DNA of 63,722 nt, the filler included, from Aduncisulcus paluster (lineage: Eukaryota): the NCBI GenBank assembly GCA_024181965.1. It is 7 parts of 7 records of this genome, joined end to end, with 100 filler letters (N's around TTAATTAATTAA, not from the genome) between each part and the next. Parts side by side here need not be neighbours in the genome. Positions count along the whole stretch, not along the records: positions 47,083 to 51,962 come from BQXS01010996.1; 6 more parts are not named here. One strand, given 5' to 3'. The notes beneath the pieces are model-generated. The model was not told where the DNA came from. It ran no database searches and worked only from the letters and a program-made list of their open reading frames with translations. Position numbers and translations under genes: made by a program. Positions 1 through 63,722 of the stretch are shown here, piece after piece (within the stretch, counting starts at the first letter, position 1; every line of letters begins with the position of its first letter).

Positions 1-1080
1 ATTGTGAAGTTTCTGACGCAAATCACTCTTTATCACTCCAATAAGAGTTTTGACTATTTCAGAAGTTGACTTCTTGCTCAAATTCCTGAAGATGGGCATT
101 TGAACGAAAGGATCACAGTCCTCGAAGAGAGCAAAAAAAGTCAGACCGAGAGAGTAAGCATCACTCGCTTGACTATGAAATCCTTGGAGGGCCTCACAAG
201 AGTTGTAGAAGATGGTTCCACAGAGATGGCGTTTCTCCTTGAGAGATGCGGATTTCTCTGCTGAGTCTTTTCCCTCTGTGGAATCTGTTTCATGATTTTT
301 GTGTTCCTTCGTGGAATGTGAAGAGGAAGATTCTCGTAAGTTTGAGGATGAAGAACCAATATAACTTCTGGAAGATGTGGAAGAGGAGATGGAGTCTCGG
401 ATTTTGGAAAGACCGAGATCAGAGAGAACAATCGTGCATTCTCCATCTTTGGGATCAACACGAACGAGGAAGTTGTCAGGTTTGATGTCTCGATGAACAA
501 GGCTTGGTTTGGCTTTGAACACCTCGGAAAGGCACTCGATCATTCCAACACACAATGCACTCACTCTCAGAGGATCAAGGGTCATGGGTTCAAGGACAGT
601 GTCAAGCTTCTCTTCAGAATAAGATATATTTTCTCCAAGGGATTCATCTCCTTGTATAGATTCCAAAGAAACTGAACAAGAACTAGCACAAGACTTCTGT
701 TCAATACACCAACGCCGAGAAAACTGTCTCACATTACCTCCAATACAAAATTCCATGCAAAACCCATATACTCCTTCGTAGTGTTCATCGAGAAGATTAA
801 GGATGCAGATAGGACGAGGGATACGGGTGACACATTTTTTTGAAAGATCCAAAAGCATGTTAAACTCCGAATGACATGATTCGATAACCATTGGATCACC
901 AACTTTTAGCAATTTCTTTAGAGCACATGGCTGTGGAACACCGTCGATTTTTACAAGGTTTACCTCTCCAAATCCACCTTTACCAAGAAGACACAACGAT
1001 TGAAATCGAAAAGGATTTGATAAGATTCTTGGATTGTCTCTTTTTCGTTGGGAACTCACGAGTTTTGATACAGATTCCAT
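1..1080 (-). CDS. Ser/Thr protein kinase, 3'-partial (runs off window start)
   Basis: Manual translation of the minus strand from ATG at 1080 is open to base 1. Motifs: LGKGGFGEV, CALKK, MEFCIGG, VHRDIKPDNFLV, LSDLGLSK, CGTIFYNSCEAL, SDAYSLGLTF. It is absent from the ORF track because there is no stop in the window. Confidence 0.93.
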   Translation of the reverse strand, partial: MESVSKLVSSQRKRDNPRILSNPFRFQSLCLLGKGGFGEVNLVKIDGVPQPCALKKLLKVGDPMVIESCHSEFNMLLDLSKKCVTRIPRPICILNLLDEHYEGVYGFCMEFCIGGNVRQFSRRWCIEQKSCASSCSVSLESIQGDESLGENISYSEEKLDTVLEPMTLDPLRVSALCVGMIECLSEVFKAKPSLVHRDIKPDNFLVRVDPKDGECTIVLSDLGLSKIRDSISSSTSSRSYIGSSSSNLRESSSSHSTKEHKNHETDSTEGKDSAEKSASLKEKRHLCGTIFYNSCEALQGFHSQASDAYSLGLTFFALFEDCDPFVQMPIFRNLSKKSTSEIVKTLIGVIKSDLRQKLHN

Positions 1081-1563
1081 GCTTCTGCGGATTAATTCTA
1101 CGCCTCGAAATTATTAATTTTGACAAAATAAAAAGAGTATTTTGCCCTAATCTTGATTTCTTATGCAAGAAAAAACTGACATCAGAGTAAAATAACAACA
1201 AAACAAAGAAATCTAAATAATTATGCAAATAATAATTCAGAAAATAATTATAAAACAACTATTAATTGTATTTCTTTGCATTTTCTTTTATTTTTCTTAT
1301 TATATCTTTGACTAGTTTCATTTTGCTGTTTTGTGTGCAATAACATCAATTATTTATTCATTGAGTTTCTTACCTACTAACAAAATGAAACGTTGAATAA
1401 TTTTCTTTGCATTTTATTGCAAATTTTATGTTCTTTTAATATTTTGGAAACTTCTGAACAAATCCCGGGCTTTACCATCATTTTGGACCTTATAAACTTC
1501 AATTTAATAATTTAATACCTATTGTTTTACTTAATACTCACTATATTTTTGCTAAAACATTAC

Positions 1564-4500
1564 CTAATATGAGAATTGGAACAAACTGCGATATTCTTCA
1601 GGAATTTCTCGTTTGATCTCTGCCATCTCCTTTGTTTTTGGGAGAGAAATCCACCTTTCTATGTGCGGGAATCGTTCAACCAAAGAAATAAAAGCCCCAA
1701 TAAGTGTCATCAGATCTTTCTTTGTAACTGGAATCAAGTTTGAAGTCGAGAATGCTAAACCATGACAGAATTTGAAAGCATCACGGGACATAGCTTCGAT
1801 AATAATCTTCAAGAACATATTTTCTTCATCATTTTTTCTTCCTTCAATAACATCTCGACATGAAAGGGTCTCGAGATGTGTCATCTTTACAAAAGCTTGG
1901 ATCAAAAGTTCTCGATATTTCAAGTCAAATTTAGTCAAACAACTCTGAATAATCCCATTAATATCGTACAAGTACAATGTTTTGATTGAATGGGCAAGAG
2001 CATCCAAGAGAGAAATGAAACATGAGAATCCAGAATCTGTTGTTGGATCTGAAATAACATCAAGACATTTCCCAAGAGACAAATCACGAATAGATACATC
2101 GGGACGAGACACAAATTTAACAAGACTTTCAAGAGAAGTCAGACCCAGAGGTAAAGAATCGAGTTGTAATATTTCAACACTGGATGGTAATGAACTTATA
2201 AATATACTCAAACCAGTGTCCACCTGAAGAGAAATATTGGAAGCAGAGTCGTCAGAAGAAGCAGAGACATCAGTGTCTTTCTTAAATCCCTTTATCGAAA
2301 CACTTGGGAAACATACTTCTTTGAGGGAACTACACTCAGAAAGAGCAGTCAAAATATAACAAAATACTTTGAAATCTTCAATATCATCAAAACTACAAGC
2401 AATTGATGAGAAGAATGGTTCAAAGACAAACTCACTGAGTTCGCTGCAATTCTTAATAGAATCCCGAATCTTTTCGACACTTGCATTTGGCAAATGTGAT
2501 AGACTGCCGGCTTTAAATGTCCAATCTCCAAGGCGAATCCATTTAAAACCAGGGTGTGAAAAAAGAGCACAAAAAAATTGGACAACAGAGAAAGAAGAAA
2601 TATCTCCCGAATCCTTCATACTTCCAGTTGATTCCTTGCCGAAGAAATCTTTTGGAATTGACTCAAATACAATATTATGGGAAATAATGGACTCCAAAGA
2701 TCCACATTGTCTCATAAATTCAACTTTACGAATTGCTTCTTTCTCAAACCTTCTAAAATTAGACTCCTTACCCACGCCCGCATGCAGAATTGAATCATCA
2801 TCCAAAGAAACACACCGTACATGGAATCCGCACAAGGTCAATTCTTTGAGACTGGTAACACTTCTTCCAAAAAGCTCAGATAAAAACCATTCATAACGCA
2901 ATAATCTTTCATTACTAAAAACATTCATATTATTCTGAGTTTTGACCTCAATATCTTCTCTCTCTCCTTCAATTTCTTTTTCTCCTTCATCTTTCTCACT
3001 TTCTATATATAGATGTGAAGGAACAATAGGATCAAAACATAAAGATGTGATTTTCTTCTCCCACATCAAAGCAGAACCAACAATATGTTCATGAAGTGAT
3101 AAAGAACGTATTTGGTCAATTCTGCCCAAAACAATTGGAAAGAAAGAGCCTTCCTTGGCCACAAATGGCATAAGAATAGGAAATAATAGTTGACAATTCA
3201 TATAACAAGGAATCCACGACAAATCCGTTATTGCAGACCACCCAGAAGTAGCTACGGTTTGGGAGAATCCATCATCAATCTCGTCTTTATATGGGTATAA
3301 ATTATTCACAAATTCAGTGCATAGATCTTCATTAAAGAAAGACGGATACATGGCACAAGGATCAAACATTCGAAAATCCGATGCTTTCAAATCACGAGCG
3401 GTATACACATCGTTGAGCCAGCAATCAAATCTATCTTCAACGCTTGAATATAACCCATGGAGATAATCCAATGTTTTAATAATATTACATACTTCATATC
3501 CATGTTCACTCATCCATGAAACGCCCGGCATTTTCACACGATGATGCTGAGATCTGACCATCCTTTCGAGCTTTGCAATTGTTGATGTTGAAGATGATGT
3601 CATTAATTTATCTTCATCTCCTTTCTCTTTCTCTTCCTCTTTCGCTTCCTCTTTCTCTTTTTCTTTCGCTTCCTCGAGAAGTGTTTTAAACGCTGGAATG
3701 AATGCGGAATCATAAGTAAGCCACAAATCCAGTAATTGAGATGGCGTCATGACATTTGAATATGAAGTAAAAGAACCAATTTTTCTGGCAATATCAAAAG
3801 GAAGACTCGCTTGGAAGTCTTTTATGGGGAAACTAATATATCCTTTTTTTCTACTAATCAGAGAATCGATTCTTTGGACATCTTTAACGGAAGTGGAGAG
3901 TTTCAGACGCTGTAAATTGATCGACTTCCGCCTAATAGCTTCATTAGAGGCTACATCAAGGAAATTGAAATAACTGATACTTTTAGTCCATATTAATATG
4001 GAATAAATGGCTTCATAGATATGTGGATCAATCAGAGGTGAAACATCGATGAAAAAATGATTTGTCTTGACTCCATACTTGTAGTAAATATTATTAGAGC
4101 AGGAAGAATGTGAGAAACCGATAAAGGACTTACAAGACGCTTCACCAACACAAAGCCCGGCAAAATGGAATAAGCACAAGTAAATAGGACATCTGAGTAA
4201 CTTGTCATCATCTCCACAATATATATTTAGATTATCTGTGAGAATTTCCCGAGGATTATACTGATTCGGATCTGAGATCATCAAATGACAAGAACGTTTC
4301 ACGGGTTCTTTCTTGAGTTCTTTCTCGTGGTCCTCTTTCTCTCCTGTATCAAATTGTTTTTTTCTACTTTGTTTTACGCCACTTTTCTGACCTTTCCCCC
4401 TTGTTTTCTTTTTATCCTTTTTGCTTTTGGGAATACTCATGATATCGGCTCTACGAACAAATACTTTATCTTTTTGGACAGAATATACAATGAGAGCAGA

Positions 4501-5082
4501 TTTAACACATCTTAAATACTCGATAAAGGTCAATAAAGGGTGAGAAAGTAGAGAATCATCGGAAGGAAGATCAAGAACAGAATAACCATGAATAGGAATA
4601 CCAAAGGCTTTGTTTGAAGATGTAAATTCAAATATTGTTTCATCTTTATCACGAATACTTTGGTATCTGCGTTGACAAAGAAGAATTACTATCTCAATAA
4701 TATCGCAGAGAGGAGGAGCATAAAGAGGACTTGGGAAGGGACATAATCTCCGCCCATTATAGTCAAAGCCTGAACACGCCGGGAAACATGCGTTTTTATC
4801 ATCAAGAGACTCTGGGATCAAGACACGAGAAATGTTTTTGGCGAAATGAGGGGTTAAAAGAATAGGAATGAGATTCTCAGAAACATTTTTTTCTGAAAAG
4901 GCAATTTTCCTTAAATCTAAAGTAGGACTGTGAAAAAGTTGCTCATGAAAGGCGGAATAAGCTTTAAGATTATCAGAATATAATGAGATAACTAATTCAT
5001 CAAAATTATTCATGACAATGAAACAAAAATCGTATATTTTTTCTAATAGCCGAAGAAAATATTGAACAAGATTGCCAATCAT
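1564..5082 (-). CDS. Large hypothetical protein with probable RNI-like leucine-rich repeats in the C-terminal half
   Basis: 1172-aa uninterrupted ORF. LxxLxL-type segments: SLKELTLCG, SVEILQLDSL, SIRDLSLGKC, SIKTLYLYD, HLETLSCRD. The true start may be the Met of MNNFDEL near 5013. Confidence 0.6.
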   Translation of the reverse strand: MIGNLVQYFLRLLEKIYDFCFIVMNNFDELVISLYSDNLKAYSAFHEQLFHSPTLDLRKIAFSEKNVSENLIPILLTPHFAKNISRVLIPESLDDKNACFPACSGFDYNGRRLCPFPSPLYAPPLCDIIEIVILLCQRRYQSIRDKDETIFEFTSSNKAFGIPIHGYSVLDLPSDDSLLSHPLLTFIEYLRCVKSALIVYSVQKDKVFVRRADIMSIPKSKKDKKKTRGKGQKSGVKQSRKKQFDTGEKEDHEKELKKEPVKRSCHLMISDPNQYNPREILTDNLNIYCGDDDKLLRCPIYLCLFHFAGLCVGEASCKSFIGFSHSSCSNNIYYKYGVKTNHFFIDVSPLIDPHIYEAIYSILIWTKSISYFNFLDVASNEAIRRKSINLQRLKLSTSVKDVQRIDSLISRKKGYISFPIKDFQASLPFDIARKIGSFTSYSNVMTPSQLLDLWLTYDSAFIPAFKTLLEEAKEKEKEEAKEEEKEKGDEDKLMTSSSTSTIAKLERMVRSQHHRVKMPGVSWMSEHGYEVCNIIKTLDYLHGLYSSVEDRFDCWLNDVYTARDLKASDFRMFDPCAMYPSFFNEDLCTEFVNNLYPYKDEIDDGFSQTVATSGWSAITDLSWIPCYMNCQLLFPILMPFVAKEGSFFPIVLGRIDQIRSLSLHEHIVGSALMWEKKITSLCFDPIVPSHLYIESEKDEGEKEIEGEREDIEVKTQNNMNVFSNERLLRYEWFLSELFGRSVTSLKELTLCGFHVRCVSLDDDSILHAGVGKESNFRRFEKEAIRKVEFMRQCGSLESIISHNIVFESIPKDFFGKESTGSMKDSGDISSFSVVQFFCALFSHPGFKWIRLGDWTFKAGSLSHLPNASVEKIRDSIKNCSELSEFVFEPFFSSIACSFDDIEDFKVFCYILTALSECSSLKEVCFPSVSIKGFKKDTDVSASSDDSASNISLQVDTGLSIFISSLPSSVEILQLDSLPLGLTSLESLVKFVSRPDVSIRDLSLGKCLDVISDPTTDSGFSCFISLLDALAHSIKTLYLYDINGIIQSCLTKFDLKYRELLIQAFVKMTHLETLSCRDVIEGRKNDEENMFLKIIIEAMSRDAFKFCHGLAFSTSNLIPVTKKDLMTLIGAFISLVERFPHIERWISLPKTKEMAEIKREIPEEYRSLFQFSY

Positions 5083-5681
5083 AGGTTTCTGTTAAAATCT
5101 TGTTCAAGCTTAAAATCAACGGAAAATGGAGAATTAATGAGAAGAATATATGACATATTCTTTGAGATTATATTTCCCATTTTCTCGGAAAATTATTTCA
5201 TTCCATTTCGGAATTACAAAAAAATTGTCCCAGAGCAAGAACAGAGAAAAAAATGAACATAATAAGTTTCTTTCTTCCCAACGCTAAATGGTATAGATAT
5301 GTAGATAACAGATAAATTAGAAGATAAAGGGATATTTTTCGAAAATCTTTAAATTCGTGTTTTTGGATGCATCTGTAAGAGTTAGGATACATATGTACGT
5401 GCAAATTTCTTTTTATTCCTATGGAAAATGTTTGAGCAAATTAATATGATGTTTATATTTTGTATCGTTCGATTGATTTTTTTTTTTCATTTCAACCATG
5501 AAATTTAATGTAACAACAAATCAACATTATTTCTTTTTTACAATTACTATATATAATGCATTATTTTGATTTTCTAAGACTATTTCAGTCTTTATTCCCA
5601 TAGTTGCATTGTTTTTTTTTTTTTTTTTTTCATCTTTCATTCAATTTGTGAAGAAATCCAATACGCGATCCATAATTCAAA

Positions 5682-8600
5682 ATGATATTGTCCAAAATTG
5701 AAGCTCCAAGCTCCAATATCTTTGGAATAGCTGAAGAACTACTCCAATTGAGTTTTCAGTCATCACCAGGTGATTCTCAAGAGCCAATTCAACAAAACCA
5801 ATCCAAAAAAATCAAAACCAATCAAGATAAAAAAGGAAAGAAACCTCGAGGGAGAGGAAAACAATCTATAAAAGAAATGGATGGAAAGAAAAGTATTTTT
5901 GATTCTTCTGATGGTGTTTTGTTTGAGGATGAGCTTATTTCACTCCCATATTTCGATGAAACAGATCATTATATCACATTGGATGATACTTATGAGGTTA
6001 CAGACGAAGTATTAAGTGCTAATGCTACGATTCATAATGCATATCTTTCTTCCTCTTCCTCTTCCTCTTCCTTTTGTTCTTCCTCTGATTCCAGTCCGCC
6101 TTCTTTGTTTTCTTTTCTATCCTGGGACAAAGATTGGACGGATATTATTTCCATCCCAATCAGAATAGAGTGCAACAAAAAGGAAAGTATCCGAGAATCG
6201 CGAAAGAAACCACAAATGTGCACTAAAGGTACAAATAATTCAACATTTGAAGTTGCCAATTCGTATATAAAATTGAGAGGATATTATAAAGATACGAGTT
6301 ATATTTTACGATCGATTTTATACTCAAAAACTCAAACTTTTTCTGACCCTCTAAAGTTTACGCATCTTATTCTTCCATTTTCTGTTACATTCCATGATAT
6401 TTCCGGTATTTATTTGTGTCTTAATGTGACCAGTCCGACATATCGAATGTTTGTGCAAAATGAAGGAAAGAAAGAAGAGAGAGAAGAAGAGAGGAAATAT
6501 TTCAAAATATCGATTCATTTATTTTCAAACCATCAAAGAAGAAGAAGAAGAGGAGGAGGAGAAGGAAAAAGAAGAGATAAAAACATTTGAGATTACTATT
6601 ACAAAATATATTGAGTTTCCAATATCAACTATCAACCATCTCTCCTCTTCTTCTCCCTTCTTCTTCTCCTTCTTCTTCTTCTCCTTCAAAAGACTTTTCT
6701 ATATCCAAACGAAGAAAACTGAAAAAAATGAAATCTCCAGCACATGTATCACCCACTGCTATAAATAGATACAAATCTATAAATAGATACAAACATTCTC
6801 ACCAATTATTTGAATGGGTTTATTTACCAATATGTCTTGATTCCAAAGAGAAGTCTATGCTTGCTCAGGAAGGATATTCGATTGATAAGCTTTCAATCGA
6901 GAGCTATTATATTAACTCTGATCTTTCTTCCTCTTCTTCCTTCTTCTTCTTCTTCTTCTTCTTCTTCTTCTTCTTCTTCTTCTTCTTCTTTCTCTTCATT
7001 ACAAATGAAGAGAGAAGAGAAGGAAGGAAAAGGAAAGAAAGAAAAGGAAAAAAGAGATGACAACTTTTCTTGTTTTATTAAGGATATTAAAGATCCTAAA
7101 CCATTAATCGTATCTATTTATGGATTTAATTTGATTACATCTCCCCTTTCCTCTTCCTCTTCCTCTTCCTCTTCATCTAAAAATCTTAATAATACCAATG
7201 ATAATATTTTAAATGATAATATTTTAAATGATTGGATTGAAGATCAACGTTTGTTTTCAAAAAGGAAGAAGGAGAGAGGAAGAGATGAATCAGAAGAGGC
7301 TCTCACAAAACAATCAAAGCAAAAGGAAGGAATGCAAGAAGAAATGCAAGAGATTGAGAATGAAATTGTTTTGTCACAGCCTTCGAAATATCATAAGTCT
7401 GAAGCTGAATGTCCACTAAAATCTTCTATTAAACAACAAATCAAAGCAATATTTGTGACGAAAGCTACACAAACTTCTGGCATACCAAACAAAAAGGATT
7501 CAAAATATACTTTACATACTTACCATAATTATTGTTATTTTGATGTCAAATATTATCCAATGGACTTATTTTCCAGTTTCCTTTCTAGAAAGAAATCCCA
7601 TCCCTCTTCCTCTTCCTCTTCCTCTTCTTCTTCCTCTTCCTCTTCTTCTTCTTCTTCTTCTCTTTCAATAGTATCTCTACAAAGTGATTCCATTTTTTGT
7701 ATTGATGGTGCTCTCGAAATACCCTCTTCCAAGGTTATATCAATGTTTTCAAGGCAAGTAGGAATACGAATGTCAAAGTTATCAATGATATTCTCGCGTC
7801 CTGTGTATTGTCAAAGATTTCAAGGAATATTTGTATGTGTAGGTCATCTCACAGGCCCCAAGAAACTCTTAATTACTTATAAATGTCGCCATCAATGTGT
7901 TTCTTCTCGTGTTTCTTCTCCTCGTTCTTCTTCTTCTTGCACTGATTCTGATTCTAAATTTAGAACTTCACTTATAGAACAACCAATAATACCTCAAGAT
8001 AATAATAATACCATGGGATCAGAATCTGAAGGAATATTTCTATCTTCTCCATCTACTTCATTCAAATTATCCACGAAACAACCAGAAAAAGATGAGATTG
8101 GTGTAAAAATGATTGATAAATGTGAATATAAATATCGATATTATTTTAAAAAATGTGAATATGAATTTATTCAGCCCTCAGAATCCTTTGAATGGCATTT
8201 CTTACCATTTCCTGAAGGATTTTCTGATGATTCGCCTAGTGGTGATCCTGAATTATATCCAAATAAGCTGAACAAGCCTGAAAATGAAATTATTTCGTGT
8301 GAAATTGAAGGAAACGAAAGATGGCAAGGCATTTGCAACATGATGGTTTATGGACTTTTATTTATTCAAAAACATACAGAAAGAGAAGACGATAAACAAA
8401 TTTTGGTGGTGTCAAAAGAAATTCCAAAAGAAGAAGAAAAGAAAACCNNNNNNNNNNNNNNNNNNNNAACAAGCCTGAAAATGAAATTATTTCGTGTGAA
8501 ATTGAAGGAAACGAAAGATGGCAAGGCATTTGCAACATGATGGTTTATGGACTTTTATTTATTCAAAAACATACAGAAAGAGAAGACGATAAACAAATTT

Positions 8601-11600
8601 TGGTGGTGTCAAAAGAAATTCCAAAAGAAGAAGAAAAGAAAACCTCAAAAAGTGAAGAAAAATGTTGTGAAATTGGAAAGACACAAAATGTCACTCAAGA
8701 AAAAGAGAAAGAAACATATGCAACAAGTATTGATGATTCTAGTTCTAATTTTAGTTCTTGTCATAATAACTCCAACACTGATGATTCTATTTTTAGAAGA
8801 TTGGTCGATGAAGAAATTCCCTCCTCTTCCTCTTCCTCTTCCTCTTCTTGTTGCTCTTCTTGTTGCTCTGATCAATCACATTCAGAGGTTCCAATATGGT
8901 TACAAAGAGTTGTATGTTTCCATGCTGCGAAAAACAGAACTCATATCCTTTCTCAATTTAGTGAATTAATTAAAGAGAAAGGAAAAGATGATTTTTCTGT
9001 TGTTTGTAAATCCCTTTCATGTCAATTTACTGATATATTACAGCCCAAAACTATATCTTCAGTAATTCATCATAATGGATTGTTTAAATTTGATGTTTCT
9101 CATCCTCAATCTAAAAATAGAAATTCACCACCTCTGAGCGAGACTCACAAAGAAAAATGCGATATTCGTTTTGAGAAAGAGGAGAACTCGTTGACAAAAT
9201 ATAGTCTAAAACAACCCGTCCATCATCAAATTGGTTCAAAGATCAGATTCTCTTCGTCTTCTTCTTCTTCTTCTTCTTCTTATTCTTCTTCTTTCGGCGT
9301 TCTTCAAGGAAATGATGAAATATTTGGAGCTTTAGAACCAATAGCTAAAGATAACAAGACCGAAGATCCTCCAGGTTTTGCAGAAACCCAAAGTCATTCG
9401 AGAAATGACTTTTATTCTGAAGATCTCCATGATAGATTAAGAAAGAGAGACAGAAGAATGTGTGGAACATATTTATCACATGCATTGAACTATGAAAATG
9501 GCAAGAAAGCAGAAGGAGAAGAGTCAAAACATAAGGATGTCACCTCCTCTTCCTCTTCTTCCTCTTCCTCTTCCTCTTCCTCTTCTTCTGCTTCAATTGG
9601 TCATTCGAGAAATGACTTTTATTCTGAAGATCTCCACATCAAATTGGTTCAAAGATCAGATTCTCTTCGTCTTCTTCTTCTTCTTCTTCTTCTTCTTATT
9701 CTTCTTCTTTCGGCGTTCTTCAAGGAAATGATGAAATATTTGGAGCTTTAGAACCAATAGCTAAAGATAACAAGACCGAAGATCCTCCAGGTTTTGCAGA
9801 AACCCAAAGTCATTCGAGAAATGACTTTTATTCTGAAGATCTCCATGATAGATTAAGAAAGAGAGACAGAAGAATGTGTGGAACATATTTATCACATGCA
9901 TTGAACTATGAAAATGGCAAGAAAGTCAAAATAGATTCCTTCGTCTTCTTCTTCTTCTTCTTCTTCTTCTTATTCTTCTTCTTTCGGCGTTCTTCAAGGA
10001 AATGATGAAATATTTGGAGCTTTAGAACCAATAGCTAAAGATAACAAGACCGAAGATCCTCCAGGTTTTGCAGAAACCCAAAGTCATTCGAGAAATGACT
10101 TTTATTCTGAAGATCTCCATGATAGATTAAGAAAGAGAGACAGAAGAATGTGTGGAACATATTTATCACATGCATTGAACTATGAAAATGGCAAGAAAGC
10201 AGAAGGAGAAGAGTCAAAACATAAGGATGTCACCTCCTCTTCCTCTTCTTCCTCTTCCTCTTCCTCTTCCTCTTCTTCTGCTTCAATTGGTCACACTCAC
10301 ATTCTGGCTTGGTATGTAAAACATGGCTCTCTTGATATTGATATGACATCTGAAGCAGTTGATTCCCGATCTCTTGTTCTTCCTCTCTACGATCGTCAAT
10401 GTATAAATTGGTGTATAGATCCAGAAAAAACACTGTCTCCTTTAGTTAGCTTAACGAAAGGAAACACTGCAGTCACATTTAGTGCAGGTAAAGGTGGATT
10501 GGTATTTTATTTCACCTCTCCTTTCTTCTTGAAAAAGAAGGAAGAGATGGAAGAGATGGAAGAGAAGAGAGAAGGAGAAAAGAAAAAGAAGAGGATGAAG
10601 AAGAAGAAGAAGAAAAAGAAGAAGGAAGATGATCCAAAGAATGATGGGAATTTGATTTGCAATGGTATATATATTTGTATTTCTCGATACACTGCTTCTC
10701 AACGGTTGAATATAACTTTTGGATACAATAATATTGTTTCATCTTCAGAATCAGATGATTCATTTGATGTTCAGAAAAAAAATGAAGTATATCAATATTA
10801 CACGAAGGAAACCTACACATGTTCATTCGAAAGGGAGAGGAAGATCCGCAATCCAGGTTCTTCTCCTTCTCCTTCTCCTTCTCAGAGTTCTATAAATAGA
10901 TCAATGTCTGATAGTGATGAAATTAAAGAGGAAAAGAAGGACAACAAGAATAAGGATGGAGGAGAATTCGATTGGTATTATATACCAATTCCATTTCAAC
11001 AATGTAGAGAAAGAAAGAAAGAAAAGATAATGTTTGAAGGACAAGAAAAAGAAGAAAAGAATCTCTCTTTTTATGGAGAAGATTCTTTAGTCGATTCCAT
11101 GGAAAAAAAGATATTGAAGTTTTGTTTTATATCTTCGAATTCTAAAAATAGCAATCGGACTATTGAGAATGAGAAACTAGGTGAAAATAGCGTTTCTACT
11201 CGTGATAAAATTTTAGATTTAGAAGGGAAAAAAGAAACAGAAGATGATTATTCAACAACAATTCCACAAAAGATGTTCATTGCTGATATAAGATTTTGTC
11301 AAAAAGAAGAGGAAAAGAAAGAAAAACAAGATAAACTCATGAAGAAAAGTGAAGAAGTGAAAGAGAAAGAAGAAGTGAAAGAGAAAGAAGAAGTGAAAGA
11401 GAAAGAAGAAGTGAAAGAGAAAGAAAAAGCAAGAGAGGAACAGATACAAATGGATATTGAAGACGCTTGCTCAGAGAAATCTATACCAATTGATTCATCG
11501 ATTGAAGGGTTAAAACAACAGATAAAAGGACTAAAAATAGAATATGAGCAAAAATTGGAATGTCAAAAACAATATTTTATAAAGGAAATTACAGAGCTTC

Positions 11601-11782
11601 GAAATGAAATAATTTGCCTTAAATCACAACAAAAAGAAGAAAAGAAGACGAAAGATTTCAAATATGTCGAACTTGTACAACAATTTTGTGAACAGAAATC
11701 AATAATTGTAAAACAACAACAAATGCTAGATAAACAAAGAGAAGACGTTCAGAAGTTGTATTCATTATTCGTCGGAAAATAA
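5682..11782 (+). CDS. Lineage-specific repeat-domain protein with poly-Ser/Glu insertions and a C-terminal coiled coil; fragmented by frameshifts and assembly duplications
   Basis: ORFs starting at 5682, 6451, 6587, 6810, 8537 and 10148 join into one plausible protein. A domain of the form GI[YF][LVI]C...F[ED]WxxLP recurs three times. The breaks coincide with microsatellites, a gap overlap and local duplications. Confidence 0.6.
8271..8644. repeat. Unmerged contig overlap around a 20-N gap (assembly artefact)
   Basis: 8271-8447 is repeated identically at 8468-8644 across the N gap at 8448-8467. Confidence 0.9.
9224..10293. repeat. Three near-identical direct copies of a ~300-bp coding segment, probably a misassembly
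   Basis: The segment encoding GVLQGNDEIFGALEP...NYENGKK occurs near 9250, 9660 and 9940. The antisense ORFs 9345-9527 and 10035-10217 are identical. The copies are bounded by (CTT)n tracts. Confidence 0.8.
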
Positions 11783-12006
11783 GAATATATGCCACACTAT
11801 AGTCGTGATTTAACTATATAAAGTATAATAATAAAATATTTCGGGCTTGAGGCTCCACTGTGAGTAAGTAGTGAAAATAATAAATGTTCTAATTTCTTGA
11901 AAATAATATCGATTTAACGATGGATCGTGAATAAAATGATTTAATTGACACTTAAATTCCCAAAATACACAAGAATTTAACATCAATAACGAAAAAATTA
12001 AAAATG

Positions 12007-12078
12007 GGGGAGTGCCGGGATTTGAACCCGGGACCTCCTGCACCCAAAGCAGGAATCATACCCCTAGACCACACTCCC
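12007..12078 (-). tRNA. tRNA-Pro (anticodon TGG)
   Basis: GGGAGTG/CACTCCC acceptor stem, TGGTCTAGGGGTATGA D-arm, CCTGC-TTTGGGT-GCAGG anticodon arm, CCGGG-TTCAAAT-CCCGG T-arm, followed by a T5 Pol III terminator. Confidence 0.97.
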
Positions 12079-12251
12079 ATAAAAATTAAATTTTGAATAT
12101 TTTTATTTAAAAAGAGCAATTCAAAAACACTAATCCTCTTCACCTTTCAACATCATATTATTTCAATATTCATTGAAATGCAACATTACCTTCATTCTAA
12201 ATCCATGATTTATTTTTGAGTCATGAGATTTTTGTCTGAACAAGTTTTAGC

Positions 12252-15200
12252 TTATTTCTCGAATATCGTGAATTTGCCGTCTCTTTTTATCATTTCCATA
12301 CGGATTAGATCCTTGAATTGTTCATCGATATGTGATGGAGTGAGACAAACTTCTTTAGGGATTAGAGCAATACTTTCCTTGCATCGAGCAATGAACATGG
12401 AAGTCTGCATTCTCAATTCCTTCTTAATAATCCGCATAATAATACTTCTTGCAGCGAATTTAGGAGCTATTGGTGGTTCCTTCACTTGTTCTTCAACTTC
12501 AACTTCTTCAGACTCCTCAGACTCCTCCTCTTCTTCCCCACCAAGGGATGAAATGGAATCCATAGCAGTCAAATCAATCCTATCAATTAGTGGTGTCGCT
12601 CTAAAAATAGCATCACTGAGAACAATACCATCTCCTATTTTTGGAGTCATAAACCAAGGACGATGAGGAGTCGTTTTGATCAGACTCACACCATTAAACG
12701 TCAATTGTTGTAATAATGATTTAACTTCAGACTCAGAAACACACAACATAGCCCGTAGAGAACTTACTGTGGTGCAGCCAGAGGAGGAAAGTTTAGATAA
12801 GATCAGCCCAATATTTGTGGGACACTTAACAACGATTGAGTGTGGAGAAACAGGACAAGAAGCTGGGGAACGGAGAACACCGTAGATTATACCTGTTGAA
12901 GGAGACAAGTAGGGAACTTTATGCTCCGATTTTGCATCTTTTTGGTATCTTTCTTTCAAAGAATCAGCTATATGACGAACCTCAGGGGAAAATAGTTTAG
13001 AATCCTTTTGTACGGGGACATCTTCATTAAAGAAACCATTGAGAACAAGAGGCAGAATCATAGGTTCTGGAAGGTCAACAATGGGTGGCAATGTTCCCTT
13101 CAGACCATGTTTAGTCGTGTAAGTCGTAATTTCTCTGAATCTAAAGGAACGGGCACATACACAATCGTCAACAATTCTCTTCATTCGTTCGACACATTGA
13201 ATGGACAATATCATGTCGCAGGCTTTTATAAACTGAAGAACATTGTGCACACCAATAGAATATTCACGGGAGAGCTTAGCAGATGCTTGCTGAAGGCTAG
13301 AGAGTGAAGATTTATGCAGACTTTTCTCTTCTTTCGTTCTCTTCTTCCTCCTCATTACTTGAACCCTTGAAGAAAAGGCAGAAGAAGCTGCAGAAGAAGC
13401 TGCGGAAGAAGAAGAAGAAGAAGGCACTGATGGGACAGCAGCAGAAGAAGCAGTAGCAGTAGCAGTAGCAGCAGAAATGATAGTAGCGCGCGAAGAAGAG
13501 GAGGAACGGAAGACAGGTAGTGATGGATTAGGCATCATAGAGAAAGGATACTTCTTCAACAAAGCACAATCCTCGGAGGTTTGGGTCATCCTGATTATGG
13601 ATTTAGCTTGAAGATGAGCATGAATACGTTTTCGAAGAGAAGCATCTTCAGCGAAAATGGAATCAAGATAATCTGTTGAAGAATCATCAAGAGGGTTAGC
13701 ATCATGCTTTAGACCTTTTCTAGAAGGAACCAAATCAATTTCTTTTTCTTTTACAATCTTTTCTTTCTCTCCTTCTTCCTCTTTCTCCAAGAAGCTGCGG
13801 AAGAAGAAGAAGAAGAAGGCACTGATGGGACAGCAGCAGAAGAAGCAGTAGCAGTAGCAGTAGCAGCAGAAATGATAGTAGCGCGCGAAGAAGAGGAGGA
13901 ACGGAAGACAGGTAGTGATGGATTAGGCATCATAGAGAAAGGATACTTCTTCAACAAAGCACAATCCTCGGAGGTTTGGGTCATCCTGATTATGGATTTA
14001 GCTTGAAGATGAGCATGAATACGTTTTCGAAGAGAAGCATCTTCAGCGAAAATGGAATCAAGATAATCTGTTGAAGAATCATCAAGAGGGTTAGCATCAT
14101 GCTTTAGACCTTTTCTAGAAGGAACCAAATCAATTTCTTTTTCTTTTACAATCTTTTCTTTCTCTCCTTCTTCCTCTTTCTCTCCTTCTTCCTCTTTCTC
14201 TTCCTCTTCCTCTTTCTCTTCCTCTTCTTTTGTCTCCTTCAAGGCAATTCCTTCAGAGTCCCATATGGAACGCTTTTCACCCAATCCAGTGAGATAATTA
14301 AGAATTCCTCCACAAATAGCGCTCTCAACCTTGTCAATATCTGGATATCTTGCCGCCAAAGATAGGAATCTAGACATTTCATAAGGAGATTTTATGCAAT
14401 ACCTTCCCACCGCTGTTTTTAAAGAGGAGAGGAAAGAGAAATGGAGTAGCGTATCGCTAATCCAGTCTCGCATACAAGTAATCATCTTTCCGCCTTCTTC
14501 AGAGCCAATACAAGCCGTTACAGCGATTGACAAAGCTTGACCAAGTTGAAGAGCACGATCATTCATTGTAATAAGAGAATCGAAGGATTTGTTGGATTCA
14601 AGGGCCTTTTGGAAACAAGCAGAAATCAAATTATTAGTGGAGTCCTTGATTAACTTCACACCAAACTCAATCATGGCCATTAAAGAGACGATACGACGAG
14701 AATCATATAAATATATGGGAATTAGCTTCTTTTTACCGAAAAATAACAAATTAACACGATCTTGGTAGAGAATTAACAACGAGGCAGAATGGTCGGCGAC
14801 CATTTCTTTGTATAAAATGGAAAACAGAATATTCTGAATATTTGATCTCATTGAAGTGATAGAAAGGATTCTTTTCTCAATTTCAATCAATTCAAATATG
14901 TAATCAAGACGATCAATCGGGTTTTTAGTGACTTCAAGGCATTTTTGAAGTTCCATCTTATGAAACTCGATATAATTGGTTGCGGCCTCTAAATAATGCT
15001 GATGTAAGAGCTCTTGCCCTTCTTTAGGCAAATGGAAGCAAAAACTGGCAAGAGAAGCAAGAGATGACAGGTTGGGCATCTCGGTTGCCCGTTCTTTGGT
15101 AAATTCGGATAAAACGTCGCGAAGTGCTTCACGAATAGAAAAGATCTCTTTAATAAACGCTTCTATGATAGTTTTATACCCACATTTATCAGCCACCCAT

Positions 15201-15547
15201 CGACAAAACATTCCAGACGTTTTTTCTTTGAATGATGAATGAAAGGAATCATCTTTTGTTGAAAATAATGCCTGTAAAAGCTTTAATCCTATTTGAAATT
15301 GTTTCCAATCATGTGAAATGCTCTCCAAATGTGGCAAACGCCCTTCAAAGGAGAGTGTCAAACCTTTACATCCATATTCGAGTAAAACAGAATCTGGAAG
15401 AGTCAAAATTGAGTTACCGTGTGTATAAAGCACATGAAACTGTTCTATTTGACCAATAAATAACTTGGAAATACTTACAAGGATTTCATCGACAGGACGT
15501 GGAGAATAAGGAGAAGTGAAGAGTGTACTACTTATTCTGTTACTCAT
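12252..15547 (-). CDS. Divergent cullin-family protein (split into two ORFs by a 395-bp duplication)
   Basis: The C-terminus AARSIIMRIIKKE...TPSHIDEQFKDLIRMEMIKRD resembles the cullin neddylation winged helix (AAIVRIMK...IKKxIExLIEREY). The helical N-terminal part has the cullin-repeat-like segment QHYLEAATNYI...EIEKRI. Confidence 0.65.
13394..14183. repeat. 395-bp identical tandem duplication breaking the cullin reading frame (probable assembly artefact)
   Basis: 13394-13788 is repeated from 13789. The offset of 395 is not a multiple of 3, and both junctions fall in GAA/CTT low-complexity sequence. Confidence 0.85.
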
Positions 15548-15826
15548 TGGGATATCTCTCGATAATAATTATATAAAAAAATTGAAAATTTGGGTTGTGT
15601 GTTAACAAGACAGACTTAACGTAGCTGGATTTAAGAAAAGTCTATATCTTCTATTCTAAGATATGTTGAGGAAATTAAGGGAATAAATTTTACTTTTATT
15701 TGAATTTTAATTATGAATTTTTATATCTCAATTCAAATATTATTATTTTCCTGTGTCTATCCATGATCGAAGCATTTCTTCCTGTTTTGACGACTAGAGA
15801 GATTTATTTTTTCTAAATTCTCTTTT

Positions 15827-18735
15827 ATGTCCGAAAAGGGTGATATTCTTGAGGTACCATGGAAATTTGCGAGCATTTGTTCCTTTCTGATACCAATCTC
15901 TTCTGAGTGTTCAGTTATTGAACCAATTTCTTCTTTAGAGTTGTTAAATGCACTCACAAATAATGATATCGAAAATGTAATCTTACAGGAATTATTTCAT
16001 GGGTTATTTCAAGCTTTGCGCTTATCCCTTGCTTTTCCAACGTATGGAGACACCGAAAAAAAGATTAAACGTTATATTATTGGATTTGATCACTCCAAGA
16101 AAGATTTAGAATCGTTTAATGTTAAATATGAAACAGAAGAAGAAGAGACTGTCCGACTTCATCATGAACATTCCGGCCAACATCCATGTGGATTTTATTA
16201 TACGTCTGAATCTTCTAAATCTAATCCTACACCCAATGAAATCATTGATATACCTGCAGATAATGATATATCATCTCCAATCCCTCAAACAACTCCTAGG
16301 TGTCCTTGGGATATTATTATTCCATTTTCACACACCGGTGGGTTTGTTAGACCATGGTCCGAGTGTTCCCTTGTGCAAAGGATTGATATTATTGATTTAA
16401 TGTGTCAAAGTGTTTGTGAGACATTAGTTACGGTTGCTGAGAAAGAAGGGAAAGAAAAGGTCGCAGAAGAGCTCGAAAAAGAAATAATTAAGTTAGTTAA
16501 AGAAGAAAAACTGGCTTGGCAACAGAAAGAGAAAGAGAAAGATAAAGAACTCAAACTCAAGACAATTGATGAAAAAATAGATAAATTGGGGTCTAAAAAC
16601 AGTGAAAAACCAAATGATTCTGAACCCAAAATTGTTGATATTGATTGGGTTGAAAGAAAAGACACTCACATTCTGGCTTGGTATGNNNNNNNNNNNNNNN
16701 NNNNNAAAAAGAAATAATTAAGTTAGTTAAAGAAGAAAAACTGGCTTGGCAACAGAAAGAGAAAGAGAAAGATAAAGAACTCAAACTCAAGACAATTGAT
16801 GAAAAAATAGATAAATTGGGGTCTAAAAACAGTGAAAAACCAAATGATTCTGAACCCAAAATTGTTGATATTGATTGGGTTGAAAGAAAAGGAGCTGTCA
16901 TAGGTATAGATAAGGATATATCTGAAGAACATGCTGAGAAACAATCTAAAAATAGGCTCAAACCAACAAAGACAAAGTCAAAGTCAAAGACAAAGTCAAA
17001 AGGAGAAGAAAGTATTGAAGATGTAAGTTTTGACCATTTATCTTCCAAAAATGATACTGCCCAAGTCTCAAAGGAACAAAATGAAGATTCTCCAACAAAA
17101 AAGAGCATTAAATCAAAGAATAAGCCCAAAGATGATGGTGCCGTTGTATCCATTGATGTTCTTCTTCCTTCCTCTTCCTCTTCCATGAAGAAAGGAGAGA
17201 AAGAAAAAGGAGCGAAAGAGAAAGGAGAGTTTGTGTCAATTTATTCAGACAAATGGAAATCACATGAACTATCCATTCGCCAACGTGCGTATCATCAAAG
17301 ATTGAAGAAGATGCTCCGAATCACTCGAATCTGTTCTATCAATGATATTTATAGAACATTCTCAAACAAGAATGATATATATGTGTCTAATGAAGTTATT
17401 GAAAAGCTTTCTCCAATTTCCACCAAGAAAGAGGAAGAAGAAGAACAGCCAGTTCGGGAAAACCCTTCATTGAAGGATAATGAGACCAATATTATTAGAT
17501 CTCAAGGATCTCTCTCTCTCTCTTCCTCTTCCTCTTCCTCTTCTTCTTCCTCTTCTCTTCCTCTTACTTTGACTGATGATGTGGAGAAACCCAAAGATGT
17601 GGAGAAACCCAAAGATATTTCTCTTGATTCCCAAATAATTGAATCCCTAGATAATTGGTATAGAGTCCACCATTTATATTCTGATTCATGTTTCTTTTTG
17701 TTCACTGGTGAATATCCTTCCCGTCCATCTCAAACAAAAACTTATCTCAGTCCTGGTATTAGTGGTATTAAACAATTGAATTATCACATTGATTGTCTTC
17801 AGCAAGAAAAAGATAAATTAGGGGTGCGAATAGAAAAAGAAAAGCAACTTGTAACTCTCAAATGGCAACAAGAAGAAGAGAAAAGGGTGAAAGAAGAAGA
17901 ATTATCTTTAGAGAAGAAAAGAGAAGATTTAAGAAAAGAAATGGACTCTGAATTAGAAAAACTGACATCTGTAGGGAAACGTAAGTCAGCTCGTCAAGCC
18001 GAACTGGCCCTTAAATTGGCAGAAAAAAAGTTATCTGATGGTCTTAACTTACTAGAATTAAAGAAAGCGAAGCATGTTAAAAAATCTCAGAGAAAACTTG
18101 AAAATCGATTGAAAGAAGCTGTTAAACAAATTGTAATGGGACACATTGGCGGTAATTCTAATAACGAAAAGTTAATCGAATCCCTTTCTATCCTTGTTGT
18201 TCATATTAAGAAAGGTATTCATGAAATGGAAGTAAGAATTCGTCAAAGAGAGTTGGCAGACGATGAAGATTCTTCTTCTTATTCTTCCTATTCTTCCTCT
18301 TCTTCCTCTTCTTCAAACTCAGAATATTCCTCAGGTGATGAATCTATTATTGAAGTTGGTGACACTGGTATTAACACTGATCCTATAATTAGACATTTAA
18401 CTTCTTCCAAGAGATCAGGAGGTTCTTCGAGGCACCATAGGAGATCAAGACGTGCTTGTGTAGCTATTACAAAGGATAGATTGAGACGAGGAGAGAACTA
18501 TAATGCCTTATCAAGTAACTCCACCAGTGATAATGATGGTAATTACAGATATGATGTTGATGAAGAGACTTCAGAAGATGAGTATGACGGTGAAGGACAT
18601 GTAAGATATTCAGACCCTGACAGAATCATTGTAGAAAGTAGAGCTTCTAGACTTAAACGTAGACAAGAAGCTAAGGAGAAGAGAAGAAGACGAGAAGAAG
18701 AAGAAGAGGAAGAGGAGGAGGAAGAAGAGGAGGAG

Positions 18736-18769
<34 letters not shown>

Positions 18770-19086
18770 TTTTTCCAAGAGGAAGAGGAGGAAGAGGAGG
18801 AAGAGGAGGAAGAAGAGGAAAGATATCTGTGAGGGCCAAACGTGGTAGATATTCTTTCAGAGAAAGAAAAAAAGTACAAGAAGAAGAGGAAGAAGAGGAG
18901 GAGACGGATGAGGAACAACAATTTGAAGAATTAGGAAAGAGAAGAGCCGGAGATTCGACCTTGGCATCAACCAGACCAAAGAGAAGGTCAGCGAATACTG
19001 TTGTGAATTACTTAGGAAATACAAGTGGATATGGCGATGACCAATCGGATTCTTCGTCCGATGAACCTGATTATGTATATCTTTAA
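15827..19086 (+). CDS. DDT- and WHIM1-like domain protein (putative ISWI accessory subunit) with coiled coil, acidic tracts and an RGG tail
   Basis: The N-terminal WKFASICSFL...ISSLELLNAL...ILQELFHGLFQAL resembles RSF1/CECR2-type DDT. WSECSLVQRIDIIDLMCQ resembles WHIM1. The two ORFs join across the gap overlap 16476-16661 = 16706-16891. Confidence 0.55.
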
Positions 19087-19127
19087 AGTAGATCAATATT
19101 AGTTCCTATTATGAAGACATCTCAGAG

Positions 19128-19162
<35 letters not shown>

Positions 19163-20016
19163 CGGATTCAAATAATTGGGTCAATATTGATCTACCTTTA
19201 CATGAGTAATATATCCAATGGATATGATATCTAGCACAATTGTTGAAATGTTATTAAGAATAGGATACTATTTATAAATGATTTCATTGAGGAATAAAGT
19301 AATATAATAATAACATTCAGAATCTGAAGAATTCAGATGGAACTTGGAAAGACCTCTTCAACAAACCATCATGAAATATAATAATAATAATTCAGCTTCT
19401 CATGACCTTCTATTGAGAGCAAAAATACAACCGCTGCCATTTTCCAGAGAGCTTGAAAATGTAAACTTTAGCATTGAATGCCACTGAAGGAAATGCATCG
19501 ATCCTCCAGAGTTATTTTTGGACCAGCTCATAAAAAGATCATCCACCACCGCATCGAGACACCGAATAACTTGGGCTTCTGCCGGAAGAGATTGGAACGA
19601 GCATCGTTGTCATGAGCAATAAGATCGTTTGAATGTTGTGTTTGCATCGAGTATAAGAATAACAATATTACAATGTATTACGGTATATATATTAATAATA
19701 ACAACAATAAAATATATAAAGCGTCGCGAAAATGGAACATGGTGGCCATTCGAATTCTAATTTGACAAGAAAGTTCGAAAAAGAAATTTGATCAAATATT
19801 TGACTTTCTTTGACCCACAAACAAAGGAGACGAGACATAATTCATCATATATATCAAGAATAAAAACCAAATGAAACTTCCATTTCGGGTTTGATACAAC
19901 AAGAATAACAACATATACAACGTGTTTCCATTTAATAACTCATTAAATGTCTGGAACATGGATAGTAAGCGAATGTGTGGTCGTGGAATGTTCGTACTTT
20001 TTTCTCCTTTTCATTT

Positions 20017-20116
20017 NNNNNNNNNNNNNNNNNNNNNNNNNNNNNNNNNNNNNNNNNNNNTTAATTAATTAANNNNNNNNNNNNNNNNNNNNNNNNNNNN
20101 NNNNNNNNNNNNNNNN
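20017..20116. other. Artificial scaffold linker
   Basis: N44-TTAATTAATTAA-N44, which has stops in all six frames. Confidence 0.98.
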
Positions 20117-21385
20117 AACGCTATCCTCCAGCTCTCTAAGGGTACTTACACCTTCTCTGTTGTTGCCTATGGCAGTGAAGTCCTCTCCACTGAGCAGGCT
20201 CTTCCTGACACTCTCACTCTCACTGTGACTGATTTGACTGGAACTGCTGAAGAGAAGAAGACTAAGCTCACCACTATGATGACCAACGCTGCCGAGTCTG
20301 ATGTCACCAACATTACTTCCGTCATGGATGTTGCTGATGATACTGATGATCTCTCTGAACAAGAAGTTGCCGATGTCGGTGCTTCTGGTATCAAGAATGC
20401 CTCTACTTACGTCGGAACTTCTTCATCTGAAGATATGATTGGCCTCCTCTCCCGTGCTGCTGAACTCTTGTTCGACGCTGATGAAAATGCCCTCTTTGAC
20501 ACTGAGACTGGTGACTTGGCTGTCAGCATTGCCTTTGGTGTTGTTAACAACGCTGAAACCTTCACTGCCGACAGTGCTTCCTCTCTTTTGGAAACTTTTG
20601 ACAAGTTCGCCAGTAGTTATGAAGATGCTGTTTCTATGGGAACCACCACTCTCAAGAAGGCTTTGAATAACCCTGACCTTCCTAGTGACACCCCCATCCA
20701 ACACTCTGGTGCCTACTCCTCCAGCTCCGGTATGACTTTGTCGAGCAGTGGACAGGCTAGTGGTGCTGACATTGATGGAAAGCTCAACTTCAATAACTCT
20801 AATGTCAATTTCAACAATGGAACTGGTGACCTCAAGCTCTTTGGTTCAGTTGCTAATAAGGTTGCCTCTACTTCATCTGTTTCCCTCAAGTCCACCGCTG
20901 CCTCCACTGTTTTGATGTCTGGTCCAGCCTCTATTACCGTTGAAGGTATCGAGGAAACTGGAGTGGAATTTGCCCAGATCACTCTCGATGTTGACGCTTC
21001 TGTTGTTTCCTCTAACGGAGACACCCAGACTTCTTACTCTTGCGTTATGCTCTCTCAGAATGTCACTGATTTGGGTGTTTATGTCACTGATGGTGTCACC
21101 ACCGAAAGCTATAATGAGTCCACTGGTAAGGCTATCTGTTCCGCCTCTGTAAGTGGTACTTTCTACTTTGCTCAGATCACTACTTCCACTCAGGATGCTC
21201 AAACTGACCGTCCCGAACCCGCTCTCTTCGACACTAAGCTTCTTTACTTCATCTTTGGAGGTATCGCTGTCGTCGTTGGACTTATGTTCGTTGGTTGTTG
21301 CTGTGCCAAGAGACGTGAAAAGAAGGATACTGTCCCCATTAACCAGCCTGCTCCTCAAATGATTCCAGTTCCTATTAATATGTAA
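20117..21385 (+). CDS. Single-pass type I membrane protein, REJ/GAIN(GPS)-like C-terminal portion, 5'-partial
   Basis: The frame is open from the scaffold start (NAILQLSKGTYTFSVVAY...). A helical region is followed by a beta-rich region ending in the GPS-like YSC...VTDGV...AICSASVSGTFYFA. Then a TM helix (LLYFIFGGIAVVVGLMFVG), CCCAKRR and a short tail. Codons are strongly biased to C/T endings. Confidence 0.6.
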   Translation, partial: NAILQLSKGTYTFSVVAYGSEVLSTEQALPDTLTLTVTDLTGTAEEKKTKLTTMMTNAAESDVTNITSVMDVADDTDDLSEQEVADVGASGIKNASTYVGTSSSEDMIGLLSRAAELLFDADENALFDTETGDLAVSIAFGVVNNAETFTADSASSLLETFDKFASSYEDAVSMGTTTLKKALNNPDLPSDTPIQHSGAYSSSSGMTLSSSGQASGADIDGKLNFNNSNVNFNNGTGDLKLFGSVANKVASTSSVSLKSTAASTVLMSGPASITVEGIEETGVEFAQITLDVDASVVSSNGDTQTSYSCVMLSQNVTDLGVYVTDGVTTESYNESTGKAICSASVSGTFYFAQITTSTQDAQTDRPEPALFDTKLLYFIFGGIAVVVGLMFVGCCCAKRREKKDTVPINQPAPQMIPVPINM

Positions 21386-21802
21386 CTGCTAAATAGCAAA
21401 CCATTAGACCCCCCCGCTTTTTTTGCGTAATTTATCCTCTTATTCTCTATACTGTACATGTTGTCAATAAAAATGCGAAATTATATATGTTATTATTTTA
21501 TCTCTATGGATTTTTGAACCGTTTACTTAGATATGATTGATATGTCAACCCAGGGCTTAATTCGAAATTATAATCGGATTATATCGAGATAATATTATTC
21601 TCACAATATATACAATCCAAAAATTAAAATAATATTCCAATATATTCACTTCCTACACATTTCGATCCCTGATTCTAATTTCTGTAAAACATGGGTTACA
21701 TCAATACAAATAAATTTTCTACATTTATCGCTCCATTGAACAATCATAACATACTACTAAAATTCGTTATCTCCATTCTACTTAGAAAGTAGACTCCGAA
21801 CT

Positions 21803-24800
21803 ATGATTTTCTGTCGTATTTCAAATTTAATGAAACAATTATTCAATATTTTTTATATTTCAATATTTATTTATGCCTTTTTTGGATTAATATCACACGT
21901 TTTTACAGCTTCATGTTCTGCTGGATATTACTGTAATGAGCCTGCTAGTTCATCAACCTATCATGAAGTTGAATGTGAAAGAGGATCTTACAGAACGTCT
22001 GGCGATTCTATGGATTCATGTATTGAGTGTCAACCCGATGAAAAATGTATTAAAACGAATAATCCTGTATCTTGTGGTGCTGGATACTATGTATCATGGG
22101 ATAAGCTATCTTGTAAATCGTGTGAAAGTGGTTTTGTATGCCCGGATGGATCTTATGAAAAACGGGAGAAATGTATCGTTGGAACATATCCTAACACAGG
22201 AACCCAGACTTGTGATCCTTGTCCTCCCGGAACCTATGGTACCATTGATTCAAGCTCTGGCGCTGAGTGTATTTCTTGTCCCGATGGGACCTATGCCCCC
22301 AATGCTCATACTATAGGACAATGTCTCACTGTTCCAGAAGGATATCTATATAATGACGAATCCTCGGTGACAGCTTGTGACCTTGGATCATATACATTAG
22401 CAGGATCAAAAAGTGGTTCGCCTGCATCATGTACAGATGCTCCTGCCGGAACAAAGCTCACTACCAATAGATATACTGATATTACTCCCTGTGCATATGG
22501 AACCTATAATGATTCAACGGGATCAACAATGTGCTACCAATGTCCAGCCGGCAAAAAATGTCATGACCCAGCGGCCACTCCTTCGTCCTGTTCAATAGGT
22601 GAATACTCTCTCCTTGGAGATGCTGTGTGTCACCCATGCCCAGCTGGTTTCTACTGTACGGACCCATCCCTTGCTCCAGTTCCATGTGGTGTTGGTAAAT
22701 ATGGGTATAAATTATTCGCTGAAGATATCTCCGATTGTAAAGATTGCCCTACTGGAATGTTTTGTCCACCTGGGACTTTCTTGCTCGAAAACAACGCACA
22801 GCAAGGTAATCTTCACCTTGTCGAGCCTGGGTCATATATTTCTTCTGGCGCTTCAGTGCGTGTGATGTGTCCAGAAAACTTTTATTTTAAAGGCACAGAC
22901 GCTTCTCAATCTTCCGACTGTGTTGCCTGTCCCGATGGTTTTTTCTGTCTTGGTGGTATTTCTGAACCAGTTCTTTGTCCCCCTGGGTTCTACTGTGACT
23001 GTGGAGGCAGTTCTGATGCTTCTTGTACTGTTTCTGGGGAAGTTGGACGCAAACGATGCACCCAGCCTTCTGGAAGTGACTATTCTTTCATGGATAATCC
23101 TACATTTACGTATCCCCACTCAGGATTGACTTCTGAAGCCGGGTGTTTATTACAACCCGATGGTAATGTTGGAACTGATGCCACGATCTCTTTCAGGAAA
23201 TGTGACAGACGTTCTTATTACGATCCGACAACAAACTCCTGTGTATGGTGTCCTGCAGGGTTCCTGTGCCCCAGATACGGTGGTCTATGGACAGATCAAC
23301 CATGTCTCCCAGGTCAATACTGTGACGCTGGACATGTCGACAATTCTACCCTTCTCCATAGTTGTGGAGCAGGGAAAATACTCAATTCATTCTACGGAGA
23401 GACCAGTGCGGACTGTATTGACTGTCCTGCCGGTTACTACTGTCCCAATTCAGGAACATCTTCGATGCCCCAGTATCTTAGCACAATCGTTCCATGCCCT
23501 CCTGGATATTTCTGTCCAAGTGGGAGTTCAAGCACTCAAGATTGTCCCGTGGGAACGTATAATCAATATTACAATGCCTCAAGCGAAGATGATTGCACTG
23601 CTTGTGCTGTTGGGTATATGTGTCCTCAGAATAGTGTGAGCCCCTATGGTTGGACTCTGGTTGAGATAGAGTCTTCGATCGGAACTATCCTTGAACCCAA
23701 GTACTGTACAGCTGGGTACTATTGTCCGGCTGGGTCATACGATGATCCTGCAGGGAAAGAAAGTTGTACCTATGGAACATATGGAGCCCTTGAGGGAGCA
23801 GGGAGTAGCCTGGACTGTGAACAGTGTCCCATTGGTCATAAATGTAATACCCTCAATATGACTGATCCTATTGAGTGTCTCCAAGGAACCTATCAAGATT
23901 CCCTCGGTGAACAGTCATGTTTGGAGTGTCCTGCTGGATCCTACTGCCCAGATGATGGCATGTCCGAGCATTACCTCTGTCCTGCTGGTGAGTATAGCAG
24001 TGCAGGAGCCACTTCATGTTCCACTTGCGACAAGGGTCATTATTGTCCATTAGATGGGACCACTTCAACAGAACATACAGCAAACAAGTGTCCAGCTGGA
24101 TATCTCTGTGTAGACGGATCCGCTGGTCTTGATACTTTCCCGACATTGAAGGATCATGCCTGTCCAACAGGGAATTTCTGTGTAGAAGCAACCACTGCTC
24201 CCGAAGAGTGTCCAGCCGGAAAATACCGTCCATTTGTCGGTGCCGGTTCCAGTGACGATTGTTACGACTGCCCCGCCGGATATTACTGTGAAGCTGGGAG
24301 TTCTGAGACGACTGGAGAGTGTGATATTGGCTACTACTGTGTTGCAGGTTCTTCAGTCTCCAATCCCGCTGCCGGTATCTGTGGTAAAGGTACATACAAT
24401 CCCAATACTGGGGCACCTAGTTCTAGCTATTGTTATCCCTGCCCTGCAGGAACTACATGCCAGAGCTACGGCATGAGTGTTCCTGATTCATGTCCTGTTG
24501 GTCATTATTGTGTTGTTCGGACGACTGATGATGGGTCTCTGTGTCCGGCCGGTACTTACGATCGAGCCCAGCTTGGTGGCATGGGTAGTGTTGGTGACTG
24601 CGAGTCTTGTCCACCGGGAGAGTATTGTTCTGGGGCATCTGGAACACACCATGCCGATTGCGGAGAAGGATATTATTGTTCTGGAGGATCGAAAGAATAT
24701 CAACCGTCTACAGTGCAGGTATACGGAGGACCTTGTCCACAAGGGTATTATTGTCCTGGAGGATCGGCTACCCCCATTCCCTGCCCGGTTGGTAAATATG

Positions 24801-27800
24801 GCAATTCTGAGCGTCTCACCCAAGAGTCGAGCTGTTTGAGTTGTCCCTCATCGTACTACTGTCCTATTGGAGGCATGGATGATGGATATGTGTATAAATG
24901 CAATGCAGGATGTTATTGTACCGGAGGAAGTGATGTTGCTTGTCAATACATGGTGGACAAAGGATATTACTCAACCGAGGGATCCAACAGTCAATCTAAC
25001 TGTGGCCCTGGGACATATGCTCCCGAGAAAGGAATGGATGAGTGTCTGACGTGTCCTGCTGGTTACTATTGTCCCGACAGTGTCAATATTACTCCCACCG
25101 AGTGTGGTGACGGCCGTGTTTGTGCTGCTGGCAGTTCTGATAATAATACAAAGTGCTCTGCCGGGAAAGTAGGAATTACCCCAACAGCTGAGAATGATGA
25201 TGATTGTGCCACGTGTCCAGCTGGAAAATACTGCCCATCCGGTGTGACCCTTGCAAACATTTCTGGGACCAATTATGACTGCATTTCTGGATATATCTGT
25301 TATGGTGGTAATTCGTCTTCCATTGGTGACGGTAAATGTCCGGCTGGGTATTACTGTCCATCAGGAACCTCCTTACCCATTCCATGCGCTGTAGGTACCT
25401 TCAATGATACAATTGGTGGTTCGAATAGCAACGCATGCACCACTTGTACTGCGACATATTATTGTTCATCTCCAGCTATGTCCTCAGCCCCCACACTGAA
25501 GTGTTCTGATGGGTATGTCTGTGAGGAAGGCCAAGTTGTTCCAAACCCTAATGGAACAGTCGCCAGTGGGGGATATGTATGTCCCGAGGGATTCATGTGC
25601 ACTGAAGGAGTCAAGTCTCCTTGTCACAATGGGTTTTACCAGGACAGTGAAGGCCAGTCTTCATGCCTGACCTGTCCCGCTGGTTATTACTGTCCTTCTG
25701 ACGCTACCAACGGTATTATTTCTCCAACTCCCTGTGACGAAGGATATTATTGTCAATCTGGTTCTGCTTCGATGCAAGAATGTCCTGTTGGAACCTACGG
25801 GAAGACAGCATATTTGACTGCTGAATCTGAATGTTCTGACTGTTTGGCAGGGAAATATTGTCCAAATACACACATGACATTCACAGACGTTGATGCCTTG
25901 GATTGTAGAGCGGGATATATGTGTGTGACTGGATGTTCGAATGATACTTGTTCGACTGGAATCGCAACAAAAGAAGGTGGATCCTGTCCTGCTGGTTCGT
26001 ATTGTATTGCTGGATCCTCGGCTGGTACGCCCTGTCCAATGGGAACGTACAATCCATTGACAGGGAGTGTTGATTCTAATGCATGTATCTCCTGCCAAGA
26101 AGGCTATTATTGTCCGATCACTGGTATGATCATTGACACTGACTTCATATGCCCTGCTGGATATGTCTGTAACTCAAGATGTACGACAGCCAATCCCGTT
26201 GATGGTAACTCATGTGCTGCGAGCGGAACGTGCACAACTGAAGAAGGGTCAATCTGTCCCGTTGGATATGCATGTCCTGAAGGAACCACTATGTCTGGTC
26301 TTCAAGCTTTCAAGTGCTCTGGCGACAGTCTCTATTCCCCAAGTACTGGTCTGAGTTCATGTTTAGATTGTCCTTCTGGGTATTACTGTGCGTATGATTC
26401 CAAAACCATCTGTGAAGTTGGGAATTACTGTCAATTGGGAGTCAAGACCCAGTGTTCACCCGGAACATACGCGAATAACACTGGAACGCGTGAGTGTTTA
26501 CCCTGTCCGGCTGGATATTACTGTCCAGGCTATGAAGTATCAAATCCAACTGATTGTCCCGTCGGTAATTACTGTATCCAAGGTAGTGATTCTCCAACCG
26601 TTTGTCCGATTGGAACGTATAACCCGAACACTCTGAGCAAGAGTATTGGAGCCTGCTCCTTCTGTACAAAGGGTCATTACTGTCCCACTTCTGGATTGAG
26701 TGCCGTTGACTCTGGATTGACAATTCTTGGAGGATATTTCTGTGAGTATGGATGTGCTGACAACATGGGAGCTGGTCGCAGTGGTGCTGTACTTTTCGAA
26801 GACTACAATGGTGGAGAATGTCCTATTGGATATTATTGTCCAGCTGCTGACACTGACAGTCCCATCGCCTGTGAGGAAGGAACATACCAGACAACTTCAA
26901 ACCAAACATCATGCATCCAATGTGACAATGGACATTACTGCGCTGGAATAGCCAATATCGCTGTCAGTGGTGTATGTGAACCTGGATTTAAGTGTGAGGA
27001 TGGCGCAATCACTCCAACGCCAACTGAAGCCAGTGATGGTGGAAGCCTCTGTTCCAAGGGTCATTATTGTCCCAATGCTGACGGAATATTCACCGAGCAG
27101 CCCTGTCCAATTGGAACCTATGGAGATCGAGAGGGATTGTCCGAGTGTATGCCTTGTCCATCTGGATATTCCTGTGAGGCCGAGGCCACCGAGACTCCAA
27201 CTAAGTGTGTTTCTGGTCATTATTGTATTGGGTATAATTCATATGGTGCTGCTACGTATAGTGATCCAGTTGCTTGTCCTGTTGGAACATATGGTGCAGA
27301 CAAGACAGGGATGACTGCTGTCGACCAATGTGAAGAGTGTCCACCTGGTCTTGCATGTACTGTCGAAGGAATCGAAGGAAGATCAGACCTCCAGATTAGT
27401 GAATGTGAAGCTGGATATTACTGTGGTGGAGGGAGTATCAGCACACAACCCTCAGATCCCCTTGACACTAATAATGGTATCTGTCCTGCTGGAACTTACT
27501 GTGATGCTGCATCTGATCACCCAATTCCCTGTAGTCGAGGCACATTCGCTGCTCTCGAGAAGAACAATGGTGGTTTGGGTTGTATTTCCTGCACTGCTGG
27601 TCATTATTGTGCAGATGAAGGTATGGATGATGTCAGTGGTGAGTGCTCTGAAGGCTATTATTGTGATGCTTCGGCCGAGGCCACATCCGCCACTCCAAAG
27701 GAATATATATGTCCTGTTGGTTCCATGTGTGAGAAGGCCACTGTTGATCACGTCGTCTGTCCTGCTGGTTACTACACTGATGAAGTTGGACAGAGTGAGT

Positions 27801-28298
27801 GCACAGAGTGCCCTGAAGGCTATTTTTGTACAGGTGGATCTCACCGTGTGTCCTGTCCTGCAGGGCACTATTGTGCTGCTGGCTGTAGCTCTCCAGTTAA
27901 ATGCCCTGATGGATATTATAGCAATGGCACTACTGGACTCATTGATGAGGACCAGTGTCTCCCTTGTCCCGTGGGTCATTACTGTGTGTTTGAAGAAGAT
28001 GTCGCCAGTGAACCCGATTGTTGGGATGAGTCTGATGATTATTGTGTGTCTGTGACGACTGATATCTGTGACGCAGGATACATCTGTCGTTCAGCTTCCT
28101 ATACCCCCACTCCTGGTAAGTTGGATGACCCTGTGCTTTCCTTGATGCCAGCAACTATCGGAGAACCATGCCCAATCGGATTCATCTGCAGTGCCGGATG
28201 TGATACCCCTACATTCTGTACAACAACGAACACTTGGACATTCACAGTTGGATGTTCTTCTGAAGACGACTGTCAGCCTTGCCAGAGTGGATTCATAT
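21803..28298 (+). CDS. Giant secreted/surface cysteine-rich protein with GCC2/GCC3 (ephrin-receptor-like) repeats, 3'-partial
   Basis: More than 2160 aa open to the scaffold end. Signal-peptide-like N-terminus (likely start MKQLFN at 21830). Dozens of CPxG[YF]YC and CxxGTY motifs. Confidence 0.9.
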
Positions 28299-28398
28299 NN
28301 NNNNNNNNNNNNNNNNNNNNNNNNNNNNNNNNNNNNNNNNNNTTAATTAATTAANNNNNNNNNNNNNNNNNNNNNNNNNNNNNNNNNNNNNNNNNNNN
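28299..28398. other. Artificial scaffold linker
   Basis: N44-TTAATTAATTAA-N44. Confidence 0.98.
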
Positions 28399-28996
28399 CG
28401 AATACATTGAGCTGATGCTTCTATTCTCCTCCAATTTCCCCCAATCTTTCCATCTTCGCCTTCTCTTCCTCCTTCTCTCGTCGCCCCATACGAGTCCGCT
28501 TGAACAAACCCGTGTTAAGCAGGACATCATGTCGACATTTGTCCATCTCACCACATCCTACCGTGTTGACGAGTCCTCTTTCGAGCTTGCGTCCCTGGAG
28601 GAATGTCTTCTCAAGGACATGTCACACTCCTTTCTGTCCTCGTCATATGTACGTGTGCTCCGCTGTCTGCTCGCATCCACTCACTTCTCCTTCTCCTCCC
28701 ACCGTCCGTCCATGGAAGCACATGCTGCGCTCGCACGTGTGATGCTTGTGACCGGTGTGTCTCAGCCCATTGCCACGACCTTGTTGGACATGATCGAGAG
28801 ATTGTCCTCGAAGGCACACCGAGACTCTGTGGCTGCGCGGTATGAAAGTCAAGAAAAGTCGCCGCTGCTTGTTCTCTGGGAAGCATTGAGGAAAGAGGTT
28901 GAGCGAGTGATGGCTGATCTTGGTGACGAGGGAGTGAAGAAGGAAGTCGAGCAGTGGCTACACTGTGTCAAACAAGCCGTTGAGAAACGGTTGTAG
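28399..28996 (+). CDS. Hypothetical alpha-helical protein, C-terminal fragment, multicopy
   Basis: Open from the scaffold start to TAG at 28996. The same protein is encoded on the minus strand at 39910-40394 and 40772-41522. Confidence 0.7.
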
Positions 28997-29000
28997 CCAT

Positions 29001-29099
29001 CTGTCGACCGTCTGGCACCCTTCTGGCACCCTTCTGGCACCCTTCTGGCACCCTTCTGGCATCCTTCTGGCACCCGTCTGGCACCCGTCTGGCAACCGG
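29001..29099 (+). repeat. 11-bp minisatellite (TCTGGCACCCT)n immediately after the stop codon
   Basis: About 9 units here versus 5 units in each right-hand copy (about 39855-39907 and 40717-40769). Confidence 0.95.
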
Positions 29100-29775
29100 C
29101 TGTCCATTGTAAGGATGAGAGAGACAGAGTGTGTGTTTGTATGGAATGTATAAAAGCATTATTAAATCTGCCCATATCATATCATATTGTCATCCTTTGA
29201 GTCCACCAGAATAGACATCATGAAATGGCACAAGGACGTGTGCTGGTGGTCGGAAACAATATGATTTATTTTGGGGTGAGAAACTAAAGGGCTAAAAATA
29301 TCCCAATAAGCCTTATGCAATAAGCTGTCTTCGATCTAGATAGAGAATTTATTTGGGTTATCAAATATGATATCGTTCTTTAAAAGAACTTCTTTTTTAG
29401 TATATTTCTTTTCAATTTGAGGGCAATCAAATACCCATAATACAAATTATTTGCTTCTTATTTGAAGCAAAACCCTCATGATTGGTTGTAATACATCAGC
29501 ATTCCTGAGAACCCAGAATATTCATAGAGAGTGTTCAAAGTAAATATTGAATCATAATTCTGAGATTGAAGTGAACAAAAAAAAAAAAAAAAAAAGAATG
29601 ATAAATATTACCAATGAATTATTGGCATGCCAAAAGGGAAAAATAAAAATAAAATTCTGGAAATACCAAAGAATTAGGAAATGGAATAAAAACAGAAATA
29701 AAGTAAAATATACTTTATAATAACAATAATAAAAAAATTGAAATGCACATCCAAACCCCTCCCAAAAGTCACAGA

Positions 29776-31347
29776 TTAACCAAGGAAATCTGAGCAAATG
29801 GTTGAGCTATTGCTAGAATCTGTTGAAGAGATGACAGATGAAGAATATGGGTATTGGTTAGGATCAGAGTCCAAAGATACGGAGTTGATACAAACATCTC
29901 CAATGAGAGCAACATAATTGTCTCCATAAAACGCCACCTCGTTGCACATGTATCCGTTTCCAATGACAATGTTCTCGATACAGAACTGTGAAGCAAATGA
30001 AGAGAGGGCTGGAACGAATTGAGCAGAAGTGAATAGAAGGTAGACAAGTTGGAGACCAAGAGGATTTACAGTGCCAGCACCAACAAGAACCTCATCTATG
30101 GAGCACGTGTAAATGTCAAAATCAAAGAAAATGGCGTTGGAATCTTGACTATAGACAGGGAATGTCACAAACACAATGGAAGCATTAGCTGACACAACAG
30201 TAGTCCACTCAGAATCAGTGGAAGCCTTTTGATCAATGCTAATAGAACCAGAGAAGGCTAATTCAACGGCAGAGGCAATGAGAGACGATTGAGGGAGCTC
30301 CAAAGCGTTCCAGGAGAGCCTGCTCTGGCATGAATCGTCATCTGTAAAGCACATACCTTCAATTTCTTGACCAGAAGCAACCAGAACCTCCAAAGATGAA
30401 GATTGAATGTCCCCCTGATAACTGAATACATCTTGATAGTAGAATATCCAAATCAGAGAGTCTACATAATCAAGATCGTATATCCTCTGAAGTCCATTAG
30501 ATCCAACGACATCAGGAATGTTATTTTCATACTGCCGAGTGTAGAGAGGAGTATTGCTCTGAACCCAGACGTATGAGTAAGGCATACTCATATATTGGGC
30601 AGTAAAGACAGGATCAGACACAAGACGTTCATCCAGACCGCTAGTCACATCACCATTGACAACCTGCTTACACGTAGGACCATTTCTAATGGCGGCGTTC
30701 ACCATAGTCTCAAGAGTCATCTGAAGAGCAGCCTCAACGGTAGATTCGAGCAGATAAGTTAGGGAATCTGTCATGGCCCCAATAATGGCACTGTAGAGTT
30801 CTTCCATATTTCCGTGCATGACAATAGATAAAGAGGAGATGTTAAATTCATCCTCAACAACCTTTAAGGTCTGAAGACCATCATCACCGGCAGTAACATT
30901 CACAATAAGGTAAAAATAAGCATCTGAAATTGAAACATCCAATTCACCACCATCTGACATATAAGGAAAAGATTTTTGTTTGAAATCCCACTGAAAAGTG
31001 AGACGAATCTCAAGATCAGTGGCTTTTGCAGTAATACCAATTCCATCAGAAAATCCAAGATCCACATCCCCAATATAAAATGTGGTAAATGCTCCATCAT
31101 TTAAATCAAAGGCAATAGTGCCGATAGGAGTCTGCAATGTGAAACTTGTGTTGGGAATCGACATTTCAGACATTGATTGGACAATGGCTTCTTTAAACAT
31201 ATCACAATAAATATTGATAGCATCAAGAGTCATAATTTCATTGCCTCCATAATAATCATGGAAACTGGCATCATCTCCTTTCACAGAAAAAAAGATAGTG
31301 AATAAAAAAAGAAAAATAACGACGAGATTGGAGCTCAAAGATATCAT
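29776..31347 (-). CDS. BPI/LBP/CETP (TULIP) family lipid-binding protein, secreted
   Basis: Signal peptide MISLSSNLVVIFLFLFTIFFSVKG. BPI N-terminal domain pattern: TLDAINIYC...MSIPNTSF...IGTIAFDL...LTFQWDFKQ...SDGGELDVSIS...ISSLSIVMHG...LYSAII. About 523 aa, the size of a two-domain BPI protein. Confidence 0.85.
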   Translation of the reverse strand: MISLSSNLVVIFLFLFTIFFSVKGDDASFHDYYGGNEIMTLDAINIYCDMFKEAIVQSMSEMSIPNTSFTLQTPIGTIAFDLNDGAFTTFYIGDVDLGFSDGIGITAKATDLEIRLTFQWDFKQKSFPYMSDGGELDVSISDAYFYLIVNVTAGDDGLQTLKVVEDEFNISSLSIVMHGNMEELYSAIIGAMTDSLTYLLESTVEAALQMTLETMVNAAIRNGPTCKQVVNGDVTSGLDERLVSDPVFTAQYMSMPYSYVWVQSNTPLYTRQYENNIPDVVGSNGLQRIYDLDYVDSLIWIFYYQDVFSYQGDIQSSSLEVLVASGQEIEGMCFTDDDSCQSRLSWNALELPQSSLIASAVELAFSGSISIDQKASTDSEWTTVVSANASIVFVTFPVYSQDSNAIFFDFDIYTCSIDEVLVGAGTVNPLGLQLVYLLFTSAQFVPALSSFASQFCIENIVIGNGYMCNEVAFYGDNYVALIGDVCINSVSLDSDPNQYPYSSSVISSTDSSNSSTICSDFLG

Positions 31348-31599
31348 TCTAATAATATTAATATTAGACAAAACGAAATAAAACAGAGCTAGACAAAAAC
31401 AAGAGTATGATGTCGGCGTGGGCAAAATGAAGTTGAAGGGGACAAGAAAATTACGAAAAATTGTCAAGAAAAAAAATACAACTTCAATTAAATGAATAAT
31501 TAAATTGTATAAAATCATGGTGAAATTAGATACATCAAGATAAATAATCAAATAAAAATTAAAATCATCCAAGACAAAATACCTAAAGTAAGAAAAAGG

Positions 31600-32001
31600 T
31601 TAAAGAGTAGAATAGCATTTCAAACTTCCACAAATTCGTTTTCTTTCTCCATATTCCATTTTTTTCCAACATTTCCCGAGTTTTCCACATACACAACAAA
31701 TTGAGGAAGATTCATTTATAGGATCAAGTTTAATGGGCTTTCCAAACTCATATAATTTGTGTAAAGAAGGATCTTTTGATGATATTGCAATAATATGGTT
31801 TTTAACATGGATTGTGGCAACGATGTTTTGAGGGGGAAAGATAGAATCTGGTAACTTTTCTAAAAGTTTTACAATCTTTTTCTTGCGGCCTCTTTTATCT
31901 TTTTGTTCAGGATTAAGTAATTTTTCAACTATTTCTTTGGCTACAGCAATATCTTTCTTTCTTTGATATTTACGACGTTTTTCAGTTTTTTTGGAGGCCA
32001 T
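31600..32001 (-). CDS. INO80 complex subunit B (Ies2/PAPA-1)-like protein with C-terminal HIT-type zinc finger
   Basis: KKTEKRRKYQRKK...KEIVEKLL matches the PAPA-1 helix. C-terminal CCVCG...ICGSLKCYSTL. Confidence 0.6.
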   Translation of the reverse strand: MASKKTEKRRKYQRKKDIAVAKEIVEKLLNPEQKDKRGRKKKIVKLLEKLPDSIFPPQNIVATIHVKNHIIAISSKDPSLHKLYEFGKPIKLDPINESSSICCVCGKLGKCWKKMEYGERKRICGSLKCYSTL

Positions 32002-32249
32002 TTCAAAGTTTTATAGCTAAATTATGAAAAGTATTAGAGGAAAAAAATCACCTTCAATAAGGTCAATCCAATTAGAGTCAATTTCCGTTCGTCATCATCA
32101 TCACAGCAATCGTTGTAAATATTTCGGAAGTTAATTAATTGGCATAATAAATGTCCAGCATCAATCATAAATAAAGAACAATTAGTATATTGTTATGGCT
32201 ACATTCATCCAAACTTTCAAATTGTCAGTTTTGTCTCGTTATCTGCATT

Positions 32250-33389
32250 ATGCTTGAGCAAGAGGATAAAATAGGTGACCATTTGGATAAACAATTCAAA
32301 AATTGTATTCATCTTATAAAATGTCACCTATCTAAATCCCAAGATATAAAGAACAATCCTGTTTTAGTTCGAAAATGGGTGTCATTTCTCGTTTCAAGAG
32401 TGTATCCCACCATTCCTTTTCGAATTACTCGTAATAGATATGCAATTCTCCTTTTAGTCTATACTATAATGAACATTTATCAGGAACCCTTCTCAAAACA
32501 ACCTCCAGAGGAAGATTTACCCGCTTCATTTCCTTCTTGTTATTTTATTTACTTGCCAGATTGTTTTTGTCCCTCATCAGGGCCCATATGTCCGATTGTT
32601 GAGGTGGAAGATCTTGAGAATGAAGTTATTAAAAGTGCACATACTTCTGTCTATGTTCATACCAAACATCTTCCAAAAATGGATCCTAATGTTTCTCAAT
32701 CGATGCGGATGTCTCTTAGAATGCTTCATGATGAGAGAGAGGAGAAGGATAAGGAAAGATTATCTCATTCTCAAATGATGTCATCTTCAACAACTTCATC
32801 ATTCTCCACTATTTCATCCTCCCTTAGTTCAACAACCAAATCGACAACGTCATCTCAGGGATTTTCTGGACAGAACTCAATTTCTTTGCTCCAAGGATCT
32901 AGTTGGTTGAGTAAGTCATCAGTATCGCCTTCTAAAATCATGGAACGCTCACAAATACCTATTGATGCTTCTAAAAAACTTCTTTCAATTGATTATCTTA
33001 CATCGAAAAAGGGAAAATTAGGCATGCCATCGCCAAGTAGGATTGAGGCATCTCGTGCTTTTTCTCGCCGACAAGCTGCCCTAAAGGAATCATTTGGGGA
33101 TTCTATTGGTGAAATTGATGAAGATTCACATGCTTCTCTGTTATTCCCAGCTGTTTCTACTCCGAGCAGTTTCGTTCGTTCTCCTGGTCGGAGCAAAATT
33201 GGAGATTTTATGAGTTTACAACATGAAACAAAGAGTTCTGAGCCCATCGCTCGGTCTTATGGTGATTCACCATCCTTATCCCATGCTTTTGTCCCTTCAT
33301 CAGTGCCAACATCGGAAAGAACAATAGCAGACACAAATAGTCCGATGAAGGGCATATACATCAAAGAACTTCAAAGCGATGCATTATAA
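32250..33389 (+). CDS. DUF4485 (CEP112 N-terminal-like) domain protein
   Basis: LDKQF...VRKWVSFL...TRNRYAILLL...EPFSKQPPEEDLP, followed by a Ser-rich disordered tail. First ATG is at 32250. Confidence 0.75.
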   Translation: MLEQEDKIGDHLDKQFKNCIHLIKCHLSKSQDIKNNPVLVRKWVSFLVSRVYPTIPFRITRNRYAILLLVYTIMNIYQEPFSKQPPEEDLPASFPSCYFIYLPDCFCPSSGPICPIVEVEDLENEVIKSAHTSVYVHTKHLPKMDPNVSQSMRMSLRMLHDEREEKDKERLSHSQMMSSSTTSSFSTISSSLSSTTKSTTSSQGFSGQNSISLLQGSSWLSKSSVSPSKIMERSQIPIDASKKLLSIDYLTSKKGKLGMPSPSRIEASRAFSRRQAALKESFGDSIGEIDEDSHASLLFPAVSTPSSFVRSPGRSKIGDFMSLQHETKSSEPIARSYGDSPSLSHAFVPSSVPTSERTIADTNSPMKGIYIKELQSDAL

Positions 33390-33722
33390 TTTTTGTTTTT
33401 TAATTATATTAAGCGTTCTGGTCCCTGTTAATTTCCTTACTCGACTATGGACTTGGATATGTCGAGATGATATATTTGCTTGGAGCCCATAGTTTGTTTG
33501 AGCGTAATGGTCAGAATCACATTTCAGTTTTCTTATTTTTATCATGATATTTTTGGACTTTTTTTATTCATTCAAATATTGTGTATTCAGCTAGATTTGG
33601 ATGATAAAACTTATTTTTATAACATTTTTGTTTTATATTGGCGAATGAATAAAACATACTGTCGTAGTTGTTGACTAAACAATCCAAATCACCATTTGGG
33701 GCGGTTACTGTATAGATTTCAA

Positions 33723-34463
33723 ATGAAAAAGAAGTGGTTAGAAAGTAAGGAAACATCAGGAAAATGGAAAGGTCCTGATCTTGCCATGTGGGATCTTGAT
33801 CAATGTGATAGCAAAAGGTGTACAGGAAAACGCCTTGAAAGGTTTGGAGTTCTAAGAAGCTTACATTTATCTTCCTATTTCCCAGGAGTTGTTCTTTCTC
33901 CCGAAGGTAAAAAAGTAATTTCTCCTGCTGATAATGATTTAATCGAGAAATCTGGTTTAGCCGTTATCGATTGTTCTTGGAATGAAATCATTGACGGACG
34001 GGTAAATTTGAAGAAATTAAAGGCTAAAGAACCACGTTTACTTCCCTGGTTAATCGCTGCGAATCCTGTAAATTATGGAAAACCAACTAAATTATCTTGT
34101 GCTGAAGCCCTTGCCGCAGGTCTTTATATCAGTGGTCACAAAGAATCTGCACATGAATTGATGAGTAGATTCAAGTGGGGCCATGCATTTTTTGAAGTGA
34201 ATGAGTGGATGTTAGTCAAGTATGAATTAGCCAAGGATGGTGCTGATATGATCCATATTCAGCAAGAAATCATCGAAGAAGTTGAGAAAGGAAGACATAG
34301 AAAAGATACCACAACTGAAGAAGAACCAATAGAAACTGAAGAGGAAATTGAAGAAGAAGAGGATATTGAAATGGAGGAAGAGCAGAAGAAATGCGAAGAA
34401 GAGGAAAAGAAACGGGCTGTTGAACGAATGATTGAAGAGGAAGAAGACACTGATGAGTGGTGA
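33723..34463 (+). CDS. TSR3: 18S rRNA aminocarboxypropyltransferase TSR3
   Basis: LAMWDLDQCDSKRCTGKRL, ISPAD, IDCSWN, RLLPWLIAANPVNYGKPTKLSCAEALAA, FKWGHAF, plus an acidic tail. Confidence 0.97.
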   Translation: MKKKWLESKETSGKWKGPDLAMWDLDQCDSKRCTGKRLERFGVLRSLHLSSYFPGVVLSPEGKKVISPADNDLIEKSGLAVIDCSWNEIIDGRVNLKKLKAKEPRLLPWLIAANPVNYGKPTKLSCAEALAAGLYISGHKESAHELMSRFKWGHAFFEVNEWMLVKYELAKDGADMIHIQQEIIEEVEKGRHRKDTTTEEEPIETEEEIEEEEDIEMEEEQKKCEEEEKKRAVERMIEEEEDTDEW

Positions 34464-34654
34464 ATTTATATTGTCGACAATATCATATTGTCATTCGAAA
34501 TAAATTCTTATATTGACCATTTTAAATTGTACGAAATATGTAATGAAGAAAAATAAATGTTAATCCCATCAAATTTATTTGGAATAAGCAGAACGAGAAT
34601 GAGAGATGTCAATCATGGTTTTCCTGGTGTAGAGAAATGGTAAATAGTTATTAA

Positions 34655-37600
34655 ATGTCATATTCTCAAACTATCACACTTGAAAATTTCACGGAAGAAA
34701 TTAACAAACAAATTGAAGATGAAAACAAAGCTAGAGAACGATCAACATTATTATCAAAGCAACAAGAATTGGCAAAGATCTCATTTCAACTGAAACAAAT
34801 ACAAAATGAGATAGAAAAAACAGATTATGGATCAAAAAAATACAAAGCCCTCTCAAAAAGAGAGGATAATCTTCTTACAAAAAAAAGTGAATTGACTCAA
34901 ACTATAAGAGAAATACAAACAATCTCAAAAGACAAAGAAACAAAATCGGACGATTTAACATTTGATATGGGATTTACTGGCGCTCTTGATGCTCTACAAC
35001 ATATTGAAAAAGATGCCACTCCCGAAAAAAAAGGCCAAGAGACACATATACCCATTATTTCATCAATATCCACCCCACATATTTCCTCTAAATTCACAAA
35101 GGATGATCATACTTTAGCTGAATCAAAAGAATCTGAACCTTCTCCGGTCGTTTCTGATTCTTCTGTTCCACCAACAAAACAAATATTTGAAGGTCAAAAA
35201 AAGTCTTTATTAACAATAGCTCCATCGCCCTCATTATCTGTTTTCTCTTCTTCTCTTTCATTCAATGATGACTTCCTTGGTGCGTCCTTCTCCGAAAAGA
35301 TACAACGTGTTATCCGGCTTAACAACCGCTTGTACTCCCTTCTTAGAGATATTCGTATCTATGATTGGGCTTTATGTGAGGAATCTGATGCCATTATTGA
35401 TCAAGAGTGGAATGTTCGATTGAGTGGGTCCATCTGCCAACGAATCGAACTCTTCCTTTCTGGACAAACAGATGACGAAGAGGAGGAAGAGGAAGAGGAG
35501 GAAGAGGAAGAGGAAGAGGACGAGGAAGAGGAAGGGATAGAGAAGAGAATGGATGAGCATCTTTCAGATATTTCAGATGATCATTATCTTCAATCAAATT
35601 CTCATATATATCCATCAGAATCGAATATAGCGTCATCAAGTAAGCAATCCAAAGAGAATGATGATGATTTGTACGTGTTTGAAGAGGACTCTAGCTCAGA
35701 ATCTGAGAGAAAGAAACTCCCTCCAAGACCAAAGAAATCCATTCCAAAACAATCCTCTAAGTCAAGTATGGATACCCTTGTTAATGAGGAATCGAGTCTT
35801 GATGTTATCGATGAAGAGAAAGAGAGGTCTTCGATAAATCCAATTTTATTTCAATTCCATAATCCTGTTTCCATCATCAAAGCGGCCAGATACATCTGTA
35901 TTGAGGAAGTCGAGGATGAAGAAGAAGAGGAACTCGGCCAAGTGATGGCTCGAGACGGTCAGCATGTTCTTCCTGAATCGGGTCTTCCAGAGAATTATCA
36001 AAATCACTTGTTCTCTTCCCTATCTCCTCAAACTTTATATTCTTCATCAATTCCTCGGTTAATATATATGCATCTATTTTCGTACCAGGTGATCGGTGTG
36101 AGATGGCTCCTTTCATTGTTCAAGAGCAACCAAGGTGGAGTTCTTGCTGATGTTATGGGTCTTGGAAAAACGATTCAAATATGCTCCTTCTTGTGTTCGC
36201 TTCATCTCATGAAAAGGTGTGGAACATGGTTACTTGTTGCTCCTTCCACTCTCCTATCTCAGTGGTACTCTGAGCTCTCTCGATGGTGTCCGTATGCTCG
36301 GTGCATCATTATCCATTCACAGCTTAAACACTCTCAACTCGATAGCACCATACAACGAAAGAAGAAAGAACTCGGATACGTCCATAAATTCAGATCTGTG
36401 GGCGGATGGACTGTCTCATCTGGTGGGCAACGTGGGGGACGATTGAAGTTCGGAACAGGACAATCGTCCTCCAGAACTGCTTCTGTCGCCTTTAATCGGT
36501 CATCATCTTCATCAGCAAAATCGTCATCCTTTGAATCCATGCGATCTGAGAAAACCATGGAGTGGCTGGGTTATGTTCTTGAGCATGTGAAGACTTGGCA
36601 ACAACGTGATTCGATGGCTCCTTGTGTATGTATTGTTTCATATAAACTCTTATCGTTATATTGCGATTTCTTTTGTGGTATTACTTGGAATGGGGTTGTG
36701 TTCGATGAAGGTCACATCCTTCGAACACCCAATACTTATGCTTTCGAGGCTGCAACGGCCATTCGTTGTCCCAGAAAATATGTTGTCACGGCTAGCCCTG
36801 TTCAAAATGGGCTGGATGATTTGTGGGGCATTTTCTGTGTTGTGAAGCCTTCTCTCCTCGGGAATCGAATCAATTTCACTCGTGATGTGGTTGTCCCCAT
36901 TCAAATGAGCAAGCAGAGCAAGGCCACGGCCATGCATCTCAGAGCTGGAGTGGCCTGTGCCGTGATGCTCAAGAACTTGATCCAACCTCATTTCATGCGA
37001 AGGACGAAGAGTGTTGTGGCATCTGAGATTCCTCCAAAGAGGGATATAATCATGCGAATTCCATTGACCAAATATCAGGAAAGATTGTACCTCAACGTTC
37101 TTAAAGAACCAGCTGTGGAGAAGATGAGGATGAAGACAGAGAGAATGAAAGAGTCCGCTGGTTTTGACACCATAGTTCGGGAAGGGACTCGTCGGGAGGC
37201 GGGGGAGAAAGGAGAATCTGGATTTAGTGTTTTAGGTGGCCTCATTGCTCGTCTTCGGCATATTTGTAACCACCCTGATATCCTTTCAGCTCGAGAGAAT
37301 AGTTATTTAAAATTGTCAGAATCTTATGGAGATCCCATCAGAAGTTGTAAATTACAAGTATTATTGGATTTGATTGATAATTGGACAAAGCAAGGACATA
37401 AAATCCTTGTGTTTTCGCAGCTTGTGAGTTCACTTGACATTATTCAAAAGTCAGTTGTTGAAAGAGGTCATACGATATTCCGTCTCGATGGAAGCGTTGC
37501 TGCAAAAGATAGGGCCAAGATCGTTGCTCAATTCAGTACCTCCAAGGTCAACCCGTCAAATACAAATCGTCGTGTCTGGGTGCCCTCCTTGGATGATCTT

Positions 37601-39561
37601 GAGGAATGGAATGGTGATGATGATGATGAAGAAGAAAGTGATGTTGAAAAAGATCTTAGAAAAAGAATGCAACAGATAGAATATGAAAAGACTCAACTTT
37701 TGGGGGAGGATTCACTGGCAGATACGTCTATTCCAACACATCATATACACTCAACTGCAACAATGGAGAAGACCGTTTCAACAACAACACNNNNNNNNNN
37801 NNNNNNNNNNTCAACCCGTCAAATACAAATCGTCGTGTCTGGGTGCCCTCCTTGGATGATCTTGAGGAATGGAATGGTGATGATGATGATGAAGAAGAAA
37901 GTGATGTTGAAAAAGATCTTAGAAAAAGAATGCAACAGATAGAATATGAAAAGACTCAACTTTTGGGGGAGGATTCACTGGCAGATACGTCTATTCCAAC
38001 ACATCATATACACTCAACTGCAACAATGGAGAAGACCGTTTCAACAACAACACGTTCCCATCAATCTGTTTCCATCCAAGACGAAGAGTTGAACCAAGGA
38101 CTTGGATATGAATCATCCGATGAGAGTGATCCATCTGTATTCTCTTTTGGTGATGAGTCGAAGCATCGAAGAAGATCTGATCAATCGAGCTCTTCTTCTT
38201 CCTCTTCCACTGAAACGATTGATGATATTGAGTCTATTTCTGATAATGCTCCCTCGAAGGAGAAACTTTTCACATCAACTGTTTCAAAATCATCAAGTTC
38301 TATTAAAACAGAAGACGTTGGTTCAAATCCCCCTAAGCCCACTTTTCGTCGTTCTAAGAAGAAAATCCACCGAGTACAACCCCAAGGACATTTTGAGATG
38401 CAATCTTTCTCAAGTGGCGGGGTTGTTTTCCTTCTAACAACACGTGTGGGCGGTGTTGGGTTGAATTTGACCAGTGCTAGTAAGACTGTAATTTATGATC
38501 CGTCTTGGAATCCGTCAGTTGACGAGCAAGCCATGGAAAGATGCTGGAGACTAGGTCAAAGCAAGAACGTGGAAATTGTACGTTTGCTAACTGCGGGAAC
38601 GATGGAGGAAAAAGTCTTTAGAAAACAAATAGAGAAGACTGTCTTGATAAATACGATATTAAAAGATCCAAGGAGCAAAAAGATGCTCAAGGGAACTGGA
38701 AATCGTTCATTATTCACATACACTCCTTCGGTTATTAAGGAATCCGATAAACCTAATCCTGATGATAGGAAAGCTATCAAGAAGGAGCAAAAACAGCGTT
38801 TAGATGGATCCAAGAGACATATTAATGTCAAACCTCAACATAAGAATGTAATTCCCAGTGCTTCAAGAAGGATGAAAGATTCTTCTACCGCTCAAGATAC
38901 TATTCGTCATTCACAAAGTGGAGAGAGCAGTCATTCCCCTGTTGCTTCCTCTCCCTTTGTGATTGGTAAGCGTAGATGTCTTATTGAGTCTCGACTCGAC
39001 ACTGTGACCCAAGGTCCAGCCGAGGGAGAAGATGGGACCCTTTCAATGTTGATCGCCAAGGATAATATAGATTCTGATACTCTAAAGTGGGCACAAGATG
39101 TCGTTGAAGGAAAGTCAATTATGGTGACTTCGACAGAATCTCAGGATTCCACTGAACTGGTGGTTGCAAAGAGAGCTCTTGGTGTGCTCGATTGGAAATC
39201 GCAACATCGTCAAACTCTTTCGTTGGTGTTTAAAAAGGAGAAAGAGATGAAGAAGAAAGAGATTATCCGTGGTGCAGATGTCATTGAAGCTCTCCTTGCA
39301 AAGAAACAGAAACCCCAGACCGTGTCAACAAAGAGAAGAACATTGGCGAGCATGACGAGTGATGTAGATAGGGTGAAGTATATCAAGGATAAACTAATGG
39401 ATTTATTCTATGCTGGATCGGTGGCTGTCTCCGAGATATTGGGTGCTTTCTCAGAAATAAGGAGAGAAAAGGACAAGCAATTGCTGAGATTCATGTTAAA
39501 TGAACTCGCTGAGCGTCAAGGGAAAATTTGGATTTTAAAGGATCAATATAAGCCAAAGTAA
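34655..39561 (+). CDS. RAD26: SNF2-family DNA translocase CSB/RAD26 (ERCC6)
   Basis: GGVLADVMGLGKTIQ, DEGH, LRHICNHPD, LVFSQ, LLTTRVGGVGLNLT, YDPSWNPSVDEQAMERCWRLGQ, and a CSB-type C-terminal winged helix ending in WILK. The two ORFs join across the gap overlap 37548-37790 = 37811-38053. Confidence 0.88.
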
Positions 39562-39655
39562 CTATTAATTAATTATTAATTACATACCTTATTGATCTGG
39601 ATTAGCATATTTATAATATTCATTGAATATTATTCAATTAGAGTAAAACAATGCT

Positions 39656-40394
39656 ATTTTTAGCCCTTTAGTTTCTCACCCCAAAATAAATCATATTGTT
39701 TCCGACCACCAGCACACGTCCTTGTGCCATTTCATGATGTCTATTCTGGTGGACTCAAAGGATGACAATATGATATGGGCAGATTTAATAATGCTTTTAT
39801 ACATTCCATACAAACACACACTCTGTCTCTCTCATCCTTACAATGGACAGCCGGTTGTCAGAAGGGTGCCAGAAGGGTGCCAGAAGGGTGCCAGAAGGGT
39901 GCCAGATGGCTACAACCGTTTCTCAACGGCTTGTTTGACACAGTGTAGCCACTGCTCGACTTCCTTCTTCACTCCCTCGTCACCAAGATCAGCCATCACT
40001 CGCTCAACCTCTTTCCTCAATGCTTCCCAGAGAACAAGCAGTGGCGACTTTTCTTGACTTTCATACCGCGCAGCCACAGAGTCTCGGTGTGCCTTCGAGG
40101 ACAATCTCTCGATCATGTCCAACAAGGTCGTGGCAATGGGCTGAGACACACCGGTCACAAGCATCACACGTGCGAGCGCAGCATGTGCTTCCATGGACGG
40201 ACGGTGGGAGGAGAAGGAGAAGTGAGTGGATGCGAGCAGACAGCGGAGCACACGTACATATGACGAGGACAGAAAGGAGTGTGACATGTCCTTGAGAAGA
40301 CATTCCTCCAGGGACGCAAGCTCGAAAGAGGACTCGTCAACACGGTAGGATGTGGTGAGATGGACAAATGTCGACATGATGTCCTGCTTAACAC
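39656..40394 (-). repeat. Dispersed repeat, inner right copy (inverted relative to the 28399 copy)
   Basis: Reverse complement of about 28512-29300. It ends at the 20-N gap and encodes the same protein C-terminus (39910-40377). Confidence 0.93.
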
Positions 40395-40414
40395 NNNNNN
40401 NNNNNNNNNNNNNN

Positions 40415-41522
40415 TACTAAAAAAGAAGTTCTTTTAAAGAACGATATCATATTTGATAACCCAAATAAATTCTCTATCTAGATCGAAGACAGCTTATTGC
40501 ATAAGGCTTATTGGGATATTTTTAGCCCTTTAGTTTCTCACCCCAAAATAAATCATATTGTTTCCGACCACCAGCACACGTCCTTGTGCCATTTCATGAT
40601 GTCTATTCTGGTGGACTCAAAGGATGACAATATGATATGGGCAGATTTAATAATGCTTTTATACATTCCATACAAACACACACTCTGTCTCTCTCATCCT
40701 TACAATGGACAGCCGGTTGTCAGAAGGGTGCCAGAAGGGTGCCAGAAGGGTGCCAGAAGGGTGCCAGATGGCTACAACCGTTTCTCAACGGCTTGTTTGA
40801 CACAGTGTAGCCACTGCTCGACTTCCTTCTTCACTCCCTCGTCACCAAGATCAGCCATCACTCGCTCAACCTCTTTCCTCAATGCTTCCCAGAGAACAAG
40901 CAGTGGCGACTTTTCTTGACTTTCATACCGCGCAGCCACAGAGTCTCGGTGTGCCTTCGAGGACAATCTCTCGATCATGTCCAACAAGGTCGTGGCAATG
41001 GGCTGAGACACACCGGTCACAAGCATCACACGTGCGAGCGCAGCATGTGCTTCCATGGACGGACGGTGGGAGGAGAAGGAGAAGTGAGTGGATGCGAGCA
41101 GACAGCGGAGCACACGTACATATGACGAGGACAGAAAGGAGTGTGACATGTCCTTGAGAAGACATTCCTCCAGGGACGCAAGCTCGAAAGAGGACTCGTC
41201 AACACGGTAGGATGTGGTGAGATGGACAAATGTCGACATGATGTCCTGCTTAACACGGGTTTGTTCAAGCGGACTCGTATGGGGCGACGAGAGAAGGAGG
41301 AAGAGAAGGCGAAGATGGAAAGATTGGGGGAAATTGGAGGAGAATAGAAGCATCAGCTCAATGTATTCGTTGAACAACGCAGTGTCTTCCATTTGAAGGG
41401 ATTTGACAAGCGAGTCAAAGAAGAAGACATTGCTGGAAAAGGGAGTTATCATGGAACAGATGTATTCAAGAAGCTCGAAGATAATCGGTACAGAAACACT
41501 CCTCGCAAAACAGAATTCAAAC
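40415..41522 (-). repeat. Dispersed repeat, outer right copy, carrying a 5'-partial CDS at 40772-41522
   Basis: Reverse complement of 28399-29402 plus 153 further coding bases. The frame is open to the scaffold end (FEFCFARSVSVPIIFELLEYICSMITP...). Confidence 0.93.
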
Positions 41523-41622
41523 NNNNNNNNNNNNNNNNNNNNNNNNNNNNNNNNNNNNNNNNNNNNTTAATTAATTAANNNNNNNNNNNNNNNNNNNNNN
41601 NNNNNNNNNNNNNNNNNNNNNN
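41523..41622. other. Artificial scaffold linker
   Basis: N44-TTAATTAATTAA-N44. Confidence 0.98.
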
Positions 41623-42211
41623 TGCTGGATAAAATACTCTTCGATTGACTGAGCTTAAGCTTTTCTTTTTGCAACTCACTTGTTTTACGCACAATATCGC
41701 TTTTAATTTGATCAACGCTTTCCAAAAACTTGTCTCGGGACTTTTTACCCTCTTCTTTTGCCATTTCAACCTTCTTAGCTTTGCCTTCTTTGATCGATTT
41801 GACAGTGTCTGAAAAAACCCGGTCAGCTTCTTTAATTTTTGCTTGTATGTCTTTTATATCAACTAATATTCGTTTAAGATCTTTTGAGCATTTGGATTCC
41901 TTCTTTGCCATTTGAGAATACGTCTCTTTAAGTTCTTTCTTTTTTGCTTCACGCTCTTCTACGACGCTTGTGAGTCGAATGATCTCCGCACCGGTTGCAT
42001 CTTCAGTGGACAACTCGGCCAATTGACTTTTTAATGAACTGAGTTCCAAAAGAAATCTGGATTCAATATCGAGAAAACTCTTTTCATATGAAGCGGCTAT
42101 CTCAGATTCTTTTTCTAAAATTCTATCAATCTCTTCACTCATTTTACGAGGCTCCTCAATTCTTCTTGCTCGAAGGAATCTTAAGGCGCGAGCAGTTTCC
42201 CTATAATCCAT
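41623..42211 (-). CDS. Coiled-coil hypothetical protein, 3'-partial
   Basis: K/E/L-rich heptad ORF from ATG at 42211, open to the scaffold edge. Confidence 0.75.
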
Positions 42212-42512
42212 TTTGTGCTAGCGTTGGATATCTGAAATAAAATAATGGAATTATGAAATAAAGATAATTTAATGTCCAAAATAATTTGAAAGACAAGGGA
42301 AAATATATTAATTGTTACAAAATGCGGGCAGATTTGCATAAATTTCGCATGCAATTGATATGGCAAAATATAACGGATTTGAAGCGAACAAAAAAGCATA
42401 AAACAACATTTAAAATGAATTCATTAAAACGACATTACGTTATATCCTCTATGTCGCACGCATGGTTAATTTCATTTGGTGATGAGTTTTGGATTCAATT
42501 CTAAAATATATT

Positions 42513-44567
42513 ATGGAATCAATTGGTTTAAAACCTAACAATCCCAGGATAGTGGGGGCGTTGATGTGCATTCTGGCTCTTTTTTCATATTTTCAAGAGG
42601 AAGACATTTTAAATCGTTACTGTATTGCTATATCTTTCATATTATTGATATTAATTTATTTGCTTCCTTTCAATAACTTATCTTTTACGAGAATTCATAA
42701 TTTTCGTGGCTCTGCCAATGGGTATCATGATTGTTTAGTTAGTATTCCTCTTTTGCTTTTATCTCTTTCTCATGTCTATAAACAAAATATATATTCAATG
42801 TCTGATTCAAATTATGATTCAGAATGGAATTTTTATATCTTATCTCTTCAGTCTTGTGGAATTATTGCTCTTTGTGTCTCAATAAGTATTTTTTTAACAC
42901 AATTATTAACTTATCATTCCGGAATGAAGTGGTATATTGCTGATATGTTCGTTTCTATTGCTCAATATTTCTTTTGGAAAGAGTCTTTGAAGAAGGTTGA
43001 GTTTAATCCATTTTTTCAGTTGCTTAATTCTAATTTATTCTATTTTGAACTTAAAATCGATATCGCCAAGAACTTTAATTTATTTTTTGCGGTTATTTCG
43101 TTTATATCCCCATTTATTCTTCAGTTCCTCTCTTCCCCCCTCTCTTTTTCCCCGGGTGAAGGAGTAATTTGGACCTCAGCTCTCGTTTTATCCATTTTTG
43201 AGTTGATAATTTGTGTTTTTGGATCAGTTCAATACTTGGTAAGCACAAATATCAGTGATAATAGTAACCCATCTCCTCCATTCTCGATATCTCCTTCCTT
43301 TCATGTGTTAATATTCTGTTTGGCTTCATTTTGTTGTATAACTTTGCTTGTATGTATTGAAGGACGGTTTGAACAACGTCGTATCACCCGAGTACTTGAG
43401 AAAAGGGCATCCAAACAGAATGTATCTTCTCACCAATCTATTTCTGGCTCGTCTGTTTCTTCCAACAACGCTTCTCCATCCCCTTCCGTGTCAAGATCCA
43501 TGCATATTCCTTCTAATAAGTTAAACTATGCCAAGAATACGTATTTCCAGAACACTATCTTTGAAGAAGAGAGAACCTTGGGTCGTCGCATCTTTAGATT
43601 AATTTCTCTTTATCTTGTTATGTTCTTTATTCTTTCATGTACCACATTTTGCATTGGAGTGTATTTAATTGAATTAAATATTAATGATAACAATGATTAT
43701 TCTTTACAAATTTTCGATATTTCCACCTCACTTTCATTATTTTTACAATTCTTATGGTCGCTATCCTGCAATCTAATATCAGTGATATTCGATCAAACCA
43801 GTCTGTATGTTTTATTTTTATGGTTTGCAGTGTGTGTCGTAGCCATTTCCACAACTATCATCCACGTCCAAATACACAATAATAACCAAGGTCATTTTTC
43901 AAAGACTGGATATTCTAATGATTCCTCACAACTTAATGGAAGGAAACAAATGCTTGGGAGAAATATGTGGATCCAATACATCCCAAAATGGCTCATGAGA
44001 AAGATGATGCATTTGTGGATATTCTTGATTTTCATATTTGGAGTCGATTTCCCATTATTAGTTGCAATAGCTGGAACAGTTGTGTTCATGATGTTTATGT
44101 TTTTTGAGGTGGCAAGGCATAATCGACTGCTGCATGCTTCTGGAAGTCTCCTTTCAACTCTCTCTCGTTCTTTCTCAAGTTTAACAGATGAGAAAGATAT
44201 GGATTTCGCTCTATCCCACATATATCTCCTTATAGCCGCCCTTCTTCCCCTTACTTTGGCTTCAAATAGTGAATTTATGAAGTGGACAGGTGTTATTTCT
44301 GTTGTGATAGGTGATGGAATGGCAGCAATCGGAGGGATAATGGCAAGAAACAGGAAAATACTGCCATCACAAAACCACGGTCCATCGTTGGCTGGATTTA
44401 TGTGTTTCTTTTGCGCGTCTTTGTTGGCTTCTGTGTGTTGTGGAATCGGTTTGATTCCAAGTCTTCTATGCTCCTTTTTGTGTGCGAGTCTTGAATATTT
44501 TACCGTTCAAAATGATAATCTTATACTTTGGATTTATGCATCGATATTCATTAATTATTCACATTAG
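42513..44567 (+). CDS. SEC59: Dolichol kinase (CTP-dependent, polytopic membrane protein)
   Basis: Multi-TM protein with RKMMHL, TDEKD...LSHIYLLIAALLPL, GVISVVIGDGMAAIGG, SLAG and LEYFTVQNDNLIL, the DOLK/Sec59 signature motifs. Confidence 0.92.
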   Translation: MESIGLKPNNPRIVGALMCILALFSYFQEEDILNRYCIAISFILLILIYLLPFNNLSFTRIHNFRGSANGYHDCLVSIPLLLLSLSHVYKQNIYSMSDSNYDSEWNFYILSLQSCGIIALCVSISIFLTQLLTYHSGMKWYIADMFVSIAQYFFWKESLKKVEFNPFFQLLNSNLFYFELKIDIAKNFNLFFAVISFISPFILQFLSSPLSFSPGEGVIWTSALVLSIFELIICVFGSVQYLVSTNISDNSNPSPPFSISPSFHVLIFCLASFCCITLLVCIEGRFEQRRITRVLEKRASKQNVSSHQSISGSSVSSNNASPSPSVSRSMHIPSNKLNYAKNTYFQNTIFEEERTLGRRIFRLISLYLVMFFILSCTTFCIGVYLIELNINDNNDYSLQIFDISTSLSLFLQFLWSLSCNLISVIFDQTSLYVLFLWFAVCVVAISTTIIHVQIHNNNQGHFSKTGYSNDSSQLNGRKQMLGRNMWIQYIPKWLMRKMMHLWIFLIFIFGVDFPLLVAIAGTVVFMMFMFFEVARHNRLLHASGSLLSTLSRSFSSLTDEKDMDFALSHIYLLIAALLPLTLASNSEFMKWTGVISVVIGDGMAAIGGIMARNRKILPSQNHGPSLAGFMCFFCASLLASVCCGIGLIPSLLCSFLCASLEYFTVQNDNLILWIYASIFINYSH

Positions 44568-44773
44568 GCCCTGGCAGGGAGAGAAATAAAGAATTTTACC
44601 TGCGACAATAATAGAATCAAAATAATTCGAAATTATCATAATTTCAAGTATAGTATATGTAATTGATCTTATTAAAAGTACAATAAAATTTGAAATGACC
44701 CCAATAATTTTCGAGGCTCGTTCTTGCTCCTCATAAACCCTTGATATTATTTTACGTTTAATTTTGCAAATTA

Positions 44774-46982
44774 ATGTTCCCCGTGCAACATAGAAAAGGG
44801 GATTTTGATCAAAAATTTCTTCGAGAATTGGAGAATGCTATAAGTCGAATAGAACCCCTTATTGGCGTTGATATTAAGATAGCTGAAGGTTTGGCATACC
44901 TTTCAGATCCTTTATTATACATAAATCTTCTTGTTTCATCTGGATTTGATATGGATGGTGATGATTTCGACCTGGATGATGAAAGTGTCGAAAATAAGAT
45001 TGAAAATTTCAAAATTCTTTATTCAAAATGCTTAGAAATGAAAATTCGTACTATTCCCGAACTCAATTATGAAGGGATCGTTGCTTCAAACTGGTCTGAC
45101 ATATCAACTCTTTTATATCCTTTACTTGATGTATGTGAGCAAACATTAGCCGCGACTGAAGAATGCCAAACTCCTGCACAAGAGGCCAGACAAGTTAGAA
45201 TGCTTGTATTGCAGGTTATGCAACAAGAAAAAGAAATTAGTGAATTAAAGAAGAAAGTCGAAACTTCTTCCCGATTTGTTTCATCAGAAAACATGCAAGA
45301 TATTATTAGGAAAGTACAAAAAGAGCGCGATGAGGCCCGGCAGCGTGTAGAGGAGGAAACAAGACGTAGGGAAGAGCAACTAAAACATTCGAATAAGAGA
45401 GAATCCTCCCTTCGAAAACAATTGCTTTTGCTCCAAAAAGAGAAGAAACTGTTATCTGATGATCGTGATAGGCTTCAACATGCCATAGGAGGCAGTGGAA
45501 TCAGTCTTGAATCGAAATCTCCATCATCCCCTCCAGGTTCATATTCTTCCTATAATGATCCAGTCTCCCCCAATGCTCATTTATATTCCCCTTCTTCCAT
45601 TCGTTCCCATCGTTCCCATCTTCAATCACATACTCTTGGTGGTGTCTCTCGAGAAAGTGGACTCGGAGGGTCTTTGATGAAACCTCCAGGTGGGGGTGAT
45701 ATTCTGAGATCTGGCGACCCTTCTATTGCTGGAAATGAACTAGGAATGTCCACGCTGGGCCCTGATGGTCTGCGTACTCCTGGCATCAACACTCATGACT
45801 TGGATACTTCCTTATTGATGACTCAGCCATCACACCTGACCATCTATGACATTGACACAGATCACATTGGGAGTAATATTGAAGAAGAGGAAGAGGAGGA
45901 AGAGGAAGAGGAGGAAGAAGAAGAAGAGGGAAGAGAGGAAGAAGAGGAGGACGAAGCTTTGGATCAGAGGAAATTGAAGTTTGCAACAAAATTAAAACAC
46001 AACCCTTTGAAAGATGGCAGAAGAAAAAAAAGATCAAGGCCGAAGACATCAACGAAATCTCATCAAAGCAATGTTGGTGCTTCCCATCTTTCTCAGAGTT
46101 CCAGGATTAGACCATCCGATTTTAACGAAACCGGAGATGATGATTCTAGTTCTTCTGAAGCCAGAGATGAATATTCTTCGTCAGAATCCATTTCCTACTC
46201 ATCTTTTAATGAAGAGAATGGAGGGAAAGAGAATGGAGAGAAAGAGGAGATGAGAGTGTTGATTTTAAAGCTCCAGGCAGAAATAAGAGAAAAGAATTCT
46301 ATTATTGAAGAAAACAAACGACTTTTGGAAGAAATACAACTGGAAATATCTAAAACAAAGTCTCAACTCGAAGATTCTGAGAAAAGAAAAGGGGAAGTTA
46401 TTCAAAGCCTTCAAGACGAAAAAACTGTAATTTTGGAAGAAAAAAAGAAAGTAGAGGAAGAACTTGCATTGAGCATGGATATCAAAACCAAATATGAAAG
46501 TTTGGTGGAAAAACATCACGATGATACTCAAAGCCATCTGCAAGAGATTTCTTCCATAAAACAGGAACTTATGATTGAAAAAGGGAAGAATGAAAGCCTT
46601 TCAAAAGAATACGATGAAACTGTTAAATCTTTGTCCAGCATTCAAGATAAATTGATTGAATCGGAGTCGAGATTGACTGAATCGGAGTCGAGATTGACAG
46701 AAGCGGAGAAGAAAGAGTCCCAATTGCAGGCCCAACGGCTAGAAATGGAGAGACAGATAAGTGAAGAGAAAGGACAACTTTCTAAACAACGCATTGAGAT
46801 ATCAAAGCTAGAATCGAATATATTGGAAGAAAAAGAACGGTTACAAGCAAAAGAGAAGGAAATTGAGCAACAAAGGTCTGAGATTGCTAAAAAACTTGCA
46901 GAATTTGAAACCCAAGAGCAGGAAATTGAGAAAGAACTTGATGAATTGACTCATGCTCAGAGAGATTTCTCCAAGAAGAAGG
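44774..46982 (+). CDS. Long coiled-coil protein with a possible N-terminal calponin-homology-like domain, 3'-partial
   Basis: N-terminal LSDPLLYINLL...KIENFKIL...EGIVASNWSDISTLLYPL is CH-like. Two coiled-coil blocks are separated by a Ser/Glu-rich linker. Open to the scaffold end. Confidence 0.6.
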
Positions 46983-47082
46983 NNNNNNNNNNNNNNNNNN
47001 NNNNNNNNNNNNNNNNNNNNNNNNNNTTAATTAATTAANNNNNNNNNNNNNNNNNNNNNNNNNNNNNNNNNNNNNNNNNNNN
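46983..47082. other. Artificial scaffold linker
   Basis: N44-TTAATTAATTAA-N44. Confidence 0.98.
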
Positions 47083-47825
47083 CTGTAAGCCTGGACAAGG
47101 GTTCACAAACAGAAGAACAAGCTGGAATAAAGCTTCGAACAAAGTTCACCATACCCAAAAGACATTTCACATCTCGTTTACTGGAAGGGGTTCGGAGGTT
47201 CTCGATAGAGGAGATACGTCCAGGAGCAATCTGTTTTCCAGCACCGGAGATGGTATAACCAAGAAATTCTACTTCCTCAAATCCCAGGAAACATTTCTCA
47301 AAGTTGATTGACAATCCCTTCTTAGCACATCTGTCAAGTATAATCTCAAGATTATATAAGAATTCCTCTTCAGAACTACCAACGACCAAGATATCGTCCA
47401 TGTATATGACACATCTCTTCTCTTCCATCAAATCTCCAAATACAGATTGCATAATGTACTGAAAATGCGCGGGGGCATTCATAAGGCCAAAGGGCATACA
47501 AGTAAACTGAAAAATGCCGTCCGGGGTTCTGAAGGCTGTGAAGAGTTGGCAGTCAGGGTCGATCGGGATGAGGTGAAATCCATTTGAGAAATCAAGGGTA
47601 CCAAAAACAGTTCTTCCTTCTAGAGAGTCAAGGATTTCGTCTATTCTCGGCAGGGGGAATTGGAATGGGACAGTGATAGAATTTAGGACCCGATAATCAA
47701 TGCAGAGACGTTTCTTTCCGTTTTTCTTAGGGACAATCACTACGGGAGAATAAAAGGGACTCATGCTTGGTACAATGAGCCTTGCTTCCTTCAAGCGCTT
47801 GATTTCATCCTTCAAGAATCCTCTG
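47083..47825 (-). mobile_element. Ty3/Gypsy LTR-retrotransposon pol fragment (reverse transcriptase), interrupted by a second element
   Basis: SPFYSPVVIVPKKNGKKRLCIDYRVLN, PLPRIDEIL, MPFGLMNAPAHFQ, YMDDILV, VEFLGY. The coding frame (..RGFLKDEI) is cut at 47825/47826. Confidence 0.95.
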
Positions 47826-47920
47826 TGTTGAAGTTTCTAAAGAATCTATTTATAGAACTCCACCATCTCTTCTCATATAACAGTAAATTTGTTAACGTGT
47901 TCACTTTCGAAAGGTCAACA
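47826..47920 (+). repeat. Candidate 5' LTR, 95 bp, TGTTGA...TCAACA
   Basis: Starts exactly at the junction with the interrupted RT gene. The ends are inverted repeats matching at 14 of 17 positions. The gag ATG follows 15 nt later. The 3' LTR is not in the window. Confidence 0.75.
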
Positions 47921-47935
47921 ATATATATATTGAGT

Positions 47936-50900
47936 ATGAAGGACACTAAAACCCATACTACTGGTGCCAAAAAACTCCGTGAAAAGGAGTTACCAGCGCC
48001 ATATCTTGAAACGCTCGATTCTGCAACTTGGGAGAGATTTTTAGGTGAATTCCATCATTATAAATCTCTAGGAGGTCGAAGGAAATGGCCCACCTTATGT
48101 TCGGCCGCGGCTTTACGATTAATCGCTATCATCTCGAAAGTCCCTAACTTCACCACCGTAAAGAACCGAGCTCTCGCGAAGAAACGCGTCTCTGCTATCT
48201 ACAAAGGCAGTTCTCCCCAATCCATATCTGATCAGTTAAAAGATACCTTGATGGCAGCTGAACTATCCTTAGATGCAATCTCCGAGTACATCACCGCGTT
48301 TGATGCCAAAAGAAGTGTCGACCCTGCTGCTCTGGAGAAAAAGACCTTTGTAAATTCTTTTATTAGTGGTCTATTCCCATCTCGTTTGAGAGTACGGGTA
48401 AGAACGGCTGTTGGTCCGGACAGTATCGATCTGGAAGAGGCTATTCGACAATCTCTCTCCCATGGGGGAACTTTGACCCAAATCCTGAAGGAAGGATCCT
48501 TAGTTCAACACCAGATTGAAGCAGAGAAGTCTCGCCGGGAAAGGAGCCTTGGCATAACGGAGAAGAAAAGCTCCGTGAGTAAGCCGCCCCATAAGAAAGA
48601 GTTCGGGGGAAAAAGAAGATTTACATCAAGTTCCACGGGAAAGAACAAACAAAATACCAACCCACGATCTGACAAATTACACCAGAGACAACCCATCAAG
48701 AAGCCTTCCTTTCTAAAAGGAGTTTTCTGCAGAAAGTGCAAGAAAGAAGGACATAAGGTCTTTAACTGTCCCCTAGAGAGTAAAGGAGACTCTAGATACT
48801 TATGCGAATTATCTTCTGCCTTTTCCTCTTCAGCTCCCTACGTTCTCGCGACCCTCAAGAATTCAGATGGATTACTAGTGACTGTGCCCTGTCTGCTAGA
48901 TACGGGGGCCACTAGCTCTGTAATCTCCATGGATATGATCGATAAACTAGCTGTCAACGTATCTAAATCGGACATCCCCAACATTACCCTTGCTGATGGG
49001 AGTGAAATACCCGTTTTGGGATCTGCAGACATCGAAATCATCCTTCCGGGGGTTGATGGATCAAGCTTACGGTTCACCGAGCAATGTCTTATAATCAAAA
49101 TGCACAACAAAAAACAAGCGGAGCTGATCGTCGGAAAAGACAGGGTTCTTCACGATAGTTTGTTGGATTGGGTCCAAGATTCAAACATGGAAGAAAGTTG
49201 TTTGTTAGAGGACGATTTAGGTCTGGACGTAGTATCTCCATTTGACTCTGACGAAGGGAATTGGACCTGCGAGGTCCCCGAGTTAAGAGCGAGTATCACA
49301 ATTTTATTAGATGCTTATTTGGAAAAAATCAACAAATCAGAACCAGCAAAAACATCGGATTTTGAGCTAGAGTTCCCAAAAGGAGGTAAACCGATATTCT
49401 CTAAGGTTAGAAGAATCCCTTTCCACTTACAGACCGAAGTTAAAAACCAATTGGACGAGTTACAGAAATCAGAGTTTATTATTCCGTCAAAAAGCGATTT
49501 CGCAGCACCTATTGTTCTTGCTCCAAAACCAAATGGAGGTCTACGACTTTGTTGTGATTACACGAGATTAAATAGGGCAACCCCCAGCGATTTGTACCCT
49601 TTGCCCAGACAAGATACATTATTCGCAGCTCTCGCTGGAAAAAAGTATTTCGGAGCACTCGATCTGAAGAACGGTTACTTTAATATCAAAGTTTCGGAAA
49701 AAACAAGACCCTTGACTGCATTTATCACACCGTGGGGATTGTTTGAATGGAATAGGATGCCGTTTGGTTTAAAATCGGCCCCGGCTCATTTTCAAAGGTG
49801 TATCAACGGAATTTTCAAAGACCTCATGCCTCATTTCTGTCTAGTTTATTTGGACGACATTCTTGTTTTTGGTGAGAACCAAGACGACTTTATCAACAAT
49901 CTTTCAAAGGTTTTGGATAGACTATCCGAGTTTAACCTATGTCTCAACTTAGACAAATGTAAAATCGGAATGAAGAATGTTCGCTACTTAGGTTTTATTA
50001 TATCGGAACAAGGCAGGTCTATTGATCCAAAGAGACTAGAAAATATGAGGAATATCCGGCCACCCGAAAATTTAAAGGAAGTACAGAGCCTAGTGGGGAA
50101 ATTAAATTTTCTCAGAGAGTTCATACCGGATTATTCAAGGACAGCGGAACCTTTAACCCGAGTAATGAAGAAAGGGTACACTAAATCGTGTTGGGGACCC
50201 GAACAATCTTCGGCCTGGGAGAGTTTATTATCTTCCTTGGATAAGAAATTATCTTTAGAACATCCAACACAAGAAGGAACTTTTATTCTTCGGACAGACG
50301 CTTCGACAGTTGGAATAGGAGGAATCCTTCTCCAAAGAGCCACAAGTGGAAAAGAAAAGCTGATAAATCTTTTCTCGCGGAAGTTTAATAAGACAGAAAC
50401 CCGTTGGAGCACTATAGAACAGGAAGCCTTCGGTATCTATTATGGAATAATGTCGAACAGGTTTTATTTGCTTGGAAAAGCTTTTCAGGTGGAAACAGAT
50501 CACCGAAACCTTCAGTACATCTTCAAAAGCGAAGTCCCGAAACTTGTGCGTTGGAGAATGATGATGGCTCCTTTTACTTATCATATCAAACACATTCCTG
50601 GTTCAGAGAACCAAACAGCTGATTTTCTTTCGCGTATAGAATTAAAAGACGATTATCCGTCTAAAACAAGGAAAATTAGTACACTAAAAGCTCTTGATAC
50701 GACTACAAAAGATCCAGAGAAAGATGTTCTGCTCAAACAAATACATTTAGAACTCGGTCATGCTTCGGCAGGGCTAGTTGTAAAAGTTCTCCGCGACAGA
50801 GGGATAAATTGGACCGGTATGTATAAAGACGCTGAAAGAGTCCTTAAACCGTGCATTTTCTGCAAAAAGACACAAAAGGGAAGACGGATAAAAACAAATG

Positions 50901-51962
50901 GTCACTTGAAAACTTCCTATGTGTTCGAAGAAGTGTCTGTAGATACGGTAGGACCATTACCAACAGATGAAGAAGGTTACAAACATTTGTTAGTCGCTAT
51001 AGACGGGTTTTCCAGATTCACAGTGATAATACCGCTGAAAACATTAACGGCCGATGAAATAGCACGAGCGTTATTTATTAATATCTTCGCTGTTTTCGGA
51101 GCTCCAACAAGTTTAAGATCGGACGGAGGCTTCACTAGCGCCGTAGTGAAGGAATTATGCAGGCTCTGCAAGACCAAAATGATCGTAACATTACCTTACA
51201 ATCATGAGGAAAATGGTTTGGTTGAACGACAAAATAGAGAGATTCGACGTTTAATCAGACTTTATTTCTTGGAAAGAGACGTAAGATTTTATACCGAGGA
51301 AGCAGCAGCAATGGTGGCAGTATTAAACTCACGGATTCATGGCTCGACTGGCTATTCCCCATTCTCAGCTGTTTTTGGTTCCAAGAGACGTCTAACCACA
51401 ATTCCTCCAGAGCCTCATGCAGACTTTACTTCCGATAAAAAACAAATAGAACGACTAGACTCATCTTTAGAGTTAATCCACAAATGTATTTCGGAGAATC
51501 AAGAAGTAACTCATCAAAAAAGGGATAAACAGAACGGGGAAGAAGAAAGTTTCAATGTGGGAGAAAAAGTATTGGTTGTCCCAGCCAAAACCCCGAGGAA
51601 ACATCTTCCAGTCCTGAGTGGACCTTTTGTGATCAAGGAGAAATTAGCTGGCTCAAAATTTTTATTGACACCATTAAATGGTGGCCAAGACAGAACAATA
51701 CCACTCAGAAGACTCAAAAAATGCGATACCTCGGCCCCTCTTGAAGTTTTAAAAAAGGTTGCGGCCAGAGATGATGATGAATATGTTGTCGCTTTTATTG
51801 TCAGACACCGTTTTGGAGTTAAAAAACCGATCGAATTCAGACTAAGATGGCTAGATTATGACGAATCTGAAGACACTTGGGCCAGTTTCGACGAGGTAAA
51901 AGATCTAGATAAACTTGACACTTATCTCGAATCAAAACCGAACCTCAAAAGAAAAATGGAAC
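47936..51962 (+). CDS. Gag-Pol polyprotein
   Basis: Zinc knuckle CRKCKKEGHKVFNC; protease LLDTGA; RT YLDD; RNase H TDAS/EQEA/TDH/ADFLSR; integrase HLELGH...CIFC, VDTVGP, RSDGG, NGLVERQN, GPF; chromodomain YVVAFIVRHR...FRLRWLDYDESEDTW. Confidence 0.96.
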
Positions 51963-52062
51963 NNNNNNNNNNNNNNNNNNNNNNNNNNNNNNNNNNNNNN
52001 NNNNNNTTAATTAATTAANNNNNNNNNNNNNNNNNNNNNNNNNNNNNNNNNNNNNNNNNNNN
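51963..52062. other. Artificial scaffold linker
   Basis: N44-TTAATTAATTAA-N44. Confidence 0.98.
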
Positions 52063-53131
52063 TACACACCCTATCGGAGTATCCAGGATGGACAGAATGG
52101 GCTTGATCAACGGATAATGCCATTCCACGGGCAATAATACAATCAATGTCGGGGGGAGTGGTCATGATATCGGAATATAATGAATTCACAATTCGACTGA
52201 CAGTACGATAGAGGGTAGGAGTCCATCCACCTACTCTACTCCGAGATCCGATCTCTTCATGATCAAACAAAGTGATCATTCGAATATCACGACTAATTTG
52301 ACTTGATGAATCGAGCAAAGCACGAACACATCCATAACAACCTAATAAGTTATCTTGACGACCTCCTGAGAGCATGGAATGATCAATTCCCACTGTACAG
52401 CATGGTTGGCCATCTGAAAATTCGAGATCAAAATCTAACAGCTCTGTTGGAAGACATTCGGCAGCGTGACAAATAACTTCCATAATCTGTTCATCGTGAG
52501 GTAAATCTGACTTCTTCTTTTTATCTTTTTCCTTTTTGTCATCTTTCTTTGAAAGTCCAGGAACAGAAGCAATCACAACAATGTTTTTTGAGAGATCAAG
52601 TTTTTCAGGTGATGACCTTGAATGGCGGTGATGAATGGCAAGATTAGGGATGTAAAATCCATTATCAATCCGGATTAATTTTGATTTAATCCTTCCATCT
52701 TGTTGAAAAGTAACTCTACCAGCCAGACACAGAGTTCTGTCAAAGAAAGTCTCCCAAATTCCACCGCCATATGGTTCTATTGCAATACTCAAAAACTTAG
52801 AATCAACTTGTTTTGTTTTGGGCTTGACTCTCAATGTTGGACTATCAGTATGAGCAGCCAAGACAGAAAGTGCAGGTAACTCCAATAAATCAAGACCAGG
52901 GGCAATGAAGGCAAACAAAGAAGATCCATCACGTGTAAAGAAATATTTTTCGGCAGGTTTAATTTCCCATTTTGGATCAGATTCTCTGATTCTGACAAAA
53001 CCTTGAGACTCTAACATCCTTACAGATTGGTCAATACAATGCCAAGGAGATTTAGATTCATTTAAATAATCAATATATGTTTCAATTTCACTAGCTTTTT
53101 CTTCCATAATGACACCAAAACAACTTGTCAT
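52063..53131 (-). CDS. DNPEP: Aspartyl aminopeptidase (peptidase M18), 3'-partial
   Basis: SPWH, AHTDSP, EPYGGG, FDRTLCLAGRV, IPNLAIH, DNL, FDHEEIGS, SVDQAHSVHP. Confidence 0.95.
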
Positions 53132-53405
53132 AATTGAATTGAGGTCTTATGCCAAAAATTAAACCAAAAACTGAAGTTTTTCTGAAAGAAAAATTTATAT
53201 AGCAAAATATTACTTATCAAAAGGAAGTCTTTGTTTATTTCTTTCCGCACAAAGCAGAGTTTGCCGGAATCATACTATAATTCACTAGTAGTGATTAAAA
53301 CACAAGTTTATTACAAACTTTGAGAGCCAAATAAAACGCGAGGAACAAAAACAAGATATAGGATTATTAAACAAAAATAAACAACGCACTCATAATATCA
53401 AATAT

Positions 53406-53876
53406 CTATTTTTCCTCAGATTCTTCGTCATCATCAGCACCATCCTTCTTATTGAACGCTTTCCAACCACTTTTTGAGGAAACAAGTTTGTAAAAAGTAT
53501 AGGCATTCCACATAACACGGTATCTCAGAGGATTCCACCATCCATACTTCTTCTTTGCAACGGTGTATCCATTTAGCTTAAATCTAAGATTACTTTGTTC
53601 CCATTCCTCTTTTCCGCCACCAATATAATACTCCACATCATGAATAAAGGCACAAACAGCCAAATCGCGATATATCGTGGAAATAGCTTCTCTTACCCAT
53701 GTTGGAAAGAATCGAGGACCAATTCCATTACATATTACTGTTAATTGCTGCTCTGTGAACTTTTCAACAGCTTCGTATCCTAACAAACCCAGTTGTTCAG
53801 CTAAATTCTTCATTTCATATACTTCGTCCAATTTAGCTTCTTCATCGGTATCAAATACTTTAACTAGTCTTGTCAT
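53406..53876 (-). CDS. Small prokaryote/phage-type phospholipase A2-like (NGxGP...IHDxxY) protein
   Basis: ICNGIGP...CAFIHDVEYYIGG...SNLRF...AYTFYKLV...GWKAF follows the pattern of bacterial/phage sPLA2-like small helical proteins. Confidence 0.6.
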   Translation of the reverse strand: MTRLVKVFDTDEEAKLDEVYEMKNLAEQLGLLGYEAVEKFTEQQLTVICNGIGPRFFPTWVREAISTIYRDLAVCAFIHDVEYYIGGGKEEWEQSNLRFKLNGYTVAKKKYGWWNPLRYRVMWNAYTFYKLVSSKSGWKAFNKKDGADDDEESEEK

Positions 53877-54145
53877 GATTATAAATATAAATTTTTTTTC
53901 GCAAAATCTAGATAAACTGACAAAGCTTTTTCAAGCCTTAAAATAATAGTTTTACTGAAGACTTAAGCCCATAAAACTCCTATATATGTATATTAAAAAT
54001 GATTTTACCTCTCGAAAATATATTATATATTCAGATACGGAATTTATCTTGTTTTGGTTCCTTTCGAGCTTTCAAATATCATTGGGTGTGAATTTTTCTT
54101 AATATTCGGAATTTAACATCAACATAAAAATAGTATCATCAAGCA

Positions 54146-54778
54146 ATGTTGTTTTTAAAAAGTTTTCGTGGATTATCTCGAATTGTTGTATTACACGACG
54201 ATAAAGACATTGATATTGATTTTCGAACCAGAAAATGGGGACAAAAAGAAGATTTATTAAATATTTTACAGGTATACGTTCAATTTGCACATACCTTAGG
54301 CTCAAGCTCAATTAATTCAATTAGATTCTCTCCAACCACATTTCCTTCAGGATTATCACCAACAATTGGTCTTTTTGGTCTAACTCCTGCGCGGATTACA
54401 GATACTCCATTATATTTAACAATTAAATCCGTTGGACCTTCTTTAATTGCAGTATTTATGCATACAGAAACTGAAAGTCCCACAGATAAATTGCATTCAA
54501 AATCATCAATATCTTTGTTTGCCAATGAATTGTGTTTGAAGATTAGGTCATTTCTCTCTCCAGGAGAACTGAGCATACCTTCGTTCAAACATGTGGAGGA
54601 AGGGAGCGAGAAGGATGATAGTGATGATTTTTGGGATATCGAAAATGAAGAAGAAAGAGAAAAAAGAAAAGAGGAATCTGAGGAAAAAAGGAAAAAATTA
54701 GAATATGATCAGCTTCAAAAATCAATATTGGCAATGTTAAAAGAGGAAGAAGCAAAGTATGAAGAATCATTGAAATAA
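54146..54778 (+). CDS. Hypothetical protein (alpha/beta, possibly longin-like, with a charged C-terminal helix)
   Basis: 210-aa ORF flanked by AT-rich intergenic DNA. The fold guess comes from the strand/helix pattern only. Confidence 0.55.
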   Translation: MLFLKSFRGLSRIVVLHDDKDIDIDFRTRKWGQKEDLLNILQVYVQFAHTLGSSSINSIRFSPTTFPSGLSPTIGLFGLTPARITDTPLYLTIKSVGPSLIAVFMHTETESPTDKLHSKSSISLFANELCLKIRSFLSPGELSIPSFKHVEEGSEKDDSDDFWDIENEEEREKRKEESEEKRKKLEYDQLQKSILAMLKEEEAKYEESLK

Positions 54779-54862
54779 TTTGAAATTTTACTCATAATAA
54801 ATATTTTATGTCTATTTGTCCAATAAAATCATTTTATTAAAATGTATATGTTCAGAAAGAGG

Positions 54863-55402
54863 TTAAACGCGCAGTTGCTCCTTTAAAAATTCCACCTTTC
54901 CAGAATACTTCGTTGGAGAAGAGGAATGCGCAACAGCATATGAGTATATTTCAAAGAGCATTTTTAAAGGAGATACAGGCAATTTAACAATTGGAAAATC
55001 AACAAATGAATCATGAGGATAAGATATCATTGAACAGGATGTAAGAAGATCAGAAAAAGAAATATGAGGGAAGATTGGAGCTCCCCACCTTTCGTATGAA
55101 TCGATTTCAACACATGAATGTCCAGCAGAATTTTTAATAACAATTGTATTGTACTCAGTAACATGTTTGACGCTAAAATCCCCCCTTTCAAAACATTTTG
55201 ATAATAATTCAAAAATTCTATATAAATTTTCTTCCTGAACATAAAGATCAAAATCTCCGATCCTTTCAGAAAAATCAGGAAAATGGCATTTCATGGCTGC
55301 GGATCCATATAGGACATAGTCGATATTATTTTTTAAAAAACAATCTTGAATAACTTCAAATGCCCGAATAATCCCCTTTAACAATGATGAAGGTTCACTC
55401 AT
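54863..55402 (-). CDS. Minimal nucleotidyltransferase (DNA polymerase beta superfamily)
   Basis: IDYVLYGSAAM...RIGDFDLYV (hG[GS] plus DxD), with a third acidic strand in CVEIDS. Confidence 0.8.
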   Translation of the reverse strand: MSEPSSLLKGIIRAFEVIQDCFLKNNIDYVLYGSAAMKCHFPDFSERIGDFDLYVQEENLYRIFELLSKCFERGDFSVKHVTEYNTIVIKNSAGHSCVEIDSYERWGAPIFPHISFSDLLTSCSMISYPHDSFVDFPIVKLPVSPLKMLFEIYSYAVAHSSSPTKYSGKVEFLKEQLRV

Positions 55403-55532
55403 TCAAAGAAAATGGAGTAAGAAAATTAGAAAGTTTGTCCGAGCCCGTTATAGAGTTTATAGCGTAGTTTATTAAAAATTAGTTGAATAAAAACATGCCA
55501 AAAGTATATTTTCTGTTATTGATTGGAGATAA

Positions 55533-56657
55533 TTATTCCCATAGCAACAAGAAACCGAGGATACAGAGGATACCAATGATCAAACAAGAATAAGCCCCAA
55601 TAGGAGACATAAGTTGGAATGAAGCAAGAATTTCAAGGAAAGGAGCAGAATTCATAACATATTCTGGATTAATTTCACCAAAGTAGGGAATTGTAATCGA
55701 GGTATATTCATGATCACTGGAGAGAGGCTCTTCTGAGGATTGTTTTTCATCGGGATGAGATATATCTAAAATGACGTTATCTTCACCGGCAATAGTTTCT
55801 TCTGTAGATACTGTAGAACTCTTATCTTCGCTAACAATGTCTACCTCTTCATTCTGTCCAACTTTCTCAACATGTTCAACTTCTTCTTGCTTATGACCTT
55901 CTTCATGTATATCTTCTTGTTCTCCTTCTTCTTTTTGATCTCTTTCTACTCTTTCTTCTTCAACATGAACATCCTTATCTTCGTGAATTCCTAAATCTGG
56001 GATAACAAACTCATCTTCTGGTAAAGTTGAAGGAATATCTAAAATCGAAGTGTCTTCAACGGTAGATGTTGTGTCATTTGAAGGAAATAATGTTTCCTCG
56101 ATCTCATGCACGAAATCATCACCGAAAAAATACAAAGAATCCTGGGAGTCTTTCATTTCTTGAAGATATTGACAGAATGTAACCCCAGAAAAATAAAAAA
56201 GCAAACAAATTAAAACTGTATAGATCACAAGCCAAATACGATTGTGTTTTCTTCTCTCAAGGACAGATTCAGATAGCCTCTGTTTTCCATCTTTTTTAAA
56301 GCTATACTCTTTTGGGGTGGAACGAGAAAAGGGGAAAAAACTATTATTTGATCCTCTCGTTTTCTTTGGAGGAATTGAAGTTTGGGTGGGTTTATCAGGA
56401 TTTGAACTTTCTTTTTTGGATTCATTTGACAATGGTTTCTTAACTGGTGGATTTGATTGCGGTTTAGAAGAACCTTTCCCGTCTTTTTTAATTGATTCAT
56501 TGTCAGACTTTGAAAGGGGACTTTTATCTTGCAAAATTGGTTGAGAATGTTTTCTTTGTGTTTTAGTTGATTTACCCATCTTTAAATATTTCTGAACAAT
56601 TTTGAGTTCATCAAAAACGAACAATTCTGTGATTTCACGATCAATCACAAAGCTCAT
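55533..56657 (-). CDS. Hypothetical membrane protein (two TM helices flanking an acidic loop)
   Basis: Basic disordered N-terminus, TM IWLVIYTVLICLLFYFSGV, D/E-rich loop, C-terminal TM. The start may be at 56579. Confidence 0.7.
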   Translation of the reverse strand: MSFVIDREITELFVFDELKIVQKYLKMGKSTKTQRKHSQPILQDKSPLSKSDNESIKKDGKGSSKPQSNPPVKKPLSNESKKESSNPDKPTQTSIPPKKTRGSNNSFFPFSRSTPKEYSFKKDGKQRLSESVLERRKHNRIWLVIYTVLICLLFYFSGVTFCQYLQEMKDSQDSLYFFGDDFVHEIEETLFPSNDTTSTVEDTSILDIPSTLPEDEFVIPDLGIHEDKDVHVEEERVERDQKEEGEQEDIHEEGHKQEEVEHVEKVGQNEEVDIVSEDKSSTVSTEETIAGEDNVILDISHPDEKQSSEEPLSSDHEYTSITIPYFGEINPEYVMNSAPFLEILASFQLMSPIGAYSCLIIGILCILGFLLLWE

Positions 56658-57176
56658 CTTCTATATTCCAATAAAATAGATCAAAAATCGATAATATGAG
56701 CACATATAAATTATTTTTTTATTAATAACATTGAAGAGCAATGTCAAGCCAAATCCAAAAGAAAACTTGCTATTTTAGTTACATATCATATCTATCCATC
56801 CTAATTCTGATATACTATTGGATAATAAACAATATGCAGATATTACTATCTTAATTTTCTATTCCAAATAGATGGAACGCACAATATTCGATAATAGCCA
56901 ATAACAGGTATAATGGCTGGATAAGATACCATTTTCAATTAAATTATTGTAATTCCTAAAGTATACTGATCAAAAATGAGTGAATATTATGAAATTGAAT
57001 GACAGAGTGAAAAATATCTCGATTGGGATAACACACGAAAAAAAAACATCATATAGAACAAGCTAAGCTTCTAAATGCCTATATGGTCCATTTAATCTAA
57101 TATTTCACCACAATCTAAAAACATAAGATCAGAATCACAAATTGTGTTGAATTACAAATTTCAAATATGTTCTTTC

Positions 57177-59493
57177 TTAGAATCTCTTTGCTGGAATATC
57201 AGCGAATGCCTTCAGAGCATAGAATAAAGATGCGGGCTTACAACGATGGAGAGAAGGAAGGAAAACAAGAGCTGTTCGAGAGAGTTGCCAAGGAGGGAAT
57301 TCATATAAATAATGTGCAGGGGAACATACACATACCAAGTCAGGCAATGAACTATAGGGCAATGGAGGATCAGCAATAGTTAGTACTCCACGTGCCCTGC
57401 CTTCAGAAAACGAGGCTGTGATGGCACTTTCAGCCTCATTAACAATGCCTGGAAGACGACTGTGCAGAAGTTCCGTCGTGAGATGTGAAGTGAACACGGC
57501 TGCACTGCAACTGTCGACATAAGCCTGCTGTTGTTGTGAGCGTCTGCGGATGTGTCCACGATCAAACCCTGGAATGGTGAGACCACTTAGCTCACTCTCA
57601 CTCCTCCTGTGGACTATCGATACAAAGGATCCATGGGGAGATGACTGATATAGACCCGCAGTTCTTCGTGAACGCTTTCCGTGTATATCCATTCCAGCAC
57701 CTGGATCTTTTTTACCGCCTTGGTCTTGTGAAGTCTGGGTCGGTTGAGGCAACGCAAGCTTTCCATCTGATACACCAAATGGTCTTGTCTTGACAAGGGA
57801 AGGATCTTTATCGAGGTGGGATGGATGGGAATGTTTCCTTGTTCGAGGGTGCACATAATCAGCAGACATATAGGCTTTTCTACGAGGATTCTTATCTTTG
57901 CGATGTTTGATCAACGTCGGGAGGAATTCTGGTTTAGTTGAGATTGTGGGAGAAATTTCAACATCTTTTGTTTCTTGTGGTTTTGATGGGAGAAAAGCAA
58001 CAGATTCTTTCTTTCTTTCCTCTTCTTCTTTTTTAACGGGGATATCAGCATCTTCAACAACATTGTGAATTTTCTCAGTTCTATCATCTATTTTGGGAAC
58101 TTTCTCAATCCCCACAGTATCACAGGGGGGAGATTCAATATTCATCAAGGATCTGGAGGGTTTTGTTGGATGGGAAGTGGCCAAAACAGCACGAGTGGTA
58201 TCGGTTGAGCCATGAAGTGCTGCAAAATCGAACTCTTCTTGTCGGAGAGGAGCGTGGGAAGGAAGAGAAGAGGAGAGACCAGGTACAAGAATTGGAGGGG
58301 TATCACAATGTTCTTTCTCTTCTTTCTTCTTCTTCTTCTTCTTTTTCTTTCTGAATGAGACTTGGAGTATGTTCATATTGTTTCTCACCTTGTTCTTTCT
58401 CACCGTGTTTCTCACCCTCACTTTCAGATTGGAGTTCAGAATCCTCAGAGACGGAATAGAAAGAAGAAGTTGACACAGATCCAACGACCTCTCCTTTTCG
58501 TATTTTAGAGACTCGTCCATGATGTTTTGGAATCCTTATATTCCCTGATTTCACATGAATCCCTTGTTTGTTCTCTTCATCATCGCTTTCTGAGATCAAA
58601 TCAAGGGCAAACTCAAGATCTCCATCATCTGCACTAAGTTCTGAGTCATCCTGGGATTCACCTTCAAATGTAGAGTCGCCATGGATTGAAGAATCTGATT
58701 TCTTTCTCAAGGATGCACTGGAATCTTTGCCATGCCCGAGGAAGGAGTCTCTGAGTCGCTGTTGAATCACAACACTCCTTCTCCGCTTAACAATTTGTTT
58801 GGAAATGGCGTTCATCGTGTCAACAATCCCATCTTTTCCGTGTCTGGAATCAAGGAGTTGGATGAGAACTTTACATCCGATGGGAGGGATAACGCCTTTC
58901 TTGAGTCCAGGGCCCACAACAACAATATGGAGCTCATCGTCAGAAGAGCTTCCAGAGCCTGATGTTGATTCTTCCCAGTCAACGAGAGGAGCCATCTTAC
59001 TGCTTCGGAAACAGTCGCTTCGTTCTCGATAATGTCCACATCCAGTGCCACTTTCAATGCTTAAAACATCCACAGATCTATTGAGAAAGTGAGTGATTGG
59101 TGTGTATTCGAGTTGAGTTAACTCTTGCCACAAGAGAGCTTGTAGAAGAGAAACTTCTTGATATGACCAATGTTGTGATGGCATATGGATAGAAAAATGA
59201 TTGACACCAGCGACAATAGCACCTGCAATTAATTTGCAGAGCTGTGGCATCCCAGATTTGTGATGTTTGGAATCCAGACAGGAAATACCCTCTCCAGTAA
59301 AAGCTAAATGTTTAGGAATACGTTTGATACTTCTCCGAGCACTAATAAAGTTCCAAAGTGTAGGATAAAATATTGACATCAAAAAATCTCTTAAAAATAC
59401 AAGGCGACGTTTAATTTTCATCCAGAGACAGTATACTGTCATAATACATGAAAAAATGAATTTTAGCATAAGTAAAAATCTGTAAATATACAC
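57177..59493 (-). CDS. NUS1: NUS1/NgBR-like cis-prenyltransferase subunit with a large insertion; one +1 frameshift near 58320-58350
   Basis: N-terminal ORF: IPKHLAF, LIAGAIVAGVNHFSIH, IQLLDSRHGKDGIV. C-terminal ORF: LPDLVCV...LYEFPPWQLSRTALVFLP...FYALKAFA. The frames overlap at a (GAA)n tract. Confidence 0.8.
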
Positions 59494-59840
59494 AAATAAA
59501 TAAAAAACGGTGAAAAAAAGTTCTATTCAAGAAGGAAAAGACAGTTTTTCAAAATGACTTTCAAAATCATCTTCAATAATATTTTAAGATTGGAAATATG
59601 TAGGAACTTTCTCTTTATACAATGACGAAATTATTTATATTAATTGGATTTGCCTTTAAATCGATGGGCCTGGTTTTCTTCGCCATTAAGAATGACGGTT
59701 CACTACAATGCATTATTTATATGTATATAATTGTGTTTTATATTTAAATCTTCCTACAATCAATGATCTTTTAAATCGATCAAGTTCGCAGATGTCAATC
59801 TCATCGAGATTCTATTTTGATAAGAAATCGTTCTAAATCA

Positions 59841-60449
59841 ATGATAAATCAATGGAATACATTTAAATCTACTCTAAACATACGATTTAAATCTTTTCAG
59901 GTATGTGTTTTGGTTATTTGTTCCTCTTATACTTTCTCAACAATATCTTCTCATTTTAGTTTGTATTCTTCTAAAATTATAGGTAAAATATAATATATTA
60001 ATGAATATAGCTATTCCTTTTATATTTTTGATGATATCTATTGTATTTGTATCAATTCAACGATTTTATGATTACTTTTCAATTTCAACTGCTTCTGGGG
60101 CAAGAAATGGATTTCTTTCTCATATATTTTCTATTATCGGGGGGTTTTCGCATTCTCTTTCTGGATCTTGGCTCCTGTCATCTGTTTTTAGTTCCTTATG
60201 TCAACAAGAAACTATTTATTATAATTACCTTGGAGTTAAACATGGATTTAGTGTGTTTTTGCAACGATTTTCAATGTTTATTTCTTCCATTGTTATTATA
60301 TTTATCTATTTTGTTGAGAATTTTCTCACTATCTTTGTTATAAGTCGTGGACTCGTTCCACATCAATATGGTCATTTTTCTGCAATGGCCATCTTTCAAA
60401 TATCGATGATTCAATCCACATATATCTTGTTTTCTTCCCTATTTCTATC
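59841..60449 (+). CDS. Polytopic membrane protein, 3'-partial; probable short first exon 59841-59900
   Basis: Hydrophobic ORF from 60001 open to the scaffold end. An upstream ATG joins in frame through a candidate GTATGT...TAG intron at 59901-59982. Confidence 0.5.
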
Positions 60450-60549
60450 NNNNNNNNNNNNNNNNNNNNNNNNNNNNNNNNNNNNNNNNNNNNTTAATTA
60501 ATTAANNNNNNNNNNNNNNNNNNNNNNNNNNNNNNNNNNNNNNNNNNNN
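60450..60549. other. Artificial scaffold linker
   Basis: N44-TTAATTAATTAA-N44. Confidence 0.98.
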
Positions 60550-63500
60550 CCAAGGAGGACGGTAGCTTGCTGATATCGGTGATGGACGTACACCCACTGA
60601 TGTCAAGTGATAGCAGAGACGAAGGGAACACGTCAGAGGACGAGATCGTGAAGGCCGTGTTGTCAACAACGGAAAGCGTTTCTAACAACGTGAAAGAGCT
60701 GAAGTCAACATCTCCAGATAGGCCAACATCGTCCATGGAGAGTTCCACAAGGCCAAGGGGAAGCACAGATGGATCGGTGACAAGTGTGTTGCTAACATCG
60801 AGAGAGGTCAGTGATGCAGGGAGGAGACCGGAGGACGAGAATGTGAATGCAGAGTTGTCTCGTAGAGAGAGGTGGGTGAGCGAGGTAAGGGAGGAGAAGT
60901 CAGTGTCCGCGGAAATACCTGCATTGTCGACAATTGAAAGTTCAGTAAGACATGAAGGAAGTTGAGAGATTTGAGTTGTTTTGAATCCAAGCCCATTGCT
61001 TCCATTGATCGACAGTGTGTCAAGGTTGGTTGCATAATCAAGCCCTTCATACGATTCAATATCATACACAGTCAATGACTCCAGTAGTAGCATATCAGAT
61101 GTTGTAAGGTTTTCACAAGTGTACAGGGAAAATCCAAGAGCAGAACAAATTGCCTCCTTCAGATCATCAACCAATGGAACATATTCACATGCATCACCAT
61201 ATACATCTCCAGCACAAGTGCATGTATGTAGAGACTCATCACAAGTTCCATATGACCCATTGCATACCTCACCATTCTCAGATATAGGACAAGTCTTATC
61301 ACAGAGATTTCCAAAGAAACCCTGAGAACAAGCATCTCCACATTCAACTCCTTCAACGCCCATAATACACATCACATCAAGAGAACTTTCACATGTCGCA
61401 CACAAGAGAGAGTTGCTTGTCTCGACAGAAGGATCAGTGACACACACTCCAGCTTTCTCACCATATCCGACTGGACAAGCCTTAACACAGGTATTCGTGT
61501 TCTTATCCAGGTAATACCCATTCCAACACTCAACTTGGTACAATCCATCACTCCTGATACGGCATGTCTTGTGGTCTGTAAAGTCGAACGATTCCTCACA
61601 CATGCATGTGTTGCTTGAGGCAGATAATCCAACAAAGGTTGCATTGGGATATATCAACTGAAGTTCTGCAGCGACACCATCAACATCACAGATCAAGTTA
61701 TCGGACAGATCAAGACTCGTGAGAATGTCTGAAGCTGGTAAAAAGTCACCCGTGATCAGAAGAGAAATGTCATTTATGGCATTGTTTGCAATATTTAATG
61801 ATGTTAATGATGTCATCGGGAAGACATTGGAGGAAGAAAGAATGGACAGATCATTTAGAGAAGAATCAAGAGATAGAGAAGAAAGATCCAGAAGATACGC
61901 GAAGGAAGAGGCAGCTGGAACATCAACATCATCCAAGACTAAAGTCATCAAAGATGATGGGAATTTAATAGACTCAGAGAAACCTGTACATCCTGTGAGA
62001 TCCAGCGAAAGAATATTGGTTGGGAAAATGGAGGGAGAGAAGGAGGCCTTCTTTTCAAGAACAAACTTCACCAAAATACTGAAACTAGATACATTTGAGA
62101 CGATGTTCAGGATCATATGCTTTAGGATCAGAGTATGTACAGATGATGGTAGTTCATCGATATCCTGGCTTCCAAGCGTAGTGGTTGCATTAACACTACC
62201 ATCAATGGAGAAATATTCGAGATTTGTAGCCTTCGAGATTCCAACAAAGGAATCGACCCCTGAAGTTTCGATACTTACAATATTCAATAGTTCTTCTGGA
62301 ACAATGTCATCGCAAGAGGAATCATGATCAAGTGCAAGACACATAACAGAACGAAGGTTATCATCCTCAATCGTGACATATTGACATACATCACCATGGT
62401 AGCCATCAACACATGAACAAGAGTGAGTGTCGGTATCACAAGACCCAAAGTCACTTCCACCACATAATTCACCATCACTATTAAAGGGGCACTGAGAGGA
62501 ACAATCATCGCCATACCAAGTATCAGAACAAACACATGAATGCTTCTTGGTGTTACAAGTACCATGATCAGCTCCACTGCAGATCTCATCGTCAACAACA
62601 GGACAGGCAGAGGCACAATCTGAACCATACCAACTATTCTCACAAACACATTTATGATCTTCAACATCGCAAGATCCCTGAGATTCTCCGCTACATACAT
62701 TATCATCAGCAATTGGACATTCAGAGGAACAATCATCGCCATACCAGTCAGAATCACATTCACAAACATGTTCGCTATCATTACACTCACCGTATCCACT
62801 GCAAACAGAGAGATTGTCTCCAATGGGACAGGCAATAAGACAATCTTCACCATACCAAGTATCGTCACAAACACAAACAATATCTTCATTTTCATCCTCA
62901 ACACACACTTCATTGGTTCCACATGCACAGTCCTCGATAGAGGTAGGAATACAATACAAACCTTTAGCCTTGTAAGCAGATTCAAAACATAAACAAGTAT
63001 GATCGTCCTGACACGTTCCACCAGTTCCACAGCTGTATCCATCGGGCCCAAGCGGACAAAGCTCAGTACAATCATCGCCATAATAAGTGTCGGGACACGC
63101 AGCACCACAAATGATGGTATCAGCAGGACCCATGATGGATATGACATCGATCTGGGCCTCACACACAGCACAGCTCACAAGGTCAGCAGACGTCGAAGCA
63201 GAAACACACATGTTGGTATCCTTGTTCAGATAGTATCCATTCCAGCACTCAACCTGATAGGTCGAATCACTTCTCGGACGGCAAGTCTTGTGTCCAACGA
63301 AGGAAGCGGTGCTAGAACATTGGCAGACTTGGGAGGAAGATGTGACAACCGAAAGGTTCGTAAAGTACGATTTCAGAGTGGACACGACATTGTTGATGTC
63401 ACAAATATCATTGTCAGCAACACTCAGAGAGATCAGGCCTGAGCTTGGGAAGATTGCATCAGTGATCAGCACAGAAATGTCGAAGATGGAATTGTCATCA

Positions 63501-63722
63501 AGTGTAAGAGAAGTCAACGTGTCCACAGGGAATGCGTTATGAATAGAAAGGATGGATACATCAGACAGTGACCCGGCCAAGGAAAGAGTCGTCAAGTCTG
63601 AAAGGAATGCGAACGACACAGACGCATCAACAGACACACCATCCATGTACAGCTCAACCAAGGAGGACGGTAGCTTGCTGATATCGGTGATGGACGTACA
63701 CCCACTGATGTCAAGTGATAGC
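60550..63722 (-). CDS. Giant surface protein of alternating LRR blocks and EGF-like repeats, partial at both ends
   Basis: LRRs (LTSLDLSDNLI, LTHLSLRDN), Cys-rich LRR C-caps (CRxRSDxxYQVECWNGYYL, twice), tandem EGF units (CSGxGxC...CxCxxxWYGxDC), and internalin-like caps (IEDDNLRSVMC). The frame is open across the whole segment. Confidence 0.92.

Follow-up and report, generated by a model that had tools for sequence, protein, structure and literature searches.

A perfect palindrome at the primer-binding position of short-LTR Gypsy elements in Aduncisulcus paluster

Priming is where LTR elements and retroviruses become dependent on their host, and two routes are established for LTR elements, priming by a tRNA and the fold-back of Tf1. 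PMC6317226 recognises self-priming by a stretch of 10 bp or more in the 5' LTR that is complementary to a site lying 0-5 bp after the LTR. The Tf1/sushi elements and Tcn1 carry such a stretch (PMC6317226, PMC4600332). The Aduncisulcus elements that we describe resemble them in having Gypsy domain order, in being apparently tRNA-independent and in having the element's own RNA as the likely primer, but the complement is at most 6 nt long in 31 family LTRs and their site is complementary to itself. A novel kind of self-priming has been suggested for the Skipper chromoviruses of dictyostelids, which are also protist Gypsy elements with a chromodomain, no TGG and no LTR complement; they differ in having a polypyrimidine stretch instead of a palindrome, and Skipper-1 has two ORFs (PMC5006619).

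The closest precedent is the palindromic site of the fungal GalEa Ty1/Copia elements, the Conserved Hairpin Site (CHSeq1). CHSeq1 is a 10-nt palindrome after the 5' LTR, and two of its forms account for 85% of families; 12-41 bp further on lies CHSeq2, which is complementary to it, and the site has had no accepted model since 2017 (PMC5445492). Both groups lack a tRNA site, and in both a palindrome that takes in the final A of the 5' LTR follows directly on it. GalEa elements, however, are Copia elements with a 10-nt site and CHSeq2, whereas the Aduncisulcus elements are Gypsy elements with sites of 12-20 nt in many covarying forms and no CHSeq2 (PMC5445492). Bivalve TRIMs have been compared with the GalEa site (PMC6934838). 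We found no account of a palindromic primer site in Gypsy elements in the literature searched, with most subscription journals and repeat-database reports outside its scope.

The element, its LTR and its setting

The window, by which we mean the whole 63,722-nt stretch of DNA that was analysed, consists of contigs joined by N spacers from assembly GCA_024181965.1 of Aduncisulcus paluster, which we take to be a fornicate. The element described here lies on one contig, BQXS01010996.1 (positions 47083-51962, 4880 bases), with these features:

47084..47828, minus strand: RT segment of element A, a second multi-copy Gypsy element and the insertion target (open frame, RVT_1 E 7.9e-38).
47824..47828, plus strand: putative 5-bp target-site duplication, TGTGT (empty site and 3' junction).
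47829..47920, plus strand: 5' LTR, 92 bp, TG...CA (right end from the branch at 47920; left end from the target-site duplication and the family alignment).
47845..47856, plus strand: conserved TATA-like box TCTATTTATAGA, putative promoter (invariant columns in the family alignment).
47882..47887, plus strand: poly(A)-signal-like AGTAAA, AATAAA in most relatives (putative role, from the usual LTR layout in PMC3601003).
47904..47913, plus strand: U5 palindrome or hairpin CTTTCGAAAG, variable in the family and the source of the apparent inverted ends.
47919..47932, plus strand: perfect palindrome of 14 nt in the place of a primer-binding site (core of 10 nt at 47921-47930, with the LTR's CA before it and TG after it).
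47936..51961, plus strand: single gag-pol ORF (translation and Pfam; truncated by the contig end).

What the contig shows is the 5' part of a Ty3/Gypsy retrotransposon that has a single ORF and a chromodomain and that entered another Gypsy element with a 5-bp duplication of the target. The gag-pol frame is open for 1342 aa from the ATG at 47936, and the contig stops at 51962 within the ORF. Pfam finds Gag with a zinc knuckle, protease, RT, RNase H, integrase and a chromodomain, which is Gypsy and not Copia order; the chromodomain follows the integrase (residues 1283-1332, E 1.9e-5) and scores 24.9 bits against a cut-off of 25.1. Ty3 RT is the closest relative with a solved structure (E 1e-69). 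The nearest proteins are from A. paluster itself, followed at about 40% identity by those of Dysnectes, Andalucia, Carpediemonas and environmental sequences; the viral contigs searched held no relative. A broken near-copy of the RT-RNase H region (L004/L005), with stops and frameshifts, is 94% identical to 49641-50910. Neither the LTR start nor the ORF end recurs in the assembly, and no 3' LTR or 3' continuation of this copy was found there. One Logan contig of run X1, a public run, extends 1434 nt past the contig end at 51962; a further run, X2, which is RNA only by guess, covers little.

The original prediction was a 95-bp LTR starting at 47826, and its right end stands. One of the Logan contigs of run X1 passes from position 47920 straight into the interrupted element A, with the loose end beginning TGTGTGCATG. 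The site therefore has a second LTR copy, which is either a 3' LTR or the allele of a solo LTR, and the right end is fixed exactly. A second contig of the same run begins at 47891, 30 nt ahead of the branch. Run X1 is not independent of the assembly, because it is probably from the same sample. The left end most likely moves to 47829. The 3' flank opens with TGTGT, which places TGTGT on both sides of the element, and therefore the duplication is 5 bp and the LTR starts at 47829; a start at 47826 leaves a duplication of 2 bp. Element A is uninterrupted in five other loci, where the empty site reads CCTC-TGTGT-GCATG, and its contig depth is about tenfold higher. Target-site duplications in six complete relatives are 5 bp in four, 4 bp in one and unclear in one. 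A related solo LTR (L092) starts with TGAAG between two copies of AAAGT, and with a start at 47829 the spacing from TG to the TATA-like box is 16 nt, identical in L022 and L056. The LTR is thus most likely 92 bp long (47829-47920), with a left end that is only inferred because the PPT/3' LTR junction of the element is unseen. A 3' LTR starting TGAAG after a purine tract would give the 92-bp reading, and one starting TGTTGAAG the 95-bp reading. The 95-mer, proposed as a probe for further copies, occurs once in the assembly.

Element A has other visitors. The 3' LTR of a related element joins its RT near 47522 (seen in L008), and a run contig departs from the RT at 47675. The 5' flanks of 12 of 31 family LTRs match retroelement proteins, which hints at preferential nested insertion. 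Elsewhere the window has near-identical direct repeats of at least 300 nt (39655-39954 with 40517-40816, 13394-13693 with 13789-14088, and 9251-10240). Similar repeats often border short N gaps in other contigs of the genome, and those in the window may be assembly artefacts. A 2183-aa ORF with many cysteine-rich repeat units occupies 21803-28354, and an 11-nt tandem array (28986-29106) lies immediately past the gene that follows it.

We read the LTR as a minimal 92-bp promoter and poly(A) module, and the position of the TATA-like box makes a transcription start near 47872-47880 plausible. The 17-bp inverted ends originally described do match at 14 of 17 positions (47826-47842 against the reverse complement of 47904-47920), but they are not an LTR feature. 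The match borrows three target bases, because TGTGT is the target-site duplication and the LTR starts at 47829. With the 92-bp LTR the ends match in register at 6 of 17 positions. What is left is a resemblance of 11 of 14, 3 nt out of register, which 11 of 5000 shuffles reach and which pairs a family U3 motif with the local U5 palindrome at 47904-47913; across 30 LTRs, U5 palindromes range from 2 to 12 nt. In 17 other related LTR families the ends match at only 3-10 of 17 positions, in agreement with the short inverted repeats of roughly 7 bp described for LTRs (PMC3601003). We rejected the 17-bp inverted ends, since they are 6 of 17 in register and not conserved among these families, and we treat the residual resemblance as peculiar to a single copy. 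We also rejected the suggested LTR-wide hairpin, whose fold has no advantage over shuffled sequence (z of -0.36 with the 95-mer and +0.47 with the 92-mer).

Short LTRs are a trait of the family. The genome has 447 matches to a pattern that combines the TATA-like box with the poly(A)-like signal, where the control gives 5. In six relatives with both LTRs on one contig the LTRs are 78, 87, 78, 87, 95 and 96 bp, and a purine tract precedes the 3' LTR in all six. In a seventh relative the repeat measures at least 270 bp and is accompanied by the same kind of palindromic site, which means that the palindrome does not depend on a tiny LTR. The silkworm Mag LTR is 77 bp, so a Gypsy LTR under 100 bp is rare but probably not unique. 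Mean training LTR lengths of Gypsy clades are 174-695 bp (PMC3601003), compared with 78-96 bp in the six complete Aduncisulcus coding elements, and fish Mag and CsRN1 LTRs are 200-300 bp (PMC11117352). The short-LTR lineages Mag and CsRN1 share the TG...TATA...AATAAA...CA layout with the Aduncisulcus elements (PMC3601003, PMC11117352). At 78-96 bp these LTRs come close to the minimum for a module that serves as promoter, poly(A) signal and integration end. Programs that look for LTRs above a higher length limit, or that demand a tRNA site, may overlook such elements.

The original description of a highly compacted element fits the 5' end, with its LTR of less than 100 bp and 15-nt leader, but not the 3' side: non-coding DNA there is 948-2179 nt long in the three closest complete relatives and 39-307 nt in three others. 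Units like tRNAs (A box, B box, T run) lie near the 3' ends of relatives (L066:5690-5745, L072:5915-5975, L078:640-715), with further examples at L109, L230, L221, L097, L105 and L224. The motif has 11 matches in 30 loci, all below Rfam thresholds; nine are near the element's 3' end, six of them antisense and three sense.

The primer-binding position

The leader between the LTR end and the ATG of the gag-pol frame is, as originally noted, only 15 nt long (47921-47935) and contains no TGG; its 3'-anchored tRNA match is 1 nt, and such matches reach at most 2 nt in 31 family LTRs. The host tRNA set was made of 44 distinct calls from most of 62 Rfam hits, with 63 of 1712 candidates scored. Against internal halves of the 41 intron-free tRNAs, a set without Glu, His, Phe and Pro, the best match of the leader is 7 nt, which 39 of 300 shuffled leaders equal. 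An 8-nt match to 'tRNA-Arg(tct)' was rejected, as it lies in a spurious 1276-nt intron call. Over the whole genome a search pattern for TGG-type sites gave 28 matches against 7 in controls. We agree that priming is likely tRNA-independent, given that the LTR is shorter than 100 bp, that the leader is very short and that our searches found no tRNA primer site. A complement of at least 10 bp in the LTR, as in Tf1/sushi elements, was found neither in the element nor in 31 family LTRs; the longest strict complement between LTR and leader has 5 nt in this element and no more than 6 nt (8 if G-U pairs are counted) across the family.

What proves to be conserved is the palindromic (AT)5 that had been mentioned only as an aside. 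The element carries CAATATATATATTG at its LTR end, a perfect palindrome. Among 27 gag relatives with at least 60 nt upstream, from the best 30 of 108 gag matches, 24 have a palindrome of at least 12 nt. Shuffled sequences reach that length in 328 of 5400 cases, and among 26 host start regions only 1 does so (three further regions were dropped for N). For one relative, L029, a flanking 16-mer was counted, and its own 12-mer at the LTR end is also present. The three without a palindrome are L050, which has one central T-T mismatch, and L047 and L059, which are apparently interrupted by other sequence. In complete relatives the palindrome follows the 5' LTR in six of six and the 3' LTR in none of six, and 20 of 28 LTR clusters have one of at least 12 nt in at least one copy. 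Our claim rests on these six elements and 20 clusters because the automatic labels of 5', 3' and solo LTRs are imperfect (L039 was mislabelled, three clusters were mis-trimmed and four without a CA end were skipped).

Family palindromes are 12-20 nt long, and while the sequence varies, self-complementarity holds to the centre. The core takes the forms ATATATATAT, ATAATATTAT, ATATTAATAT, ATAGTACTAT, GTATTAATAC and ATTATATAAT, besides 12-14-nt forms centred on GATC; several GATC-centred palindromes are also found upstream of Gypsy-like Gag. The central four bases are self-complementary in 29 of 30 LTRs, in six forms within the genome. Of 27 distinct forms, 19 have their symmetry axis 5 nt past the LTR end, and in the others the distance is 6-8 nt. 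Most forms have A-T as the sixth pair counted from the axis, which brings the LTR's last A into the palindrome, and the seventh (C-G) is present in only 17 of 27; these pair counts are partly circular because the rows were picked by their palindrome. The first ATG lies 11-23 nt after the palindrome start or LTR end in 23 of 31 LTRs, and some members have leaders of 26-108 nt. In L218 and L233 the palindrome reaches 20 and 18 nt, with the bases past the core mirroring the last bases of the LTR.

Near the 3' end of eight complete elements (six from this genome, two from metagenomes) we found no shared second copy of the palindrome; the best strict matches are 9-11 of 14 and scattered. In the element of the window, the 60 nt that follow the palindrome contain no CHSeq2-like complement better than 5 of 10, and Rfam gave nothing at gathering level in seven relatives. 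These comparisons show, at the level of sequence, a primer-binding site replaced by a perfect palindrome of 12-14 nt centred 5 nt after the LTR.

The palindrome also occurs outside this genome. We kept 80 loci from at least 413 metagenome relatives and scored site types among them only where the 5' LTR end could be fixed. The palindrome is present in L242, L297 and L306, where two copies fix the LTR end, and probable in L255 and L265; L242 has a seventh form of the central four bases. L272, L302, L304 and L309 have a TGG site. L246, beside L297 in the tree, has a hairpin with a 5-nt loop and no perfect palindrome at its probable LTR end (860-885). In a FastTree of 79 RT-RNase H sequences, with weak deep nodes and no named chromovirus included, palindromic elements occur in several lineages, which fall outside a clade (support 0.983) of TGG elements and animal and fungal matches.

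Routes of priming

A changing sequence that stays self-complementary to its centre favours an RNA-RNA dimer. We propose that two genomic RNAs would anneal antiparallel via the palindrome, and that the RNase H domain would nick one of the strands close to the core's 3' edge; a work cited in PMC4600332 reportedly describes such cleavage of an RNA duplex by the RNase H of Tf1. The freed 3' end would then prime minus-strand synthesis across the U5 and R of the partner RNA. Copying the primer would restore the site, because primer and site share one sequence. Judging from sequence and folding, we put the chance that such a dimer primes reverse transcription at about even. For the 14-mer, no hairpin is predicted and the predicted dimer has -12.6 kcal/mol. 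When the putative 5' RNA is folded as a dimer, the minimum-energy structure pairs through the core for 24 of 30 LTRs; for the element in the window it uses the U5 palindrome and not the core. Duplexes of AU-only cores are weak (-6.8 to -12.6 kcal/mol). We counted in favour of dimer priming that no tRNA or LTR complement was found, and against it the looped hairpin of L246, the central T-T mismatch of L050, the seventh pair in only 17 of 27 forms and the gaps in the tRNA set.

An unlikely alternative is Tf1-like priming in trans, in which a shorter gag-pol transcript would start at the palindrome and its first 10-12 nt would be cut off and prime the full-length RNA. This demands the same self-complementarity to the centre. 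The palindrome does begin at the LTR end with the first ATG 11-23 nt on in 23 of 31 LTRs. Giardia-like hosts have short 5' leaders and AT-rich initiators, and an AT-rich palindrome just ahead of the ATG would fit this, but the GC-containing cores and the 26-108-nt leaders of some members suit an initiator less well.

It is similarly improbable that the palindrome serves solely for dimerisation or packaging, in the manner of the retroviral dimer initiation site, with a host RNA or protein as the primer. Retroviral dimerisation is driven by palindromes (PMC5445492) and Ty3 initiation complexes dimerise via tRNA palindromes (PMC5371799). However, the palindrome is exactly at the primer position with a fixed axis, no other site is left before the ATG, and a host primer would need to match many differing cores.

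We think it rather more doubtful that the RNA is cut after the palindrome and that a small hairpin snaps back to prime on its own U5. GalEa elements have been drawn as hairpins (PMC5445492), and L246 with its loop and L050 with its central mismatch would suit this reading. Against it, no stable hairpin is predicted for the 14-mer, and the covariation at the centre, where 29 of 30 LTRs are self-complementary, speaks against a hairpin because a hairpin loop would not need a self-complementary centre.

There is only a slight chance that the palindrome acts as double-stranded DNA, a symmetric CA-N10-TG that integrase or another nuclease cuts and that sets the right end, with priming elsewhere, for example at the tRNA-like unit near the 3' end. 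Integrase cleaves palindromic LTR junctions, many members have the CA...TG symmetry, and tRNA-like units do lie near the 3' end of several relatives. But the G of TG is often missing, and the unit was not found within the complete relatives L216, L217 and L218 and occurs in either orientation elsewhere.

The pairing originally suggested, Tf1-type self-priming by CTCATATA (47872-47879) with TATATTGAG in the leader, is the least probable and largely refuted by its lack of conservation: although it is present in the minimum-energy fold of 47872-47945 (z -0.82) and the TATA-like box makes a start near 47872-47880 plausible, its duplex has only -3.0 kcal/mol and begins 5 nt from the LTR end, a 9-nt one-bulge match arises in 150 of 2000 shuffles and is absent from relatives, the LTR complement is at most 6 nt in 31 family LTRs, and the core pairs with the 5' end over at least 6 nt in only 1 of 30 folds.

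A possible route of priming without a host primer

The tiny LTR and the missing tRNA site of the original prediction hold, the inverted ends and the Tf1 pairing fall, and what deserves attention is the palindromic primer site. Because the 5' module is only about 60 nt of RNA, dimer priming is directly testable with short RNAs. The Aduncisulcus family supplies what the GalEa elements lack, which is many covarying palindromes and no hairpin partner. We lean slightly towards the view that a widespread group of protist Gypsy elements primes by a third route, in which two packaged RNAs (or a genomic RNA and a shorter transcript) pair via the palindrome and one of them is cut. If this is true, the GalEa Copia elements of fungi would have arrived at a comparable solution on their own.
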